From NCBI GenBank assembly GCA_963555825.3, contig CAUVXB020000002.1:1120001-1184000 (forward strand): 64,000 nucleotides of DNA, read 5' to 3'. This DNA comes from Alphaproteobacteria bacterium (GTDB lineage Bacteria > Pseudomonadota > Alphaproteobacteria > JAAXGF01). A program made the translations under genes and the position numbers. The notes below the pieces were generated by a model. It was not told where the DNA came from and did no database searches. It saw nothing but the letters and a program-made list of their open reading frames with translations. Below are positions 1-64,000 of this stretch, piece after piece. Positions within the stretch are counted from its first letter, which is position 1, and each line of letters starts with the position of its first letter.

Positions 1-260
1 TGGCCGCCGTCGCTTCGGATGTTCAGCGCCAGGCTCTTCTTGTTGCGGTTATAGGACATGAAACCGGCCGCCTTGCGCTTGCCGTCGCGCTCGGCGAAGG
101 GGGGCATGGCGCGGCGCGGATCGCCGGTGCCGGGGCGCTCGATCTTGATCACCTCGGCGCCGGCGTCGGCCAGCAGCATGGTGCAGTAGGGGCCCGCCAT
201 GTACTGCTCGAGCCCGACCACCCGGATGCCCGAGAGCGGGCGCTGCACGTCGTCGGCCAT
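1..260 (-). CDS. CaiB/BaiF family CoA-transferase (5' part, runs off window)
   Basis: Reverse translation MADDVQRPLSGIRVVGLEQYMAGPYCTMLLADAGAEVIKIERPGTGD...NRNKKSLAL is a class III CoA-transferase N-terminus. Confidence 0.9.
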   Translation of the reverse strand, partial: MADDVQRPLSGIRVVGLEQYMAGPYCTMLLADAGAEVIKIERPGTGDPRRAMPPFAERDGKRKAAGFMSYNRNKKSLALNIRSDGG

Positions 261-262
261 GC

Positions 263-1513
<1,251 letters not shown>

Positions 1514-1641
1514 GACGCCTCCTGGAAACAAGCAGTTGCCTCGCGGCGAGCGCCGATGGTATTGGGTTTGAGCGGCCGAAGAAAGGGCGTCGGACGCCGC
1601 GTGATATTCGGGTAAACTGGCCAATATCGGGAGAGCATGCG

Positions 1642-2874
1642 ATGACGGCTGTGAACGAGGCAACGGTCGTGGACAACGGGCTGCACGACGTCGTCATCAC
1701 CGCCGACGCCCATGTCGGTGAGCCCGAGGACCTGCGACGCCGGCTGCCCGAGAAGTTCCGCGACCAGCTCGTCGAATTCGGCGTCGACGATGTCGGCAAC
1801 CTCAAATTCTCGCTCAAGGGTAAGCCGCTCGCCGACGGCCCCAAGGCCGTAAACAAGCCGACCGCCGAAGACCTCACGCGCGAATTCCGCACCGACCCGT
1901 CCCAGGGCACCGACATCGACCGGCGGCTGCACGACATGGCGATCGAGGGCGTCGACGGCCAGGTCATCTTTCCCAACATCGGGCTCGGCTGCTCGATGGG
2001 CAGCGCCAGCGCGGACTTCTACCACGCCTGGTCGGTCGCCTATAACGACTTCGTCTGGGACGCCTTCGCGGTCGACTCGGCGCGCTTCAAGCCGGCCGCC
2101 ATGCTCGCCGTCGACGACATCGCGCGCACCGTCGCCGAGGCCGAACGCTGCCTCGAGCGCGGCTTCTGCACGCTGTTCGTACCCGCCGTCGTGCCCTGGC
2201 AACCGTACCGTCTCGCGCTCTACGAGCCGCTGTGGCGGCTCGCCGAGGAAGCCGGCGTGCCGATCAATTTCCACATCTTCAGCGGCAACCTCGCGATACG
2301 TGGCGATTTCGCCAGCGTCGGCGACTTGAGCCAGGACCGCTACGACACGGCCCGTCAATTACAGAAGGGCGAGGAGGAAAAAAGCGAGGAGTTGCTCAAC
2401 ACCGTGCTTGGTCTCGCCGCCGGCATGTCACCGATCATCGATCTGACCGGATCGGGCGTCCTAGAGCGTCACCCCGATCTCAAGTTCGTCGTCACCGAAT
2501 CGGAATGCGGCTGGCTCGCCTGGGTGCTGCAGGCGATGGACCAGCTCCAGGAGCGCCGCTACCTGCGCATGCGCAAGCTGCCGTTGCGCGCCAGCGAGTA
2601 CTTCCTGCGCCAAGGCGCGATCACCATCTCCGACGATCCGGTCGCGCTCAACAACGTCGCGTTCACCGGCACGGACTGCTTGATGTGGGGCAACGACTAT
2701 CCCCACGACGAGGGCACCTTCCCGCATTCGCGCCGGCCGATCGCCGATATCCGCGCGCGCCTCGCGCCGGCCGAGGCGCACACCGTGCTGTGCGGCAACG
2801 CCGCCCGCCTCTACGGCTTCGACCTCGACCACTTGGCGGCGACCAAAGACGCGGTGGGGCGCCACCTGCACTAG
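1642..2874 (+). CDS. Amidohydrolase family protein (Amidohydro_2)
   Basis: ADAH metal motif near N-terminus, [13 protein letters not shown]. Confidence 0.88.
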
Positions 2875-2994
2875 CTCGGCATCGCTATTGCGCGTGCGGC
2901 CTTCTCGGCCGTTAATCGCCTTGGCAAACGGCGTCGAAAAAGGCATTGTGCGGCCGCCGCCGGCGGCCGCCGGCGGTGCAAGCGTGAGTGACGG

Positions 2995-4143
2995 ATGAAG
3001 ATCGGAATTCCCAGGGAACGGCGACATGGCGAGGCGCGCGTCGCGGCCTCGCTCGACATGGTCACGAAGCTGGTCGCCATGGGCCTCGAAGTGGTCATCG
3101 AGACCGGCGCCGGCGTGGCCGCGCTGATCCCCGACGACGCCTTCGCCGCCCTCGGCGCGACGATCGCGCCGGACCTCGCCGGCGTTTACGGCGACGCCGA
3201 CATCGTGCTCAAGGTGCGCCGCCCGCTGACCGTCGACGAGGGCCACGAGGACGAGGTCGACCTGATGAAGCATGGCGCCATCCTGATCGGCCTCTTGAAC
3301 CCGCTCGCCGACCGCGACCAGATCGACTATTACGCGGCGCAGAAGGTCACCGCCTTCGCGATGGATCTGATGCCGCGCATCAGCCGCGCCCAGGCGATGG
3401 ACGCGCTGTCGTCGCAGAGCAATATCGCCGGTTACAAGGCGGTGATCGACGCCGCCGCCTCGTACCGGCGCATCTTCCCGATGATGATGACCGCGGCCGG
3501 CTCGATCGCGCCGGCGCGCGCGCTGGTGCTGGGTGCCGGCGTCGCCGGGCTGCAGGCGATCGCCACGGCCAAGCGGCTCGGCGCCATCGTCTCGGCGTTC
3601 GACGTGCGCACCGCGGCGCGCCAGGAGGTCGAGAGCCTCGGCGCGAGCTTCGTCGAGGTGCCCAGCGAGGAGACCGGCGACGCGGCCGGCGGCTACGCCC
3701 GCGAGATGAGCGACGCGTATAAGGAAAAGCAGAAGCAGCTGATCCACGACACGCTCAAGAAGCAGGATATCGCGATCGCCACCGCGCTGATCCCGGGCCG
3801 ACCGGCGCCGCTGCTGATCACCGAGGCGATGGTCAGGGACATGAAGCCCGGCTCGGTGATCGTCGACCTCGCCGTCGAATCGGGCGGCAATTGCGAGCTG
3901 TCGAGGCGCGGCGAGGACGTCGAGGTATACGGCGTCACCATCCTGGGCCGCGGCAACCTGCCGTCGGCGCAGGCCGCAAACACCTCGACGCTGTATGCGC
4001 GCAACCTCTACAACGTGCTCGATCTGATGATCAACCGTGAGACCGGCCGGCTCGCCGTCGATTGGGACGACGAGATCATCCAGGGCATGATGCTGACGCG
4101 CGACGGCGAGGTCGTCCACCCGCAATTCACCAGCCAGGACTAA
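2995..4143 (+). CDS. pntAA: NAD(P) transhydrogenase subunit alpha part 1
   Basis: RISRAQAMDALSSQ, GAGVAGLQAIATAKRLGA, DLAVESGGNC. Confidence 0.95.
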   Translation: MKIGIPRERRHGEARVAASLDMVTKLVAMGLEVVIETGAGVAALIPDDAFAALGATIAPDLAGVYGDADIVLKVRRPLTVDEGHEDEVDLMKHGAILIGLLNPLADRDQIDYYAAQKVTAFAMDLMPRISRAQAMDALSSQSNIAGYKAVIDAAASYRRIFPMMMTAAGSIAPARALVLGAGVAGLQAIATAKRLGAIVSAFDVRTAARQEVESLGASFVEVPSEETGDAAGGYAREMSDAYKEKQKQLIHDTLKKQDIAIATALIPGRPAPLLITEAMVRDMKPGSVIVDLAVESGGNCELSRRGEDVEVYGVTILGRGNLPSAQAANTSTLYARNLYNVLDLMINRETGRLAVDWDDEIIQGMMLTRDGEVVHPQFTSQD

Positions 4144-4178
4144 TCGATTCTAACCACTAGGGACGCGGAGCGAAAATC

Positions 4179-4472
4179 ATGGAAGTCGCCGTCATCGACC
4201 CGCTCATCTTCCGCTTCACCATCTTCGTGCTCGCCGTCTTCGTCGGTTACTACGTGGTGTGGAGCGTGACGCCGGCGTTGCACACGCCGCTGATGGCGGT
4301 GACCAACGCGATCTCGAGCGTCATCATCGTCGGCGCGCTGATCGCCGCCGGACCACCCGACATGAACCTCTCGAAGATCGCCGGCTTCGCCGCCGTGGCG
4401 CTCGCCTCGGTCAACATCTTCGGCGGCTTCATGGTGACCCAGCGCATGCTCCAGATGTTCAAGAAGAAGTAG
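4179..4472 (+). CDS. pntAB: NAD(P) transhydrogenase subunit alpha part 2
   Basis: [18 protein letters not shown] and NIFGGF..TQRML motifs. Confidence 0.95.
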
Positions 4473-4484
4473 GCAGGCCAGACC

Positions 4485-5876
4485 GTGTCAGCAGCGAACC
4501 TCTCCGCGATCGCCTATCTGATCGCCGCGATCTGCTTCATCATGGCGCTCAAGGGGCTGTCGTCGCCGACCTCGGCGCGCTCCGGCAACGTCATCGGCAT
4601 CGTCGGCATGGTGATCGCCGTGGTGACGACGCTGGCCGACCCGGGCGTGCTGTCCTATGTCGATATCCTGGCCGCCATGGTGGTCGGCGGCGCCATCGGC
4701 ACGGTCGTCGCGCGGCGCATCCAGATGGCCGCGATGCCGCAGCTCATCGCCGCCTTCCACAGCCTGGTCGGCATGGCCGCCGTGCTGGTCGCCGTGGCCG
4801 CGCTCTATGCGCCCGAGGCCTATGGCATCGGCAGCGCCGGCACCATCAAGCTGGCCAGTCGGATCGAGATGAGCCTCGGCCTGGTGATCGGCGCGATCAC
4901 CTTCTCGGGCTCGGTGATCGCCTTCACCAAGCTGCAGGGGCTGGTCTCGGGCAACCCGGTCAGCTTCGCCGGCCAGCACTGGCTCAACCTGGCGCTCGCG
5001 CTGGTCATCGTCGGTGTCGGCGCCTATTTCTGCGCGACAGAATCTTACCCCGCGTTTTGGACGATGACCGCGCTGGCGTTCCTGAGCGGCTTCCTGATCA
5101 TCATCCCGATCGGCGGCGCCGACATGCCGGTCGTCATCTCGATGCTCAACTCGTACTCGGGCTGGGCGGCGGCGGGCATCGGCTTCACGCTCGAGAACGA
5201 GTTGCTGATCATCACCGGCGCGCTGGTCGGCGCTTCGGGGGCGATCCTCAGCTACATCATGTGCAAGGCCATGAACCGCTCGTTCTTCAGCGTCATCCTG
5301 GGCGGCTTCGGCGCCGAATGCGCGACCGCGGTGGCGGGCGGCGGCGACGACCGCCCGGTCAAGAGCGGCTCGGCCGAGGACGCCGCCTTCATCATGAAGA
5401 ACGCATCCAAGGTGATCATCGTGCCCGGCTATGGCATGGCGGTCGCCCAGGCGCAGCACTCGCTGCGCGAGATGGCCGATCTCCTGAACAACGAGGGCGT
5501 CGACGTGCGCTATGCGATCCATCCGGTCGCCGGCCGCATGCCGGGCCACATGAACGTGCTGCTGGCCGAGGCCAACGTGTCCTACGACGATGTCTTCGAG
5601 CTCGAGGAGATCAACGCCGAATTCGCCAGCGCCGACGTCGCCTTCGTGATCGGCGCCAACGACATCACCAACCCGGCGGCCAAGACCGACCCGGCGAGCC
5701 CGATCGCCGGCATGCCGATCCTCGACGTCGAGAAGGCGAACACGGTGTTGTTCGTCAAGCGCTCGCTGTCGCCCGGCTACGCCGGCATCGACAACGACCT
5801 GTTCTACCGCGACAACACCATGATGCTGTTCGCCGACGCCAAGAAGATGGTCGATAACATCGTCAAGTCGCTGTAG
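4485..5876 (+). CDS. pntB: NAD(P) transhydrogenase subunit beta
   Basis: GGADMPVVISMLNSYSG, PGYGMAVAQAQ, HPVAGRMPGHMNVLLAEA. Confidence 0.96.
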   Translation: MSAANLSAIAYLIAAICFIMALKGLSSPTSARSGNVIGIVGMVIAVVTTLADPGVLSYVDILAAMVVGGAIGTVVARRIQMAAMPQLIAAFHSLVGMAAVLVAVAALYAPEAYGIGSAGTIKLASRIEMSLGLVIGAITFSGSVIAFTKLQGLVSGNPVSFAGQHWLNLALALVIVGVGAYFCATESYPAFWTMTALAFLSGFLIIIPIGGADMPVVISMLNSYSGWAAAGIGFTLENELLIITGALVGASGAILSYIMCKAMNRSFFSVILGGFGAECATAVAGGGDDRPVKSGSAEDAAFIMKNASKVIIVPGYGMAVAQAQHSLREMADLLNNEGVDVRYAIHPVAGRMPGHMNVLLAEANVSYDDVFELEEINAEFASADVAFVIGANDITNPAAKTDPASPIAGMPILDVEKANTVLFVKRSLSPGYAGIDNDLFYRDNTMMLFADAKKMVDNIVKSL

Positions 5877-5895
5877 GGACTGGAGTAAAGGCGAG

Positions 5896-6567
5896 ATGCT
5901 GGAGATTTGGGGGCGGCGCAATTCGAGCAATGTGATCCCGGCCATGTGGGCGGTTGGCGAGACCGGCGTTGCCTATCGCCGCTACGATGTCGGCGGTTCG
6001 TTCGGTGGACTGGATACGCCCGAATATCTCGCGATGAACCCCAATGGCCTTGTACCGACGCTCTCCGACGACGGCCATATACTTTGGGAATCGAACGCCA
6101 TCATCCGCTATCTCGCGGCGAAATACTGCGCGGACGACCTGTGGCAAGCCGACCCGGCTCGGCGTTCGCTGTCCGACAGATGGATGGAATGGGCCAAGTC
6201 TACGGGCGTCGTGGCGACCATGCGCGTGTTCTTCGCCACCGTGCGAACCGAGCCCGACAAGCGTGAGCCGGCCGCCATCGCGAGGTTCGCCGAGGTCGCC
6301 GCCAGAAATTGGCAGTTCCTCGACGCCCAGCTGAGCGGCCGGCCATATCTTGCTGGCGACAGCCTGACCATGGGCGACATTCCGCTCGGCGCTCTGATCC
6401 ACCGTTATTTCCATTTGGATGTGGCGCGGCCCGAGTTGCCCCATGTGAGGGCGTGGTATGACCGGCTCTCCGAACGCCCGGCCTATCGTGAGCATTGCAT
6501 GATCGACTTCGGCGCCAACCCGGCCGAATGGCATGCGCTGGAACGCGCTGGAGCGAACCCGACCTAA
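5896..6567 (+). CDS. Glutathione S-transferase family protein
   Basis: WGRRNSSNV, NPNGLVPTL, WESNAIIRYL. Confidence 0.92.
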   Translation: MLEIWGRRNSSNVIPAMWAVGETGVAYRRYDVGGSFGGLDTPEYLAMNPNGLVPTLSDDGHILWESNAIIRYLAAKYCADDLWQADPARRSLSDRWMEWAKSTGVVATMRVFFATVRTEPDKREPAAIARFAEVAARNWQFLDAQLSGRPYLAGDSLTMGDIPLGALIHRYFHLDVARPELPHVRAWYDRLSERPAYREHCMIDFGANPAEWHALERAGANPT

Positions 6568-6682
6568 TTGATCATCGCCTGGTCGACAGACTGGGCCGGT
6601 TGCCGCCGGCGCTCGAGATACGCTTCGCCGAACTCTCGCTGTCGGCCGGCTTCGCCGGCACAACCAAGGCCCACGAACAACG

Positions 6683-6709
6683 AAAACCGCCCCTCGTTAC
6701 AAGGGGCGG
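6683..6709 (-). terminator. Intrinsic terminator of rpsU
   Basis: On the minus strand, CCGCCCCT..AGGGGCGG hairpin followed by TTTT. Confidence 0.7.
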
Positions 6710-6754
6710 CGCTGTGTCGAGGATTAAGGCGCGGGCGCGGCGCCCGCGCGTCGC

Positions 6755-6964
6755 TTAGAGGTTGCCTTCGCGCTGCGCGCGTTTGCGCGCCAGCTTGCGG
6801 GCGCGCCGAACGGCTTCGGCGGCCTGACGGACACGCCGCTCCGACGGCTTCTCATAAGCGCGGCGCATCTTCATCTCACGGAAAATACCCTCGCGCTGCA
6901 TCTTCTTCTTGAGCGCGCGCAGAGCCTGATCGACATTGTTGTCGCGGACGACGACCTGAACCAA
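6755..6964 (-). CDS. rpsU: 30S ribosomal protein S21
   Basis: [31 protein letters not shown]. Confidence 0.97.
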
Positions 6965-7073
6965 ATAACATCTCCCGGGTTAACGGTGCGCTTGATAGCA
7001 TAGGCGGACCGGCTTGTGAAGGCCCCAATGGCTGTGAAAAAGCGATAAATTCGAAGGTTTCGAGGGTGAGGAC

Positions 7074-7628
7074 ATGGCAATTCTGAAGATCGCCCGCATG
7101 GGCCACCCTGTGCTCGGCCGCCCGGCCGAGCCGGTCGCCGACCCGACCGCGCCCGAGATCCAGGAACTCGTCGCCGACATGATCGAGACCATGGAGGACG
7201 CCGAGGGCCTCGGCCTCGCCGCGCCCCAGGTCCATGTGCCCAAACGCGTCGTCATCTTCCTCGCGCCGCGCGACGCCGAGGAAGAAGAGAGCGGCGACTG
7301 GGGCGGCCTCACCGTGCTGGTCAATCCGGTCGTCGAGACGATCGGCGACGACCGCGTCGAGCGCTGGGAGGGCTGCCTCTCGGTGCCCGGCCTGCGCGGC
7401 CTGGTGCCGCGCTTCGCGCGGGTCCGCTATACCGGCGTGACGCCGATGGGCGAGGCGATCGAGCGCACCGTCGAGGGGCTGCATGCGACCGTCGTGCAGC
7501 ACGAATGCGACCATCTCGACGGTGTCCTCTATCCGATGCGCATGGACGACCTGACCAAGCTGATCTTCGAGTCCGAGATGCGCCACCGGCCGCGCCCGGC
7601 CGACGAGGAAGAGATCGCGGCGGCCTGA
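7074..7628 (+). CDS. def: Peptide deformylase (copy 1)
   Basis: GLGLAAPQ, EGCLS, HECDHLDG. Confidence 0.95.
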   Translation: MAILKIARMGHPVLGRPAEPVADPTAPEIQELVADMIETMEDAEGLGLAAPQVHVPKRVVIFLAPRDAEEEESGDWGGLTVLVNPVVETIGDDRVERWEGCLSVPGLRGLVPRFARVRYTGVTPMGEAIERTVEGLHATVVQHECDHLDGVLYPMRMDDLTKLIFESEMRHRPRPADEEEIAAA

Positions 7629-7768
7629 TCGATATGCGGTCATCTTTTTGTGCGGTCACCTTCGGTGACCTGCGCTCAATCGCCGCGCATGCTTCTGCCG
7701 AACGGTCGGCGGCCGGCAGTCGCCGGCTGGAAGATTCCGACCGATTTCGATTGGCCGGATTATGCGCT
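7627..7768 (+). repeat. Dispersed MITE/REP-like repeat family 1, copy A
   Basis: Shares GTGCGGTCACC..GGTGACCTGCGCTCAATCGCCGCGCATGC and GCCGAACGGTCGGCGG with 8991-9175 and 29984-30164. Confidence 0.75.
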
Positions 7769-7806
7769 CGACCGGAATCTGCTATCATCGGTGTCGAGGT
7801 GATGTC

Positions 7807-8361
7807 ATGGCTATCTTGAAGATCGCCCGCATGGGCCACCCGGTGCTGAGCCGCCCGGCCGAGCCGGTCGCCGACCCGACCGCGCCCGAGATCGCCCGGC
7901 TCGTCGACGACATGCTCGAAACGCTGGACGACATCGGCGGCCGCGGCATCGCCGCGCCCCAGGTTCACGTCGCCAAGCGCGTCTTCATCTTCCGCGTGCC
8001 CAGCAACGAGAGCGAGGCCGAGAGCGGCGACTGGAGCGGGCTCGAGGCCCTGGTCAACCCGACCGTCGAGCCGCTCGGCGACGAACGCATCGAGGGCTGG
8101 GAGGGCTGCCTCTCGCTGCCCGGCCTGCGCGGCTGGGTGCAGCGTTTCGCCCGGGTACGCTACCGCGGCACGACGCCCGGCGGCGAGGCGGTCGAGCGCA
8201 CCGTCGAGGGCCGCGCGGCGCGCACCGTGCAGCACGAGTTCGACCACCTCGACGGCATTCTCTACCCGATGCGCATGGACGATCTCTCGAGACTGATCTT
8301 CGCTTCCGAGCTGCCGCACCACGGCGCGGCCTGGACCGGCTGGGACAGGGCGGTCGCATGA
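7807..8361 (+). CDS. def: Peptide deformylase (copy 2, tandem paralogue)
   Basis: MAILKIARMGHP start nearly identical to copy 1; GRGIAAPQ, EGCLS, HEFDHLDG. Confidence 0.92.
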   Translation: MAILKIARMGHPVLSRPAEPVADPTAPEIARLVDDMLETLDDIGGRGIAAPQVHVAKRVFIFRVPSNESEAESGDWSGLEALVNPTVEPLGDERIEGWEGCLSLPGLRGWVQRFARVRYRGTTPGGEAVERTVEGRAARTVQHEFDHLDGILYPMRMDDLSRLIFASELPHHGAAWTGWDRAVA

Positions 8362-8993
8362 CCGACACCAAGCTCGACAAGTTGCGCCCCAAGCTGCTGG
8401 CGGCGATCCTCGCCCATGTGCCGTTCGACGGCTGGTCGGACCGGTCCTTGCGCGCCGGCACCGAGGACGCGGGCGCCGATCTCGCGACGCTGCGCCGCGC
8501 CTTCCCACGCGGCGTTGCCGGCGTGCTCGCCTTCTGGGCGGCCGAGAGCGACCGCGCCATGCTCGCCGCGCTCGAGGAACACGACCTCGCCGAGATGCGC
8601 GTGCGCGCGCGCATCGCGACCGCCGTGCGCGCGCGCATCGACGTTAACGCCGGCCACCGCGAGGCGCTGCGCCTGGCGCTCGGCCGCGCCGCGCTGCCGC
8701 GCCACGCACCCGACGCGTTGGCCGCGCTGTGGCGTTCGGTCGACGCCATGTGGCGCGCCGCGGGCGACACCGCAACCGACTTCAACTTCTACACCAAGCG
8801 CGGCCTGCTCGCCGGCGTCTACTCATCGACGCTGCTCTACTGGCTCAACGACAAGTCAGAGGGCTCGGCGGCGACCTGGGCGTTCCTCGAGCGCCGTATC
8901 TCCGACGTCATGCGCGTGCCCAAGGCGCTGGGCCGTCTGAGGGCCTGCCTGCCCGACCCCGAACGCATCATCCGCCGCGCCGCGCGGGGGTAG
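8358..8993 (+). CDS. COQ9 family protein (rpsU-divergently transcribed)
   Basis: HVPFDGWS, GDTATDFNFYTKR, W.FLERRI; location opposite rpsU. Confidence 0.9.
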   Translation: MTDTKLDKLRPKLLAAILAHVPFDGWSDRSLRAGTEDAGADLATLRRAFPRGVAGVLAFWAAESDRAMLAALEEHDLAEMRVRARIATAVRARIDVNAGHREALRLALGRAALPRHAPDALAALWRSVDAMWRAAGDTATDFNFYTKRGLLAGVYSSTLLYWLNDKSEGSAATWAFLERRISDVMRVPKALGRLRACLPDPERIIRRAARG

Positions 8994-9175
8994 AGTATTG
9001 GTGCGGTCACCTTTGGTGACCTGCGCTCAATCGCCGCGCATGCCAATCTTATGGGATCAAGCCGTTCTTGTGGGATCAAGACTGGCCGAACGGTCGGCGG
9101 CCCCCCTCTTGTCCCATATAGATTGGCGCGGGCTGGTAGTATCCGACCGATGCTGATCGATCGGAACATGCGTTA
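8991..9175 (+). repeat. Repeat family 1, copy B
   Basis: Begins TAGAGTATTGGTGCGGTCA at the COQ9 stop codon; same core blocks as the other copies. Confidence 0.8.
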
Positions 9176-9186
9176 AGCGAAGCAAC

Positions 9187-9669
9187 CTACTGCTCTGCCC
9201 TGACACGATCGAAATAGGCGAGATTTTCCAGGGTTTGCGCGCAGGCTTTGGCGGCTTCGGCGCCTTTGACCTTGAAGTGATCACGGAAAAAATTCGTATG
9301 CGCGTCGTGTTCGTGGAAGCGCTGCGGCGTCAGCACGATCGAGAGGATCGGCACCTCGGTGTCGAGTTGCACGCGCATCATGGCGTCGCTGACGCTCCTC
9401 GCGACGAAGTCGTGGCGGTAGATGCCGCCGTCGACGATCAGGCCGGCGGCGACGATCGCCCGATAGCGGCCGGACTCGGCCAGAAGTTTTGCCTGCAGGG
9501 GGATTTCGAGGCTTCCTGGAACCTCGAATACGTCGACGCTGTCGCGCGCGATGCCGAGCGCCGCGAGTTCGTCGATGAACGCGAGGCGCGCCTGATCGAC
9601 GATGTCCTTGTGCCACGTCGCCTGGACGAACGCGATGCGCGGCGTGGTGTGTGGGTGGCTCTGGTTCAT
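9187..9669 (-). CDS. ribH: 6,7-dimethyl-8-ribityllumazine synthase (RibH2-type)
   Basis: WHKDIV, VPGSLEIP, DGGIYRHDFVA (type II signature); upstream FMN riboswitch. Confidence 0.92.
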   Translation of the reverse strand: MNQSHPHTTPRIAFVQATWHKDIVDQARLAFIDELAALGIARDSVDVFEVPGSLEIPLQAKLLAESGRYRAIVAAGLIVDGGIYRHDFVARSVSDAMMRVQLDTEVPILSIVLTPQRFHEHDAHTNFFRDHFKVKGAEAAKACAQTLENLAYFDRVRAEQ

Positions 9670-9757
9670 GGTTGTGCCCTTGCGGTTTGCGACCAAAACC
9701 AGGGCGTACGGGAAACGAGGGCCGGCGGTGCAAGCGGCACGGCGCGACCGGCAGCAT

Positions 9758-9908
9758 CCCGTTCTCTTCCGTCCGGACTATGACCGTCGGCTTCGGAATC
9801 ACACCGAATCTGCTGACCCCGCCGATTGCATCGGTGGGCGCTCGCGGGCTGATGCATCGTAATGCAAATACCGCCGGTGGGGACTTCCACCCCGCCCCGA
9901 GAACGTTC
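9758..9908 (-). ncRNA. FMN (RFN) riboswitch
   Basis: Minus strand GTTCTCGGGGCGGGGTGGAAGTCCCCACCGGCGGT...AGCCCGCGAGCG...GTCAGCAGATTCGGTGTGATTCCGAAGCCGACGGTCATAGTCCGGACGGAAGAGAAC matches the RFN consensus. Confidence 0.95.
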
Positions 9909-9984
9909 GCCGTTCCAGGCCCGATGGGCGCGAAACGACAGGCGACAGTATAGGCCGCAACGCCCGCCGTGCGAGGGTTTTGTT

Positions 9985-10878
9985 TCAGCGCCCGGCGATC
10001 CAAATGCCGGCGAGGATGGCGACGGCGGACCCCGCCAGCGGCCACGTCAGGGGCTCGGCGAGGATGACGACGGCGAGCGCGAGGCTGACGATCGGCATGG
10101 CGAACTGCCAGGTGCCGACGCGGCCGATGCCGCCGGCGCCGAGCGCCCAATACCAGGTGACGTAGGCCAGGAGCGACGAGATGAAGGTGAGATAGCCGAT
10201 GGCGACGACGCCGGACGCACCGACCGCCGACCACTCGACACCGGCCGCCGCGAAGGGCAGCGCGGGCAGCAGCGCGACGCCGCCGATCGCGATGCCCCAG
10301 AGCGTCGTCGGCCAGGTGCCGAGGCTGCGCGACAGCCGGCCGCCGGTGACGTAGCCGACCGAGGCGGCGATGCAGGAGGCGACGATCAGGAGATCGCCAA
10401 ACAGCACGTCCTCGACCGTCTCGAAGCCGAAGCGGAAGCCGATCAGCAGCGCCTCGCCGATCAATGCGATGGCCGCGCCGAGCCACCAGCGGGCACGCGG
10501 TGCCGTGCGCTCGAAAAGCGCCGCGATGAGCCCGGTGAACACCGCCAGCGACGCCAGGATCAGCGCCGCATGCGACGCCGAGGTGTCGCGCAGTCCGAGT
10601 GAGAACAGCACGGGGAAGAGCACGAAGCCGCCGAGCGCCGAGGTCACCAGCAGGGCCCAGCCACCGCGCGTCGCGGGCAGCGCCAAACGCAGCGCGAGCG
10701 CCAGGGGTAGGGCGATCAACGCGGTCAACACCGTGCGCAGTAGGCCGACGACCAGCGCGTCGACCTCGACGACCGCGATCTTGGTGGCGATCGGCGTGCC
10801 TGCCCAGGCGACGATGGTGAAGGCCGCGGCGGCGAAGACGGCGGCGCGGGCGGCGCCCTTGGGCGGTGGCGGCGTCAG
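9985..10878 (-). CDS. DMT/EamA family transporter (start uncertain)
   Basis: About 10 hydrophobic segments in two EamA-like halves; abuts the purE stop. Confidence 0.85.
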
Positions 10879-11375
10879 CTCGGGTCGGTCGGGGTTTCGG
10901 GCACCGCGGCGGTCTGCGCGGCGCGCCGGCGGTCGACCGCGGCGGCGGCGTCCGCGTCGCCGATGCCGACGATGGCGGTGGCCAAGAGCGCGGCGTTGAT
11001 CGCGCCCGGCTTGCCGATCGCGAGCGTGCCGACCGGGATGCCGGCCGGCATCTGCACCATCGAGAGGAGCGCATCGAGGCCCTGCAGCGCCCAGCCGGTC
11101 ATCGGCACGCCGAGCACCGGCAGCGGCGTCAGCCCGGCGATCGCGCCGGGCAGCGCGGCGGCGCCGCCGGCGGCGGCGATGATGACCTTGACGCCGCGTT
11201 CGCGCAGGTCCGCGCAATAGGCGGTCATGCGGTCGGGTGTGCGGTGCGCCGAGATGATGCGCACCTCGTGCGCAATGCCGAGCTCGGCGAGGGTGTCGGC
11301 GCAGTGGCGCATGGTCTCCCAGTCGGATTGGGAACCCATGACGATGCCGACGGCGGGATTGGTATCACTGGTCAC
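10875..11375 (-). CDS. purE: N5-carboxyaminoimidazole ribonucleotide mutase
   Basis: [27 protein letters not shown]. Confidence 0.96.
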
Positions 11376-11458
11376 GATCTGCTCGCTGGCGAAGTTGCGG
11401 GACGCGCGGCGCGCATAGTAGGGCGGCGCGCCGACCCGGTCCAGAGATCGTCGGCGGT

Positions 11459-11659
11459 CTAAGCGATGATGTCGGGGATGATCGCGTTCTCGAGCACCGC
11501 GATCTCGTCCTTGAGCTGGAGCTTGCGCTTCTTGAGCCGCTGCACGTCGATCTGGTCGAACTCGGGGCTGGTCGCGAGTTCGGCGATTTGCCCATCGAGC
11601 TGGCGGTGCTCCTCGCGCAGCTCGGCCAATCGGTCTTCTGTCGTGCCCTCGTCTGCCAT
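11459..11659 (-). CDS. DUF465/YdcH family coiled-coil protein
   Basis: [30 protein letters not shown]. Confidence 0.88.
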
Positions 11660-11754
11660 GCCGTCCAAATTCCCCTTTTGGTCGCACCGACAGTCTATCA
11701 AATTCCGTCCCAAAGGGGTAGTCGTAGGCAACCAACCGACGAAGGGGGGCGGCG

Positions 11755-12339
11755 ATGGCATCGGACGGCGACGACGGCTTTGCGGCGAGCGAGTTCTGGG
11801 ACTTCACGATCGCGCATTACGGTCGCGCGGGCCTGTCGCCCGCCGTCATCGCCCTGCAGGACCGGTTGGGCGTCGACGTCAACATGCTGCTGCTCTGCTG
11901 CTGGGCCGGATCGAGCGGGCGCGGCGCACTGGGGGCGGACGACATCGTGAGCGCGCTCGCCGTCGCGCGGCCCTGGCAGTCCGAGGTGGTCGAGCCGCTG
12001 CGGGCCGCGCGACGCCACCTCAAGCCGCCGCCCGCCGCGGCGCCCGATGGGCCTGCCGAGGCATTGCGCCGGCGCATCCTCGGCTGCGAGATCGACGGCG
12101 AGCACGTCGCCCAGCTGATGATGGAAGCGACCGTCACACGGGCACCCGACGCCGGCCGCGCGGCCGGCGACCGTCTGACCGACACGGCGGCCGGTCTCGG
12201 CTATTATCTAACGGCACTCGGCGTCGCCGTTGGCGACGCGGACCGGGCCGACCTCGCGACCCTGCTCGGCGCCGTCTTCGAGGATGCCGGGGCGGATGCG
12301 GTGACGGCGGCAGCGGCGGCGGCTAGTCTTTGCGGCTGA
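11755..12339 (+). CDS. TIGR02444 family protein
   Basis: FWDF...Y...[13 protein letters not shown] pattern; usual purE/ubiX neighbourhood. Confidence 0.8.
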
Positions 12340-12931
12340 CCGCGCGGCGCTTGGCGGCGGGCACCGCCTCGCCCCAGCGCCGGACGACGCCGGCGTCGAT
12401 GTCGAACAGGTCGAGCGCGCGGCCCACCGTGTGGTCGACGATGTCGTCGACCGAGCGCGGCATCGAATAGAACGCCGGCACTGGCGGCGCGATGATCGCG
12501 CCGAGCTCGGCGAGCGCCGCCATGTTGCGCAAATGCCCCGCGTGCAGCGGGCTCTCGCGCACCATCAGCACCAGGCGGCGGCGTTCTTTCAGCATGACGT
12601 CGGCGGCGCGTGTCAACAGGCTGGTGGTCACGCCGGTGGCGATCTCCGACATCGAGCGGATCGAACACGGCGCGACGATCATGCCGAGCGTGGTGAACGA
12701 GCCACTCGCCGGCGCCGCGCCCAGATCGCCCGGCGCGTAAGCCGCGTCGGCCAGCGCGCGCACGGCGGCCGGTTTGTAGTCGGTCTCGTAGGCGAGCGTC
12801 AACTCGGCGGTCTTGCTCATCACCAGATGCGCCTCGATATCGAGCGGACGCAACAGCTCGAGCAAGCGCACGCCGTGGATCACGCCCGAGGCGCCGCTGA
12901 TGCCGATTATCAGTCGACTTGGTGTGGCCAT
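12323..12931 (-). CDS. ubiX: Flavin prenyltransferase UbiX
   Basis: GISGASG, ASGS, APCS, RAADVMLKERR, RESP, PPVPAFY. Confidence 0.94.
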   Translation of the reverse strand: MATPSRLIIGISGASGVIHGVRLLELLRPLDIEAHLVMSKTAELTLAYETDYKPAAVRALADAAYAPGDLGAAPASGSFTTLGMIVAPCSIRSMSEIATGVTTSLLTRAADVMLKERRRLVLMVRESPLHAGHLRNMAALAELGAIIAPPVPAFYSMPRSVDDIVDHTVGRALDLFDIDAGVVRRWGEAVPAAKRRAVSRKD

Positions 12932-13084
12932 CGTGTCATCACCGTGTCATACTGCGAATGCGTATCCGGGCACGCGATTTTTGCCGTCGTCGCATCGGAG
13001 AGCGACGCGACTACTCGGTATAGAATTGTTTTGGGAGCCGGTGACAACAGATTTTTCTCTCTCGCGAATGTAAGGAAGGGAAAC

Positions 13085-13252
13085 ATGGAACTCGAAGCTC
13101 GTGTCTCAGCGCTGACCAGCAAGCACACCGAACTTGAGCACGCCATCGAAGAAGAAACACAACATCCCCTGCCGGACAGCCTGCGAATCTCCGAGTGGAA
13201 ACGCGAAAAACTCCGAATAAAAGACGAAATATACCGACTTCAACACGCCTGA
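13085..13252 (+). CDS. DUF465 family small protein
   Basis: MELEARVSALTSKHTELE..HPLPD..KREKLRIKDEI; RBS GGAAGGG. Confidence 0.85.
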   Translation: MELEARVSALTSKHTELEHAIEEETQHPLPDSLRISEWKREKLRIKDEIYRLQHA

Positions 13253-13486
13253 CGCCACCGCCGGGCGGCCCGCCGCCCGCGACATTGCCAACGGCCCGAT
13301 CAGGGCGTTCACCCGACATTCGATTTGTCGTAAGGTTCTGGCTATGGCCGCCGCCCGCTGCCATGCCGATAGCGGACCTCGGCTCGCGACGTGGCCGATG
13401 CCCGATTCTAGATCGATATCCGACGGCAAGGACCGGCGCGTAACCCAATCGACTCACATAGTAGACAGGCTGACGAACGGCACTTA

Positions 13487-14665
13487 GTGTCCTGATCGAT
13501 AAATTGATATGATTATGTCTCTATTTGTTTTTAGGAGGCGCGATTGATGGCGAGAGTGGCGGTGACGATCTCTTTGAGCGATGACGAGCGCGCCGAATTG
13601 GAGGCGCTGTCTCGTCGTCGCAAGACGTCGCAGGGGCTTGCGCGGCGGGCTCGGATCGTCTTGGCGGCGGCGGAAGGGTTGGAGAACAAGGAGATCGCCG
13701 TTCGTCTCGAGGCGAGCGCGGACACCGTGGGCAAGTGGCGTCGCCGCTATGCGGCGGAGGGCCTCGACGGTCTGTACGACGAACCCCGCCCCGGCGCGCC
13801 GCGTCAAATCGGCGATGACGCCATCGCGGAAGCGGTCCGGCTGACGCTGGAAGAGACGCCGCCGGACGCGACCCATTGGAGCCTTCGCTCGATGGCGCGG
13901 GCGAGCGGCCACGCGCCCTCGACCATTCATCGCATCTGGCGGGCCTTCGGCTTGCAGCCGCATCGCTCGGAGACCTTCAAGCTGTCGAGCGATCCCTTCT
14001 TCGTGGAGAAGGTCCGCGACATCGTCGGTCTGTATTTGGCGCCGCCGGATCGTGCCCTGGTTCTCTGTGTCGACGAAAAGAGCCAGATCCAGGCCCTGGA
14101 CCGTTCCCAGCCCCTCTTGCCGATGCGCCCCGGGCAGGCGGAGCGGCGCAGCCACGACTACAAGCGCCACGGCACGACCTCTCTCTTCGCGGCCCTCGAC
14201 ATCGCCACGGGAGAGATCATCGGCAAATGTTTCCCGCGCCATCGGGCCCGAGAGTTCCGCAAATTCCTCGACCTCGTCGAGGCGAACGTCCCTGCTGATC
14301 TCGACATCCACATCGTCATGGACAACTACGGGACCCACAAGACCAAGGCGATCCGCGACTGGTTCGCCAAACGGCCGCGCTGGCAGGCCCATTTCACACC
14401 CACCAGCGCCTCCTGGCTGAACCAGGTCGAGCGCTGGTTCGGGCTGCTGACCGACAAGCAGATCAGGCGCGGCGTCCATCGCTCCACCAAGGAGTTGGAG
14501 CGCACCATCCTCGACTACATCGACACGACAAACCAGAACCCCAAACCCTTCAAATGGACCAAATCCGCCGATGACATCCTCGGCGCCATCCAGCGCTTCT
14601 GCCTCCGAACAATCGAAATCGCTGAACAGCAGGCGAAAATCATGCGAACTTCGGAATCGGGACAC
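13487..14665 (+). mobile_element. IS630-family insertion sequence
   Basis: Inverted ends GTGTCCTGAT / ATCGGGACAC with TA on both sides (13485-86 and 14666-67). Confidence 0.92.
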
Positions 14666-14668
14666 TAG
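13547..14668 (+). CDS. IS630 family transposase
   Basis: HTH N-terminus; [28 protein letters not shown] motifs; TAG stop uses the duplicated TA. Confidence 0.95.
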
Positions 14669-14701
14669 TGTCGAACAAAGCAGGCAGTGAAGGTAGGTAG
14701 A

Positions 14702-15286
14702 ATGTCGGCGGAGACCGCAACACCAGCCAATACGCGTCGGTTGGGCGTGCGGGGACGCCTGTTCCTGGCGTTCCTTGCGATAACGTCGTTCGTGGTCCTG
14801 GCCGCGGTCGCCGCCGTCATCTCGTTCGTCAAGATTGGCGATTCCCTCGATACGATCACCAAAGAGCGCGTGCCGGTCGCGTTGATCGCGCAGGAACTCT
14901 CCCGCGAGGCCGAGAGGATCCTGGCGGTCGGGCCGTCCATGCTGAGCTCGACGACGCTCGACGAGCAGAACGCGTTGTCCGACGAGATGTACGCGATCAG
15001 CGAGCGTCTCACCAATCTCCTGGGTGACCTGGAAGGCACCGACGTCGACGCCGATACGATCGCCACGATTAAAAATCTGGTCGAGTTGATGAGCTTCAAC
15101 GTCATCACCCTCGATGGCATCTTCTTTAACAATATCGACTATCTCGAGCGCAAGCAGCTGATGTTGCGCAAGCTTTCCGAGACCTATGACGCGACCCAAA
15201 ATTTGCTCGCATCGAAGGCCAATTATGCCAACGCCCAGATTTCAATCCTGCAGGGAAAGCTCAACAATCCCGGCATCTCGGATTGA
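14702..15286 (+). pseudogene. Truncated membrane sensor (TorS-like periplasmic N-terminus of a HAMP kinase or cyclase)
   Basis: GVRGRLFLAF, TM helix, then a helical periplasmic domain; stop is the TGA of the IS end at 15284; the remainder is absent. Confidence 0.7.
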
Positions 15287-15328
15287 GTCGGACCCGATTT
15301 CCTTGGACACAGAATTGGCTTAATCGAA

Positions 15329-15760
15329 GTGTCCAAGGAGGACCGGAACATGACCGACAATTTTGAGAACAAAGTTGCTGTTGATGGGCCTGTGGTAAAC
15401 GAGGGCGAGCTTGGCTCGTCCACGTTTTCCCCGGGCCAGGTTTCGCCGGCAGGCCCGCTGGGACTTGGCCAGCGGTGGACGGTGACGCGCAAGCGTGAGG
15501 TTGCCCTGCGGCTTTTGCGTGGCGAGCCGGTGGAACTTTTGTCGCGGCAGTTGGGCGTGGAGATTTTCCGGCTCGAGCAGTGGCGTGAGAAGGCGATCGC
15601 CGGGATCGATGCCTCGCTCAAGGAACGCAAGGGCGATCCGGTGAAGGCGGAACTGGACATCGCCATGAAGCGGATCGGGGAGTTGATCATGCAGGTGGAA
15701 CTGCTGGAGGCCAAGACGGAGACGTCCGGCCCTTTGGGGCGGCGGAGGTCGCGGCGATGA
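15329..15760 (+). CDS. IS OrfA (HTH plus coiled coil)
   Basis: RKREVALRLLRGE..LSRQLGV..LEQWRE; ATGA overlap with OrfB. Confidence 0.85.
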   Translation: MSKEDRNMTDNFENKVAVDGPVVNEGELGSSTFSPGQVSPAGPLGLGQRWTVTRKREVALRLLRGEPVELLSRQLGVEIFRLEQWREKAIAGIDASLKERKGDPVKAELDIAMKRIGELIMQVELLEAKTETSGPLGRRRSRR

Positions 15761-16668
15761 GTGCCGCCACCTCTCCCGGCACGGGTTTGGCCTACGGCCT
15801 CCAGCGGGTCTGTGCGGCCTGGGGTTTTGCCCGTTCCTCGTTCTACGCCATGAAATCCCGGCAGCAGGCCACCGCTGAGCGCCCACCAGCAAAGCGCCGG
15901 GGACCGAAGCCCTCGATCTCGGACGAGGCTCTGCTGGTGGCCATCGAGGCCGACCTGGAGGCATCCCCCTGGGAGGGCGAGGGACACCGCAAGGTCTGGG
16001 CTCGGCTTCGGGTCTGTCGTGGCATCCGTGTTTCCCGCAAGCGGGGGCTCCGGGTGATGCGCGAGAACAACCTGCTCTCGCCCCATCGCTGCCGCCGCCG
16101 TGGCGGAAATCCCCATGTCGGTGAGATCATCACCCATGCCCCCAACCTCATGTGGGGCACGGACGGCGTTCGGGTGTTCACGGTGGACGACGGCTGGGGC
16201 TGGATATTCACCGCCATCGAGCATTGGAACGCCGAGTGCGTCGGCTGGCATGTGTGCAAGCGAGGCGACCGCTTCGCCGCCCTTCAGCCGATCTCCATGG
16301 GGCTTGCGAGGCTGTATGCCTCGACCTCCGCCGGTGCGGCGCGGGGGCTGGCCTTGCGGATGGATCACGGCTCCCAGTATCTGTCGGACCACTTCACCAA
16401 CCAGATCAAGTTCTGGGGCATCCAGCCGTCCTACGCCTTCGTCGAACAGCCCCAGACCAACGGCGTCGCCGAGAGGTTCAATCGCACGCTCAAGGAACAG
16501 ATCATCCATGGCCGCATCTACCGCAACATCGCGGAGCTGCGGAACGCCGTCCGCGGGTTCGTCGAACAGTACAATGCCCAGTGGATCGTGGAGAAGAACG
16601 GCTACCTGAGCCCCGCTCAAGCTCGTCAGGCGTGGCACACCGCGATGTCACTCAGGCCCGCCGCATGA
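15757..16668 (+). CDS. IS OrfB, rve-type DDE transposase
   Basis: WGTDG, MDHGSQY, NGVAERFNRTLKE. Confidence 0.92.
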   Translation: MSAATSPGTGLAYGLQRVCAAWGFARSSFYAMKSRQQATAERPPAKRRGPKPSISDEALLVAIEADLEASPWEGEGHRKVWARLRVCRGIRVSRKRGLRVMRENNLLSPHRCRRRGGNPHVGEIITHAPNLMWGTDGVRVFTVDDGWGWIFTAIEHWNAECVGWHVCKRGDRFAALQPISMGLARLYASTSAGAARGLALRMDHGSQYLSDHFTNQIKFWGIQPSYAFVEQPQTNGVAERFNRTLKEQIIHGRIYRNIAELRNAVRGFVEQYNAQWIVEKNGYLSPAQARQAWHTAMSLRPAA

Positions 16669-16703
16669 GACAAACTTGTGTCCAAGGAACCGGGTGCGAT
16701 ACA

Positions 16704-16769
16704 CTTCGGCAACGCCAGAAGCTCGTCCTCGACGATTTCGTCTAGTGGCTCGACTGTCCACGAGGTCAT
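16704..16769 (-). pseudogene. 5' remnant of a RelE/HigB (Gp49-like) toxin gene
   Basis: Translates MTSWTVEPLDEIVEDELLALPK, then is cut by the IS end; resembles the W-T-V-E...E-L-x-A-L-P N-terminus of such toxins. Confidence 0.55.
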
Positions 16770-17475
16770 CGGAACTATACGATCTCATTTGGTATCGAAT
16801 GCGTTGATAGAATTCGTACGCCTATTCGATTGGCGGCGCTCAGTGAGCTTCACCAGTTTTCTTCGCAATTCGTCGACGGATCGTGTTTACGGAATCATCA
16901 ATTCCCAACTGTTGTCGAACAATCTCGGCGACAGACATTTTTGACAACTGCGAATTGCGTTCCCAAATTTGATTAGCGACTTGCTGCCAGTTCTCCCAGA
17001 ATTTCGCGCGACAAGATTTTCGCAGTTTGTTGTGGGTTTGCGCAGCTTCGCGTAGACACCGAGCGTTGTTTCTACCGCGAATCACGTCGGGTTCGAGGGA
17101 GTCAATCACCAGTGCTTTGGTGACATGGTCCTGCAAAGAGATTGCGGCATACGCGGCAGCGCTTGCATCGTTCTTTGAGATGTAGTGGCGGACAGAATCA
17201 CACCATTTGAGAATTTGCGCTGCGCGCCATTCCAGTGTTAGCGGTTTGTGGCGCACGAATTGTGTCACCAACGAAATTTGAACTGTTTCTCCCGACGACA
17301 GTTCAGATATGCGATCAAACTTCGCTCGCAATTCATCGGTGAACTCTTGCCAGGTTCCATCTTCATGAACCAAGAAGGGCCCCATATGATCGGGTAAACC
17401 AGCGTCCCTCAATATCTGTGATGCAGCTTCCTCATATCGATGTATCGCACCCGGTTCCTTGGACACAAGTTTGTC

Positions 17476-18387
17476 TCATGCGGCGGGCCTGAGTGACATC
17501 GCGGTGTGCCACGCCTGACGAGCTTGAGCGGGGCTCAGGTAGCCGTTCTTCTCCACGATCCACTGGGCATTGTACTGTTCGACGAACCCGCGGACGGCGT
17601 TCCGCAGCTCCGCGATGTTGCGGTAGATGCGGCCATGGATGATCTGTTCCTTGAGCGTGCGATTGAACCTCTCGGCGACGCCGTTGGTCTGGGGCTGTTC
17701 GACGAAGGCGTAGGACGGCTGGATGCCCCAGAACTTGATCTGGTTGGTGAAGTGGTCCGACAGATACTGGGAGCCGTGATCCATCCGCAAGGCCAGCCCC
17801 CGCGCCGCACCGGCGGAGGTCGAGGCATACAGCCTCGCAAGCCCCATGGAGATCGGCTGAAGGGCGGCGAAGCGGTCGCCTCGCTTGCACACATGCCAGC
17901 CGACGCACTCGGCGTTCCAATGCTCGATGGCGGTGAATATCCAGCCCCAGCCGTCGTCCACCGTGAACACCCGAACGCCGTCCGTGCCCCACATGAGGTT
18001 GGGGGCATGGGTGATGATCTCACCGACATGGGGATTTCCGCCACGGCGGCGGCAGCGATGGGGCGAGAGCAGGTTGTTCTCGCGCATCACCCGGAGCCCC
18101 CGCTTGCGGGAAACACGGATGCCACGACAGACCCGAAGCCGAGCCCAGACCTTGCGGTGTCCCTCGCCCTCCCAGGGGGATGCCTCCAGGTCGGCCTCGA
18201 TGGCCACCAGCAGAGCCTCGTCCGAGATCGAGGGCTTCGGTCCCCGGCGCTTTGCTGGTGGGCGCTCAGCGGTGGCCTGCTGCCGGGATTTCATGGCGTA
18301 GAACGAGGAACGGGCAAAACCCCAGGCCGCACAGACCCGCTGGAGGCCGTAGGCCAAACCCGTGCCGGGAGAGGTGGCGGCACTCAT
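17476..18387 (-). CDS. IS OrfB transposase
   Basis: Identical translation to 15757-16668. Confidence 0.92.
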   Translation of the reverse strand: MSAATSPGTGLAYGLQRVCAAWGFARSSFYAMKSRQQATAERPPAKRRGPKPSISDEALLVAIEADLEASPWEGEGHRKVWARLRVCRGIRVSRKRGLRVMRENNLLSPHRCRRRGGNPHVGEIITHAPNLMWGTDGVRVFTVDDGWGWIFTAIEHWNAECVGWHVCKRGDRFAALQPISMGLARLYASTSAGAARGLALRMDHGSQYLSDHFTNQIKFWGIQPSYAFVEQPQTNGVAERFNRTLKEQIIHGRIYRNIAELRNAVRGFVEQYNAQWIVEKNGYLSPAQARQAWHTAMSLRPAA

Positions 18388-18815
18388 CGCCGCGACCTCC
18401 GCCGCCCCAAAGGGCCGGACGTCTCCGTCTTGGCCTCCAGCAGTTCCACCTGCATGATCAACTCCCCGATCCGCTTCATGGCGATGTCCAGTTCCGCCTT
18501 CACCGGATCGCCCTTGCGTTCCTTGAGCGAGGCATCGATCCCGGCGATCGCCTTCTCACGCCACTGCTCGAGCCGGAAAATCTCCACGCCCAACTGCCGC
18601 GACAAAAGTTCCACCGGCTCGCCACGCAAAAGCCGCAGGGCAACCTCACGCTTGCGCGTCACCGTCCACCGCTGGCCAAGTCCCAGCGGGCCTGCCGGCG
18701 AAACCTGGCCCGGGGAAAACGTGGACGAGCCAAGCTCGCCCTCGTTTACCACAGGCCCATCAACAGCAACTTTGTTCTCAAAATTGTCGGTCATGTTCCG
18801 GTCCTCCTTGGACAC
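18384..18815 (-). CDS. IS OrfA
   Basis: Identical translation to 15329-15760. Confidence 0.85.
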   Translation of the reverse strand: MSKEDRNMTDNFENKVAVDGPVVNEGELGSSTFSPGQVSPAGPLGLGQRWTVTRKREVALRLLRGEPVELLSRQLGVEIFRLEQWREKAIAGIDASLKERKGDPVKAELDIAMKRIGELIMQVELLEAKTETSGPLGRRRSRR

Positions 18816-19049
18816 TTCGATTAAGCCAATTCTGTGTCCAAGGAAATCGGGTCCGACTCACTTCCTCATATCGATTTAGAATTGCGTTCAATGAATTGCT
18901 GTCGGCAATTCGTCCCAGCTCGTCCTTCTCATCTTGAGTTAAGGGAAACTCAAAGCTGGTCGTCTTGTAGAGCTGGATGCCTCGGCGAATCGTGGATGTG
19001 TGAATGGACATTTCAGTATTCCCAATGGAGTTACAATTTCTTGCTGTGA

Positions 19050-19340
19050 TTACCCAGTGGGCGCCTCGACCAGCTTGACAAGCGGGCGCGTGCCCGTCGC
19101 AGCGGCATAGCGGTGCAGCGTCTTCAGGCTGGGCAGTTGCCGGCCGCTTTCCATGCGTGCCACGGCCGACTGCGTCGTCCCCATGCGCTTCGCCAGTTCG
19201 GCTTGCGTCAACCCAGCCCGCGTGCGCGCCGCAATGAGTTCACGCGCCAACTCAAACTCCCCGGACATCGCGTCATAGGCTTCGCGCACTTCGCGGTCTG
19301 AAAGCATCCGCTTCTTCAGCGTGCTCATGCGTGCGCTCAT
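19050..19340 (-). CDS. XRE-family HTH protein, HigA-like antitoxin
   Basis: EVREAYDAM..EFELARELIAARTRAGLTQAELAKRMGTTQSAVARMESG..PSLKTL.RYAAATG. Confidence 0.85.
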   Translation of the reverse strand: MSARMSTLKKRMLSDREVREAYDAMSGEFELARELIAARTRAGLTQAELAKRMGTTQSAVARMESGRQLPSLKTLHRYAAATGTRPLVKLVEAPTG

Positions 19341-19373
19341 GGGTTCAACTCCAAAAATTGCCGCGTAACCTGG

Positions 19374-19395
19374 AATATAGCATTTTTGCTATATT
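19374..19395. promoter_or_regulatory. Palindromic operator upstream of the HigA-like gene
   Basis: AATATAGCA-TTTT-TGCTATATT perfect 9-bp inverted repeat. Confidence 0.65.
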
Positions 19396-19433
19396 TTTGA
19401 AGACAAATATTCGGCGGCTCTACAAATGTCGCG

Positions 19434-20531
19434 CTAGACGTTGAAGCGGAAGTGGATGACGTCGCCGTCCCTGACCCGGTAGCCACGGCCCTCGAGGCGC
19501 ATCCTACCGGCGTCCTTGGCGCCCTGCTCGCCGCCCAACCCGACATAATCGGCGTGGTCGATGATCTCGGCGCGGATGAAGCCGCGCGCGAAATCGGTGT
19601 GGATGACGCCCGCCGCCTCGGGCGCCGGCGCGCCCTTGCGCACGGTCCAGGCGCGGGCCTGCTTCGGCCCATTGGTGAAGAAGGTGATCAGGTCCAGGAG
19701 TTGGTAGCCGGCGTGGATGACCCGGTCAAGCCCGCGCTCTTCGAGGCCGAGCATGGCGAGGTAGGCGTCGCGCGCCTCGGCGTCGTCCATGTGCGAGAGC
19801 TGCGCCTCGATCTCGGCGGCGACGACCACCGCGACGGCGCCTTGCGTCCCGGCGCGTTCGGCGACCGCCGCCGAGTGAGCGTTGCCGGCGGCGGCCGCGT
19901 CCTCGTCGACGTTGCAGACGTACATGACCGGCTTGGCGGTCAGCAGATGGAGCCGCTTGAACGCCTTCGCCTCGCCCTGCGGGATCGCGGCGCGCGCCGG
20001 CCGGCCGTCGTTGAGCGCGGCCAGCGCGGGCTCGACCAGCGCGAGCTTTGCCTTAGCCTCCTTGTCGCCGCCGCGCGCCTGCTTGGTCAGCGGCTCGACG
20101 CGGCGCTCGAGGCTCTCCAGGTCGGCGAGCATCAGCTCGGTCTCGACGATCTCGATGTCGCGCAGCGGGTCGACGCCGCCCTCGACATGGGCGACGCCGC
20201 CGGCCTCGAAGCAGCGCACGACATGGACGATCGCGTCGACCTCGCGGATATGCTGCAGGAACTTGTTGCCCAGCCCCTCGCCGGCGCTCGCGCCGCGCAC
20301 CAGCCCGGCGATGTCGGCGAACTCGATCTGGGTCGGGATGACGCGCGCCGGCCTGGTGACCGCGGCGAGCGTGGTGAGCCGCGCATCGGGCACCGGGACG
20401 CGCGCGACGTTGGGCTCGATGGTGCAGAACGGATAATTCTCGGCCGCCGCCCGAGCGGTCGAGCAGAGTGCGTTGAAAAGCGTCGACTTGCCGACATTGG
20501 GCAGGCCGACGATGCCGCAGCTAAACCCCAT
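19434..20531 (-). CDS. ychF: Redox-regulated ATPase YchF
   Basis: [39 protein letters not shown]-terminal FRFNV. Confidence 0.97.
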
Positions 20532-21165
20532 CGCCGTCACCCGCGGGCGGTTTCGGCGCGCCGTCTTGGGCCGCCGCCGCGGTCTTCTTCTTTTCGGGCG
20601 GACGGGTCAGCAGCGCGACGCGCGTCATGAAGCCGCCCTCGTCGCCGCCGACGAGCAGCGGCAAGGCCTCGGCGATGGCGTCGATCAGCGGCTCGCGCCA
20701 GGCCTTGTCGGCCTTGGCGAAACCGTGCAGCACGTAGGACGTGACCCGGTCCTTGTCGCCGGGGTGGCCGATACCGATGCGCACGCGGCGGAAGTCGCGG
20801 CCGATGTGCTGGGCGATGCTGGCCAGCCCGTTGTGGCCGGCGATTCCGCCGCCGGTCTTGGCGCGCAGCTTGCCGGGCGCGAGATCGAGCTCGTCGTGGA
20901 TGACGATGACTTGCGCCGGGTCGAGTTTGTAGAAGCGGACGGCCTGGCCGACCGCGTCGCCCGAGCGGTTCATGAAGGTGATCGGCTTCAGCGCGAGCAG
21001 CTTTTCGCCACCGACGCTGCCTTCGAAGACGTCGCTCTGAAACCGCCGCCGGGCCGGGCCGAACGAATGGCGGCGGACGATTTCGTCGAGCGCCATGAAG
21101 CCGACATTGTGCCGGTCGTTCGCATGTTCCGGCCCCGGGTTGCCAAGGCCGATGACGAGAAACAT
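20521..21165 (-). CDS. pth: Peptidyl-tRNA hydrolase
   Basis: GLGNPG, RHNVGF, HDELD, GHNGL. Confidence 0.96.
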
Positions 21166-21177
21166 CGAGTGCCGGGC

Positions 21178-21858
21178 TTAGCCCCCGTCCTCGTCGGGCT
21201 TGGCTTTGGCCTCGCCCTCTTCGCCTTCCTCGCCCTCTTCGCCTTCCTCGCCCTCGAGCTCCTCGTCCTCTTCCTCGACCTCCTCGACCACCACGGTTGG
21301 CGCGGCGATCGTGCAGATCGTGAAGTCACGGTCGGTGATCGTCGGCGTCACGTCGGCGGGCAGATCGATGCCGCTGATATGCACGCTGTCGCCGATGTCG
21401 AGGCCGGTGAGGTCGATGCGGATGGCGTCGGGGATCGCGGTCGCCGGGCACAACAGCTCGATCTCGTGGCGCACGATGTTGATCACGCCGCCGCGCGCGA
21501 GACCGGGCGATTCCTCTTCGTTCTCGAAGACCACCGCGACGTTGACCGCGATGCTGTCGCCCGCGCCGATGCGCAGGAAGTCGACGTGCAGCGGCGCGTC
21601 GGTCACCGGGTGGCGCTGGACGTCGCGCGGCAGCACCTGCTGCTTGCCGCCGTCGACCTCGATGCTGTAGAGCCGGCGGAAGAAGCCCGGCCGTTTCAAC
21701 TCGTTGCCGAGGTCGTGAGCCCTGACCGAGATCGACGTCGGGTCCCGCTTGTCGCCATAGATGATTGCCGGGACGCGGTCGGCGCGCCTGAGCGCGCGCG
21801 CCGGGCCCTTGCCCGCTTCGGCGCGCACCTCGGCGGCGAGTGTCGTAACGTCGCTCAT
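21178..21858 (-). CDS. rplY: 50S ribosomal protein L25/Ctc
   Basis: GKGPARALRR, PAIIYG, HVDF; acidic tail. Confidence 0.96.
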   Translation of the reverse strand: MSDVTTLAAEVRAEAGKGPARALRRADRVPAIIYGDKRDPTSISVRAHDLGNELKRPGFFRRLYSIEVDGGKQQVLPRDVQRHPVTDAPLHVDFLRIGAGDSIAVNVAVVFENEEESPGLARGGVINIVRHEIELLCPATAIPDAIRIDLTGLDIGDSVHISGIDLPADVTPTITDRDFTICTIAAPTVVVEEVEEEDEELEGEEGEEGEEGEEGEAKAKPDEDGG

Positions 21859-21913
21859 CTTTCCTCTCCTTCAACCCTGCCAAGCGCCCAAGGCGGCCCC
21901 GCCGCCGGGCGGC

Positions 21914-22846
21914 TCAGTCGAACAGGCTCGATACCGAGCTCTCGTCGGCGATCCGCCGCATCGCCTCGGCGATCAGCGGCGCGATCGAAATTACCCTCAC
22001 GTTCTGCGCCACGCGCATCGCCTCAGTCGGGCAGATGCTGTCGGTGACGGTCAGCACCTCCAATTCGGACGCGGTCACCCGCGCGACCGCGCCACCCGAC
22101 AGGACGCCATGCGTGATGTGCGCCTGAACCGACGTCGCGCCGACTTGCTTCAGCGCCGTCGCCGCGTTGCATAGCGTTCCCGCCGAATCGACGATGTCGT
22201 CGATGATGATGCAGCGCCGGCCCTCGACATCGCCGATGATGTTGAGAACCTCGGAATCGCCCGCCCGTTCGCGCCGCTTATCGACGATCGCGAGGTCCGC
22301 GTCAAGCCGTTTGGCGATCGCGCGCGCGCGCACGATGCCGCCCGCGTCGGGCGACACGATGACCAGATCGTCGCCGTTGAAATTCTCGTCGATGTCCTTG
22401 GCGAAGACCGGCCCGGCGAACAGGTTGTCGACGGGAATGTCGAAGAAGCCTTGAATCTGGCCGGAATGAAGGTCGAGAGTGAGCACGCGGTGGGTGCCGG
22501 CGATGGTGATCAGATTGGCCACCAGTTTGGCCGAGATCGGCGTACGCGGGCCGATCTTGCGGTCCTGGCGCGCGTAACCGTAATAGGGCAGGACGGCGGT
22601 GATGCGGCGGGCCGAGGCGCGCCGGAGCGCGTCCAGGCAGATCAGGAGTTCCATCAGGTTGTCGTTGGCCGGATACGAGGTCGACTGGATGATGAAGACA
22701 TCCTCGCCGCGCATGTTCTCGTCGATCTCGACGAACACCTCCATGTCGGAGAAACGGCGGATGCTCGCCTGCACCATCGGAAGATTGAGCGATGCCGCGA
22801 TGGCCTCGGCGAGTGGCCGATTGCTGTTGCCAGCCAGCACTTTCAT
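21914..22846 (-). CDS. prs: Ribose-phosphate pyrophosphokinase
   Basis: [30 protein letters not shown]. Confidence 0.97.
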
Positions 22847-23084
22847 GGGATTTCCTTCGCCGCGCCAATCGGTTCCGAAGTGGGCCGCTTCCCCCGAGGC
22901 GGGAACCCAGCCGACGGTGCGCCGGACTGTAACAAAGGGCCGAAAATCTGTAAACGCTAATGCGCCCGAACGGCGGCAATTTTCGAGTGGCTGCCGTTTC
23001 CCGCTAGAAAAAACAGCTGGCGAGCATGGCCAGCACCAAGAGCATGAGGAAGATTACCAGATGGGGCATCGGGCGCGCCGGGCC

Positions 23085-24236
23085 TCAGTTGACGACCAGA
23101 TCGGTCGTCGACCGCGACAGCCGCTCGCAGCCGGCCGCGGTCACACGCACCGATTCGCCGACCGCGATGCCGACACCGTTGTCGCTGTCCATCACCATCG
23201 GGTGCAGGAAGAACACCATGTCGGGCTCGGCGATCACCGGATTGCCGGTGTAGAACATCGGCCAGTCCATCCAGTTGGGCGCGAACGTTGTGCCCATCGA
23301 ATAGCCGCAGGCGTTCGGGCGGTGGTCTCGGTAGCCGGCGTCGTCGAGCACGCGGGCGTGGGCGTCGAACACCTCGCCGATCGGCCGACCCGGCCTGAGC
23401 GCGTCGCAGCCCGCGGCGAGCGCGTCGCGGCACGCCGCGTGCATGTCGCGCTGACGTTGGCTCGCCTTGCCAACGATGATGGTGCGCATCAGCGCGGCGT
23501 GGTAGTGGCGGTAGGCGCCGGCGAATTCGAGCATCAGCTGGTCTTGCGCGTCGAGGTGGCGGCGGCCCGAGAAGTAGCGGCACAGCACCACGTCGGCGCC
23601 CGAGCCGATGATGTATTCGTTGCCCGGATAGTCGCCGCCGCCCTTGAACACCGCGCCTTGCATGGCGGCCAGGATGTCGCCCTCGAAGGCGCCCGCGACG
23701 GCCAGCCGGTTGGCCGCATCGAGCGCGTCGTCGGCGAGTTCGGCGGCGCGCCGCACGTAGACCAGCTCGGCCGGGCTCTTGATCAGGCGCCCCTCGCTGA
23801 CCAGCTCGGAGGCGTCGTCGAGCGTGCAGAAGCCGTCGAGTGCCCGCTCGACCATGCGCCAGCTGCGCCCGGTCAGCCCATAGGCCTCGAGCTCGACGCC
23901 GAGGCGCGCGCCCTTGCAGCCGTGCTCGTCGAGGATGGCGCGCAGATCGCCGGCCGGCTCGGCGCCGGCGCGGTCGGCCCAGATGCGGATGTCCTCGATG
24001 GTCGAAGTGTGCTGCGCCTGGCGCAGATCGGGCGCCCGCGTGAGCAGCGTCAGCGTGCCGTCGGCGCCCAGATAGAGGCACTGGAAATAGACGAAGCCGA
24101 AGCTGTCGTAGCCGGTCAGGTAGTACATGCTCTCCTGGCGGAACATCAGCAACCCGTCGAGCCCGCGCTCGGCGAGCTTCGCCCGTGCGCGCGCCTGGCG
24201 CGCGGCGAACTCCTCGACCGTAAAATGCAGCGCCAT
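23085..24236 (-). CDS. Xaa-Pro peptidase (M24) family protein
   Basis: Creatinase-like N-domain, IKSPAEL, pita-bread C-domain. Confidence 0.85.
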   Translation of the reverse strand: MALHFTVEEFAARQARARAKLAERGLDGLLMFRQESMYYLTGYDSFGFVYFQCLYLGADGTLTLLTRAPDLRQAQHTSTIEDIRIWADRAGAEPAGDLRAILDEHGCKGARLGVELEAYGLTGRSWRMVERALDGFCTLDDASELVSEGRLIKSPAELVYVRRAAELADDALDAANRLAVAGAFEGDILAAMQGAVFKGGGDYPGNEYIIGSGADVVLCRYFSGRRHLDAQDQLMLEFAGAYRHYHAALMRTIIVGKASQRQRDMHAACRDALAAGCDALRPGRPIGEVFDAHARVLDDAGYRDHRPNACGYSMGTTFAPNWMDWPMFYTGNPVIAEPDMVFFLHPMVMDSDNGVGIAVGESVRVTAAGCERLSRSTTDLVVN

Positions 24237-24319
24237 GCGGTCCTCCCCGCCTCGGCCAACGAATGCCGATTATCGCCGCGAACGAGGGCCGCGGCAACGT
24301 CGCTGCCGGGTCGAGTCAT

Positions 24320-25090
24320 TCATGCTGTAAGCGCGATAATCGAGATCAGGCGGCCGTAGTCGCGCTCGTCGCGCAAGCAGGCGCGGCGGTAGCTGAAGAA
24401 CTGCTCGGCGTCGGCGCAGGTGTCGGGCGCCACCGCCGCGACCTCGGCGAGGCCGAGCGCGGCGAGCCGGTCGGCGACATGGCCCGGCAGGTCGAACATG
24501 TGGTGGCCGCCGCGGACAGCAGCCGTGAAGTAACGGTCGTTGGCCGGATCGGCCGCCACAAAGGCGTCGCGGAACTCGGGGCCGACCTGGTAGGAGCCCT
24601 GACCGATGCACGGCCCGACGGCCGCGACGATATCGCCGGGCGCCGAGCCGAGCGCCGCCATGCCCGCGACGGCGGCCTCGAGCACGCCGGCGAGCGCGCC
24701 GCGCCAGCCGGCATGCGCCGCGCCGATCACCCGGCGCTTTCTGTCAGCCAGCAGCACCGGCGCGCAATCGGCGGTCAGGATTCCGAGCGCGACGCCCGGC
24801 CGATCGGTGACCATGGCGTCGACTTGCGGTCCGGCGCCGTCCGGCCATGGCTCGGTGACGGTGACACAAAGCGCGGTGTGCCGTTGATAGGCCGTGCACA
24901 GCGTCGCGTCGGGCGCGCCGACACGGTCGAGCGCGATCGCCCGGTTGCGCGTGATACGCGCCGGGTCGTCGTCGGACCCGTAGCCGCAGTTGAGCGAGGC
25001 GAAGGCGCCCTCGCTGACACCGCCGGCGCGCGTCAGGAAGCCGTGGCGCAAGCCGCCGAGCGCCTCGAGCGGCGCGGCGTGGCGCGTCAC
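24320..25090 (-). CDS. pgeF: PgeF/YfiH laccase-domain protein
   Basis: TRAGGVS, TADCAPVL, HAGWRG, FFSYRR. Confidence 0.93.
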   Translation of the reverse strand: MTRHAAPLEALGGLRHGFLTRAGGVSEGAFASLNCGYGSDDDPARITRNRAIALDRVGAPDATLCTAYQRHTALCVTVTEPWPDGAGPQVDAMVTDRPGVALGILTADCAPVLLADRKRRVIGAAHAGWRGALAGVLEAAVAGMAALGSAPGDIVAAVGPCIGQGSYQVGPEFRDAFVAADPANDRYFTAAVRGGHHMFDLPGHVADRLAALGLAEVAAVAPDTCADAEQFFSYRRACLRDERDYGRLISIIALTA

Positions 25091-26178
25091 GCCACCGCCT
25101 CTTCGAAGCCGGCGGGCGCCGGCGCGTCCGCCGCGCCGATCGCGATCACCTTGAACAGCGCGCCCATCTCGCCCGGATCGACCAGCCGTCGGACCGCGCC
25201 GGCGATGTCGTCGCGCTGCACGGCCGTCGCGTTCTTGGCCAGCGCTTCGGCGCGCGCCTCGATGCCGAGCGCAAGCAGGAAGTCGCCCTGGTTGACCGGG
25301 CCGAAGACGTGCGCGCCGGCCTCACGCGCGACGCGCATCAGGGTCGGGAAGTCGACCCGCGCCGAGAGGTCGGCCGAGCCCGGATCGTCGAGCACCCCGT
25401 GGCGGCCGTGGCGGCGCACCGCCTGCAGCGTGTCGCCCAACGGGCCCTGCTCGGACGCGTAGTCGACGACCAGTGCGAGGCCGCCGAACGACACCACGCG
25501 CCGGGCGATCTCATGCGCCAGGCTGACGCATGCGGGCGAGACCTCGGCGACCGCGCCGGGCGGCGCCTCGATGTCGTCGGGCACCAGCGCCAATGCTGGC
25601 GTCGGCCCGGTGGCGAGCACGAAGCGGAAGCCGCCGTTCGCGCGGTCGACGTCGACCAGGCGCTCGCGCCAACCGCCCACCGTGCGCACGAACTGGTGGA
25701 TCGGCAGCGCGTCGAACAGTTCGTTGGCGACCAGCAGCAGGGGCGCCTCGGGCGCCGAGGCGAGCTGGTCGTGCCAGGCGACCGCGACACCGTCGAGCGC
25801 CCGGCGCTGGGCGTCGCGCAGGCTGGGGCTTGTCTCGACCATGTGGACGTCGAGCGCCGCGCGGCAGTCGGGCGCCACGGCCATGGCGCGCAGCGCGTCG
25901 GCCATCAGCGTGCCGCGGCCGGGGCCGAGCTCGACCAGCTGCACCGGCTTGGGCTGGCCGATCTGCCGCCAGCCGACGACACACCACAGGCCGATCAACT
26001 CGCCGAACAATTGGCTCACCTCGGGCGCGGTGATGAAGTCGCCCGCGCGGCCGAACGGGTCGCCCGACATGTAGTAGCCGTGGCGCGGATGGCCGAGCGC
26101 GGCGGCCATGTACTCGGCGACGGTGAGCGGACCGTGCGCGGCGATCTCGGCGGCGAGCTGGGCGCCGAGCGTCGTCAT
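25087..26178 (-). CDS. NDUFAF7/MidA-type SAM-dependent methyltransferase
   Basis: GDFITAPEVSQLFGE, ELGPGRGT, NELFDALP. Confidence 0.92.
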   Translation of the reverse strand: MTTLGAQLAAEIAAHGPLTVAEYMAAALGHPRHGYYMSGDPFGRAGDFITAPEVSQLFGELIGLWCVVGWRQIGQPKPVQLVELGPGRGTLMADALRAMAVAPDCRAALDVHMVETSPSLRDAQRRALDGVAVAWHDQLASAPEAPLLLVANELFDALPIHQFVRTVGGWRERLVDVDRANGGFRFVLATGPTPALALVPDDIEAPPGAVAEVSPACVSLAHEIARRVVSFGGLALVVDYASEQGPLGDTLQAVRRHGRHGVLDDPGSADLSARVDFPTLMRVAREAGAHVFGPVNQGDFLLALGIEARAEALAKNATAVQRDDIAGAVRRLVDPGEMGALFKVIAIGAADAPAPAGFEEAVA

Positions 26179-27026
26179 CGTTTGACGGCCGGGTCCTTGG
26201 CGCGCGCCGGCGACGGTGCATCGGCGGGCTTGGCGCGCAGCATCAACCACACCCCGATGGCGATCATCGGAGCCGACAAGAGCTGGCCCATGGTCGCGCC
26301 GGCGAACAGGAAGCCGAGATGAGCGTCGGGTTCGCGGAACAGCTCGACGAAGGCGCGCAAGCCACCGTAGCCGACGAGATAGACGCCGGTGAGGAATCCG
26401 GCCCGATGGCGCGCACCGGTGAAGCGCCAGACCGCGAGCATGACGAGCAACAGCAAGACGCCCTCGAGCCCCGCCTCGTACAACTGGCTCGGGTGGCGCG
26501 GCGAGGGGCCGGCGTGGGGGAACACCATGGCCCAAGGCACGTCGCTCGCCCGGCCCCAAAGCTCGCCGTTGATGAAGTTCGCGAGGCGCCCGAAGAACAA
26601 CCCGATGGGCACCGCGCAGGCGACCGCATCGCCGAGCGTCAGGAGGCGGATCTTGCGCTGGCGGGCGAACAGAAGGATCGCGCCGATAACGCCCAACATG
26701 CCGCCGTGGTACGACATGCCGCCCTGCCACACGAAGACGATCTCGGCCGGGTTGGCGAGATAGTAGCCGGGCTTGTAGAACAGCACATAGCCGAGCCGGC
26801 CGCCGAGGATGATGCCGAAGGTGATCCAGACGACGAAGTCGTCGATCGCGCGCGCATCGGGCGCGCCCGGCCAGGTTTTGGCAAGCCGCTTGACGACATA
26901 CCAGCAGCCGAGGATGCCGGCGACATAGGCGAGCGCGTACCAGCGGATCGCCAGGCTGATGCCGAAAATCGGCCCGATCTCGACCAGAACCGGGTCGATC
27001 ACCGGAAAGGGGATCGCCAGGATCAT
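26175..27026 (-). CDS. lgt: Prolipoprotein diacylglyceryl transferase
   Basis: GGRLGYVLFY, WQGGMSYHGG, GRLANFINGELWGR, HPSQLYE. Confidence 0.97.
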   Translation of the reverse strand: MILAIPFPVIDPVLVEIGPIFGISLAIRWYALAYVAGILGCWYVVKRLAKTWPGAPDARAIDDFVVWITFGIILGGRLGYVLFYKPGYYLANPAEIVFVWQGGMSYHGGMLGVIGAILLFARQRKIRLLTLGDAVACAVPIGLFFGRLANFINGELWGRASDVPWAMVFPHAGPSPRHPSQLYEAGLEGVLLLLVMLAVWRFTGARHRAGFLTGVYLVGYGGLRAFVELFREPDAHLGFLFAGATMGQLLSAPMIAIGVWLMLRAKPADAPSPARAKDPAVKR

Positions 27027-28009
27027 CGGTAGCGATCCTCGCGTTCCAGATAGCGCTGCACGTAGTCGGCGACACCGTCCTCGAGGCTGCGGAACGGCGC
27101 GCCGTAGCCGGCGGCCCGCGCGCGCGCCATCTCGGCCTGGGTGAAGTATTGGTACTTGTCGCGGATTTCGGCCGGCGTATCGACGTATTCGATGTCGGGT
27201 TCGCGGCCGATTGCGGCGAACACCGCGGCGGCCAGATCGGCGAAGCCGCGCGCCTGGCCGGTGCCCATGTTGAACAGGCCGCAAATATCCGGGTTGTCGT
27301 GAAGCCACAGCATCAGCGCGACGCAGTCGTCGACCGAGACGAAGTCGCGCAGCTGGCCGCCGTCGGCGTAGTCCGGGTGGTGCGAACGGAAAAGCCTGAC
27401 CGGGGCGCCGCGTTTCGCCGTCTCCCAGGCCTGCACGACGACGCTGCGCTGCGCCCCCTTGTGGTACTCGTTTGGGCCGTAAACGTTGAAGAACTTGAGG
27501 CCGGCCCACTGCGGCGGCCGCGCGCCATCGGCGGCGACGACCCGCGCCGCCCAGCGGTCGAACAGATGCTTGCTCCAACCGTAGAGGTTGAGCGGGCGCA
27601 ATCGGGCGAGCGCGGCCGGCGAACCATCGTCGTCGAAGCCCGCCGAGCCATCGCCGTAGGTCGCCGCCGATGAGGCGTAGATCAGGCGCTTGCCGTGCGC
27701 CGCGCACCAGCGCCACAGCGCGACGCTCCCACCGAAGTTGACGTCCATGATCCGATCGGCGTCGGTCTCGGTGGTCGACGAGATCGCGCCCATGTGGAAG
27801 ACCGTCGTGACGGCATCGCGGTTGTCGTCGAGAAAGGCGGCCAGCGCGTCGGGCGCGATCACGTCTGCGAGCTTGCGTTTGGCGATGTTTCGCGCCTTGT
27901 CACCGGCGCCCGGGTGGTCGCAGACGACGATCGCGTCCGCGCCGCGCGCCTCGAGCGCGGCGACCAGGTTCGAGCCGATGAATCCAGCGCCACCCGTAAC
28001 GACGATCAT
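27023..28009 (-). CDS. hldD: ADP-L-glycero-D-manno-heptose 6-epimerase
   Basis: TGGAGFIGSN, YASSAATYG, PLNLYGWSK, FNVYGPNEYHKG, YQYFTQA. Confidence 0.93.
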   Translation of the reverse strand: MIVVTGGAGFIGSNLVAALEARGADAIVVCDHPGAGDKARNIAKRKLADVIAPDALAAFLDDNRDAVTTVFHMGAISSTTETDADRIMDVNFGGSVALWRWCAAHGKRLIYASSAATYGDGSAGFDDDGSPAALARLRPLNLYGWSKHLFDRWAARVVAADGARPPQWAGLKFFNVYGPNEYHKGAQRSVVVQAWETAKRGAPVRLFRSHHPDYADGGQLRDFVSVDDCVALMLWLHDNPDICGLFNMGTGQARGFADLAAAVFAAIGREPDIEYVDTPAEIRDKYQYFTQAEMARARAAGYGAPFRSLEDGVADYVQRYLEREDRYR

Positions 28010-28175
28010 ATGCCCTCGATCGGCCGACCGGTGGCGCTGGCAGCGCCCGCGGCGGCATGGTTGAAGTTTCGGTCGGCACCGTTATAGGTATGCGCCGGGT
28101 GCGCCGCAAGGCGCGCCGCTTGCCTGGCGACCGTCATCGGGCCATAGTCGGGCGCGAACGGCAGGAGAATTCGCC

Positions 28176-28469
28176 ATGCAGACCGATAACCGCTTGGCCG
28201 ACGATCTCGCCAAGGTCGCGGCGAGCGCGGTCGGCGTCATCGCCGGCGTCAAGGACGAGTTCGAGGGCCGGCTGCGCCAGGTGTTCGAGCGCATGCTCGA
28301 CGACATGGAACTGGTCAACCGCGACGAGTTCGAGGCGGTCAAGGCGATGGCCGCGAAAGCGCGCGCCGAGAACGAGCGCCTGGCGGCGCGCATCGCCGCG
28401 CTCGAGGGCACCGGCGAGACCGCGCCGAAACCGCGCAAACGACCGGCCAAGAGCGCGCGCAAGACTTAG
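28176..28469 (+). CDS. Accessory factor UbiK (BMFP) family protein
   Basis: ELVNRDEFEAVKAMAAKARAENE.L..RIAALE. Confidence 0.85.
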   Translation: MQTDNRLADDLAKVAASAVGVIAGVKDEFEGRLRQVFERMLDDMELVNRDEFEAVKAMAAKARAENERLAARIAALEGTGETAPKPRKRPAKSARKT

Positions 28470-28649
28470 ATTCGCCGACACCGGAATAATTCGTGCCGAA
28501 CGTGCCGACGCAACGGTTGCGCTCGGGCATACTCTCTGGCAACCTACTACCAGTGGGGTCCGGTCAGAGACCTGACACAATATATTCTGCGAGAGGCGCG
28601 CCGCATTTTGTCATGCCCGCCTTCGGGCGGCCCGAGGGAGTGTTTTGCC

Positions 28650-29153
28650 ATGGCCTACGCAGTCGCCCACCCCGAGCCCCTCACCGCTAATCCGCTGGAC
28701 ATCGTCGAACAGATCGTGCTGGCCAACGACTGGCTGTTCGACCGCTTGAGCGACGACGAGATCGCCGCGGAAGTGTCCGGCTCCGGCTGCATCTATCACA
28801 TGTGGTTCGCCTGGCGCCCCGAGCGCGAGATGCTGCATTTCTCCTGCGCCTTCGACGTCAAGGTGCCGGACAACCGGCGCGAGGCGATCTACCCGCTGCT
28901 GTCGATGATCAACGAACGCATGCCGATCGGTCACTTCAACCTGTGGTCCGACGACGGCATGGTGATGTTCCGCGAGTCGTTGCTGCTGCGCGGCGGCTTC
29001 GGCGTCAGCGTCGAGCAGGTCCACGACCTGATCGAGCTCGCGCTCGAGGACTGCGAACGCTATTTCCCGCCATTCCAGTTCGTCATATGGGGCGGCAAGA
29101 CGCCGGCCGAGGCGATCGAGGCGGCGATCCTCGACACCGAGGGAGAGGCGTGA
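28650..29153 (+). CDS. YbjN-domain protein
   Basis: NPLDIVE, INERMPIGHF, CERYFPPFQFVIW; conserved position upstream of proC. Confidence 0.82.
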   Translation: MAYAVAHPEPLTANPLDIVEQIVLANDWLFDRLSDDEIAAEVSGSGCIYHMWFAWRPEREMLHFSCAFDVKVPDNRREAIYPLLSMINERMPIGHFNLWSDDGMVMFRESLLLRGGFGVSVEQVHDLIELALEDCERYFPPFQFVIWGGKTPAEAIEAAILDTEGEA

Positions 29154-29986
29154 GCGACGGCGCCCGCGCCATCACCGGGCCGATCCTGTTGGTCGGCTGC
29201 GGCAAGATGGGCGGTGCGCTGCTGGCCGGCTGGCTCGATCACGGACTGAGTGCCGCCGACGCAATCGTCGTCGAGCCGGCCGATGCGTTGGCCGAGGCGG
29301 TGCGCGCGCGCCACGGTGTCACGGTGCTCGGCGACGCCGCCGCGCTCGACGCCGGGCTCGTGCCGCGCGTCGTCGTGCTCGCGGTCAAACCCCAGGCGAT
29401 GGACGGCGTGGCGCCGGCCTACGCCCGCTTCGCGGCGCCCGGAACCGTCTTCCTGTCGATCGCGGCGGGCAAGACGATCGGCTATTTCACGCGCCATCTC
29501 GGCGACCGCGCCGCGATCGTGCGCGCCATGCCCAACACGCCCGCCGCGGTCGCCCGCGGCATCACCGTGATGTGCGCCAACCCGCTGGTCGACGACGGCC
29601 AGCGCGCCGCCTGCGAGACCCTGCTTGCCGCCGTCGGCGAGGTGCTGTGGTGCGACGACGAGGGCCTGCTCGATCCGGTCACCGCGGTCTCGGGCAGCGG
29701 CCCGGCCTACGTCTTCCTGCTGATCGAATGCCTGGCCGCCGCCGGCGTCGACGCCGGCCTGGCGCCCGAGATGGCGGCGCGGCTGGCGCGCGCCACGGTG
29801 TCGGGCGCCGGGGAACTCGCCCGCCTGGCCGACGAGCCCGCCGACCAACTGCGCCGCAACGTCACCAGCCCGGGCGGCACGACCGAGGCGGCGCTCGGCG
29901 TGCTGATGGCCGGCGACGGCCTCGGGCCGCTGATGTCACGCGCCGTCGCCGCCGCGACCCAACGCTCGCGCGAGCTCGCCGACTAG
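29150..29986 (+). CDS. proC: Pyrroline-5-carboxylate reductase
   Basis: GCGKMG, AVKPQ, RAMPNTP, SGSGPAY, VTSPGGTT. Confidence 0.96.
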   Translation: MSDGARAITGPILLVGCGKMGGALLAGWLDHGLSAADAIVVEPADALAEAVRARHGVTVLGDAAALDAGLVPRVVVLAVKPQAMDGVAPAYARFAAPGTVFLSIAAGKTIGYFTRHLGDRAAIVRAMPNTPAAVARGITVMCANPLVDDGQRAACETLLAAVGEVLWCDDEGLLDPVTAVSGSGPAYVFLLIECLAAAGVDAGLAPEMAARLARATVSGAGELARLADEPADQLRRNVTSPGGTTEAALGVLMAGDGLGPLMSRAVAAATQRSRELAD

Positions 29987-30164
29987 CGCACAATCCGATT
30001 GGTTGGATTCAATGAATTTCTTCCAGGCCGCGCCAGTCTTATTGGGACAAGAGGGGGCCCGCCGACCGTTCGGCCAGTCTTGATACCATAAGATTGGCAT
30101 GCGCGGCGAGTGAGCGCAGGTCATCTTTAAGTGACCGCACAAAAAGGTCACCGCACAATGATCT
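29984..30164 (-). repeat. Repeat family 1, copy C
   Basis: Reverse complement matches copies A and B; begins at the proC TAG. Confidence 0.8.
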
Positions 30165-30271
30165 GGATCGCCCCCGGCTGTTGGCAAAGACGCCGTCGGT
30201 CCCTACATCTATACTCTAAGCAATGACGGACAACGGGCGCCGGCGTCGGCCGGTCCCGTCAGGAGGACCGT

Positions 30272-30886
30272 TTGGTCAAGAAAGCCGACATTCCGCGCCA
30301 CATCGTCGCCACCGCGATCGGGCTGGCGGCGACGCAGGGCTGGCGCGACACGACGCTCGGCGACATCGCGGCGGCCGCCAAACTGACGCTCGCCGAGGTC
30401 CACGGCCATTATCGCTCGAAGGCCGCGATCCTCGCCGCATTTTCGCGCCAGATCGACGCCGCAGTGCTCGCCGGCGACGACCCGGAGCTCGCCGACCAGC
30501 CGGCGCCCGACCGGCTTTTCGACGTGCTCATGCGACGTTTCGACGCGCTCAACCCGCACAAGGCTGGCGTGCGCGCGATCATCGGCGACAGCCTGGGTGA
30601 TCCGCTGGCGCTGGTCTCGGGCGCCTGCGCGCTCGAACGCTCGATGACCTGGATGCTGGCCGCGGCGCGCATCGAGAGTAGTGGCCTCGGCGGGCTGCTG
30701 CGCGTCAAGGGATTGGCGGCGATCTATCTCGCGGTGCTGCGCGTCTGGCTCGCCGACGAGACGGACGACATGGCGACCACCATGGCGGCGCTCGACAAGT
30801 GGCTGCGCCAGGCCGACGCGGCGCTGGCGACGCTCGGCCGCCTACCCTGCCCGGGCCGCGCGCGGGGCGCTACGGAGAGCGCCTGA
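30272..30886 (+). CDS. TetR/AcrR-like regulator
   Basis: N-terminal HTH; DRLFDVLMRRFDAL; TMAALDK. Confidence 0.8.
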   Translation: MVKKADIPRHIVATAIGLAATQGWRDTTLGDIAAAAKLTLAEVHGHYRSKAAILAAFSRQIDAAVLAGDDPELADQPAPDRLFDVLMRRFDALNPHKAGVRAIIGDSLGDPLALVSGACALERSMTWMLAAARIESSGLGGLLRVKGLAAIYLAVLRVWLADETDDMATTMAALDKWLRQADAALATLGRLPCPGRARGATESA

Positions 30887-30920
30887 GTCGGTTCATACCG
30901 CGGCACGATAAATTTTTTGT

Positions 30921-31003
30921 TGCAGTGCGCAATAATTCCTTGACGGTGGCGTGGTGGACCCTTACATAGGCCCCAATGGTGCAGTGCAGCATTGCAATGC
31001 AGC
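30921..31003 (+). promoter_or_regulatory. Phasin promoter with putative PhaR boxes
   Basis: TGCAGTGCGCA, TGCAGTGCAGCA and TGCAATGCAGC around TTGACG-N17-TACATA. Confidence 0.7.
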
Positions 31004-31028
31004 TCCTCATGCCAAGGATGTAATCGAC

Positions 31029-31451
31029 ATGCCCAAGACCAATTCCACCACGTCGTTCGATCCGGCGGCCGCTTTCGCCGCTTTCAAGCTGCCGACGTTT
31101 GACGTCGATGCGCTCGTCGCGCTTCAGCGCCGCAACATCGAGGCGTTCTCGACCGTCCAGAAGATGGCCGCCGACAGCGTCAAGGTGCTGACCACCCGTC
31201 AGGCCGAGATCGCGCGCGGCGCGGTCGACGAGTATGTCGCCGCGGTCGGCGAGTTCTACAATGCCAAGGACCCCAAGGTCGGCGTCGCCAAGCAGGTCGC
31301 CTACACCAAGTCGGCGGTCGAGAGCTCGGTCGCCAATGCGCGCGAGCTGACCGAGATCGCGGTCAAAGCCAACGCCGAGGTGTTCGACGTCCTGACCAAG
31401 CGTGTCGTCGAGGGTCTCGACGAGGTCGGCGGCTTCGCCAAGAAGGCCTAA
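31029..31451 (+). CDS. Phasin family protein
   Basis: FD..AL..LQRRNIEA...QAEI...RELTEIAVKANAEVFDVLTKRV. Confidence 0.88.
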   Translation: MPKTNSTTSFDPAAAFAAFKLPTFDVDALVALQRRNIEAFSTVQKMAADSVKVLTTRQAEIARGAVDEYVAAVGEFYNAKDPKVGVAKQVAYTKSAVESSVANARELTEIAVKANAEVFDVLTKRVVEGLDEVGGFAKKA

Positions 31452-31514
31452 CGCCAAAACGATCCAACCAGTTTAAACCCGACCCGGGCGCCTGGCGCCC
31501 GGGTCGATGAGTGC

Positions 31515-31545
31515 GAAAGGGGCCACCCATTGGGTGGCCCCTTTC
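31515..31545 (+). terminator. Intrinsic terminator after phasin
   Basis: GAAAGGGGCCACCCA-T-TGGGTGGCCCCTTTC hairpin. Confidence 0.75.
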
Positions 31546-31626
31546 TGCATGGCCTTGCGCGCACCGCCGGTTGACGCTGTAATCACGTCCCGCCGACCGG
31601 CATGCCAGACTTGTGGGACGAGCGCG

Positions 31627-31971
31627 ATGACCAGCGAGCAGATCAGCTTCGACGACTTCCTCAAGGTCGACATTCGCGTCGGCACCATCGTCGCCTGCGA
31701 TTATTTTTCCGAGGCGCGCAAGCCGGCCTACAAGCTGCGCATCGACTTCGGCCCCGAGATCGGCGTCAAGAAATTGTCGGCGCAGATGACCGAGCTTTAC
31801 GCGCGCGACGCGGTGATCGGCCGTCAGGTCGCCGCGGTGGTCAACTTCCCGCCGCGCCAGATCGGCCCGTTCATGTCGGAAGTGCTGGTGCTCGGCTTCC
31901 CGCGCGACGACGGCGCGGTGGCGATGATCACGGTCGATCCGCCGGTGCCCAACGGCGGCCGCATGTTCTAG
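31627..31971 (+). CDS. csaA: CsaA/tRNA-binding protein
   Basis: FDDFLKVDIRVG, ARKPAYKL.IDFG, VVNFPPRQIG. Confidence 0.9.
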   Translation: MTSEQISFDDFLKVDIRVGTIVACDYFSEARKPAYKLRIDFGPEIGVKKLSAQMTELYARDAVIGRQVAAVVNFPPRQIGPFMSEVLVLGFPRDDGAVAMITVDPPVPNGGRMF

Positions 31972-32170
31972 CCTCTCCAACAAACGCAAGAAGAAACGTA
32001 AGCAGTAAACATTTACGCGGCGGCATGCCGCGCTGGGCATAAAATGTATACTGCTTACGTTTAAGATAGGGAGGATCGCCACGGTGGGTTGCGGCGGGCC
32101 GTCTTCGCCTTGACACGGCCGGCCGTTCGCGGGCTCAGTGGGCGCGCGCCAACGAACGGGGAGTAGACCG

Positions 32171-32797
32171 ATGCCGCTCGAACTGTGGCTCGCTTTCGTC
32201 GCCGCGAGCAGCGTGTTGCTCGCCGTTCCGGGACCGACCATCATGCTGGTGGTCAGCTACGCGCTGGGGCGCGGCAGGCAATCCGGCTGGGCGACCGTGC
32301 CGGGCGTGACTCTCGGCGACTTCACCGCGATGACGATTTCATTGCTCGGCGCCGGCGCGGTGCTCGCCGCCTCGGCCGCGCTGTTCACCGCGCTCAAGCT
32401 GGCCGGCGCCGCTTATCTCATCTGGCTCGGCATCCAGCTCTGGCGCGCCGACGTATCGTCTGGGGACCTGGCCGCGACGGCCGTCGTGCTCGGACCGCGT
32501 CGCATGTTCGCGAACGCCTATGCCGTCACCGCGCTGAACCCAAAGAGCATCGTCTTCTTCATCGCCTTCGTGCCGCAGTTCGTCGCGACCGACCGGCCGC
32601 TGCTGCCGCAGTTCGTCATCCTCGAGGTCACCTTCCTGGCACTCGCGGCGATCAACGTCGCGCTGTGGGCGGTGCTCGCCGGCGAAATGCGCGCGCGCTT
32701 TCGCGAACCGGCGACGCTGCGCCTGGTCAACCGGATCGGCGGCGGCTTCCTGATCGGCGCGGGGCTGTTGACCGCGGCCGTACGGCGCGGTGTGTAG
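32171..32797 (+). CDS. LysE family translocator
   Basis: PGP motif, GAAYL.WLG, LNPK. Confidence 0.9.
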   Translation: MPLELWLAFVAASSVLLAVPGPTIMLVVSYALGRGRQSGWATVPGVTLGDFTAMTISLLGAGAVLAASAALFTALKLAGAAYLIWLGIQLWRADVSSGDLAATAVVLGPRRMFANAYAVTALNPKSIVFFIAFVPQFVATDRPLLPQFVILEVTFLALAAINVALWAVLAGEMRARFREPATLRLVNRIGGGFLIGAGLLTAAVRRGV

Positions 32798-32940
32798 AGT
32801 TTTGTGCGTTTGATTCGACTCGGACCAAATCTACCAGCCCGCGCCAATCTAATTGGGACAAGAGACGGGCCGCCGACCGTTCGGCCACCCTTGATCCAAT
32901 AAGACTGGCGAGCGCGGCGATTGACCGCAAAAATACTCTA
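32795..32940 (-). repeat. Repeat family 1, copy D, with terminal inverted repeats
   Basis: TAGAGTTTTGTGCG ... CGCAAAAATACTCTA; both ends coincide with TAG stops of convergent genes. Confidence 0.82.
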
Positions 32941-34086
32941 CTGGCGGCGCGGCCGGGCGACCAGCCCCGCCGCGACGACCAGGGCCGCCGCCGCCGCGAG
33001 CGATGGTGCGGTGAAGCCGCCGCCCAGGTCATGGACGACGCCGGCGAAGGTCGGGCCGATCATCTGGCCGAGACCGAAGGCCGCGGTCATCAGCGCCAGC
33101 AGGCGGCGCGGGTCGCCGGCCGCCAGGCCACGGGCGTGGATCAGGCCCAGCGCAGTGATGCCCATGAAGGTGCCGCCGAGCAGCGCCGCGGCGAGGAGGA
33201 CGGCGGCCGGGTCGGCGATAAGCGCGCTGATCGCGACGCCGACGGCCTCGACCAAGCAGGCGAGCGCGAAGCCGCGGTCGTTGCCCCAGCGACGCCCGAT
33301 CCAGGCCCAGAGCGCGACCGACGGGACGGCGGCGAGACCGACGGCCAGCCAGACCACCGGCTCGATCGCGCGCAAGGACGGCTCGGCGCGCACCATCGTC
33401 GAAATGAAGGTCGCGGTGATGACATAGCCGAAGCCGAACAGGCCGTAAGCGACGGTCAGCGCCGCCAGTCGGCGGTCCCTCCTGTCTATCGGCTGCGTAT
33501 CAGAAGGTGCCTCGACGGGCAGGCCACGCGGCACCAGCCGGGCCGCCGCGCCGAGCGCGCCAAGCGAGAGCGCACCGTTGGCGAGCCACTGTGCGCGCCA
33601 GCCGAAACCGGCCAACGCGGCGACGAGCACCGCAGAGACCGCGATGCCGACGCCGACGCCGGCGAAATGCAGCGCCGCAAGACCGGGCCGTCCGGCCGCC
33701 GCCAGCCGGTCGAGCACCAGCGCCGAGGCGAACACCAGCACGAAGGCGCTGGCCGCCCCGCCGGCCAGGCGCAGCAACACGAACGCGGTCATCGACCCGA
33801 CGAACCCCATGGCGCCGGTCGTCAGCGCGCTCAGCCCGAGCCCCGCGAGGAACCAGGCGCGCCGCCCGCCGGGCAGCGCGCCCGCCGAGGCGGCCAGCGC
33901 GCCGGCGAGATAGCCGAGGAAGTTGGCCGACGCGATGACGCCGGCCGCCGGCGCGCTCAAACCGAGATCGTCGACCATGAACGGCAGGATCGGCGTATAG
34001 ACGAAGCGCCCGACGCCCATCGCCGCGGCGAGCGCGATCAGGCCACCGAACGCGATGCCGGTAGCGTGGCGGGATTCGGACTTCAT
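32938..34086 (-). CDS. YbfB/YjiJ family MFS transporter
   Basis: AMGVGRFVYTPILP, ANFLGYLAGAL, GFGYVITATF. Confidence 0.9.
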   Translation of the reverse strand: MKSESRHATGIAFGGLIALAAAMGVGRFVYTPILPFMVDDLGLSAPAAGVIASANFLGYLAGALAASAGALPGGRRAWFLAGLGLSALTTGAMGFVGSMTAFVLLRLAGGAASAFVLVFASALVLDRLAAAGRPGLAALHFAGVGVGIAVSAVLVAALAGFGWRAQWLANGALSLGALGAAARLVPRGLPVEAPSDTQPIDRRDRRLAALTVAYGLFGFGYVITATFISTMVRAEPSLRAIEPVVWLAVGLAAVPSVALWAWIGRRWGNDRGFALACLVEAVGVAISALIADPAAVLLAAALLGGTFMGITALGLIHARGLAAGDPRRLLALMTAAFGLGQMIGPTFAGVVHDLGGGFTAPSLAAAAALVVAAGLVARPRRQ

Positions 34087-34146
34087 CGCTCCAGGATATC
34101 AGGCGGCGCGGCCCGTCACCATGTATGGGGACCGAGCACAATGCAC

Positions 34147-34178
34147 AAAACAAACCGGGCGGGGTTGCCCCCGCCCGG
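34147..34178 (-). terminator. Intrinsic terminator after the surface lipoprotein gene
   Basis: CCGGGCGGGG..CCCCGCCCGG hairpin plus T-rich tail on the minus strand. Confidence 0.65.
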
Positions 34179-34204
34179 CGTCATTGACTCCAGGGGTTGA
34201 TTGT

Positions 34205-34678
34205 CTAGCCAAGGATCTCCCAGCTGCCGTCGGGTTGGCGGCAGGCGGTGCCGTAGGCCGACTGCAGCTCGCCGCCGACGGTGACGGTCTGCTGGTATTC
34301 GCGGCAGTAGCGGCCGGTCTCGGACTGATAGGTCGCGGTCGGCGTGATGGAACCCGAATTGCCGCTGTCGGGGTTGATCCAGGATGAGGTCGCGCCGGTC
34401 GGTTGATACTCGAGCGTCTGCTGCGCGTTGCGCTCGGCATAGGCGATGTCGGCCTTGTCGAGCGAGCGGCCGACCTCGTTGCCGAGCAGCCCGCCCAGAA
34501 GTACGCCCGCGCCGACGGCGGCGAGCTGGCCCGTGCCCGAGCCGATCTGGCTGCCCGCCAGGCCGCCGAGACCGGCGCCGATCAGCGTGCCCAGCGTCTG
34601 CTTGTCGCCCTGATCCGAAACGCAGGCGCCGAGCGACAGCGCGGCGGCGAAGACGATGGCGATCGATGGATTCTTCAT
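34205..34678 (-). CDS. 17-kDa surface antigen-like (RT0821/Lpp0805) lipoprotein
   Basis: Lipobox LGAC, glycine zipper, WINPDSG, CREYQQ, GTACRQPDGSW. Confidence 0.9.
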   Translation of the reverse strand: MKNPSIAIVFAAALSLGACVSDQGDKQTLGTLIGAGLGGLAGSQIGSGTGQLAAVGAGVLLGGLLGNEVGRSLDKADIAYAERNAQQTLEYQPTGATSSWINPDSGNSGSITPTATYQSETGRYCREYQQTVTVGGELQSAYGTACRQPDGSWEILG

Positions 34679-34956
34679 GGTTCGAATGCCTCTTTCATGT
34701 GAGCCGTGCAGCTCTCGAACTGTATATAAACATAGATGCAAATATGATGTCAATAGTTTTTTCACATCTACCAATAAATTTGCCGATATAATGTTTAATT
34801 ATTGATTTTAGTTGTTTTGGGGAACCTACTAACGTCGACACACCGCCAGATCGCCAAAATTCTGACATATGCATATATGTTTGTGTGCAAAAATAGTTGC
34901 AAAGTTCCGACGAAAGCGCTATCATCCATCTCATGTTCGATGGTCAGGAACGTCAG

Positions 34957-35367
34957 ATGGCTCTGAAGTACAACGGCGCGCAGCGCGAGGAATACTTCAA
35001 CATGATCAGCCGTGTCGGCAGTCATTGGCTCGACGTGTTCGAGGGCCGGCCGGAATTCTACTCGGCGATTTTCTGGGATCTGTTCACCGGCATGTGGCTC
35101 AACAAGGGACCGGTCAGGAAGACCGACGTGCTGGGATTCATGAAGGCGGTCAAGAGCCCGCACACCGCGGCCAAATACGTCGACACCGCGGTGCGCCGCG
35201 GCATGCTGATCGAGTCGGACAACCCCGACGATGCGCGTTCCAAGCTGCTCGCGCTGTCGCCCGACATGAAGCAGCGTCTCGACGGCTTTCTCGACGCCGC
35301 GGTCAGCGAGGTGCGCAAGACCTGCCGCGTGCTCGACGTCAAGGGCCCCTCGCCCGAGGAGCCGTAG
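34957..35367 (+). CDS. MarR-like winged-helix protein
   Basis: TAAKYVD..VRRGML.E..NPDDARSKLL.LS wing motif. Confidence 0.7.
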   Translation: MALKYNGAQREEYFNMISRVGSHWLDVFEGRPEFYSAIFWDLFTGMWLNKGPVRKTDVLGFMKAVKSPHTAAKYVDTAVRRGMLIESDNPDDARSKLLALSPDMKQRLDGFLDAAVSEVRKTCRVLDVKGPSPEEP

Positions 35368-35574
35368 GCGCGCTCGATCGCGCCCATCCCCTGTCGAGCG
35401 ACCCCCCTTTCGCGCCCCGGCGAGGCGTTCCGCGGCACGAACGGTTGCGCCGCGCCGAACGAGGGACCGCGGGTTCTCGCCGACACCGCATTCGAACGAT
35501 CCCGACCGCCCGAGCCGGGCAAGCGGTGCCGCGCCCGAGGTCACCCGGGACGCCGGGATCGGCCGCCCCCGGCA

Positions 35575-35781
35575 CTACCAGGTCGGTCCGATTACGGGAA
35601 GGAGGTCGTGCTGCAGGCCCTTGACGGCGCTTTCGGTGCCACGCCCGAAAGCCCCGTCGATGCCGCGCCTGAGATAACCCAGCGCGCGCAGGTGCCGCTG
35701 CAGATCGCGGATCTGCGAGTCGCTCGCGCCGGTGCCGGGTCGCTTGAGCACGAGCCCGGCTTGTTGGTAGCTCAAGGGCAT
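35575..35781 (-). pseudogene. Peptidoglycan-binding domain (PG_binding_1) fragment
   Basis: IRDLQRHLRALGY..GIDGAFGRGTESAVKGLQ, then an abrupt stop. Confidence 0.7.
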
Positions 35782-35792
35782 CGCGTGTCTCC

Positions 35793-35987
35793 TTAAGTGA
35801 CCGCGGCGCTCATCACGGCGAGCACCGCCGACTGTGCCGACCCCGGACTCAATCGGCCCGTGGCCTTGTCGACGATCAGACCGCGCATGTTGATGGCACC
35901 GGTTAATATCTTTATGCCGATCACCAACGTCAGGAATCCGAGCACGGCCCAGACCTCAAAGCGGATTACGGGAATGAGCTGCTCCAC
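35793..35987 (-). CDS. Small membrane protein (possibly truncated)
   Basis: RBS GGGAG; one strong TM helix followed by TGAINMRGL. Confidence 0.55.
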   Translation of the reverse strand: MEQLIPVIRFEVWAVLGFLTLVIGIKILTGAINMRGLIVDKATGRLSPGSAQSAVLAVMSAAVT

Positions 35988-36123
35988 GCCGGCGCTCCCA
36001 AGTGTTCTATCTGCGCCACTCGATCATCAGCCCGTTTCGCGCGAGCAGCAGAAGCCGAGTGGCCGGAAAGGCGTTGCCTAAATGCCATCCAAATTCGCCG
36101 ACAATTAGTCGCCGGGTCAACCA

Positions 36124-36270
36124 TTAGCTGTCGGGAAAGGTCGCGGTGACTTTCCACGTCCCGTTTTCTTTTTCCTTCTCAACCTTCGTGGCTCCCGCAT
36201 CCTTAAAATCCTTGACGGTGCTTTCGACTTCGCTGTCGGGAACACCAGTTAGCTCCTCCCGTCTCGGCAT
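36124..36270 (-). CDS. 48-aa hypothetical protein (below the ORF track cut-off)
   Basis: RBS AGGAGAGG; MPRREELTGVPDSEVESTVKDFKDAGATKVEKEKENGTWKVTATFPDS. Confidence 0.7.
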   Translation of the reverse strand: MPRREELTGVPDSEVESTVKDFKDAGATKVEKEKENGTWKVTATFPDS

Positions 36271-36442
36271 TTCATCCTCTCCTAAATCACGGGGTTAATC
36301 GAGTCTCATGTAAGAGGGGCGAACCCCCGGGCAGAACCGGGAGCAAGCGGGATGCCTGGAACGGAATACCCGCACAGAGACTCGGTTTTGCAGACGCTTG
36401 GCCCCACATGCTGAACCTCCGTGCTCGGGGGTCTTGCCCCTG

Positions 36443-36649
36443 TTACAGTCTCAAGTTCGTGATTGCCTTGCGGCGCGCATCAGCCAATAGATTTCCTCGA
36501 AGAAACCTGTTAATCGAAATTTGTTCGAGATTGTTTTTCTTCATCCATTCTCGCATCCGCTGTTCAGTCAGTGCATCCGCATTGTCACCGTCAGGTTTCA
36601 AAAAACGCCTCAACACATCGTCAGGTTTGTCGTCGAAAATTGGAAACAT
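36443..36649 (-). CDS. 68-aa protein paralogous to the C-terminal domain of the upstream lipoprotein
   Basis: LRRFLKPDG..MREWMKKNN..ISI aligns with LRKFWKPDG..IQAWMDANN.VSI. Confidence 0.65.
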   Translation of the reverse strand: MFPIFDDKPDDVLRRFLKPDGDNADALTEQRMREWMKKNNLEQISINRFLRGNLLADARRKAITNLRL

Positions 36650-36692
36650 TCATCTGCCTTTTTTACAGACCCAACGCTTGAACTGATTCAAC

Positions 36693-38346
36693 GGGTGCGA
36701 GTCTCGCATGGCAGTGATGTCTGCGGCTTGGTTCGTTGAGTTCAGGCAGCGATTGCCATGGCTGCTGCACGTGGACTGATGTTGTCGTTGGCCGGTGTGT
36801 CGGTTGCGCTGATCAGGGCCTTCCATGCCCGCTCGAAGCGGCCGGATTTGATCAGGGCGCGGAAGGTCAGAACAGCCTGTCCGCCGACGATCCGCCAGCG
36901 CATGCCGGAGCGCTTCATGCGCTGTGTCACCAGGGTCTTGTTGGCAGCTTCGACCACGCCTGAGCCGATGGCGATGCCCTCTTCCTTCAGGGCGTGGTAG
37001 CGCATGCGATGGCGATGCTTGCGGAAGAAGGCGAGTTCCCGCTCGGTCTCGGCCCGGTCCGGCGCAGCGGCGGCATCGCGAAGGTGGCGCAGCGCCCGGA
37101 TCACCTTGGCGACGCCACGGGGATCGTGACGGAGGATCTCGCGGTACTTCTCGAACCAGCCGGGCGCCACGGCATGGTCGGACGCGGTTTGCAGATGTTC
37201 GCAAGCATGCCAGAAGTCGATCACCTCGGTTTCGGGCGACAGGGTCTCCAGGAAGGTCCAGTTGTCGGCGGCGCCATCGGCGATAGCGACGATCCCGATC
37301 TCGGGGCGTGCTCGCCTGATGTGTGCGACTTCGCTTGCAAGCTGCGCCTTCAGCGTGAGCTTGCCGCTCTCCGGCATGCGGCCGAGATAGAGGGTCTTCA
37401 GGCGCTTGCCCTCGGCGTCGTGGAAGGAGACCGTGCCGCAGGCAGCCTCGCGCCAGGAGGCCTTGGCGCGACCGTCCTCGCCGGGTCTCAGCGGCACCAT
37501 GACGCCGTCGAGGGAGACCGAGGCGGTGGTCGCGTCCTGCGGTATGCCCTCGGCCTCACGGATGCTGCCCAGCGTCTCCGGGCCGAGGCTCTCCCAGCAT
37601 TCGTGCATGCTCAGGGTCAGGCGCTGCAGGGTGCTCACCGACGGCGTCATGGCGCCGGTCTTCGCAAAGAACGCCGCCGCTTCCCGGGCCGTGCAGTGAC
37701 CCATCATCAGCAGACCGAGCTCGGCCGCCGGCCGCGTCAGGTAATCGTCGACGAGGCCCAGGCTCTCGTCGACCGGCACCGGCGATGCCCCGCTCGCGCC
37801 GCTGCGGTAACGCGCTCGCCGGTAGGTCACCGGACCGAGCGAGGTCATGATCGTCTTCGGCGTCACCGCGACCCGGAACCAGCTCTGCCCGTCCCGCTCG
37901 ATCCGGGAAGCGCCATCGTCCCGGTTCTCGATGACGGCGCCCATGACATCGCGAGCGAACTCGTTCGTGGCCTCACGCACCCGCAACTCGACCTCCTCGG
38001 GCGCCTCGGGGCGCGGCTCGGAACGAAGCTCCTCGCGACACAGTGCGAGCACCCGGGCGGCCGCCTCGACGACCCGAGGAGGCAGGCCGGAAAGATCGAT
38101 GGACGAAGGCGCCGGAGGCGGGGATACTGCCATGGGAATGCTCCCGATGTTGGGTTTCGAGACACGGCATCGTACCGCTTCTGGCGGTGCGGAGCGTTCC
38201 CACCTTCCCCTGCTCGACCCTGCCGTCGTGACAAAATCCTGCCTTGGAGCGGCCCATTGTCACGAATAGCCGATTTCGGCCGTTCGTCTCGACACAAAAA
38301 ACGCACTAAATCAATGACTTAGATTTTCCATACCAGACCCACACCC
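36693..38346 (-). mobile_element. ISKra4-like insertion sequence (1654 bp)
   Basis: Imperfect IRs GGGTGTGGGTCTGGTATGG / GGGTGCGAGTCTCGCATGG; 8-bp duplication GATTCAAC/GCTTCAAC (one mismatch). Confidence 0.85.
36742..38133 (-). CDS. ISKra4/UPF0236-type transposase
   Basis: SLDGVMVP, ADGAADNW, DFWHACEHL, IGSGVVEAANK, RMKRSGMRW. Confidence 0.9.
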   Translation of the reverse strand: MAVSPPPAPSSIDLSGLPPRVVEAAARVLALCREELRSEPRPEAPEEVELRVREATNEFARDVMGAVIENRDDGASRIERDGQSWFRVAVTPKTIMTSLGPVTYRRARYRSGASGASPVPVDESLGLVDDYLTRPAAELGLLMMGHCTAREAAAFFAKTGAMTPSVSTLQRLTLSMHECWESLGPETLGSIREAEGIPQDATTASVSLDGVMVPLRPGEDGRAKASWREAACGTVSFHDAEGKRLKTLYLGRMPESGKLTLKAQLASEVAHIRRARPEIGIVAIADGAADNWTFLETLSPETEVIDFWHACEHLQTASDHAVAPGWFEKYREILRHDPRGVAKVIRALRHLRDAAAAPDRAETERELAFFRKHRHRMRYHALKEEGIAIGSGVVEAANKTLVTQRMKRSGMRWRIVGGQAVLTFRALIKSGRFERAWKALISATDTPANDNISPRAAAMAIAA

Positions 38347-38412
38347 GCTTCAACCCTCAACTCAGCAAAGTCCGCGCTGAGAATAAAGAAAGCGATGGAA
38401 ACATTTACATTA

Positions 38413-39132
38413 GGGGCTGTCCTAGCTAAGCGGCATGCTTAGGCTAGGATGGCGGGATGTACGAGAGGAAAAGCCGGCTCAGTGATTGGAAGCGCGGTCG
38501 TCTGATTGAGCACTTCGTTGCGGGTACGACGGCTCGGGCAGCAGCCGAACTGGTTGGCGTCCACCGGAACACGGCGGCCTCGTTTTATACTCGGCTTCGC
38601 AAGGTGATTGCCGAGGAAATGGAGAAGGCCTCGCCTTTTGCCGGAGAGATCGAGGTTGATGAGAGTTATTTTGGCGGCCGCCGCAAAGGCAAGCGGGGTC
38701 GAGGCGCTGGCGGAAAAGTCCCGGTTTTCGGGCTTTTGAAGCGAGGTGGGAAGGTCTACACGGCGATGATTCCCAATGCCCGGACTGCCACGTTGATGCC
38801 GATTATGGAGCGTATGATCCGGCCTGACAGCATCGTCTATACGGACGGCTTTTCGAGCTATGATGCCCTGGACGTTTCGGACTTCCACCATGTTCGGATC
38901 AATCACTCGGAGCGGTTCGTCGACGAGCGGAGCCATATCAACGGGATCGAGAACTTCTGGAACCAGGCGAAGCGGCATTTACGGCGCTTCAATGGCGTCC
39001 CGAAACAGAGCTTTCACCTGTTCCTCAAGGAGTGCGAATGGCGGTTCAACGGAGGTGACCACCGAGAACTGCTTAACCAATTGAAGACATGGATTATTTT
39101 GAGACAGAAACGCCCTTAGCTAGGACAGCCCG
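38413..39132 (+). mobile_element. IS1595-family (IS1016-like) element, copy 1 (720 bp)
   Basis: IRs GGGCTGTCCTAGCTAAG / CTTAGCTAGGACAGCCC; TTACATTA duplication. Confidence 0.93.
38457..39119 (+). CDS. IS1595 family transposase
   Basis: EVDESYFGG, GKRGRG, YTDG, HINGIENFW, FLKECEWRFN. Confidence 0.95.
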   Translation: MYERKSRLSDWKRGRLIEHFVAGTTARAAAELVGVHRNTAASFYTRLRKVIAEEMEKASPFAGEIEVDESYFGGRRKGKRGRGAGGKVPVFGLLKRGGKVYTAMIPNARTATLMPIMERMIRPDSIVYTDGFSSYDALDVSDFHHVRINHSERFVDERSHINGIENFWNQAKRHLRRFNGVPKQSFHLFLKECEWRFNGGDHRELLNQLKTWIILRQKRP

Positions 39133-40166
39133 TTACATTATTCGCATCCATCCAGGCTTGTATCGTGTCTCTGTTCCCAACGACGATATTGTTACCGTCA
39201 GGCTTCCAGAATTTTCTGAGGGTGATGCCAGCGTCGTCCTTTTCGAATTTTCCTTTAACAATATTCTTAATTTCCTCATCTGCCTGCCCTTCCTTGACCC
39301 CAGAATCCTTTTGAACGGCCTGCAGGGCGCCGAGAAAGGTACCTGCTTGGTAGTAGATGTGCAGATCCGAGAGCGCCTGCTCGAACGAGTAGACCTCCAA
39401 AGTCTGACCACTACCTTTGAGAATTGGAATCAGGGCCTTCTTACGCTCGGCGTTCATCGCCGTGATGAGCACCGGGACGGTCTTCTGTTGGAAAAAATTC
39501 TTGTTGATCGAGGTCCGCGACGCGCTCGTGCCGCCGGAGATAGCGGCGATAATTGCCTTCGTCGAGGCCGCACCGACGAGAGTGCCCGCCAGATCGAGGC
39601 CGATCACCAAAATGTCTGCTGCGGTATCCAGTTGTGCCTTATCGACGGCAAATCTTCTGATAAACTTAATGTACTGAATGTTCATCAGCGTTAGCCTCAC
39701 GCCAATAAACTCGTTGCGTTTGTCGAGTCTTTCATTCGGCTTAGTAGCATAAAAGCCTGTTACTGTTACCTGTTTTGTCTTGAGCTCGTCCTCCAGATCC
39801 TGAATATCCTGGTCTACGTTGAACGACTGGTCCGGTGCGCCCGGTTTCGTGATTGCGCCGCATCCCCCTACAGCGAGGCCGCAGCAAACCAACAATGCCG
39901 GAAATATTGCCCTGAGTCTCATCGCCGCCTCCCCTGCGCATCGGCAGCGCGGGAGGCTCGTCGGCGTTTCCCGGACCGCAGACACGCTATGTTATCTTGG
40001 CGGTCGTTGCGCCGCCGAGAAATGATAGCAATTTCTAACCGTTTAGCAATTTTTTAGTTGTTGTTTCAACCGGTAACGGAAAAAGACTATGACGTGTCGC
40101 CACAGGCGTCGACACGCAGCCGCTAGGCTCGTGAGGTCGTCGGCCGGCGAACCGATATGCGGACGA

Positions 40167-40202
40167 AAATGAGACCCGCGGCGGAAATGAGACCCGCGGC
40201 GG
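40167..40202 (+). repeat. 18-bp tandem duplication
   Basis: AAATGAGACCCGCGGCGG x2. Confidence 0.8.
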
Positions 40203-40226
40203 AGACGCGCGCCGCAGGATTGGGGC

Positions 40227-40310
40227 GGCTTGCCTGGACACCGCGGTCGGCGAGGTGTGCAAGACCGGCCGCGTGCGCGACGTCAAGGCCCCTCGCCCGA
40301 GGGGCCGTGA
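40227..40310 (+). repeat. Degenerate direct copy of the 3' end of the MarR-like gene (35284-35367)
   Basis: CCGCGGTC.GCGAGGTG.GCAAGACC.GCCGCGTGC.CGACGTCAAGG..CCCCTCGCCCGAGG.GCCGT present in both. Confidence 0.88.
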
Positions 40311-40357
40311 GGGACGCGCCGCCCGCACCCGCGCATCCCGGTCGGGGCGGCGGTGCC

Positions 40358-41671
40358 TCAGACCGGCAGGCGCACCAGCGCCCTGAGCCCGCCCGCCTCG
40401 GAGGTCGACAACAACACGTCGCCGCCGTGGCCGCGCACCACGTCGCGGGCGATCGCGAGGCCCAAGCCGACGCCGCCGGTCTCGACGTTGCGCGAGGCGT
40501 CGAGCCGGTGGAAGGCGCGGAACACCGCTTCACGGTCGTCCTCGGGGATGCCCGGCCCGTCATCGTCGATGGCGACCTCGACGACATCGCTGCGGCGTTC
40601 GGCCGCGACGGTGACGTGCTCGCCGTGGCGCAACGCATTTTCCACCAGGTTGGAGAAGCAGCGCTTGAGCGCGTTGGGCCGCACTGGCACGGTGAGGTCG
40701 CCTTTGCTCGTCAGGGCGATATCGCCGCCGTTGCGCCGGCCGCTGGCGACGACCTCGGCGAGCAGGCTCGACAGGTCGGTCGGCGTCGGCGTCTCGGGAC
40801 CCTCGCCCTTGGCGAAACCAAGATAGGCTTCGATCATCTTCTCCATCTCGGCGACGTCGGCCTCGAGGCTGGCGACGTCCTCGCCCTCGCCCAGCATGGC
40901 GAGCTGCAGGCGCATGCGCGTCAGCGGCGTGCGCAGGTCGTGGCTGACGCCGGCGAGCATCTCGGTGCGCTGGGTGATCTGGCGCCGGATGCGCTCGCGC
41001 ATGGCGATGAAGGCGGCCGCCGCCTGGCGCACCTCGCGCGCGCCCTCGGGCTTGAAGTCAACGACCTCGCGGCCCTTGCCGAAGCCTTCGGCGGCCACCG
41101 CGAGCCGGCGGATCGGGCGCATCTGGTTACGCAGGAAATAGATTGCCACGGCGAGCAGCACGATCGAGGAGCCGACCATCCACATGATGAAAATGTAGGT
41201 CGTTGAGCTGAACAGCCGCTTGCGCGAGGTGACCACGTGCATGACGCCGTCGTTGAGCTGCACCGAGATCGCGACGCGCTTGGTCAGGCTGCCCGAAGCG
41301 ACCAGGAAGGGCCGGCCGAGGCGCCGGCTCAGCGTCGGGATCAGATCGGGGTAGAGGTAGATGGTGTCGTCGGGCGCGGTCGTCGTCTCGAGCACCGCGC
41401 CCGCCTCGATGCGCGTATCCAGGCCAAGGAAGACGCGCGACGTCCACAGCACGAAGGCGCGGTCGTCGTCCTCGGGAAACGCCTCCAGCATGCTGATCAC
41501 GGCGCTGATGTCGCCGACCAGGCCGATCGCCAGATAGCGGCTCACCGTGTCCCAGTGGCGTTCGTAGAAGATATAGGCCGAGATCACCTGCAGCAGGATG
41601 AATGGCGTCACGATGATCAACAGCGAGCGGCCGAACAGCGTGCGCGGCACGAGGCGTTTGAGAGGATGCAT
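40358..41671 (-). CDS. EnvZ-like sensor histidine kinase
   Basis: Two TM segments plus HAMP; SHDLRTPLTR, NLVENA, DDDGPGI, GLGLAI. Confidence 0.93.
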   Translation of the reverse strand: MHPLKRLVPRTLFGRSLLIIVTPFILLQVISAYIFYERHWDTVSRYLAIGLVGDISAVISMLEAFPEDDDRAFVLWTSRVFLGLDTRIEAGAVLETTTAPDDTIYLYPDLIPTLSRRLGRPFLVASGSLTKRVAISVQLNDGVMHVVTSRKRLFSSTTYIFIMWMVGSSIVLLAVAIYFLRNQMRPIRRLAVAAEGFGKGREVVDFKPEGAREVRQAAAAFIAMRERIRRQITQRTEMLAGVSHDLRTPLTRMRLQLAMLGEGEDVASLEADVAEMEKMIEAYLGFAKGEGPETPTPTDLSSLLAEVVASGRRNGGDIALTSKGDLTVPVRPNALKRCFSNLVENALRHGEHVTVAAERRSDVVEVAIDDDGPGIPEDDREAVFRAFHRLDASRNVETGGVGLGLAIARDVVRGHGGDVLLSTSEAGGLRALVRLPV

Positions 41672-41697
41672 GGTCGCGGCCCGTCTCCCGATCCCGT

Positions 41698-41967
41698 TAG
41701 TGGATAGAGTCCAACATAGGGCAGCCATACGACGGCGTCCCAAGGTCGTCCGGAAAGGCGCCCGATGTGCGGTGATGCTGGAGAGCATCACAAGCATCGG
41801 GCAACGCATCCGGCGGCCTTGGGACGCCGCCCTTCGGGCGCCATATCCCGGCTTCTCGGGGCGTCGAACACCCTTGCCGATGCCTCGGCATCGCCCGCGG
41901 GCGCTCGCCTGCCGAGAAACCGGGATATGGGATCGTATGGGCACCATATGTTGGACTCTATCCGCTA
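41698..41967. mobile_element. About 270-bp MITE-like element (family 2)
   Basis: About 35-bp imperfect TIRs TAGTGGATAGAGTCCAACATAGGGCAGCCATACGA / TCGTATGGGCACCATATGTTGGACTCTATCCGCTA; TA at both ends. Confidence 0.82.
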
Positions 41968-42648
41968 ATTGGCGCGCAGCACGTAGCCCGCGCCCCATAC
42001 GGTCTGCAGGTAGCGCGGCGCCTTGGGATCGGCCTCGATCTTACGCCGAAGCCGCGCGATCTGCACGTCGATGGTGCGCGGGTTGGCGCCCAGCCTGCTC
42101 TCGCGCCCGAGCCGCTCGCGCGTCAGCGTGACGCCCGGGTTGAGCGCGAAGATGCCGAGCAGCCCGGCCTCGCCCGAGGTCAGCCGCACCGGCTCGTCGC
42201 GGCGGCGGAGCGCGCCGCGCTCGAGATCGAAGCAAAACTCGCCGAAACGGACTTCGGGCTCGGCCGGCGGCACCGGGCCGGCGCGGCGCAGAATGCCGCC
42301 GATGCGCAGCAACAGCTCGCGCGGCTCGAACGGCTTGGGCAGGTAGTCGTCGGCGCCGCTCTCGAGCCCGGCGATGCGGTCGTCGGCGTCGCCCATCGCG
42401 GTCAACAGGAGGATCGGCACGCCTGAGTCGCGGCGTAGCGACTCGGTCAGTTCGAGGCCGCTTTCGCCCGGCATCATGACATCGAGCACGATCATGTCGA
42501 AGGCGAGGCCGGCGAGTCGCGCGCGGGCGGCGGCTGCGTTCTCGGCGGTGGTCACGCGGAAGCCATTGTCGGCCAGGTACTTGCGCAACAGGTCGCGCAG
42601 GCGGCGATCGTCGTCGACGACCAGGATATGCGGCGGCTCGGCGGTCAC
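41965..42648 (-). CDS. OmpR-family response regulator (PetR-like)
   Basis: VVDDD, LDVMMPG, GADDYLPKPF, winged-helix tail QTVWGAGY. Confidence 0.93.
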   Translation of the reverse strand: MTAEPPHILVVDDDRRLRDLLRKYLADNGFRVTTAENAAAARARLAGLAFDMIVLDVMMPGESGLELTESLRRDSGVPILLLTAMGDADDRIAGLESGADDYLPKPFEPRELLLRIGGILRRAGPVPPAEPEVRFGEFCFDLERGALRRRDEPVRLTSGEAGLLGIFALNPGVTLTRERLGRESRLGANPRTIDVQIARLRRKIEADPKAPRYLQTVWGAGYVLRAN

Positions 42649-42685
42649 GGCCCGCCCGGTCGCGCGGTTTGCGGTGTGTCCGGCG

Positions 42686-43165
42686 TCATTCCCCGATCGC
42701 CTCGCGGTATTCGTCGTCGACCAGCCCGATCAGCACCTTGCGGTAGCCGTCGACCGCCTGCGCGCCGGCCTCGCGGTAGGCGCGGGCGATGCGCGCACGC
42801 TGTGTCGCGGTCAATTGATGCTCGAGCTCGACGCCGGCCTCGGTCAGGTGTAACAGCCGCTGGCGGCGGTCGCGCGTGCCCTTGCGCTGGACGATCATGC
42901 CTTCGCGCACCAGCTGGCGCAGCACCCGCGACAGGCTCTGCTTGGTGATGCGCAGAATGCGCAACAACTCGCTGACCGTGATGCCCGGGTTGCGGCCGAC
43001 GAAGTAGATGACCCGGTGGTGGGCCCGGCCGAACTTGTAGCGCGCGAGCATGGCGTCGGGCTCGGCGGTGAAGTCGCGGTAGGCGTAAAACAACAGCTCG
43101 ATGCCGCGGCGCAATTCCTCCTCGCGCAGGAACAGCGGGTTGGCCGAGGGAATTACGTCAGTCAT
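42686..43165 (-). CDS. MarR family regulator (PetP-like)
   Basis: ELLFYAYRDFT..PD, GRAHHR, ITKQSLSRVL. Confidence 0.9.
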   Translation of the reverse strand: MTDVIPSANPLFLREEELRRGIELLFYAYRDFTAEPDAMLARYKFGRAHHRVIYFVGRNPGITVSELLRILRITKQSLSRVLRQLVREGMIVQRKGTRDRRQRLLHLTEAGVELEHQLTATQRARIARAYREAGAQAVDGYRKVLIGLVDDEYREAIGE

Positions 43166-43250
43166 GTTGACTTATATGCCGCCGAATGCTACGCAAACGC
43201 AAGACCTTTTGAAACGGCGCAGACTGCGCGCAACCCGGAAAGCCCCGCAG

Positions 43251-44126
43251 ATGAGCATGTTACCCTACGATGATCGCGACGGCGTCATCTGGTTGAACGG
43301 TGCGTTGACCCCGTGGCGCGACGCGAAACTGCACGTACTGAGCCACGGCCTGCACTACGCGAGCTGCGTGTTCGAGGGCGAGCGCGTCTACGGCGGCAAG
43401 ATCTACAAGCTGACCGAACATTCCGAGCGGCTGCATGAGTCCGCGACGCTGATGGGCTTCGAAATTCCTTATACGGTCGCCGAACTCGATGCAGTGTGCA
43501 ACCAGCTCATCGCCGAGAACGGCATCGTCGACGGCTATGTCCGTCCCTTCGCGTGGCGCGGCAGCGAGATGATGGCAGTCTCGGCGCAGCAAACCAAGAT
43601 TCACGTCGCGGTCGCCGCCTGGGAGTGGCCGGCCTATTTCGGCGACGAGGCGCGCACCCGCGGCATCAAGCTCGCGTTCGCCGAGTACCGCCGTCCGTCG
43701 CCCGAGACGGCGCCAGCCAAGAGCAAGGCGGCCGGTCTCTACATGATCTGCACGCTGTCCAAGCACTTGGCCGAGGCACAAGGCTACCAGGACGCCCTGA
43801 TGCTCGATTGGCGCGGCCGCGTCGCCGAGGCGACCGGCGCCAATATCTTCATGGCCAAGGACGGCGCGCTGCACACGCCGACGCCGGATTGTTTTCTGGA
43901 TGGCATCACGCGGCGCACGGTGATCGGCTTGGCCCAGGCGCGCGGCATCGAAGTCATCGAACGCGTCATCATGCCCGACGAGCTGGGCGATTTCGACGAG
44001 GTGTTCCTGACCGGCACCGCGGCCGAGGTCACCCCGATCGCCGAGATCGACCCGCACCACTATCAAGTCGGGCCGATCACCCGGAAGCTGATGGACGATT
44101 ACGTGAAGGAGGTGCGGGGGGCTTAG
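43251..44126 (+). CDS. ilvE: Branched-chain amino acid aminotransferase
   Basis: HGLHYASCVFEG, KAAGLY, EATGAN, LDGITR, GTAAEVTP. Confidence 0.94.
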   Translation: MSMLPYDDRDGVIWLNGALTPWRDAKLHVLSHGLHYASCVFEGERVYGGKIYKLTEHSERLHESATLMGFEIPYTVAELDAVCNQLIAENGIVDGYVRPFAWRGSEMMAVSAQQTKIHVAVAAWEWPAYFGDEARTRGIKLAFAEYRRPSPETAPAKSKAAGLYMICTLSKHLAEAQGYQDALMLDWRGRVAEATGANIFMAKDGALHTPTPDCFLDGITRRTVIGLAQARGIEVIERVIMPDELGDFDEVFLTGTAAEVTPIAEIDPHHYQVGPITRKLMDDYVKEVRGA

Positions 44127-44156
44127 GGGAGCCTTAGAGAGGCCCGCGACGTTTCG

Positions 44157-46292
44157 CTAGAGTGCTACCACCCTGTTTTGACGACTTACTTTCTCTGTAT
44201 TCTGCGACGTGTATTGCGCGGCGCCAGCGGTCGCGCCCTCCTGGAGAACATCGATGATCGCGGCGTGATCGTCGAGGATGTCGCGGGCCTCGGCAAGCAT
44301 GGCGACGTACTGCGCTTTCAATGCCGCTTTGGCAGCCGCCAGCTGTGATTCGGCAGCGGCCAGCTCGGCCTTTGCCGCGGCCGCCTTGGCTCGCATCAGG
44401 GCAGCGTGGGCAAACCGATTCGCGTCGTCGCCGTTTGTCGTGGTCCCTTCTACTTCCGGCGTCTGGGCCTTTTTCCGCGCCTCGTCAGCGTAAACTTCCG
44501 CCTTGCGCCCATCTTCGATCGCTTGACGGCTGCTCGGGGAAGCGGCATGCGCCTCGGCCTTTAGCCCGGCACGGATCGCGATCTCGTCGGCCCTGTTCGC
44601 TGTGTCCGTCGCATTGGCATTTGGTTTTTCGGGGTCCGGTTGGGGCACGAGGATCTTGACGCCGCCCTCGCCGAGCCCGGCTTTGTTTTCCGCGCCCTTC
44701 GCCGCTGACTCCGCACCCATTGCAGTGCCTGTATTCGTGTTAACGCCAGCCTTGGCACCAGTCACCTCACCCAGTTTGTCCTGGTAGTCCATGGCTGTAT
44801 TGGTTCTTAGCTCCTCAATTTCTTTGAGCGCGCGGTCATGGAGCGCCGCGACATTGAAGCCGCCGGCGGTGGCGCCACCATCGCCCATTTGTCCGCGCGT
44901 GAGACGGCTCGCCGTGGCGAGCACCGAATCCAACGCTCCGCTGCTTCCACCGCTGGCGACGGCCGTGGCAACCGCCTTGATCGCGGCCTTCGTGACGTCG
45001 GTGTAGGCCTCGACCAGCTCAGTCGGGTCGCTGTCGAAGGACTTCAGGTTCCAGTTGCCGATGTCGTCCTTGATCAGCGCCATGGCCACTTCGCCCTGAC
45101 CGCTGGTATAGACCGTATTGACCTTCGACCAGTTCATGTCGGCGAACAGCCGCTCAATGACGCGCACCCGGTCGGTCGTTTCCTCGGACGAGAAGGCGTT
45201 GAGTGGATGGAGAATCATCTCCTCAATGAGCGCCGGCGCCGCCGCGCGGTTCCATATATAGAGGTTGAGGAAATCGGTCGGCATCGTGTCGCGCAAATAG
45301 ACCGATGTCGCCAGCTCCTGTCTCGGCCGTCCCTCGCCCGCAATCTGCTTGAGCAGCGCATCGGCGCGCGATTCAATCTGGTTGGCCATTTCGGATGCGA
45401 AATTGGAGAAGTTTGTCATGCTGATCCGCACCAGCCGGTTCTGCGGCGGGGCGGCAGTATGAGCCTCCGACCAATAGATCGCCTTGGATTTGAAGATGGT
45501 GGCGACCTCGGCCGAATCTTGGAGGATATTCTTGACCATTGGTTGGTCGGGAACGCCGGCCAAATCAGCGTGGCCAATACTCTCCTCGACTTTCCGAATT
45601 CGCGTAAGCAGTTGCACGATGTCATCGTGAAGTTGCGCGCTCATCAGGCAGCCTGCGTAGGTATCAAGTTCCCAGATGAAACCGGTAAGTTTTCGCTTCA
45701 TAGAATATGTGGAACAGAATTCTATTACTTTCGGTCGGAACTCCAAATTCAACATATTCTGGATTTCAACGATTTTTTTCGAAATTTCTTCCTGATTCTC
45801 GGTCTTTAAGTTTTCCAGCGCCAAGTCTTCCAGCGCCAAATTTATTGTCGACAAGTCCTCGGTAGGCGTCCTGCTAGTCTTCAAATTCTCGACTTCGGAT
45901 ACCACGCGTCTTGTGCTGCCTTGCCCCGATGTGCCTGAAGAATTCGAGCCCGATGATGGCGATTGAATTTTTAGCCTGGTGGGTTTATCGAGTGGCCAGA
46001 TTATGTCTTGGTAATTCGGCAGAAAGCCATTTTTTGCCGCCGTAACGATGACCACATCGTTTAACGCGGTAAGGGCGTTTGGGACTTCCCTGATCAGCGC
46101 CTTGAGTGCAGCCCACTGGATCTCGGGCTCCTTCGAGAGCGGGCCCTTGTAGACCTCGACTTCGACACGCATGGACGCAGCGCCATGGAACGGCCCCTTG
46201 GCACAGGCCGACAGGCCGAGCGACGCGGCGACGGCGAAGGCGGCGCAAGTTGCGGCGCGCGGGAACTGCCTGAACATTATCCGTCCCCTCAT
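44157..46292 (-). CDS. 711-aa uncharacterised lipoprotein
   Basis: Signal peptide with lipobox LSAC; long open frame; helical and Ala-rich; no family recognised. Confidence 0.8.
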   Translation of the reverse strand: MRGRIMFRQFPRAATCAAFAVAASLGLSACAKGPFHGAASMRVEVEVYKGPLSKEPEIQWAALKALIREVPNALTALNDVVIVTAAKNGFLPNYQDIIWPLDKPTRLKIQSPSSGSNSSGTSGQGSTRRVVSEVENLKTSRTPTEDLSTINLALEDLALENLKTENQEEISKKIVEIQNMLNLEFRPKVIEFCSTYSMKRKLTGFIWELDTYAGCLMSAQLHDDIVQLLTRIRKVEESIGHADLAGVPDQPMVKNILQDSAEVATIFKSKAIYWSEAHTAAPPQNRLVRISMTNFSNFASEMANQIESRADALLKQIAGEGRPRQELATSVYLRDTMPTDFLNLYIWNRAAAPALIEEMILHPLNAFSSEETTDRVRVIERLFADMNWSKVNTVYTSGQGEVAMALIKDDIGNWNLKSFDSDPTELVEAYTDVTKAAIKAVATAVASGGSSGALDSVLATASRLTRGQMGDGGATAGGFNVAALHDRALKEIEELRTNTAMDYQDKLGEVTGAKAGVNTNTGTAMGAESAAKGAENKAGLGEGGVKILVPQPDPEKPNANATDTANRADEIAIRAGLKAEAHAASPSSRQAIEDGRKAEVYADEARKKAQTPEVEGTTTNGDDANRFAHAALMRAKAAAAKAELAAAESQLAAAKAALKAQYVAMLAEARDILDDHAAIIDVLQEGATAGAAQYTSQNTEKVSRQNRVVAL

Positions 46293-46732
46293 GGTTTCTT
46301 TTCCGGTCCGCTCGAATTCACTCCGGCGGGTCGTACTGCTTGATGACCTTGCCGAGAGCATCCTTGGGCGCCGTCGGTTCAGCCGTCTCGAGCCGATCGA
46401 GGACACGCTCGGCGCGGACGATCCGCAAGCGTTCCTCGACCAGCGGCAGCAGCATTGCGCTGCGGCTTGGCTGTTCGTTGAGCACCCGGCTCGACAATTC
46501 CTTGAGCGCGCCGATCAGCGGCTTGGCGCTGGATGACATGGCCAGGATCAGGCGCTCGTCCTGATTGAATGTCCGCCAGCCTTCGGGCCCCAGAATCTGG
46601 AAACCGCGCCGCGCGTCGCCGCATTCGAGGACCAAGGCATCCTTTGTCGCCGAGGCTACGTTGAACTGGCCGAGCTGATATGCGGCATCGCCGATGGCGG
46701 TGACCATCTCACCGATTTTGCTAATAACTTTA

Positions 46733-47452
46733 CGGGCTGTCCTAGCTAAGGGCGTTTCTGTCTCAAAATAATCCATGTCTTCAATTGGTTAAGCAGTTCT
46801 CGGTGGTCACCTCCGTTGAACCGCCATTCGCACTCCTTGAGGAACAGGTGAAAGCTCTGTTTCGGGACGCCATTGAAGCGCCGTAAATGCCGCTTCGCCT
46901 GGTTCCAGAAGTTCTCGATCCCGTTGATATGGCTCCGCTCGTCGACGAACCGCTCCGAGTGATTGATCCGAACATGGTGGAAGTCCGAAACGTCCAGGGC
47001 ATCATAGCTCGAAAAGCCGTCCGTATAGACGATGCTGTCAGGCCGGATCATACGCTCCATAATCGGCATCAACGTGGCAGTCCGGGCATTGGGAATCATC
47101 GCCGTGTAGACCTTCCCACCTCGCTTCAAAAGCCCGAAAACCGGGACTTTTCCGCCAGCGCCTCGACCCCGCTTGCCTTTGCGGCGGCCGCCAAAATAAC
47201 TCTCATCAACCTCGATCTCTCCGGCAAAAGGCGAGGCCTTCTCCATTTCCTCGGCAATCACCTTGCGAAGCCGAGTATAAAACGAGGCCGCCGTGTTCCG
47301 GTGGACGCCAACCAGTTCGGCTGCTGCCCGAGCCGTCGTACCCGCAACGAAGTGCTCAATCAGACGACCGCGCTTCCAATCACTGAGCCGGCTTTTCCTC
47401 TCGTACATCCCGCCATCCTAGCCTAAGCATGCCGCTTAGCTAGGACAGCCCC
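46733..47452 (-). mobile_element. IS1595-family element, copy 2
   Basis: Same IRs and length as copy 1; flanks TAACTTTA / TAACTTTT. Confidence 0.93.
46746..47408 (-). CDS. IS1595 family transposase
   Basis: Identical translation to 38457-39119. Confidence 0.95.
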   Translation of the reverse strand: MYERKSRLSDWKRGRLIEHFVAGTTARAAAELVGVHRNTAASFYTRLRKVIAEEMEKASPFAGEIEVDESYFGGRRKGKRGRGAGGKVPVFGLLKRGGKVYTAMIPNARTATLMPIMERMIRPDSIVYTDGFSSYDALDVSDFHHVRINHSERFVDERSHINGIENFWNQAKRHLRRFNGVPKQSFHLFLKECEWRFNGGDHRELLNQLKTWIILRQKRP

Positions 47453-48586
47453 TAACTTTTTTCGGTTCATCGATAGTTTTCGAGCCCTCTGCGTGTTCGA
47501 CCGCGGTGTCAATGTGTTGATTTGTGCCGTCGGTGGTTGTCACCAATTTCGATTTCGCCGCCTCGGCGGCACGGGCTGCCGTCTCGGCAGCGTCTTTGAG
47601 CATTTTGATTGCGGCAGCTTTGGATTCCGGAGTTGCGGCCGAATCTTGGACCGCGGTATTCGCAACGACCAAAGCGGTGATTAGAGTACCCCTTAGCTCT
47701 AGGAGCGTTTTCCCAGCGTTTTCCGCCGCGTCCATTCGGTCGAGAACCGGCTGAAGGTTCGCGCCGCCGATTATTGTTATTTGGCCCCTGATGGCATTTC
47801 GGAATTCGCCTAGGAGCTTCTTCGATTCGGCGTCGATGTCGCCATTTTTGTCCTTAAGGCTATTCTTCAACCGGTCATATTCCGCGAGCAGGCGCGCGAG
47901 ATCATCGAACTGGCGATTGCGCGCGGCGGCCCGTTCGGTCTCTTCGCGCGATTCGAAATGGAACCGGCCGCTTTTCTCGTCAAACACGACCGCGGCGCCC
48001 AACGGATCGATCTCCGATTTGTGCAGGGTTCCCGATTCGAAATGGATCTTGCTGAACAGCGAATCTGCCTTGCCGGTCATGTGGAACCGGTAAAGCGAGT
48101 CGATGGCGATGCTATACGGTCCTTCGTTGTCCTTAGTGAAGGTGCCCGTAGCGTCGGAGCGCGGTTCCTCCCTTGGTACGATGCCCTGGCAGGCGTCGAA
48201 GACGCGGAAGTAATAGGTCGTTCGGAAGCGGACGTCGTCGTCCTGGTGGCGCGGGTCGATACCGGCGCGCACCTCCATATGCTGGGGCAGCGCGCAAGCG
48301 GCCAGGAGGAGCGCAGCCAAGCCCGCAAGAACCAAAGCGCTGATCGCACGGATACCCCGCGTCTCAACGCGCACTCTCCTAGACACCCCCATAGCTTAAC
48401 CACCATATATTGTGGTTCACTACAAGATATTGTGGCACGTTGGGAGTACGCCTACAAGAGATTTGACCGCCGTTCAGAGATTATTTATTGAAACTTGCCC
48501 GCCATACGCGAATGCTCGGCGGTGTGCCGGTTGGCGCTTCGCGCGCGCTGGCGCGCGGCCTTTTCCGGGGGCGCGGCCCCCGGACC

Positions 48587-49042
48587 CTATTTCTCGATCC
48601 AGCGCTTCGCCGCGGCCTCGTCCGTATCGCGCGCGTCGACCCATTTTGAGCCGGCCGCCGTCTCCTCGAGCTTCCAGAAGGGCGCCTTGGTCTTGAGCCA
48701 GTCGATCAGGTAGGCGCAGGCCTCGAGCGCCGCCTGGCGATGCGCCGAGGCGGTGGCGACCAGGACGATGTTGGCGCCCGGCTCCAAGCGACCGTAGCGG
48801 TGGATGATGAGGCACGCCTCGAGCGGCCAGCGCTGGCGCGCCTCGGCCTCGATCTCGGCCAGCGCGCGTTCGGTCATGCCGGGGTAGTGCTCGAGCGTCA
48901 TGGAGCCGATCTTCGCCTCGCCGGCCATCTCGCGCACCACGCCGACGAAGCTCGCGATGCCGCCCACCGCGTGGTTGCCGGCGCTGAGCGCGGCGAGCTC
49001 GGCGCCGACGTCGAAGTCGTCTTGCTGGACACGGACGGTCAT
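48587..49042 (-). CDS. moaE: Molybdopterin synthase catalytic subunit
   Basis: LEHYPGM, HR.G.L, SAHR, LKTKAPFWK. Confidence 0.95.
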   Translation of the reverse strand: MTVRVQQDDFDVGAELAALSAGNHAVGGIASFVGVVREMAGEAKIGSMTLEHYPGMTERALAEIEAEARQRWPLEACLIIHRYGRLEPGANIVLVATASAHRQAALEACAYLIDWLKTKAPFWKLEETAAGSKWVDARDTDEAAAKRWIEK

Positions 49043-49134
49043 CGACCCCGCCCACTCGTACCGACAAGCCAATGCATTGGCTTGTCGTATGATCCCTCAG
49101 TCGCCGGGCGCGGACATCCGTCCGCTTGGCTTTC

Positions 49135-49184
49135 GCCGAACGGTCGGCGGCCCCCCTCTTGTCGCGATAAGATTGGCGCGGGCT
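49135..49184 (+). repeat. Repeat family 1, partial copy E
   Basis: GCCGAACGGTCGGCGGCCCCCCTCTTGTC....AGATTGGCGCGGGCT as in copy B. Confidence 0.75.
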
Positions 49185-49223
49185 CCGGCCACCGAATCGA
49201 ACCGGTCGCTTTGCTGGCCTGTA

Positions 49224-49475
49224 TCATCCGCCGGTTACCGGCGGGAACAGGGCGATCTCGTCGCCGGCGGCGACCGGGTGGTCGAGCGCGACATATACCT
49301 GGTTGACCGCGACGCGGACCAGCGACAGATCGGCCAACGCATCGGCGTAGCCGCCGCCGCGGCCCTTAAGCCAGTCGAGCAATGCGGCGACGTCGGCGAC
49401 GCCCTCGGGCGGCTCGATCTCCTCCGATCCGGTGCCGATCTTGGTGCGCAGCCAGGCGAAGTATAAGAGTTTCAT
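49224..49475 (-). CDS. moaD: Molybdopterin synthase sulfur carrier
   Basis: LLYFAWLR..AVNQ..DEIALFPPVTGG. Confidence 0.95.
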   Translation of the reverse strand: MKLLYFAWLRTKIGTGSEEIEPPEGVADVAALLDWLKGRGGGYADALADLSLVRVAVNQVYVALDHPVAAGDEIALFPPVTGG

Positions 49476-50728
49476 CCGTCGACCTCGGCGAAGGGCAGGA
49501 AATCGACCATCGCGCCGCGCTCGAGACGGGTCATCGCCTCGGGCAACTCGACAAGGCCGTCGGCCTCGACCAGCGACGACAGGATGCCGGCGCCGCCGCG
49601 CGGGAACTTCGCGGCGACCAGCGTGCCGTCGTCGCTGGGCACCAGGCGGGCGCGCACCCACTCGCGGCGGTCGCGCTTCTTCTTGTGGTCGAAGTCGGCG
49701 CGCAGGCGGTAGATCAGCGGCGCAACCTGGGTCGCGCCGGCGAGGCGCAGGATCAGCGGCCGGGCGAAGCGCAGGAAGGTGACCATCGCGGCGACCGGGT
49801 TGCCGGGCAGGCCGACGAAGGGCACATGGCCGACCTGGCCGAGCGCGAGTGGCCGGCCCGGCTTGATCGCGAGGCGCCAAAAATGCAGGCTGCCTTGCGA
49901 TTCGACCGCCGCCTTGACATGGTCCTCCTCGCCGACAGAGACGCCGCCCGAGGTGAACAGCAGGTCGTGGTCGCGCGCCGCGTCGGCCAAGGCCGCGCAC
50001 ACGGTCGCGGCGTCGTCGGGCAGGATGCCGAGGTCGGTCACTGCGCAGCCCTGGGCCTCCAGGAGCGCGCTCAGCACGTAACGGTTCGAATCGTAGATCG
50101 CGCCGTCCGGCGCGTCGGCGCCCGGATCGCACAGCTCATCGCCGGTCGAGAACACAGCCGCGCGGAGCGGACGGTAGACCGTGAGCTCGCTCAGGCCGAC
50201 CGAGGCGGCGAGGCCGACGTCCTGAGGCCGTAGCCGATGGCCGGCGTGCAGGATGGTGGCGCCCGCCTGGATGTCCTCGCCGGCGTCGCGCCAGTTGGCG
50301 CCGCGCTTGATGCCGGCCATGATGACGACGGAGTCGCCCTCGGCGCGACAGTCCTCTTGCATCATCACCGTGTCGGGGCCCTCGGGCATGACCGCGCCGG
50401 TGAAGATGCGCAACGCCTCGCCGCGCCGCGCCGGTCGACCCAAAGGGTGGCCGGCGGCGATGCGGCCGGTCACCGGCAGTTGCGTCTCGCCGTCCGGGCT
50501 CAGGTCGTCGAAGAACACCGCATAGCCGTCGACCGCCGCGTTGTCGTGCGGCGGCACGGCGCGCCCGGCGACCACATCGGCAGCCAGGATGCGCCGGTTG
50601 GCGGCGCGCAACGGCACGGTCTCGGGCTCGGTCACCGCCGAGGCCACCTCGGCGATGCGCGCGAGCGCTTCGGCGGTGGTCATCAGCGGGCCGCCGTGAG
50701 CGAAACAATCGTCGGTCAACTGGGGCAT
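49472..50728 (-). CDS. moeA: Molybdopterin molybdenumtransferase
   Basis: NAAVDGYA, IFTGA, STGDEL, SGGVSVG, KPGRP, LPGNP. Confidence 0.96.
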   Translation of the reverse strand: MPQLTDDCFAHGGPLMTTAEALARIAEVASAVTEPETVPLRAANRRILAADVVAGRAVPPHDNAAVDGYAVFFDDLSPDGETQLPVTGRIAAGHPLGRPARRGEALRIFTGAVMPEGPDTVMMQEDCRAEGDSVVIMAGIKRGANWRDAGEDIQAGATILHAGHRLRPQDVGLAASVGLSELTVYRPLRAAVFSTGDELCDPGADAPDGAIYDSNRYVLSALLEAQGCAVTDLGILPDDAATVCAALADAARDHDLLFTSGGVSVGEEDHVKAAVESQGSLHFWRLAIKPGRPLALGQVGHVPFVGLPGNPVAAMVTFLRFARPLILRLAGATQVAPLIYRLRADFDHKKKRDRREWVRARLVPSDDGTLVAAKFPRGGAGILSSLVEADGLVELPEAMTRLERGAMVDFLPFAEVDG

Positions 50729-50731
50729 GGC

Positions 50732-51130
50732 TCAGCCCGCCTCTCGGGCGCAGGCGTCAACGATGGCGTCGGCGATCGCCACCGTATCGACCGCTGTGTC
50801 GGCGCGCGGCACACCCGGCGCACCGTCGAAGCCCTCGACCAGCACGACGTCGACCGGCGCCATCCGGCCGACCAGGTCGGCGATCGCCGGCGCGCCGTCG
50901 TGGCCGTGGATCAATGCCCAACGCTTGGCCGACGTCACCATGACTTCCGCCGCGCCCGCCGTGCGGTGGCGAAAACTGTCCTTGCCCGGCCGGTCGATGC
51001 CGTCGGGCGAGGCGACGCGTCTGATCACGGAGACCGAGAGGCCGCGGCGGCCGAGCTCGCCGACCAGCGCCGCAGTCGGCGCGGCATCGCCGTTCCGTCC
51101 GTCTCCCGCCAAGCCGAAAATCTTCGCCAC
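50732..51130 (-). CDS. mobB: Degenerate, short MobB-like protein
   Basis: IDRPGKDSFRHR.AGA and VDVVLVEGF retained; Walker A GKT absent. Confidence 0.7.
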   Translation of the reverse strand: MAKIFGLAGDGRNGDAAPTAALVGELGRRGLSVSVIRRVASPDGIDRPGKDSFRHRTAGAAEVMVTSAKRWALIHGHDGAPAIADLVGRMAPVDVVLVEGFDGAPGVPRADTAVDTVAIADAIVDACAREAG

Positions 51131-51160
51131 CGCTATGCCGTCCGATCGATCTGCCGGGCG

Positions 51161-51793
51161 TCAGCGCGCCGCGCTCGCGCGACGGGCATCCGTCGCGCGC
51201 GGCGTGGCGCTCGGCTCGGGGACGCTTTCGGGTGGCGATCCGTCGACATGCTTGAGCGCCAAGCGCAGATAGTCGAAGCCGGTCACGAGCGTCAGGACCG
51301 CGGCGATCCAGAGCAGCACCTCGCCGATCAGCACGGTCGTCACCGCGGGATGGAAGAAGACCGGCCCCGTCGCGCCGACCAGCAGGAAACCGATGGCGAC
51401 CATCTGGATCACCGTCTTCCACTTGGCGAGACGGCTGACCGGCATGCCGACCCGCAGCTCGGCGAGGAACTCGCGCAGGCCCGAGACGAGCAGCTCGCGA
51501 CACAGGATGATCACGGAGGCGAACAGCGGCGCGCGACCGAACGCCACCAGCATGAGGATCACCGAGGCGACGAGCAGCTTATCGGCGATCGGGTCGAGCA
51601 TGCGTCCGAGCAGCGAGTGCTCGTTGCGCGTGCGCGCCAGATAACCGTCGAAGAAGTCAGTGATGCCGGCGATCGTGAACAGCCCGCAGGAGACCCAGCC
51701 GGCGAGCGGCGAGTCCCAGTAGAACAGCGCAATGAGCGGCGGAATTACGCCGATGCGCGACAGGGTAAGCCAGTTCGGCAGATTGAGATTCAT
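51161..51793 (-). CDS. pgsA: CDP-diacylglycerol--glycerol-3-phosphate 3-phosphatidyltransferase
   Basis: NLPN.LT.SR, DFFDGYLAR, LDPIADKLL, RELLVSGLRE. Confidence 0.96.
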   Translation of the reverse strand: MNLNLPNWLTLSRIGVIPPLIALFYWDSPLAGWVSCGLFTIAGITDFFDGYLARTRNEHSLLGRMLDPIADKLLVASVILMLVAFGRAPLFASVIILCRELLVSGLREFLAELRVGMPVSRLAKWKTVIQMVAIGFLLVGATGPVFFHPAVTTVLIGEVLLWIAAVLTLVTGFDYLRLALKHVDGSPPESVPEPSATPRATDARRASAAR

Positions 51794-51838
51794 GCCTTGC
51801 GTCCGTCGCCGGGCGGTACTGCTGTATAGCACGAAATT

Positions 51839-53749
51839 TCAGGCCTCCGCGTGAAAATGCTCATAGATCGTACGCGCCACCGCGCGCGAGATGCCGGCAA
51901 CCTTCTCGAGGTCGACCAGACCGGCCTGCGCGACCTCGCGCGCCGAGCCGAAATGGTGCAACAGCGCCCGCTTGCGCTTGCCGCCGACACCCGGGATGTC
52001 GTCGAGCGTCGAGCGGCCGGTTGCCTTGCTGCGCTTGGCCCGGTGCGTACCGATCGCGAAGCGGTGCGCTTCGTCACGCAGTCGCTGGATGAAGTAGAGC
52101 ACCGGGTCCTGGGAATCCAGGGTGAGCGGCGGCCGCGCGGGCCGGAACAGCCGCTCGCGCCCGGCGTTGCGGTCGGCTCCCTTGGCGACGCCGACGAGGC
52201 CGACATCGGTGACGCCGAGATCGGCGAACACCTCGATCGCCAGATTGAGCTGACCCTGGCCGCCGTCGACCATGACCAGATCGGGCCAGCTCTCGCGATC
52301 GTGGTCGGGGTCTTCCTTCATCAACCGGGTGAAACGCCGGGTCAGCACCTGGCGCATCATCGCGTAGTCGTCGCCCGGCGTGATGCCGCCCGCGCCGACG
52401 TCCTTGATGGTGAACTTGCGGTAGGCATTCTTGATGAACCCCTCGGTCCCGGCGACGATCATGCTGCCGACCGCGTCGGTGCCCGAGATGTGACTGTTGT
52501 CGTAGACCTCGATGCGCGCCGGCGGCGCCTCGAGGCCGAGCCGCTTGGCGAGTCCCTCGAGAAGTCTGCGCTGGGCGGCGCTTTCCGAAAGCTTACGCGC
52601 GAGCGCGAGACGGGCGTTGCCGAGCGCGTGCTCGACCAGCTTGCGCCGGGCGCCACGCCGCGGACGCACGATATGCACGCGGCGTCCGGCGCGCAGGCTA
52701 AGCGCCTCTTCGATGAGGGCGCGTTCGGGCAGGTCGTGGCTGACCACGACGCGGCGCGGCACGTGCTTGTTCTCGTAGAACTGGCCGAGGAAGGCGGTCA
52801 AGACCTCGGCCGCCTCGGCGGCGCCGGCGCGCACCGGGAAATAGCTGCGGTTGCCGTAGTTCTGGCCCGAGCGGAAGAAGAACACCTCGACGCAGGTCTG
52901 CTCGCCGTCCTGGTGCACGGCGATGACGTCGGCCTCGCCGACGCTGGCGATGTTGATCTCCTGGCTCGCCTGGATCTGGGTCAGCGCGCGGATGCGGTCG
53001 CGGAACACCGCGGCGGTCTCGAAGTCGAGCGCGTCGCTCGCCGCCTGCATGCGCGCCACCAGCTTGTCCTGGACCTGCCGGCTGCGACCCGACAGGAAGG
53101 CGCGCGCCTCGCCGACCATCGCGGCATAGTCGGCCGCGCCGACGCGCCCGACGCAGGGCCCGGCACAGCGCTTGATCTGGTACTGCAGGCAGGGCCGCGT
53201 ACGGCTCGCGAATACGCTGTCCGAACAAGAGCGCAGCGGGAAGGCGCGCTGCAGCGCGTTCAGCGTCTGGTTGACCGCGCCGGCCGAGGCGAAGGGACCG
53301 AAGTACTCGCCCTTGCGGTTGCGCGCGCCGCGGTACTTGGTCAGTTGCGCCCAGTCGTGATCGCCGCGCAGCAGGATGTAGGGGAACGATTTGTCGTCGC
53401 GCAGCAAGATGTTGTAGCGCGGCCTGAGACGCTTGATCAGGTTCGCCTCGAGCAGCAGCGCCTCGACCTCGGTATGGGTGGTGACGACCTCGATCGTCGC
53501 GGTCTGCGCGACCATGCGCTTCAAGCGCGTCGAGAGCTTGCCGAGGTTGGCATAGGTCGCGACGCGCTTCTTCACGTTGCGCGCCTTGCCGACGTAAAGC
53601 GTCTCGCCTTTCGGCCCGAGCATGCGGTAGACGCCGGGCCGCGTCGGCAGGGCGCCGAGAGCCGCGGCGATGACGGCGCGGCCCGCCACCAGCGGCCTAT
53701 CGCCGGGCACGGGCGCGGGCGTGGAGTTGGGTTCGCTGCGTTCGGTCAT
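51839..53749 (-). CDS. uvrC: Excinuclease ABC subunit C (alternative GTG start at 53782)
   Basis: PGVYRM..YVGKA (GIY-YIG), DNSHISG, DGGQGQ, RDEAHRFA, HhH. Confidence 0.97.
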   Translation of the reverse strand: MTERSEPNSTPAPVPGDRPLVAGRAVIAAALGALPTRPGVYRMLGPKGETLYVGKARNVKKRVATYANLGKLSTRLKRMVAQTATIEVVTTHTEVEALLLEANLIKRLRPRYNILLRDDKSFPYILLRGDHDWAQLTKYRGARNRKGEYFGPFASAGAVNQTLNALQRAFPLRSCSDSVFASRTRPCLQYQIKRCAGPCVGRVGAADYAAMVGEARAFLSGRSRQVQDKLVARMQAASDALDFETAAVFRDRIRALTQIQASQEINIASVGEADVIAVHQDGEQTCVEVFFFRSGQNYGNRSYFPVRAGAAEAAEVLTAFLGQFYENKHVPRRVVVSHDLPERALIEEALSLRAGRRVHIVRPRRGARRKLVEHALGNARLALARKLSESAAQRRLLEGLAKRLGLEAPPARIEVYDNSHISGTDAVGSMIVAGTEGFIKNAYRKFTIKDVGAGGITPGDDYAMMRQVLTRRFTRLMKEDPDHDRESWPDLVMVDGGQGQLNLAIEVFADLGVTDVGLVGVAKGADRNAGRERLFRPARPPLTLDSQDPVLYFIQRLRDEAHRFAIGTHRAKRSKATGRSTLDDIPGVGGKRKRALLHHFGSAREVAQAGLVDLEKVAGISRAVARTIYEHFHAEA

Positions 53750-54137
53750 GGAAGCTGGACGGGCATTCGAATTGTGGGTCACCCATCATACATCAAAACG
53801 GCCGCTGCCCGCGCCTGCGAAGCGGCCATAGCCTACGGCATGGGCCGAGAAACGCGCGATCAAGCGGTCTGGAGTCCGCTGATCTTCACGAAACGGTCGG
53901 CCGCAAGGAAGCTGCTCCATTTCGCGCTTTAACCCTAGGCGGACGCTAACTCGGGGCCAACGGCCAAAGCCGCTATTCATTCTTGAATTGCAAGGACTTC
54001 GAGAATACCGGCGTCAACTCTGATCGGGCCGAACTTCTTGGTAGTATCGATCCGAGACTTCGAATAGGCCCATCGGGTAAGTGAACCAGCATGCGCGCCG
54101 GGTCAAGCGAAGAGCCGACGTCTCGCTTCCCGGACGC

Positions 54138-56210
54138 TCACCTGATTCCGGCTTCAACCAGTCCTTGAGTGAAGTGCTCACGCTCTTGTGCCCGGAGGAA
54201 CGGCGTCAAGGTGGTGAGCCATTCCAGGCAACTAAGATCGCGGTACTCCCGATAAGCAATCTGCTTCAATCGGAAATGCTGCTCGGCGGTGTCGGCGTAT
54301 GCCGCCGCGGTTTCGACATTGCCGAGGTAGGCATGGGTGGCCGCCAGATAGCCGGGCGTGTCGCAAAATACGTCGGGAATGGGTTCGAGGTAATCCAAGG
54401 CCTTGTCGTAGCTGCCGTCGAAGAAGTGGGCGGTCCCCAGACTCGAGTGATACCAATCCGGGTTGTAGGGATTGAGTCGAAGCGAGGCCTCTCCCGCGAG
54501 CACCGCTTCACGGACCTCACCGAAAAACGGCAGGCAGTAGGCCAGACACGCTCGGGTGAAAGCATCGTTGGGGTTCAGCAGGGTGGCCCGTTCGAGATGT
54601 TTCCTCGCCGCGTCGAACTCACCTTGGTAGAGGCGCATCATTCCCAAGATACAGCGCGGCTGCGCATCCGAGTCGTCGAGCTCGACCGCCCTGGATGCAA
54701 ATTTCAGGCACGCTTCCTGTTTCCAGTTCATCGGCGACCACGCATATCCGCTCCACTCGCTCATGTGGACCAGCGCCAGCCCGGAATAGGCGCGTGCGAA
54801 CTCGGGATCCTCGGCCGACGCCTGCTCAAAGCAGTCTTGCGCGCGAGCAAGAGCGACGGCATGGCGCGACTGGTGAAGATGACTCATGCCGCGCAACCAA
54901 TGGTCGTAGGTCCTCAGGCGCTGTGGTTCGAGACCTCGATTACTCGCCAGACGATCGGATTCGATTCTTCCGACCATCGATGCCACGATGCGGCCGGTCA
55001 CATCGTCACGGAGCCCGTGTAACGCCTGTCGGTCGAGGCTATGTATCTCGCTCCATACCTCCTGGTCCTTGCCTGTATCGAGCAGGTGCGTAGAGACCTG
55101 AAGCAAACCGCCTTTTTGTTCAATCGTGCCCGTCAAGAGATAACGCGCATCGAGACAGTGTCCGATGGTGGACGCGGCGAGCGATCGCCCTGCCAAGCTG
55201 AAGGATGATTCCCGTGCGATGACCGCCAACTCACGAAAACGGGTGAGCGCGGCGATGATTTCGCTGGCCAGGGCAGCGCCCAAATAGCGGCTGTCCGAAT
55301 CGATGCCAATAGTTTCAAAGGGCAACACCGCAACCACATTCTCCCCTGCGGCTGTCGGTCGACCCGCGCCGTCGGCTCGCTGCTCCGAAACGCTCGGGAC
55401 CACCAAGCGAGTGCACTTGGTCGAGACGGCGGGCGGTTCCTCCGCGGTATGCAGAAGCGCGACCGCCTCGTCGTCGACGATGGAGTTCAGGATCGCACGA
55501 TGGAGTCTTTGCGTGTCGGGATTCGGCTCGACATCCAATTCGTCACGCAAAACGGTCTCAAGATGTTGGTATTGCTTCAAGGCCGCGCCGACGCGGTCCT
55601 GGCTCCAGTACAGCCGGATGAGCGTATGGTGGGTGGCTTCGTCAAGAGGATCAAAGGCCAACAAACGCTGACCGATCGTAATGGCTCGATGCAGGGCACC
55701 GGTCTCAACAAAATGCGATAGCAATTGGGCATGAGCGCTATGTGCGAGTTGAAAAAAGCGCTCCCGCTCCAGGCGTACCCATTCCTCGAATGCGGATTCG
55801 GACACAGCTACGTCATCCAGGAGGCCGCCCCGGTAATGCTCCACTGCCAGTGCCAAGGAGGCGGGAGTGCCATCGGCGACCAACCTCTCTAGCTCACGCG
55901 CATCGACAGTAAGAATTTCGCCGTTAAGGACGATCTGCTCGCCTTGAGCGCAGAGCAGAGTCTCGCCCGACGCCTTCAGATCCTTACGCAGCCGGCTCAG
56001 CGTCTGACGCAGGTTGCCTCGTGCCTGCTTTTCGCTTTGATCTCCCCATAGCAAAGCGGCCAGCCGGGGGCGCGAATCCGAGAACCGCGGGCGCAGCGCC
56101 AGATAAGCCACCAGTCCCTTGGCCTTGCGGGTCGAGACATTTAGCGTCGACCCAGCGGGGTCGAGCATCATGAAGCTCCCGAACAGAGACAGGCTGAGCT
56201 TCGAATCCAT
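54138..56210 (-). CDS. SARP/BTAD transcriptional regulator with TolB-like and TPR domains
   Basis: LAALLWGD..ARGNLRQ, FEEWV..ER, DPLDE, VAVLPF..LTRFREL.VIAR, TPR repeats. Confidence 0.88.
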   Translation of the reverse strand: MDSKLSLSLFGSFMMLDPAGSTLNVSTRKAKGLVAYLALRPRFSDSRPRLAALLWGDQSEKQARGNLRQTLSRLRKDLKASGETLLCAQGEQIVLNGEILTVDARELERLVADGTPASLALAVEHYRGGLLDDVAVSESAFEEWVRLERERFFQLAHSAHAQLLSHFVETGALHRAITIGQRLLAFDPLDEATHHTLIRLYWSQDRVGAALKQYQHLETVLRDELDVEPNPDTQRLHRAILNSIVDDEAVALLHTAEEPPAVSTKCTRLVVPSVSEQRADGAGRPTAAGENVVAVLPFETIGIDSDSRYLGAALASEIIAALTRFRELAVIARESSFSLAGRSLAASTIGHCLDARYLLTGTIEQKGGLLQVSTHLLDTGKDQEVWSEIHSLDRQALHGLRDDVTGRIVASMVGRIESDRLASNRGLEPQRLRTYDHWLRGMSHLHQSRHAVALARAQDCFEQASAEDPEFARAYSGLALVHMSEWSGYAWSPMNWKQEACLKFASRAVELDDSDAQPRCILGMMRLYQGEFDAARKHLERATLLNPNDAFTRACLAYCLPFFGEVREAVLAGEASLRLNPYNPDWYHSSLGTAHFFDGSYDKALDYLEPIPDVFCDTPGYLAATHAYLGNVETAAAYADTAEQHFRLKQIAYREYRDLSCLEWLTTLTPFLRAQEREHFTQGLVEAGIR

Positions 56211-56254
56211 TCCCCACCTCCCGGATAAGTGAGTGTAGCCATGACATGCGGTTT

Positions 56255-56273
56255 GTCACGCTCAAGTCACGCT
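56255..56273 (+). promoter_or_regulatory. Putative SARP-type binding site
   Basis: GTCACGCT direct repeat with 11-bp periodicity in the divergent promoter. Confidence 0.55.
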
Positions 56274-56924
56274 GTTGTTCTCTGTATTCGGAAAGTCAGC
56301 CTGCAAACACCACGATACGCCCTACGGCGTGATCGAGGAAGAGAGCCGGCCCAAGGGAGGTTTCTGAGCCGCGCTTCCCCTATGAGATAGCGAGGGAAAG
56401 AAGATGAGCGAACCGTCAGGCGAATACGTCGAGGCCCATTACGTCGGAATGGAGATCATCTGGGGCAAGGGCTACATGTCGCCGGGCGGCGACGATGAGG
56501 TTGCCTCCGTGGTCGATGGCGTCGACATCCGGGGCAAAGGGGTTTTGGAGATCGGCTCCGGATTGGGCGGGTCCGCGGTCGCCTTGGCGGCGAACCATGA
56601 TCCGGGCCGGGTGATCGGGATCGACATCCAGAAGGAGCAGATCGAGCGGGCGACCCGATTGGCGGAGAGACGAGGGCTTTCCGACCGCGTCGAATTCCGC
56701 CTCGTCGAACCCGGACCATTGCCGTTTGCCGACGAGAGTTTCGATGTTGTCTTCAGTATGGGGACGTTCGTCCAGATTGCCGACAAACCGGCGCTCTTCG
56801 CCGAGATCTTCCGCGTCCTCCGGCGTGGCGGCACTCTCGCCGCCAACGACTGGCTGAGGGACCGCCCCCTCCCGCTTTCGGAGGAATTGGTGAATTTTAT
56901 GGAGAGGGTGGAGCTCACCTATCA

Positions 56925-58098
56925 TACCGCATCCGGCTGATCAGTTCGGATAGATGGTTTTGGGCCACCAGTGGAAGTCGATACGCCCCTTGAAGAGTTC
57001 GGGATTGGCATCGAGAGTGAGGCAGCGCCGGGCGACGACGGCGTCGAGTTCCTCGATGGTCTCGAAGTGTCTGTTTGCGACCGGCTCGTCGAGTACGGGC
57101 CAGAGACATTCGGCCGGTTGCAGCTGGGGCGTATAGGGCGGCAAGTAGACGAGGTGGAGGCCTTCCGGCACCGTGAGGTTCGGCGCCGTGTGCCACCCGG
57201 CGCCGTCGATCACCAGGATGATGATGCGGCTCTGCCCAGCGCCGGCCTCGCGGGCGAAGAGGGCGAGCAGCTTCTCGAAGAATGGCTTGGAGACACAATT
57301 GGAGATGTACCAAAAGGTCTCTCCGCTGGTCGGCGAGACGAGGGCGGTGACGTAGAGCCATTTGAAGCGGTGGTGGCCGAGCGCCACCGGGCGCATCCCG
57401 CGCGGCGCCCAGCAGCGCCGGGCCAATGGCTTCAGACCGAGCCGGTGTTCGTCGCTGGCGAAGACTTCGATCGGCGTGCCGGGGTGGCGCTCGGCTTCTT
57501 CCGCGACCAGGCGGTGAAGTTTTTTTTAAACGCCTGGCGTTCTTCCTCGCTCGCCGCCCCGGGGTTGTTCGGCCTGGGCACCTGCAAACTCCACTCGACT
57601 GCCTTCAGCGCCTCCCAGCCCCGTTGCGGCGCCACCGTCTCCAAGCCCAGTTCGCCCGCCATCCAAGCCGCCACCTTCGGCCCAGACCACAAGCCGCCGT
57701 CCGCCGGCGGCTTTTTCAGGCGCTCTTTCAACACCGCCAGGACTTCCGGCTTCAGGATCGTCGCCTCGGAGCCGTTCGAGCGTCGACGATCGCCCAGCGA
57801 CGACGGGCCGAGCTTGTTGTAGCGAGAAAGCAATTGTTCGAGCCAGCGTTGGCCGAAACTCGTCATCTCCGACACTTCGCGAACCGTATGGCCTTTGGCC
57901 AAAAGCCAGATCACCTGGAAGTGCCGCGCCTCCGTCGCCTCCGACGCCGAGCGATACCGTCCCTCCAACTCAGAAAGCTGCAAATGTTCCTCGACATGCG
58001 CCATGTCCCGCCCCTCCGCGAATCATGACTACGGATCCTAACCCTTTCCGATTCCAACGGGAATCCGTCGCAACCGAATCATTCAGGCGGAGTCGGTA
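56925..58098 (-). mobile_element. IS630-family element (frameshifted type)
   Basis: IRs TACCGCATCCGGCTGA / TCAGGCGGAGTCGGTA; TATCA at 56920-24 and 58097-101. Confidence 0.9.
56941..58004 (-). CDS. IS630 transposase joined by a frameshift at an A8 tract (57520-57527)
   Basis: HTH frame ...QAFKKN; second frame SDEHRLGLKP, DGAGWH, LPPYTPQLQPAE. Confidence 0.88.
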
Positions 58099-58443
58099 TC
58101 ACTGGGCCGCACCCGAAGAGATGCATGACGCCCTTGCCAGCGCCGGGTTCGTCGAGATCGCCCTGCGTGACCGCGCCGCGTGGTTCGCCGATCTGCTTGG
58201 CGAGGAAATCAAGAAGCTTGAAGCCGGCCCCATGAGAGCGGACCTGATCCGGGCGACCGATGAGGAGAGCGCCGAGGGGTGGCTGTGGTCATGGAGGCAG
58301 CAGGAATCCTTCGCCAGACAGCGGGAAATCTGCCCGACACAGATCCGGGCGGCCAAAGCAGCCTGACGCTGGCGGCGCTTTGTCCGCACCCGATTTCCTC
58401 TTTTATTCGAGAGAGAGAACCCCCGAGACGAAAGGAATCGCAC

Positions 58444-58818
58444 ATGAACCTACGCAAATCGTTGGAAGCATTCCCCGCGGACTTCGAAAAGGCTATCGCC
58501 TCGGGTGACGCCGAAACTGTTTCAGAGTTCTTCACCGAAGACGGTATGTTTCTCTTGCAGGGGAGACCAGTAGTGCGGGGGAAAGTCGAGCTGGTGTCGA
58601 TGTTTCAAGGCTGGATAGACAGCAAGCAAGCTGTTAGGCACGAAATTCTTACCTGTGAGGAGGACGGTGATCTGGCGTATGCGACGGGTACGTTTTCGGC
58701 CCAATATCAGAACGACCAGGGAGAAACGGATAAATTTTCGGGCAAGTACATCGACGTGTTCCGACGCCAGCCAGGCGGTCCGTGGAAGTGTCACGCATCT
58801 TGCGCATTTGCTGACTAA
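58444..58818 (+). CDS. NTF2-like/SnoaL (DUF4440) protein
   Basis: GDA..V.EFFTEDG, GDLAY, GKYIDVFRRQPGG.WK. Confidence 0.82.
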   Translation: MNLRKSLEAFPADFEKAIASGDAETVSEFFTEDGMFLLQGRPVVRGKVELVSMFQGWIDSKQAVRHEILTCEEDGDLAYATGTFSAQYQNDQGETDKFSGKYIDVFRRQPGGPWKCHASCAFAD

Positions 58819-58861
58819 ATATTCGAAGGCCTGAATGGCTGGTTGGGATCGAAATTCGGGA

Positions 58862-59203
58862 TCAGAACGGCCCGACACCGAGCTTTCGCAACCGCTTGAT
58901 CCGATGCTTCCGGTATGCCCGAATCTCGCGTGAAAGCGGGCTTCCGCGATCGAAATCCAAATGCGTGATCGACGTGATCCGCACCTTGCTCATTTCGCCG
59001 GGCCCGAAGTCGAGCGTGCAAACAATTCCGCCCTCATCGCCGGCATAGTTGACCGCGGTGACCGCGCATCGACGGGGAAGCTCCGGTTCCGTCGATTCTT
59101 CCCGCGAAGCGTCGAGCATACGGGTGCTGAGCTCGGCGCTCAGTGGAAGAACGGCCCGCATCATTTCCATCAGCGCCTCGGTCCTTTCGATGTTGTCGAT
59201 CAC
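58862..59203 (-). CDS. Hypothetical protein
   Basis: 113-aa ORF with a protein-like YAGDEGGIVC..SITHL block; no family recognised. Confidence 0.6.
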   Translation of the reverse strand: MIDNIERTEALMEMMRAVLPLSAELSTRMLDASREESTEPELPRRCAVTAVNYAGDEGGIVCTLDFGPGEMSKVRITSITHLDFDRGSPLSREIRAYRKHRIKRLRKLGVGPF

Positions 59204-59302
59204 GTCGGCATGTCCCTCGCCATGGGTTTCTTCGAGGATTCTGGGCGAATCAGGCGTTCGCGCGCCCTTTATAAGGCGGACGTTCGTGGTAAAGGCGCAC
59301 CC

Positions 59303-60280
<978 letters not shown>

Positions 60281-60374
60281 CTCGCCCCCATAACACCTCA
60301 CGCCCCACGGCGCGGCCTAAACAACCATCAAGCCGGCATCCGCGCAACCACCGATCGCTAGTGGATAGAATCCA

Positions 60375-61265
60375 CTAGCTTGCGATGAGCGACGTCGCTT
60401 CGACCCACCAATCCGCGTGGTCCGCGGCCAGTACGCGGGCCGCCGTCTCGGCCGGGGCAGCGTCGGCAAACAGCCCGAAGCAGGTAGCGCCGCTGCCACT
60501 CATCCGGGCGAGCAGGCAACCGGGCTGCGCGGCGATAGCCGCGCGAACCTCGCCGATCACCGGCGCCAGCCGCGTCGCCGCGTCATCGAGATCGTTGCCC
60601 CGCGTAGCGAGCAACGTGGCGAGCGCGGTCGCGTCGGCGGGCGCGTCGTCGAACCGCGCCGGTGCGACGAAGTCGCCGGTCCGCGCGGCGAACACCTCGG
60701 TCGTCGGCAGCGCGACGCCCGGATTGACCAGCAATATGGGGGCCGACGGCAGGGCCGGCGCGGGCGCCAGCGCGTCGCCGATGCCGCCGACGAAGCAGGC
60801 GTGGCCGGCGAGGCACACGGGGACGTCGGCGCCGAGTTCGAGGCCGAGGCGCGCCAGATCGTCGTCACCGATGTCGAGACGCCACAGCCGGGCGAGCAGT
60901 TTGAGCGTCGCCGCGACATCCGACGAGCCGCCGCCGAGGCCGGCGGCGACGGGCAGCCGCTTGTCGAGACGGATCGCCGCGTGCGCCGGCACGTCGCCGG
61001 CTTGCGCCAGACGACGCGCCGCGCGCAGCACCAGGTTGTCGCCATCCTGCGCCTCGAGCACGGCGCCGAACGGGCCGTCGATGGTCAGCCCGAGGGCATC
61101 GGACGCGACGACGTCGACGATGTCCCCGACGCCGGCGAAGGCGACCAGACTGTCGAGCAGGTGATAGCCGTCGGCGCGCCGGCCGGCGACGTGAAGATAG
61201 AGGTTGATTTTGGCCGGGGCGGTGGCGCGCAGGGCGACGCGATCCGGCCCGTCAGCCTTCGCCAT
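60375..61265 (-). CDS. ispE: 4-diphosphocytidyl-2-C-methyl-D-erythritol kinase
   Basis: APAKINLYL, DGYH, PVAAGLGGGSSD, LGADVP, MSGSG. Confidence 0.96.
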   Translation of the reverse strand: MAKADGPDRVALRATAPAKINLYLHVAGRRADGYHLLDSLVAFAGVGDIVDVVASDALGLTIDGPFGAVLEAQDGDNLVLRAARRLAQAGDVPAHAAIRLDKRLPVAAGLGGGSSDVAATLKLLARLWRLDIGDDDLARLGLELGADVPVCLAGHACFVGGIGDALAPAPALPSAPILLVNPGVALPTTEVFAARTGDFVAPARFDDAPADATALATLLATRGNDLDDAATRLAPVIGEVRAAIAAQPGCLLARMSGSGATCFGLFADAAPAETAARVLAADHADWWVEATSLIAS

Positions 61266-63030
61266 CGGCGACCGCGAGTGGCGACAGGCCATCGCGCAGC
61301 TTGGCCTCGATGTTCGCGACGGCGCCCTCCTCGGTGGGCTCTAGCACCAGTGCGCGGCGCCATTGGTAGCGCGCCTCGACATAGCGCCCGACGCGCCAAT
61401 AGGCGTCGCCCAGATGATCGTTGATCGTCGGGTCGTCGGGCCGGCGCTCGACGGCGCGCTCGAGCTGCCGCGTGGCGTCTTCGAACTTGTCCATGCGATA
61501 AAGCGCCCAACCCAGGCTGTCGATGATGTAGCCATCCTCGGGACGCAATTCGACGGCGCGCTCGATGAAGTCCAGGGCCTTGGCGAGGTTGATCCCCTGA
61601 TCGACCCACGAATAGCCCAGATAGTTGAGCACCGACGGCTGGTCGGGGGCGAGATCGAGCGCATCGAGGAAATCCTTTTCAGCCCGCAGCCACTGACGCG
61701 AACGCTCCAGCGCGATGCCGCGCGCATACAGGGACCGCCAGTGGCGCGGCTCGCGATCGCCGATGCGCGCGAGACCCTCATCGTAGGCCGCGACGGCATC
61801 GGCCCAGCGCTCCTTCGAGCGCAACAGATTGCCGAGCGCGAGCAGCGCATCAGAGCGATCGGGCCGCTCGTCGGCCATCCCACGCAGATGGGCGATCGCC
61901 TCGTCGGTGCGGTCGAGTGCATCCAGGTTGTTTGCGATCCTAAGGCGCACCGACCAGCTTAGCGGCGAGTTCTGCGACACCGCGCGGTAGGCGGCAATCG
62001 ATTCCTCGGGCCGTCCCTGGACCTCGAAAATATCGCCGATCAGAAGGTTGACCGCGTCGAAACCGGGCCGCAGATAGCCGGCCAACCGCGCATACAGCAT
62101 GGCGGCGTCGAGCGCGTTCTCCTGGTAAAGCGCGCTGGCGATGCCAAACAGTACCTCGGCCGCGCCATCGCGCTCGTTGCGCACCGTGCGCGGCGGGCGC
62201 ACGCCGGTCTCGAGCCGCATGATCGACGGTTCGAACCAGATGACACTTGGGTTGGTCTCGATATAGGTGCCGTACAGCTCGCGGGCCTCATCGATCCGCC
62301 CGGCGCGCTCGAGATACGAGCCGTAGCCCGAGACCGAACGAAAGCTGCCGCCCGATTCCGACATCACGATGAAACCGTACGCCGCGTCGGCCTCGTCGGC
62401 GTTGCCCGCGATATCGTGCACCAGCGCGCTGTGATACTGGCGGAAGACGGCGAAGCCTTCGCTCTCGGCCAGTTTATCGAGAATCGCGATGGCGCCCATG
62501 GTGTCGCCGTCGGCGACCTGCAGCCACGCCTGCAGAAGGGGAACCAGGAGCGTGTTGTAGCCATCCTTGGGCAACGCCTCGAGGCGGCCTCGCGCCGCCA
62601 CCGTGTCGCCCCGCTTGATCGCGTCGACCATGAGCGCGACGCCGCCGATCGAATCTTTCGGCCGAACATCGACCATGCGCCGGGCGATCGCCATCGCCTC
62701 GACCTCGCGCCCCTCGGCGTTGACCGCCAGGAAGGCTTGGCGCAGCAGGTCGAGATTGTCGGGATCCTCGGCGAGCGCTTGCGAGAAATACTTGGCCGCC
62801 GCGTCCATGTCGTTGTCGCGCCGCGCCAGCTTGCCGGCCAGATAGCTGCCGAGCGGTGAATCGATCTCGACCGGCTCCGCCTTGACCGGCGCGGGCATCG
62901 GCTCGGGCGTCGCCTGCGCCACTTGGGGCGGCTTGTTCTGCGGGCAGGCCGCGAGCAAAAGCGCCGCCAGGGCGACGATGGCGGTCGGCCGCGGGGCCAG
63001 GCAGCCCGGATGGGTCGGGGTGTCGGTCAC
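61252..63030 (-). CDS. Tetratricopeptide repeat lipoprotein
   Basis: LAAC lipobox, GSYLAG, VLNYLGYSW, IIDSLGW, INDHLGDAYW; conserved position upstream of ispE. Confidence 0.9.
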   Translation of the reverse strand: MTDTPTHPGCLAPRPTAIVALAALLLAACPQNKPPQVAQATPEPMPAPVKAEPVEIDSPLGSYLAGKLARRDNDMDAAAKYFSQALAEDPDNLDLLRQAFLAVNAEGREVEAMAIARRMVDVRPKDSIGGVALMVDAIKRGDTVAARGRLEALPKDGYNTLLVPLLQAWLQVADGDTMGAIAILDKLAESEGFAVFRQYHSALVHDIAGNADEADAAYGFIVMSESGGSFRSVSGYGSYLERAGRIDEARELYGTYIETNPSVIWFEPSIMRLETGVRPPRTVRNERDGAAEVLFGIASALYQENALDAAMLYARLAGYLRPGFDAVNLLIGDIFEVQGRPEESIAAYRAVSQNSPLSWSVRLRIANNLDALDRTDEAIAHLRGMADERPDRSDALLALGNLLRSKERWADAVAAYDEGLARIGDREPRHWRSLYARGIALERSRQWLRAEKDFLDALDLAPDQPSVLNYLGYSWVDQGINLAKALDFIERAVELRPEDGYIIDSLGWALYRMDKFEDATRQLERAVERRPDDPTINDHLGDAYWRVGRYVEARYQWRRALVLEPTEEGAVANIEAKLRDGLSPLAVADGEG

Positions 63031-63169
63031 GATTTCAATCCTTGAACGCGGCAGGGGCCACGCGTCTTGTACATGAAAATACCACCGCTTGGGGCCCTTT
63101 GGGTATCATTTAAAAGGTATCGGCCGCCAGGCAAGTCGCCGTCGAAAGCGCGGCGTCTTGGATCGCCGC

Positions 63170-64000
63170 TCACATGTTCGGATAGTTCGGCCCGCCGCCG
63201 CCCTCGGGCGTCACCCAGTTGATGTTCTGGGTCGGGTCCTTGATGTCGCAGGTCTTGCAGTGCACGCAGTTCTGCGCGTTGATCTGCAGCCGCGGGTTCG
63301 AACCGTCGTCGTCGCGCAGGATCTCGTAGACGCCGGCCGGGCAGAAGCGCTGCTCGGGCGCGTCGTAGAGCGCCAGATTGGTGTCGATCGGCACCGCATC
63401 ATCAGCGAGCTGCAGGTGGACCGGCTGGTCCTCTTCATGCATCACGCCCGAAATGAAAACCGAAGAGTTCTTGTCGAAGCTGACCACGCCGTCGGCTTTG
63501 GGATAGTCGATCTTGCGGCATTCGCTCGCCGGCTTGAGGCTGGCGTGGTCGGGGTGGTGGCGGAAGGTCCAGGGCGCGCGGCCGCGCAGGATGTAGGTAT
63601 CGAGCGCGGCATAGGCGAGGCCGCCCCACAGGCCATGGCGGAAGCCCGGCCGGATGTTGCGCACGTGGTAGAGCTCGTCATGCGCCCAGGAATTCCTGAA
63701 CGCCGCCTCATAGCCATCGAGGGTCGCGTCGCCGCCGGTGCCGAGCGCCTCGAAGGCGGTCTCGGCGGCGAGCATGCCGGTCTTCATCGCGGTATGCGTC
63801 CCCTTGATCTTGGGCACGTTCAAGAATCCCGCGCCGCAGCCGATCAGCGCGCCGCCGGGGAACGTCAGCTTGGGGATCGACTGGTAGCCGCCCTCGTTCA
63901 GGGCGCGCGCGCCGTAGGCGATGCGCCGGCCGCCTTCGAAGGTGGGCCGGATCTTGGGGTGCGTCTTGAAGCGCTGGAACTCGTCGAACGGGCTTAAGTG
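63170..64000 (-). CDS. Electron transfer flavoprotein-ubiquinone oxidoreductase (3' part)
   Basis: [38 protein letters not shown]. Confidence 0.96.

Follow-up and report, generated by a model that had tools for sequence, protein, structure and literature searches.

Organization of the Locus

On the minus strand of the window (the whole analyzed stretch of DNA, 64,000 nucleotides long), a lipoprotein gene is split by two insertion sequences (ISs) and followed by four small open reading frames (ORFs) (Table 1). All five ORFs listed in a preliminary description of this DNA were confirmed in place and on this strand. The three pieces of the lipoprotein gene together read like an intact relative, P0001 (289 aa). 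The first piece encodes a signal peptide, the lipobox Cys21, a conserved helical body, and the start of a C-terminal tail. The translations of the other two, taken separately, agreed with the C-terminus of P0001; therefore, the three-segment join proposed earlier is correct. An ORF in the lipoprotein frame at positions 39116–39985 (minus strand) begins at an upstream GTG and runs into the IS; its length of 289 aa is a coincidence, and, judged against the P0001 sequence, the ATG at 39922 would be the true start. The lipoprotein copy in the window is dead.

Table 1. Features of the module and its borders (positions within the window)
Feature	Positions	Strand	Remarks
Direct repeat, left copy	35283..35368	+	~85 nt, imperfect; 3' end of ORF 34897-35367
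68-aa PG-binding ORF	35575..35781	-	N-terminal stump of a peptidoglycan (PG) hydrolase gene; PG_binding_1
64-aa ORF	35793..35987	-	One hydrophobic helix; G+C 59-63%
48-aa small partner, type S48	36124..36270	-	Leaderless; good ribosome-binding site
68-aa ORF	36443..36649	-	Orphan second copy of type-A C-terminal tail, by tail similarity
Lipoprotein piece 3	36663..36684	-	Final 6 codons plus stop; VQALGL-stop, as at the P0001 C-terminus
ISKra4-like IS	36693..38346	-	1654 bp; transposase 36742-38133
Lipoprotein piece 2	38347..38405	-	19 codons and start of the next; translation NVSIAFFILSADFAELRVE, identical to the P0001 tail
IS1595-family IS	38413..39132	+	720 bp; transposase 38457-39119
Lipoprotein piece 1	39134..39922	-	Codons 1-263; 98% identical to P0001 over 263 aa
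Direct repeat, right copy	40229..40311	+	Pseudo 3' end, one base missing; weak protein similarity

Both interrupting elements proved to be genuine ISs, as had been proposed, each with an 8-bp target duplication. The IS1595-family element has perfect 17-nt inverted repeats at its ends and the duplication TAATGTAA (39133–39140 and 38405–38412); its transposase matched NF033547 with 168.4 bits (NCBIfam cut-off 75) and DDE_Tnp_IS1595 at 2.1e-34, and 13 full-length copies with 100% identity were present in the genome. The ISKra4-like element has the duplication GTTGAAGC/GTTGAATC (38347–38354 and 36685–36692); its transposase matched NF033572 at 5.3e-50 with 170.7 bits, below the curated cut-off of 205, and at least 34 full-length copies with at least 99% identity were counted among the 40 matches scored. 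Both ISs have been recently active.

The G+C content of the segment was 48–57% vs. 64–72% around it, and the two direct-repeat copies bracketed the entire segment; the 64-aa and PG-binding ORFs had a host-like G+C content (59–74%). The segment looks acquired: its low G+C content, the imperfect flanking repeat, and the sparse occurrence of the lipoprotein family bear out the horizontal acquisition suggested previously. The suggested decay of the module is likewise borne out by the two IS insertions and by a hydrolase gene shortened to its PG-binding domain.

A Sparse Lipoprotein Family With an Exchangeable Tail

The lipoproteins of this family, which were compared across 50 related loci drawn from numerous phyla using crude, scripted longest-ORF gene calls, are ~290 aa long and consist of a conserved helical body of ~200 aa and an exchangeable C-terminal tail of 65–100 aa. 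The lipobox Cys21 was invariant in 76/76 aligned relatives; thus, the tail is expected to be periplasmic. The AlphaFold2 model of the lipoprotein was all-helical (mean pLDDT 80.7). The internal hydrophobic stretch was present and conserved, with Ala, Gly, Leu, Thr, and Ser making up 71% of it; however, the helical hairpin once assigned to it is conjectural, with pLDDT <50 at residues 110–138 and a transmembrane-typical hydropathy (KD 1.6) in just 12/76 family members. In most members, the stretch appears too weak to act as a stop-transfer helix and thereby retain the tail in the cytoplasm, and the “membrane insertion” ascribed to the module is a guess.

The family was found in 4/61 related genomes and in 7/401 genomes of the phylum, the source genome being counted in both cases. 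The lipoprotein had no match in Pfam, NCBIfam, PHROG, PADLOC, or PDB, in agreement with the earlier statement that the module belongs to no named family, and its relatives were absent from 50,697 phage records.

Pairing With a Small Protein and Exchange of Tails

In ~42/50 loci, a small leaderless ORF of a classified type began between −22 and +36 nt relative to the stop codon of the lipoprotein gene; the 48-aa ORF of the window is one of these partners. The small ORFs formed three BLAST clusters (13, 8, and 7 loci) weakly linked by profile, one further cluster of 6 loci, and several pairs. Adjacency was strict: each of the five carrier genomes examined had exactly one lipoprotein gene and one small gene, side by side.

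The type of tail goes with the type of small protein. Along the tree built from the conserved body (66 rows), the tail class changed 18 times, vs. a minimum of 3 and a mean of 26.2 after shuffling (0/200 shuffles were as low), and the well-supported branches alone demanded 4, 5, and 6 changes for the three tail classes. A single well-supported clade of seven rows, labelled mostly Verrucomicrobia, contained both type-A tails with S48-like partners (L003 and L005) and type-D tails with “MPATIIT” partners (L011, L012, L015, and L016). The D cassette reappeared in Aeromonas (L019), where the body is a distant one. The tail is thus reshuffled among close relatives, including those with near-identical bodies.

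Co-folding of tail residues 212–289 with the 48-aa protein of the window gave ipSAE values of 0.88, 0.88, and 0.87, vs. a best value of 0.01 in the controls (n = 3), with partner pLDDT of at least 89 and contacts agreeing by at least 96% between runs. This mark was attained by 116/157 solved complexes and 2/215 mismatched pairs, counts that are only approximate because self-made alignments were used. The models support binding of the tail to its cognate small protein, and no complex resembling this pair is known. S95, the commonest partner type, was practically never fused (148/150 best representatives were 77–123 aa long), a pattern that fits an immunity protein or fixed subunit better than an adaptor domain.

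Downstream ORFs and Neighboring Envelope Enzymes

Homologs of the 48-aa protein lie directly behind type-A lipoproteins in five loci (L003, L005, L022, L058, and L063). The 68-aa orphan-tail ORF aligned along the entire tail of 14 type-A lipoproteins (E 3.1e-21 against the tail profile) and shared 21/58 aligned residues with the tail of the window lipoprotein itself. In the window, it follows the lipoprotein and precedes the small ORF. A second tail copy was seen in none of the other loci scanned. The 64-aa membrane ORF had neither a homolog in the other loci scanned nor a family match in Pfam, NCBIfam, PHROG, or PADLOC searches, and its membership of the module is doubtful. The PG-binding ORF matched PF01471 (PG_binding_1; 8.5e-10, 39.1 bits vs. 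a cut-off of 23, profile positions 2–40 of 57) as well as endolysin PHROGs, and, over 52 columns, shared 48% identity with the N-terminal end of a PG_binding_1+SLT protein whose gene comes after a distant lipoprotein relative (L068). Its stop codon is only ~200 nt from a convergent gene; therefore, the catalytic domain is gone.

PG hydrolases were enriched near the pair. Their genes adjoined it on the same strand in 9/50 loci (L002, L006, L011, L016, L018, L022, L023, L025, and L026), eight downstream and one upstream, and also followed two distant lipoprotein relatives (DUF2272/CHAP in L059 and PG_binding_1+SLT in L068). Lipase or phospholipase-like genes were near the pair in ~4/50 loci (L009, L029, L032, and L037), and no hydrolase or lipase was seen nearby in ~70% of loci. 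A signal peptide was absent from 15/16 neighboring enzymes examined. The SLT transglycosylases of L025, L026, P0050, and P0051 begin with an S48-like domain; in L025 and L026, this fusion is followed by a conserved signal-peptide protein that looks like an immunity protein, and a similar gene follows the hydrolase in L002. No secretion machinery recurred in the lipoprotein neighborhoods.

The recurrence of partners with homologous lipoproteins, which the preliminary description had set as the test of its five-gene cassette, was thus found for two of them, the small ORF and the PG hydrolase, but not for the 68-aa tail copy or the 64-aa ORF.

Interpretation of the Module

We tentatively read the locus as a mobile, unnamed envelope module, a dock linking a lipoprotein to envelope-degrading effectors. 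Its core would be two genes, the first for a lipoprotein with an exchangeable tail and the second for a small leaderless protein. The tail and the matching small protein would form a lock-and-key dock, through which the lipoprotein would hold, position, or hand over a leaderless envelope-degrading enzyme. This enzyme, a PG hydrolase or less often a lipase, would either have its own gene next to the pair or be joined to the small protein as a fusion. The probable use would be antagonism against neighbors, or controlled lysis and release. We infer both a role of the dock in serving the hydrolase and every export or delivery step. Several features fit this reading poorly. The tail is expected in the periplasm, yet neither the small proteins nor the enzymes carry a signal for export. 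Further points against the reading are the ~70% of loci in which no nearby hydrolase or lipase was seen, the almost never fused S95, and the lack of recurrent secretion machinery.

The mismatch of compartments would be explained directly if the lipoprotein were a polymorphic toxin whose immunity protein acts in the cytoplasm, similar to SitA/SitI, since a leaderless partner suits cytoplasmic immunity. This is the main rival reading, somewhat less likely than the dock. The body would escort the protein into a neighbor, the tail would be toxic, the small protein would protect kin by binding the tail, and the nearby hydrolases would be separate weapons of one conflict island. The swapping of polymorphic C-termini at a fixed junction behind a conserved N-terminal part is consistent with this, as are the partner gene immediately downstream, which co-varies with the tail and encodes a predicted tight binder, the free-standing S95, and the patchy, sparse occurrence of the family. 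The orphan tail downstream in the window also recalls polymorphic toxin loci; however, neither an orphan tail nor an extra small gene turned up in the other loci scanned, the 401 genomes of the phylum yielded no stray S95 gene, and the single copies in 5/5 carriers contrast with the arrays and orphan immunity genes that polymorphic toxins usually show. The outer membrane exchange by which SitA travels is described for myxobacteria in the available part of the literature (PMC8546572, PMC5562445), whereas the lipoprotein family spans many phyla. Tails of only 65–100 aa, of which type A (the one modelled) consists of short helices, also argue against a toxin, and family searches identified no known toxin domain in them. 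Among lengths above 638 aa (the range of 461–638 aa lay outside the search), no family member ended in an enzymatic domain, which is weak evidence. Finally, an immunity domain fused to a lytic transglycosylase would be hard to explain.

It is improbable that the lipoprotein is a housekeeping-type regulator, comparable to the lipoprotein activators of PG enzymes, which would tether or activate the cell's own autolysin at the outer membrane for wall remodelling with the small protein as a cofactor. PG hydrolases are indeed the commonest neighbors, and an envelope location is predicted for the lipoprotein. However, the family is much too sparse and patchy for such a role, the window copy lies on low-G+C DNA between direct repeats, and the hydrolases, which look like phage endolysins, have no signal peptides. 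In addition, lipases occur beside the pair, and the shuffling of tails among near-identical bodies points to conflict or specificity rather than to a fixed cellular partner. A domesticated phage-type lysis or release cassette, in which, as in “type 10” secretion by holin, endolysin, and spanin, a spanin-like lipoprotein would help to breach the outer membrane after an endolysin has cut the wall, is very improbable: leaderless endolysin-like enzymes do adjoin an outer-membrane-type lipoprotein, the small membrane ORF just upstream of the PG-binding stump is in a holin-like position, and holin- and endopeptidase-dependent secretion is described, in the accessible parts of the reports, for Serratia (PMC4259817) and Yersinia (PMC10847048), but the phage records hold no relative of the lipoprotein, neither it nor the small proteins have a PHROG match, the 64-aa ORF is not recurrent, and the other hydrolase loci show no holin-like ORF separating the small gene from the hydrolase.

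Comparison With Known Systems

The putative dock module shares several features with SitA/SitI. SitA proteins are described, in the accessible text, as lipoproteins with a conserved N-terminal escort domain and polymorphic C-terminal toxins, with sitI in the same operon (PMC8546572). As far as the available descriptions go (PMC8546572, PMC5562445), both have a lipobox, a family-defining conserved N-terminus, a C-terminus that is modular and polymorphic, a cognate partner encoded immediately behind in one operon, and frequent location on acquired DNA; however, the body here is ~200 aa vs. ~375 aa in SitA, and family libraries, with SitA compared by description, gave no sequence relation. In addition, the tails here carry no nuclease or other toxin domain, and the module is present in one copy per genome with frequent leaderless hydrolase neighbors.

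Type VI secretion (T6SS) islands encode a VgrG carrier with a variable C-terminus, a small cognate adaptor, a signal-less envelope-degrading effector, and a periplasmic immunity protein. The logic of gene order is similar, but here a lipoprotein of the Sec/Lol type takes the place of a spike protein as the carrier. The TssC sheath family was not found in this genome (99.3% complete) or in 3/4 other carrier genomes searched, which are of uncertain completeness.

SlyB and the 17-kDa antigen family (PF05433/PF13488) are glycine-zipper lipoproteins with a beta domain. They resemble the window lipoprotein in a conserved Gly/Ala/Ser/Thr-rich stretch that might dip into the membrane; however, the latter has no Pfam match to any glycine-zipper family, and the rest of it is predicted to be a helical bundle rather than a beta domain.

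The o-spanins of phages are much smaller than this lipoprotein, and, to our knowledge, spanin biology has no place for a polymorphic tail with a cognate partner. According to the available portions of the sources, phage spanins and holin–endolysin–spanin secretion (PMC4259817, PMC10847048) likewise place an outer-membrane-type lipoprotein beside a leaderless endolysin-like enzyme. Unlike them, the present module is absent from phage records, has a tail that varies with its partner, and has no recurrent holin.

We know of no homology between Maf proteins and the lipoprotein module. MafA of Neisseria is described, in the part of the source available, as a lipobox protein beside the cassette-swapping MafB toxin and a proposed surface anchor (PMC3482391). 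Both systems thus encode a lipobox protein next to a polymorphic partner, but on that description the Maf lipoprotein is invariant and the toxin separate, whereas here the lipoprotein itself bears the polymorphic end.

Insertion sequences and reconstruction of the split lipoprotein gene

All the ORFs listed in the preliminary description were present on the minus strand within 35575-39985; they are collected in the table with the flanking features. The long frame across the 5' part of the lipoprotein gene continues from that gene into an insertion sequence (IS). The IS1595-family element is bordered on either side by the 8-bp target duplication TAATGTAA, and its assignment was supported by the Pfam match of the transposase (2.1e-34) and by an NCBIfam score of 168.4 bits, for which the cut-off is 75. 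For the transposase of the second element, ISKra4 was the best NCBIfam model, with 170.7 bits, which is below the curated cut-off of 205. The host genome contained 13 full-length copies of the first element with 100% identity, together with two nearly full and three partial ones. The second element was represented by 34 full-length copies with at least 99% identity among 40 matches scored, of 246 first-look candidates; given these near-identical copies, it is clearly mobile. The genome-wide copies confirmed the boundaries of both elements, and their numbers indicated that the two insertions in one gene were recent events of a genome-wide IS burst.

Codons 1-263 of the lipoprotein gene showed 98% identity to the intact 289-aa relative P0001, while the 19 codons between the ISs and the final six codons before the stop reproduced the C-terminus of P0001. 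Compared separately in this way, the pieces demonstrated that the three-piece join proposed earlier was correct. The copy of the module in this genome is inactive, a casualty of the burst of the two ISs.

Features of the lipoprotein module and its surroundings (window positions)
Feature	Position	Strand	Remarks
17-kDa-antigen/glycine-zipper lipoprotein gene	34205-34678	-	PF16998, PF05433; sequence unrelated to the split lipoprotein
Low-G+C stretch	34750-34900		33% G+C (genome 64-72%); just upstream of the 156-aa ORF
ORF of 156 aa	34897-35367		No family; rare among relatives
Direct repeat, first copy	35283-35368		3' end of the 156-aa ORF
PG-binding ORF	35575-35781	-	PF01471
64-aa membrane ORF	35793-35987	-	
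48-aa ORF	36124-36270	-	Small partner of type S48
68-aa ORF	36443-36649	-	Orphan tail of type A
Lipoprotein stop codon	36663-36665	-	
ISKra4-like element	36693-38346		1654 bp; flanked by GTTGAAGC/GTTGAATC
IS1595-family element	38413-39132		720 bp; perfect 17-nt terminal inverted repeats
Long frame	39116-39985	-	
Lipoprotein codons 1-263	39922-39134	-	
Direct repeat, second copy	40229-40311		Beside the sensor-kinase gene
Sensor histidine kinase-like ORF	40358-41998	-	Flanks the segment; judged by eye from translation
OmpR-type response regulator-like ORF	41965-42648	-	Overlaps the kinase-like ORF; judged by eye from translation
Another IS1595-family copy	46733-47452		

Distribution and predicted structure of the lipoprotein family

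The first search returned 47 relatives of the lipoprotein, none of which contained a Pfam domain, and similar clusters in the Atlas, with up to 1,809 members, had no Pfam family and were all unnamed. A scan of a one-genome-per-species set with the single protein yielded no loci; the alignment-based scan yielded 50, many of them in metagenome bins. By record title, these belonged to Hyphomicrobiales, Verrucomicrobiota, Planctomycetota, Deltaproteobacteria, Chlorobiaceae, Acidobacteriota, Aeromonas, Ramlibacter, Undibacterium, Methylococcaceae, and others. The family was sparse: members were detected in 4 of 61 related genomes, including the host (only one of the other three matches was solid), and across the phylum in 7 of 401, host included. 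One weak match was found in 72,556 plasmids, and the metagenome scan gave three short loci only.

The lipobox cysteine (Cys21) was invariant in all 76 aligned rows, and a signal peptide with a lipobox was visible in 45 of the 49 N-termini listed. About 185 residues past this cysteine were conserved; the final 65-100 residues fell into unrelated types. The AlphaFold2 model, based on 76 sequences, was all-helical with a mean pLDDT of 80.7 (below 50 for residues 110-138). Foldseek matched it to nothing at E up to 0.001, the best VIA Z, 7.5, was to generic helical bundles, and a PDB search with the lipoprotein profile gave only a weak match to BamD at the signal-peptide end (E 0.0068).

The preliminary description had proposed an internal hydrophobic hairpin. 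The corresponding stretch, residues 105-137, was indeed conserved, with Ala, Gly, Leu, Thr, and Ser together making up 71%. Hydropathy there was transmembrane-like in only 12 of 76 members, the protein of the window being the most hydrophobic of all; the membrane hairpin itself is putative. No fused, longer forms occurred among proteins of 638-2000 aa, which is weak evidence with lengths of 461-638 aa outside the range, and the longer family members had no match above any curated cut-off. In P0007, P0020, and the relative at the metagenome locus L058, the N-terminal conserved motif was separated from the body by an inserted stretch of about 140 residues in which Ala, Glu, Lys, and Thr are abundant. 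At locus L069 (G273:C69), two distant lipoprotein paralogues were arranged in tandem on one contig with masked bases between them.

Searches of Pfam, NCBIfam, PHROGs, and PADLOC were negative for the lipoprotein, for the ORFs of 68, 48, and 64 aa, and for 39 small partners. In line with the earlier statement that the module matches no named system, these databases and the Atlas name none of the lipoprotein, S95, and S48/S57 families, the latter two being small leaderless partners. A literature keyword search, which is blind to an unnamed family, found no description of the lipoprotein or of its partner families.

Small partner proteins and exchange of tails

In nearly every locus, a small ORF started -22 to +36 nt from the lipoprotein stop; neighbouring genes were taken as the longest ORFs called by a crude script. 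A partner was classified in about 42 of the 50 loci, in agreement with the expected recurrence of a small ORF beside homologous lipoproteins. None of the small proteins had a recognizable family or a signal peptide. All-against-all BLAST of the small ORFs produced clusters of 13, 8, 7, and 6 loci, plus pairs, and the profile of the first cluster weakly reached the second and third (S95-like; E 5.5e-5 to 0.037).

The commonest type, S95, had a predicted beta-alpha-beta-rich fold with a pLDDT of 95.2 from only 12 sequences (L028:8921-9211 and relatives, alignment A3). Foldseek found no match to the model, no PDB neighbour exceeded VIA Z 5.2, and a profile-based sequence search of the PDB was likewise negative. 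S95 may be an undescribed small fold, although weak or missing fold matches are no proof of novelty. S95 comprised 239 representative clusters when matches with E up to 0.001 were counted; among the best 150, all but two were 77-123 aa long (148), which indicates that S95 is free-standing. In all five carriers, it occurred as a single copy per genome adjoining the lipoprotein; it was not found among the 401 genomes of the phylum.

The S48 type, to which the 48-aa ORF of the window belongs, was located behind type-A tails in L003, L005, L022, L058, and L063. The small partners are not treated here as one superfamily: profile-profile comparison of S48 with S95 revealed no relation (probability 0.2%), the only links being the weak ones among the three S95-like clusters. 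Of the S48/S57 partners (the window protein, L003, L005, L011, L012, L015, L016, L019, L025, and L058), nearly all begin with Met-Pro, and the co-fold places the first 11 residues in the interface with the tail.

Two further ORFs of the window had been placed in the five-gene cassette, and their recurrence was not supported. The 68-aa ORF was found to duplicate the type-A tail; it has a start codon of its own and is 36% identical to the tail of the lipoprotein. Neither an orphan tail nor a spare small gene was detected when the other loci were scanned with profiles of the type-A tail and of three small proteins. The 64-aa membrane ORF had no homologue in the other loci scanned. Sequence identities singled out neither tail of the window as the original partner of the 48-aa ORF. 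Among upstream neighbours, there was no recurrent family, integrase, or transposase.

The tree of the conserved body required 18 tail-class changes among 66 rows, where the least possible number is 3. Sister rows with unlike tails had SH-aLRT values of 96-99, as in the pairs P0004/P0014 and P0010/P0022. Partner type tracked tail type, not body type. Within one well-supported clade of seven rows, whose record titles mostly name Verrucomicrobia, A tails were accompanied by S48-like partners and D tails by 'MPATIIT' partners; the D cassette was also present on a distant Aeromonas body, and the B cassette with its 94-aa partner on two distant bodies, in L002 and L009. The co-fold of the type-A tail (P0001 residues 212-289) with the 48-aa protein of the window scored 0.88, 0.88, and 0.87, whereas the best of three controls reached 0.01; the partner had a pLDDT of 89 or more, and the runs shared at least 96% of their contacts. 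Of 157 solved complexes, 116 reach the mark used, as do 2 of 215 mismatched pairs; these counts hold only roughly here since our own alignments were used. The modelling supports binding between the tail and the small protein.

Envelope-degrading enzymes adjoining the pair

The scan for enzymes covered 102 same-strand downstream ORFs, 47 further ORFs, and 129 upstream ORFs. Peptidoglycan (PG)-hydrolase domains were identified in eight loci among the 102 and 47 ORFs: a GH19-like endolysin with PG_binding_1 in L002, NlpC/P60 in L006, PG_binding_1 with CHAP in L011, Amidase_2 and SLT in L018, PG_binding_1 with GH19 in L022, a GH19-like domain in L023, and SLT in L025 and L026. The one same-strand case upstream was an Amidase_2-SH3 gene abutting the lipoprotein start in L016. 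The expected recurrence of a PG hydrolase near homologous lipoproteins was seen in these nine of the 50 loci. Behind more distant relatives, a DUF2272/CHAP protein (plasmid locus L059) and a PG_binding_1-SLT protein (L068) directly followed the lipoprotein, and phospholipase C or lipase-like genes lay beside the pair in L009, L037, L029, and L032. Fifteen of the 16 enzymes inspected lacked a signal peptide.

An S48-like domain formed the N-terminus of the SLT enzyme in L025, L026, and two further database proteins. Directly after this fusion, there is a conserved signal-peptide protein (L025:6922-7485, L026:5327-5851) that looks like a candidate periplasmic immunity protein; a gene similar in kind follows the hydrolase in L002.

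The PG-binding ORF of the window scored 39.1 bits against a gathering threshold of 23, over profile positions 2-40 of 57. It shared 48% identity over 52 columns with the N-terminus of the L068 enzyme, and BLAST extended the match to the domain end with small gaps. It stops where the catalytic part should start, about 200 nt from a convergent gene, and is the stump of a hydrolase gene.

Borders of the segment

All the ORFs of the module lie between the two copies of an imperfect direct repeat (about 85 nt, about 90% identity). The repeat represents the 3' end of the 156-aa ORF, repeated beside the sensor-kinase gene, and its copies enclose the low-G+C segment like attachment sites; no integrase is present. 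The G+C content was 48-57% in the lipoprotein, orphan tail, and small gene vs. a host-like 67-74% in the PG-binding ORF, so a common origin of the latter with the low-G+C genes is uncertain despite the bracketing repeat.

Possible function of the pair

A two-gene core with a predicted lock-and-key character, the exchange of cassettes, and an association with leaderless envelope hydrolases are well supported; binding and folds are predictions throughout. Fixed-junction cassette exchange, the predicted pairing, and a patchy spread over Pseudomonadota, Verrucomicrobiota, Planctomycetota, Acidobacteriota, Chlorobi, and others resemble the behaviour of a conflict system. One broken locus yielded three unannotated protein families: the lipoprotein, its S95 partner, and the shorter S48 and S57 partners.

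The tail may serve as a dock that recruits effectors, a tentative reading to which we give a little under an even chance. Its basis is the SLT fusion, the range of enzymes found at a single position, and the gene order, which would read as carrier, adaptor, effector, and secreted immunity-like protein. Leaderless cell-wall weapons would then be deployed in a new way, provided that the neighbouring hydrolases and lipases are what the dock serves.

Alternatively, the tail itself could be toxic and the small partner its immunity protein, as in the SitA/SitI system. Consistent with this explanation are the lack of a leader in the small partner, an exchange junction that is fixed, the window's orphan tail, and the fact that S95 is never fused; however, no Pfam toxin or nuclease domain was found in the tails examined, and we rate it somewhat less probable than docking. 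Were it correct, SitA-like lipoprotein toxins would extend far beyond myxobacteria, with a new, very small toxin type. Under either the docking or the toxic tail, the pair represents several predicted orthogonal binding specificities that are directly testable.

A mismatch of compartments bears on where tail and partners would meet: the tail is exported by Sec, whereas the small partners and enzymes are leaderless. A more far-reaching and improbable extension of docking is that the lipoprotein family acts as the carrier in a so far unrecognised route, independent of T6SS, by which diderm bacteria handle leaderless envelope-degrading effectors. In this scheme, the exchangeable dock at the C-terminus would bring in either a cognate small adaptor or an effector with the adaptor as its N-terminal domain; PG hydrolases and lipases made in the cytoplasm would thereby reach the envelope or a neighbouring cell, and kin would be protected by a secreted immunity protein. 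Dependence on T6SS gives no answer to the mismatch, as PF05943 (TssC) was not found in the host genome G000 (99.3% complete) and was found in one of four other carrier genomes. A phage spanin or lysis cassette is unlikely, with no lipoprotein relative in 50,697 phage records (tblastn), no PHROG, and not one phage gene in a scan of 231 neighbouring ORFs.

Comparison with known systems

Unlike the glycine zipper 2TM and SlyB-like lipoproteins, the split lipoprotein had no match to PF05433, PF13488, or PF13441; the neighbouring 17-kDa-antigen gene matched glycine-zipper families, which shows that the scan works.

SitA proteins are described in PMC8546572 as lipobox lipoproteins with six escort-domain families and a C-terminal nuclease toxin acting in the cytoplasm. 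The present family shares the lipobox but differs in the lack of a nuclease domain in its tails, the one tail modelled (type A) being 68 aa of short helices. The lipoprotein had no match of any kind in Pfam and NCBIfam, which stand here in place of a direct comparison with SitA escort-domain sequences.

Polymorphic toxin systems, as outlined in PMC3482391, join a conserved N-terminal part for trafficking to C-terminal domains that recombination has diversified; the C-terminal toxin is followed directly by an immunity gene, and standalone C-terminal cassettes lie downstream. No Pfam toxin domain was found in any lipoprotein tail examined. An orphan cassette occurred once, in the window, and in none of the other loci scanned with the type-A tail and three small-protein profiles. 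As in these systems, the lipoprotein has a conserved N-terminal part and a diversified C-terminus (alignment A1). The small gene behind it co-varies with the tail, and its product is predicted to bind the tail; an immunity role for it is putative.

Follow-up and report, generated by a model that had tools for sequence, protein, structure and literature searches.

A mobile two-gene cassette of putative lipoproteins, interrupted by an IS1595-family element, between ilvE and moaE of an alphaproteobacterial genome

The window analysed here, a stretch of 64,000 nucleotides from an Alphaproteobacteria genome, carries two co-oriented genes, A and B, that resemble lipoprotein genes and had been recognised as members of no family. 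What this pair might do, whether its members belong together and whether it still works in this genome are the questions that the locus raises.

The locus and the interrupted gene A

Genes A and B lie on the minus strand and form a two-gene, low-GC island flanked by ilvE and moaE, at the location given in a sequence-only reading of the same DNA. The GC content is 0.48–0.64 within the cassette stretch versus mostly 0.64–0.73 beyond it. The following features were assigned:

44157..46292, minus strand: gene B, 711 aa from the first ATG, with lipobox LSAC and its Cys codon at 46203–46205
46318..46731, minus strand: gene A, 3' part, with the TGA stop at 46318–46320, encoding the end of the insert, Cys348 and the conserved C-terminal domain RRGFQILGPEGWRTF
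46732..47452, minus strand: IS1595-family insertion sequence, 721 bp, splitting gene A; transposase ORF at 46746..47408
46725–46731 and 47453–47459, no strand: target-site duplication TAACTTT, 7 bp, a direct repeat
47453..48392, minus strand: gene A, 5' part, codons 1–313 plus one base; the ORF reads on into the IS and stops at 47436
48393..48586, minus strand: non-coding DNA ahead of the cassette, separating the gene A start from the moaE stop and the hairpin there

The 5' part of gene A encodes a signal peptide with the lipobox LLAAC (...LLLAAC; Cys33, codon 48294–48296), a conserved, beta-rich N-terminal domain with strands at residues 54–147 in the AF2 model, and most of a variable helical insert. 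In gene B the lipobox (...LGLSAC) is followed by a conserved N-terminal strand MRVEVEVYKGPLSK, a variable middle, a conserved core at about residues 260–440 and a variable Ala-rich helical tail. The upstream region is AT-rich, contains CCACAATAT twice as read from the sequence, and has a hairpin at 48564–48584, by the moaE stop. The 25-bp spacing first reported between the two genes holds if gene B is counted from its first ATG. However, because database copies start five codons later and an AGGGGA stretch lies just 5' of the second ATG, the true start is probably 46277, giving a product of 706 aa and an A–B spacing of 40 nt; one such database protein, P0209 (706 aa), is 100% identical to gene B.

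The element in gene A has imperfect inverted repeats at its ends, and its transposase matches Pfam DDE_Tnp_IS1595 (2.1e-34) and NF033547 (2e-49, over the 75-bit cut-off of that model). A DDE transposase, terminal inverted repeats, a target duplication and multiple copies together place it in the IS1595 family, of which it is an ordinary small member (721 bp) with nothing unusual. By reading, the frame of gene A is restored once the IS and one copy of the duplication are deleted, yielding a protein of 448 aa. A natural intact allele of this length, P0122, is 100% identical across the full 314-aa query from the 5' part of gene A, and its C-terminus corresponds to the 3' part (identity judged by eye). 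An empty site was also found, in a DNA contig of run X10 that joins 46724 straight to 47453, with 7 letters common to both sides. The break is recent, because the genome holds 15 full-length copies of the element that are 100% identical (plus 3 partial ones) and because the uninterrupted state is represented by both an intact allele and an empty-site contig.

With gene A split and gene B intact, the cassette is predicted to be inactive as a pair in this genome. Near-identical strains contain many broken copies of the cassette; these could reflect no more than a tendency of the IS, in a genome rich in such elements, to insert in the AT-richer island. Among RNA data, three short, low-depth contigs were found in metatranscriptome libraries and are possibly carried-over DNA; contigs of this kind cannot demonstrate absence, and gene parts without them were not taken as silent.

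Conserved cores, variable helices and family searches

Homologues of both proteins occur in other phyla, with best E-values of 1e-124 (B) and 1e-50 (A), and dN/dS in the cores ranges from 0.00 to 0.31 (0.12 or less in 17 of 20 pairs), which shows A and B to be real genes rather than chance ORFs. Both proteins begin, as bacterial lipoproteins do, with a signal peptide ending in a lipobox with a conserved Cys. The lipoboxes previously read as LAAC (in the 448-aa product obtained after IS removal) and LSAC are borne out by the alignments, where Cys occupies this column in all 62 A sequences and in 98 of the 100 B sequences that have no gap there. Further conserved cysteines are C68 (66/66) and C348 (62/64) in A, and C193 (64/78) and C215 (92/105) in B. 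Conserved lipoboxes together with Cys pairs would fit an envelope location. The peptide motifs quoted from the two proteins at the outset proved to be real, being the most conserved blocks of each family.

Conservation and variability are sharply partitioned. In comparisons of A with its closest relatives, residues 1–175 are 88–100% and residues 351–448 83–100% identical, versus only 32–64% for residues 226–325. Between landmarks placed by profile, the A insert spans 117–978 residues and the B tail 110–450 residues; the two lengths correlate modestly (Spearman 0.45, p 0.006, n 36, uncorrected for kinship), and no correlation was seen between the A insert and the B middle (rho -0.06). Predicted helices are 57–84 residues long in B and 62 in A. 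The variable parts have dN/dS values of 0.18–0.69; as these are below 1, relaxed constraint explains the variation equally well as diversifying selection. One relative has an Ig/cadherin-like insert within its variable middle, and Pfam scans of 30 long relatives revealed no other informative fusion.

The B core contains 13–16 invariant positions, mostly polar or aromatic, over 26–107 sequences (among them D311, Q316, R334, D385, W388, N392, K408, D409, N413, W414, K417 and Y430), and its dN/dS is 0.02–0.11. These values, together with the constant pairing described below, might suggest that the activity resides in B, as an enzyme or ligand-binding protein whose target is a polymer or lipid of the envelope, with A as an anchored cofactor, chaperone or regulator and the helices as mere spacers. 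We consider this unlikely: no enzyme or binding family was found for B in Pfam, NCBIfam or PDB sequences, no fold match covered the core in searches run with the full proteins, and invariant polar residues may equally mark a protein–protein interface.

The family searches upheld the initial impression that no family is recognisable. Neither protein had a family match in Pfam or NCBIfam (E≤1), nor a match above noise in PADLOC or PHROGs. With the defence models of PADLOC-DB 2.0, A gave only LmuB (E 0.0068, 12.7 bits, in the helical part) and B gave none. A PDB sequence-profile search gave nothing for A and only designed or coiled-coil chains (E≥0.016) for B. Foldseek against PDB yielded no match at E≤0.001 for either protein and only generic helix bundles, in lists that barely cover the conserved cores; BFVD, compared with B only, likewise gave no match at E≤0.001. 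The best ESM Atlas scores, 0.79 (B) and 0.83 (A), belong to unnamed clusters; the Atlas also returned DUF4831 with a score of 0.82. In the portion of the full-text literature available to the search, four peptide motifs of both families were not found, and a related word search returned only unrelated papers, so that as far as these searches reach no published account of the pair is known. These results support the view that neither A nor B belongs to a characterised family among those compared.

The ClyA family and YaxAB/XaxAB are two-component alpha-helical pore-forming toxins, and A and B resemble them in being encoded by adjacent genes and in having long helical bundles with a small beta element. 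A toxin of this kind, forming pores or otherwise damaging membranes and delivered from the outer membrane or in vesicles, would be a very improbable identity for the pair. Unlike these toxins, A and B have no family match and no significant match in the fold lists above, show no hydrophobic head by hydropathy and both carry lipoboxes, predicting that they are lipid-anchored; profiles of the ClyA family and of two-component alpha-pore toxins in Pfam and NCBIfam matched neither A nor B nor the 30 long relatives. A Gly/Ala hydrophobic hairpin that had been proposed in B is too weakly hydrophobic for a membrane segment and overlaps a low-confidence linker (pLDDT <50 at residues 460–477). The best 19-residue window in mature B lies elsewhere, with a Kyte-Doolittle mean of 1.17, and no conserved hydrophobic segment is present in mature A or B. 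MACPF and CsgG likewise gave no Pfam match and are absent from the Foldseek/VIA matches listed, which barely cover the conserved cores. The earlier proposals of an oligomeric pore, an alpha-pore-forming toxin, MACPF, a CsgG-type ring or a contact-dependent system were thus not supported, there being no Pfam match, only generic helix bundles in the fold lists and no conserved hydrophobic segment.

Pairing, distribution and mobility

It had been asked whether homologues of the two genes are always adjacent. Of 80 related loci, 69 have an A or A-like gene as the immediate same-strand upstream neighbour of B. This holds for 46 of 51 close loci and for 23 of 29 distant ones, the latter comprising 13 recognised by the A profile and 10 by a cluster of small ORFs that is homologous to A (hhalign probability 98%, E 2.3e-13). 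Among the remaining 11 loci, 9 have B at the start of the sequence, where the upstream region is out of view and adjacency cannot be judged, and 2 are without A. No conserved third gene was found: a conserved-neighbour search returned nothing beyond the small A-like cluster and antisense shadow ORFs of the two genes, and a Pfam survey of the surroundings of 15 loci (77 flanking ORFs) showed heterogeneous neighbours. The comparisons made here support A and B being an obligate gene pair. Mutual homology of A and B was considered and rejected, the hhalign probability being 22% and the similarity confined to the signal peptides.

A fold-based binding test of A with B gave a score of 0.51 (runs 0.51, 0.44 and 0.57) versus 0.00 for the best control, with runs agreeing in at least 55% of contacts and a partner pLDDT of at least 60; this prediction was rated as weak support. 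In calibration, 116 of 157 solved complexes and 2 of 215 mismatched pairs passed, and only 18 of the 157 solved complexes, together with both of those mismatches, did so at scores of 0.60 or below. Given this calibration, most passes in the weak band are expected to be false, except where binding was likely beforehand. The proposal of an obligate A/B envelope complex is retained in part: pairing, conserved lipoboxes and Cys pairs favour it, and for the binding itself the test adds the weak support just described.

A search of 1.84 billion cluster representatives recovers 371 members of the B family at E≤1e-30, rising to 750 at E≤1e-10. The cassette occurs patchily across phyla, with carriers in Nitrospirota, Nitrospinota, Pseudomonadota, Planctomycetota and others; many loci take their phylum from metagenome bins, in which contigs may be misplaced. 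Culturable species are among the carriers, for example Kiloniella spongiae, Novosphingobium fuchskuhlense and Pseudoalteromonas rubra. In 12 other genomes of the window's own family there was no full-length match, only one weak 17-position fragment (E 1.2e-4), and just 3 of 81 Nitrospira-family genomes, query genome included, have B at E≤1e-20. The B of the window lies inside a clade (99*) that mixes three phyla, and in one Nitrospira pair dS is 0.23–0.34 for A and B versus 1.29 for a flanking gene. Read together with the GC dip of the island, these comparisons indicate an accessory cassette that moves horizontally. Neither this mobility nor the inactivation of the present copy had been noticed in the sequence-only reading.

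Being accessory, horizontally moving and fast-evolving outside the core, the pair could be a module that excludes or fends off phage and other invaders at the envelope, in which variable helices mask or mimic a receptor. Neighbours found at single loci are a caspase-family peptidase (L038), a CHAT-TPR protein (L045), DUF900 (L014) and a phage-type integrase (L005). However, neighbours vary by locus and are mostly housekeeping genes, PADLOC and PHROGs gave no match, and B had no tblastn match in plasmid and phage collections, so that such a role appears improbable, although somewhat less so than that of a toxin.

Lpp, LpoA/LpoB and the surface-exclusion lipoprotein TraT are outer-membrane lipoprotein partners in Gram-negative envelopes. 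A and B share with them a signal peptide ending in a lipobox Cys, a mostly helical mature part and a presumed envelope anchoring, but showed no sequence or fold relation to them in the searches, and differ in being co-encoded, accessory and horizontally spread, with conserved alpha/beta cores and hypervariable helical inserts. By analogy with Lpp or the Lpo activators, the pair might be an outer-membrane-anchored periplasmic scaffold or spacer whose coiled coils reach to the cell wall or inner membrane, tuning envelope architecture in some lineages. The long predicted helices, the lack of hydrophobic membrane segments and the conserved Cys pairs are in keeping with this, as is the +2 position, where the window copy has no Asp and where, among relatives with a detected lipobox, Asp occurs in 1 of 51 A and 0 of 85 B sequences. 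In contrast, the patchy horizontal spread (3/81 in one family; 0/12 full-length in its own) is uncommon for a core envelope function, Pfam detected no peptidoglycan-binding domain in A, B or the long relatives, and the cassette is frequently lost in near-identical strains. We regard a scaffold as an outside prospect, on a par with B as an enzyme.

A proposed paired envelope module

The explanation that we favour, with a probability of roughly 0.45, is that A and B form a self-contained, horizontally mobile cassette encoding two lipid-anchored envelope proteins that would act as a heteromer, inactive in this genome. Lipidation, envelope location, A–B binding and the role of the variable helices are what we infer from sequence and prediction. 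Each protein is built on a small, strongly conserved alpha/beta core, consisting of the strands right after the predicted lipid anchor and a later beta-hairpin block, with long helical bundles or coiled coils, highly variable in length and sequence, inserted in the core or appended to it. The conserved cores would hold the pair together and carry a common activity or binding site, and the variable helices may be a projecting, fast-evolving surface that meets something beyond the conserved machinery of the cell itself, for instance other cells, phage or a host. The IS1595-family element, recently active, would then have turned the pair off in this genome by splitting gene A.

Borrelia OspC/Vsp-type lipoproteins and trypanosome three-helix receptors also appeared in the comparisons, and their matches to A and B are helical-bundle noise; unlike A and B, they lack both a conserved alpha/beta core and an obligate partner gene. 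A more specific picture, which is speculative and which we think unlikely as it stands, is that of a new variable envelope appendage of diderm bacteria, in which the A and B cores would form a heterodimeric lipoprotein base and the A insert and B tail, which co-vary in length, would pair into a projecting helical rod. The rapidly changing surface of this rod would mediate recognition between the bacterium and other cells, phage or an animal host. Phyla would exchange the cassette, and in host-associated populations insertions or frameshifts would silence it time and again.

For annotation, the gain is two definable families and a clear pseudogene call at this locus. As a strictly paired, horizontally traded lipoprotein module that combines hypervariable helices with an invariant core, the cassette plainly merits structural and genetic work and could reveal an unrecognised envelope function. 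If the reading of the helices as a variable surface is true, the pair would add a new type to the variable envelope structures, one from outside the intensively studied pathogens.

Genes A and B and the insertion in gene A

The two genes in tandem between ilvE and moaE are predicted to encode exported proteins with lipoboxes that are always encoded as a pair, each with an invariant core and fast-changing helices. That two tandem lipobox genes lie here, as a sequence-only reading had claimed, was confirmed with small corrections.

Genes A and B and the IS1595-family copies (window positions)
48392, minus strand: start of gene A, which begins with MGVSRRVRVETRGIRAISALVLAGLAALLLAAC
46725-46731 and 47453-47459: target-site direct repeat TAACTTT (7 bp), flanking the element in gene A
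46746..47408, minus strand: transposase, 220 aa (Pfam DDE_Tnp_IS1595, 2.1e-34; NCBIfam transpos_IS1595, 2e-49 at 168 bits, cut-off 75)
46292, minus strand: start of gene B, 711 aa from the first ATG, 25 nt after the A stop
about 38413-39133, minus strand: second 721-bp IS1595-family copy, 100% identical, 7.6 kb from the copy in gene A

The gene A frame is interrupted at 46732-47452 by a 721-bp element with imperfect inverted ends. This element is an ordinary IS, and its IS1595 membership is evident from the DDE_Tnp_IS1595 transposase, terminal inverted repeats, target duplication and multiple copies. When the element and one repeat were excised in silico, TIDEPKKV was joined in frame to ISKIGEM, and the restored A corresponds to a natural 448-aa public protein (P0122; 100% identity across the whole 314-aa 5' query). 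In addition, a DNA contig of sequencing run X10 contains the empty site, linking 46724 to 47453 with 728 bp skipped and 7 letters common to both sides. The window's own 6.04-Mb genome carries 15 full-length and 3 partial IS copies, all 100% identical, indicating that the element is expanding. Since the empty site, the intact P0122 allele and the identical IS copies are all present, the insertion is recent and gene A is otherwise intact. In the window genome, gene A is a fresh pseudogene, and because A is split the pair as such is non-working there.

Database copies of B (P0209, 706 aa, 100% identical) start five codons later, and an AGGGGA stretch precedes the second ATG; 46277 is the likelier start. 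The B lipobox is LGLSAC. One flank is ilvE (NCBIfam, 6.1e-155), with a MarR-type regulator and an OmpR/EnvZ-like pair beyond it, and the other is moaE (NCBIfam, 4.4e-49), followed by moaD, moeA, mobB, pgsA and uvrC. GC content is 0.48-0.64 across A and B versus mostly 0.64-0.73 on either side. In the AT-rich leader of A (48410-48460, minus strand), CCACAATAT occurs twice just before the start codon, with starts 20 nt apart; it is a candidate operator or promoter element.

Shortened forms from near-identical strains are numerous in the 90%-identity clusters of A and B (P0194-P0220). In A, the protein breaks off after residue 126, where two different foreign tails occur, and also near residue 179, 227 or 313 (313 is the form in the window). 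In B, it stops near residues 68, 107 and 199 or is frameshifted near 587, 607 and 660, and other B fragments begin with an internal methionine. Contig ends or gene calling may account for some of these; several forms with foreign tails are true breaks. The tail ...GRCPGRC is found on both an A and a B fragment, each from a contig sized 145989, a sign that one element may have inserted twice in a single strain. Differences by a 7-residue repeat were also seen (AAETAAR in A, P0204; a 7-residue gap in B, P0002). Some runs with the locus are labelled sponge metagenome and most bear coded organism labels. The repeated breaks may reflect selection against the cassette in a host-associated lineage, or may equally reflect IS preference for the AT-richer island. 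The RNA libraries gave only three short contigs over the genes, at depth 2-3: two in A (47692-47868 and 48149-48316) and one in B (46079-46271). They are at best a weak sign of transcription, and most RNA cover falls on the multi-copy IS.

Relatives, pairing and distribution

Word-seeded searches linked 267 clusters to B and 72 to A. The best foreign match has E 8.7e-124 for B and, outside the species group, E 8.8e-50 for A. The clusters' sole source name, where given, is 'hypothetical protein', and none has a precomputed Pfam domain. When the B alignment was run as a profile in an exhaustive search over 1.84 billion representatives, 1123 matched at E<=0.001, of which 750 reach E<=1e-10 and 371 reach E<=1e-30. 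Direct scans of both proteins against Pfam, NCBIfam, PADLOC and PHROGs yielded nothing over noise, in agreement with the earlier view that the families are unrecognised. In PDB sequence profiles A had no match, and B matched only designed or coiled-coil chains (E>=0.016). An hhalign comparison of A with B gave a probability of 22%, on the signal peptides only, and the two are unrelated. A and B are real genes of two unannotated families.

Neither A nor B had a Foldseek match at E<=0.001 in PDB, with the conserved cores barely covered by the lists, and B had none in BFVD; helical proteins often give values of this kind, as the tool itself states. What comes closest among known systems is generic, namely envelope lipoprotein partners, helical variable surface lipoproteins and two-component helical toxins. 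A full-text search with four A/B motif strings, plus a word search, found no printed description of the cassette in the text that it reached. Since no named family could be clearly assigned and no printed description was found, the cassette is rated as outside every known kind, a rating in which full-length folds were compared and the cores were barely covered.

For pairing, one genome per species was taken (80 loci) and A and B profiles were run on the six-frame ORFs of all 80. Of the close B relatives (L001-L051), 46/51 have A immediately upstream on the same strand; in four loci (L012, L013, L028 and L046) B is at the very start of the available DNA, and L050 has only a C-terminal B fragment. 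The distant relatives (L052-L080) have B-like ORFs of about 490-2000 aa, most >900, and a small upstream ORF matching the A profile in 13/29. In 10 further distant loci the small upstream ORF belongs to one cluster that aligns with the A profile (hhalign probability 98%, E 2.3e-13); of the remaining six, five have B at the DNA start and L064 has no detectable A. The pair was thus seen in 69/80 loci, with 9/80 not judgeable and 2/80 lacking A, and the claim of an obligate pair is supported. The two genes are often a few bases apart or overlapping. At L008 (6924-9683) and in P0154, the A end and B start share one open frame with no stop between and with the B signal peptide kept inside; they resemble frameshifts or read-through forms more than designed fusions. 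A reading of the pair in which B is an enzyme or binder and A its helper is unlikely.

Clustering of flanking ORFs found no conserved further gene near the cassette, the largest clusters being antisense shadows of A and B, and Pfam hits on 77 flanking ORFs from 15 diverse loci were unrelated housekeeping, regulatory and transport genes. A few conflict-type genes are neighbours, each at one locus: in L038 a caspase-family peptidase lies just upstream, L045 has a CHAT-TPR protein and L014 has DUF900. An exclusion or defence module is quite improbable. On a Nitrospirales chromosome (L005, 1689-6884), a phage-type integrase, an inverse-autotransporter beta-domain gene and two CARDB genes precede the cassette, forming an island of surface proteins.

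The cassette is accessory and its distribution is patchy. Twelve further genomes of the window's family gave no full-length match (one has a weak 17-position fragment, E 1.2e-4), a distant match was found in 1/28 other same-class genomes, and plasmid and phage collections contained none. B occurs at E<=1e-20 in 3/81 sampled Nitrospira-family genomes; two of these matches (G107 and G115) contain one in-frame TGA and may be further broken copies. In a B tree of 45 sequences built by a quick method, in which some rows from metagenome bins are possibly mislabelled, the window protein falls in a well-supported group (99*) of eight rows (four Pseudomonadota, two Nitrospinota, one Nitrospirota and the unlabelled window row). 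The tree needs 8 phylum changes (minimum 6) versus 16.7 with shuffled labels, which argues for mostly vertical inheritance within lineages with some exchange between phyla. Between two Nitrospira loci (L018 and L021), dS of A and B is 0.23-0.34 versus 1.29 for a flanking Pup ligase gene, about four- to six-fold lower; this single comparison hints at recent replacement by recombination.

Invariant cores and variable helices

AlphaFold2 models were built from family alignments of 66 (A) and 107 (B) sequences, with mean pLDDT of 77.3 and 78.3, respectively.

Predicted structural plan (residues)
A: strands 54-69, 93-108, 117-124, 134-138 and 143-147; helical bundle 149-343; strands 349-377; helices 383-444
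B: strand 38-48 directly after the anchor; helices 56-387; three-stranded sheet 388-422; long helices to 702, including 57- and 84-residue ones

The conserved blocks follow this plan, and the motif blocks quoted earlier are their invariant parts. The A helical bundle, the B middle (about 85-255) and the B tail (about 500-660) are weakly conserved and often missing, and minimal A-like proteins lack the helical insert wholly. Measured from one fixed landmark to the next, the length is 117-978 residues for the A insert, 239-889 for the B middle and 110-450 for the B tail. Against its two closest relatives (84% and 79% overall), A is 88-100% identical over residues 1-175 and 83-100% over 351-448, versus 32-64% over 226-325. 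For 9 A and 11 B pairs (75-99.5% identity), dN/dS was 0.00-0.31 in conserved columns (<=0.12 in 17/20 pairs) and 0.18-0.69 in the rest, a contrast partly built in since the core is defined by family conservation; synonymous rates were alike in both. Each core is under strong purifying selection, and the helices evolve rapidly, in sequence as well as in length. That the pair serves as a scaffold or spacer in the periplasm is unlikely.

Besides the lipobox, cysteines C68 (66/66) and C348 (62/64) are near-invariant in A, and C193 (64/78) and C215 (92/105) are conserved in B, which would fit an oxidising compartment. No conserved hydrophobic stretch was found in the mature proteins: a 19-residue Kyte-Doolittle mean >=1.6 was reached in 1/62 A and 1/98 B, at non-conserved places. 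The hydrophobic Gly/Ala hairpin once proposed in B is therefore better taken as a flexible Ala/Gly/Ser linker than as a membrane element. Neither the pore nor the contact-dependent idea found support, and an alpha-helical pore former is very improbable.

A possible lipid-anchored A/B heteromer

Asp at +2 is absent from the window copies and, among relatives with a detected lipobox, is present in 1/51 A and 0/85 B. In E. coli, absence of Asp at +2 points to the outer membrane; by analogy, this points to an outer-membrane location for A and B.

Binding was assessed by predicting the complex of A 34-448 with B 31-480, a stretch that stops short of the B tail; both chains were given their alignments. 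The pair scored 0.51 (runs 0.51, 0.44 and 0.57) and the best of three controls 0.00, with at least 55% contact agreement between runs and partner pLDDT of at least 60. The mark is reached by 116/157 solved complexes and 2/215 mismatches, and at <=0.60 by 18/157 solved complexes and both passing mismatches. The prediction weakly supports A-B binding and, since the strict pairing had made binding likely beforehand, is counted as a small gain. Of the checks that came with the sequence-only reading, profile searching yielded no family, adjacency largely held and complex prediction spoke weakly for an A/B complex. A insert and B tail lengths are correlated (Spearman 0.45, p 0.006, n=36, without kinship correction), versus -0.06 for A insert and B middle.

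The explanation we favour, at a probability of roughly 0.45, is a lipid-anchored A/B heteromer. Both proteins would be anchored in the envelope and their cores would form a heteromer carrying a common function. An Ig/cadherin-like domain is inserted in the variable middle of one relative (P0279), and this fits an interaction surface. In such a heteromer, the variable helices would project outward and meet a changing outside partner.
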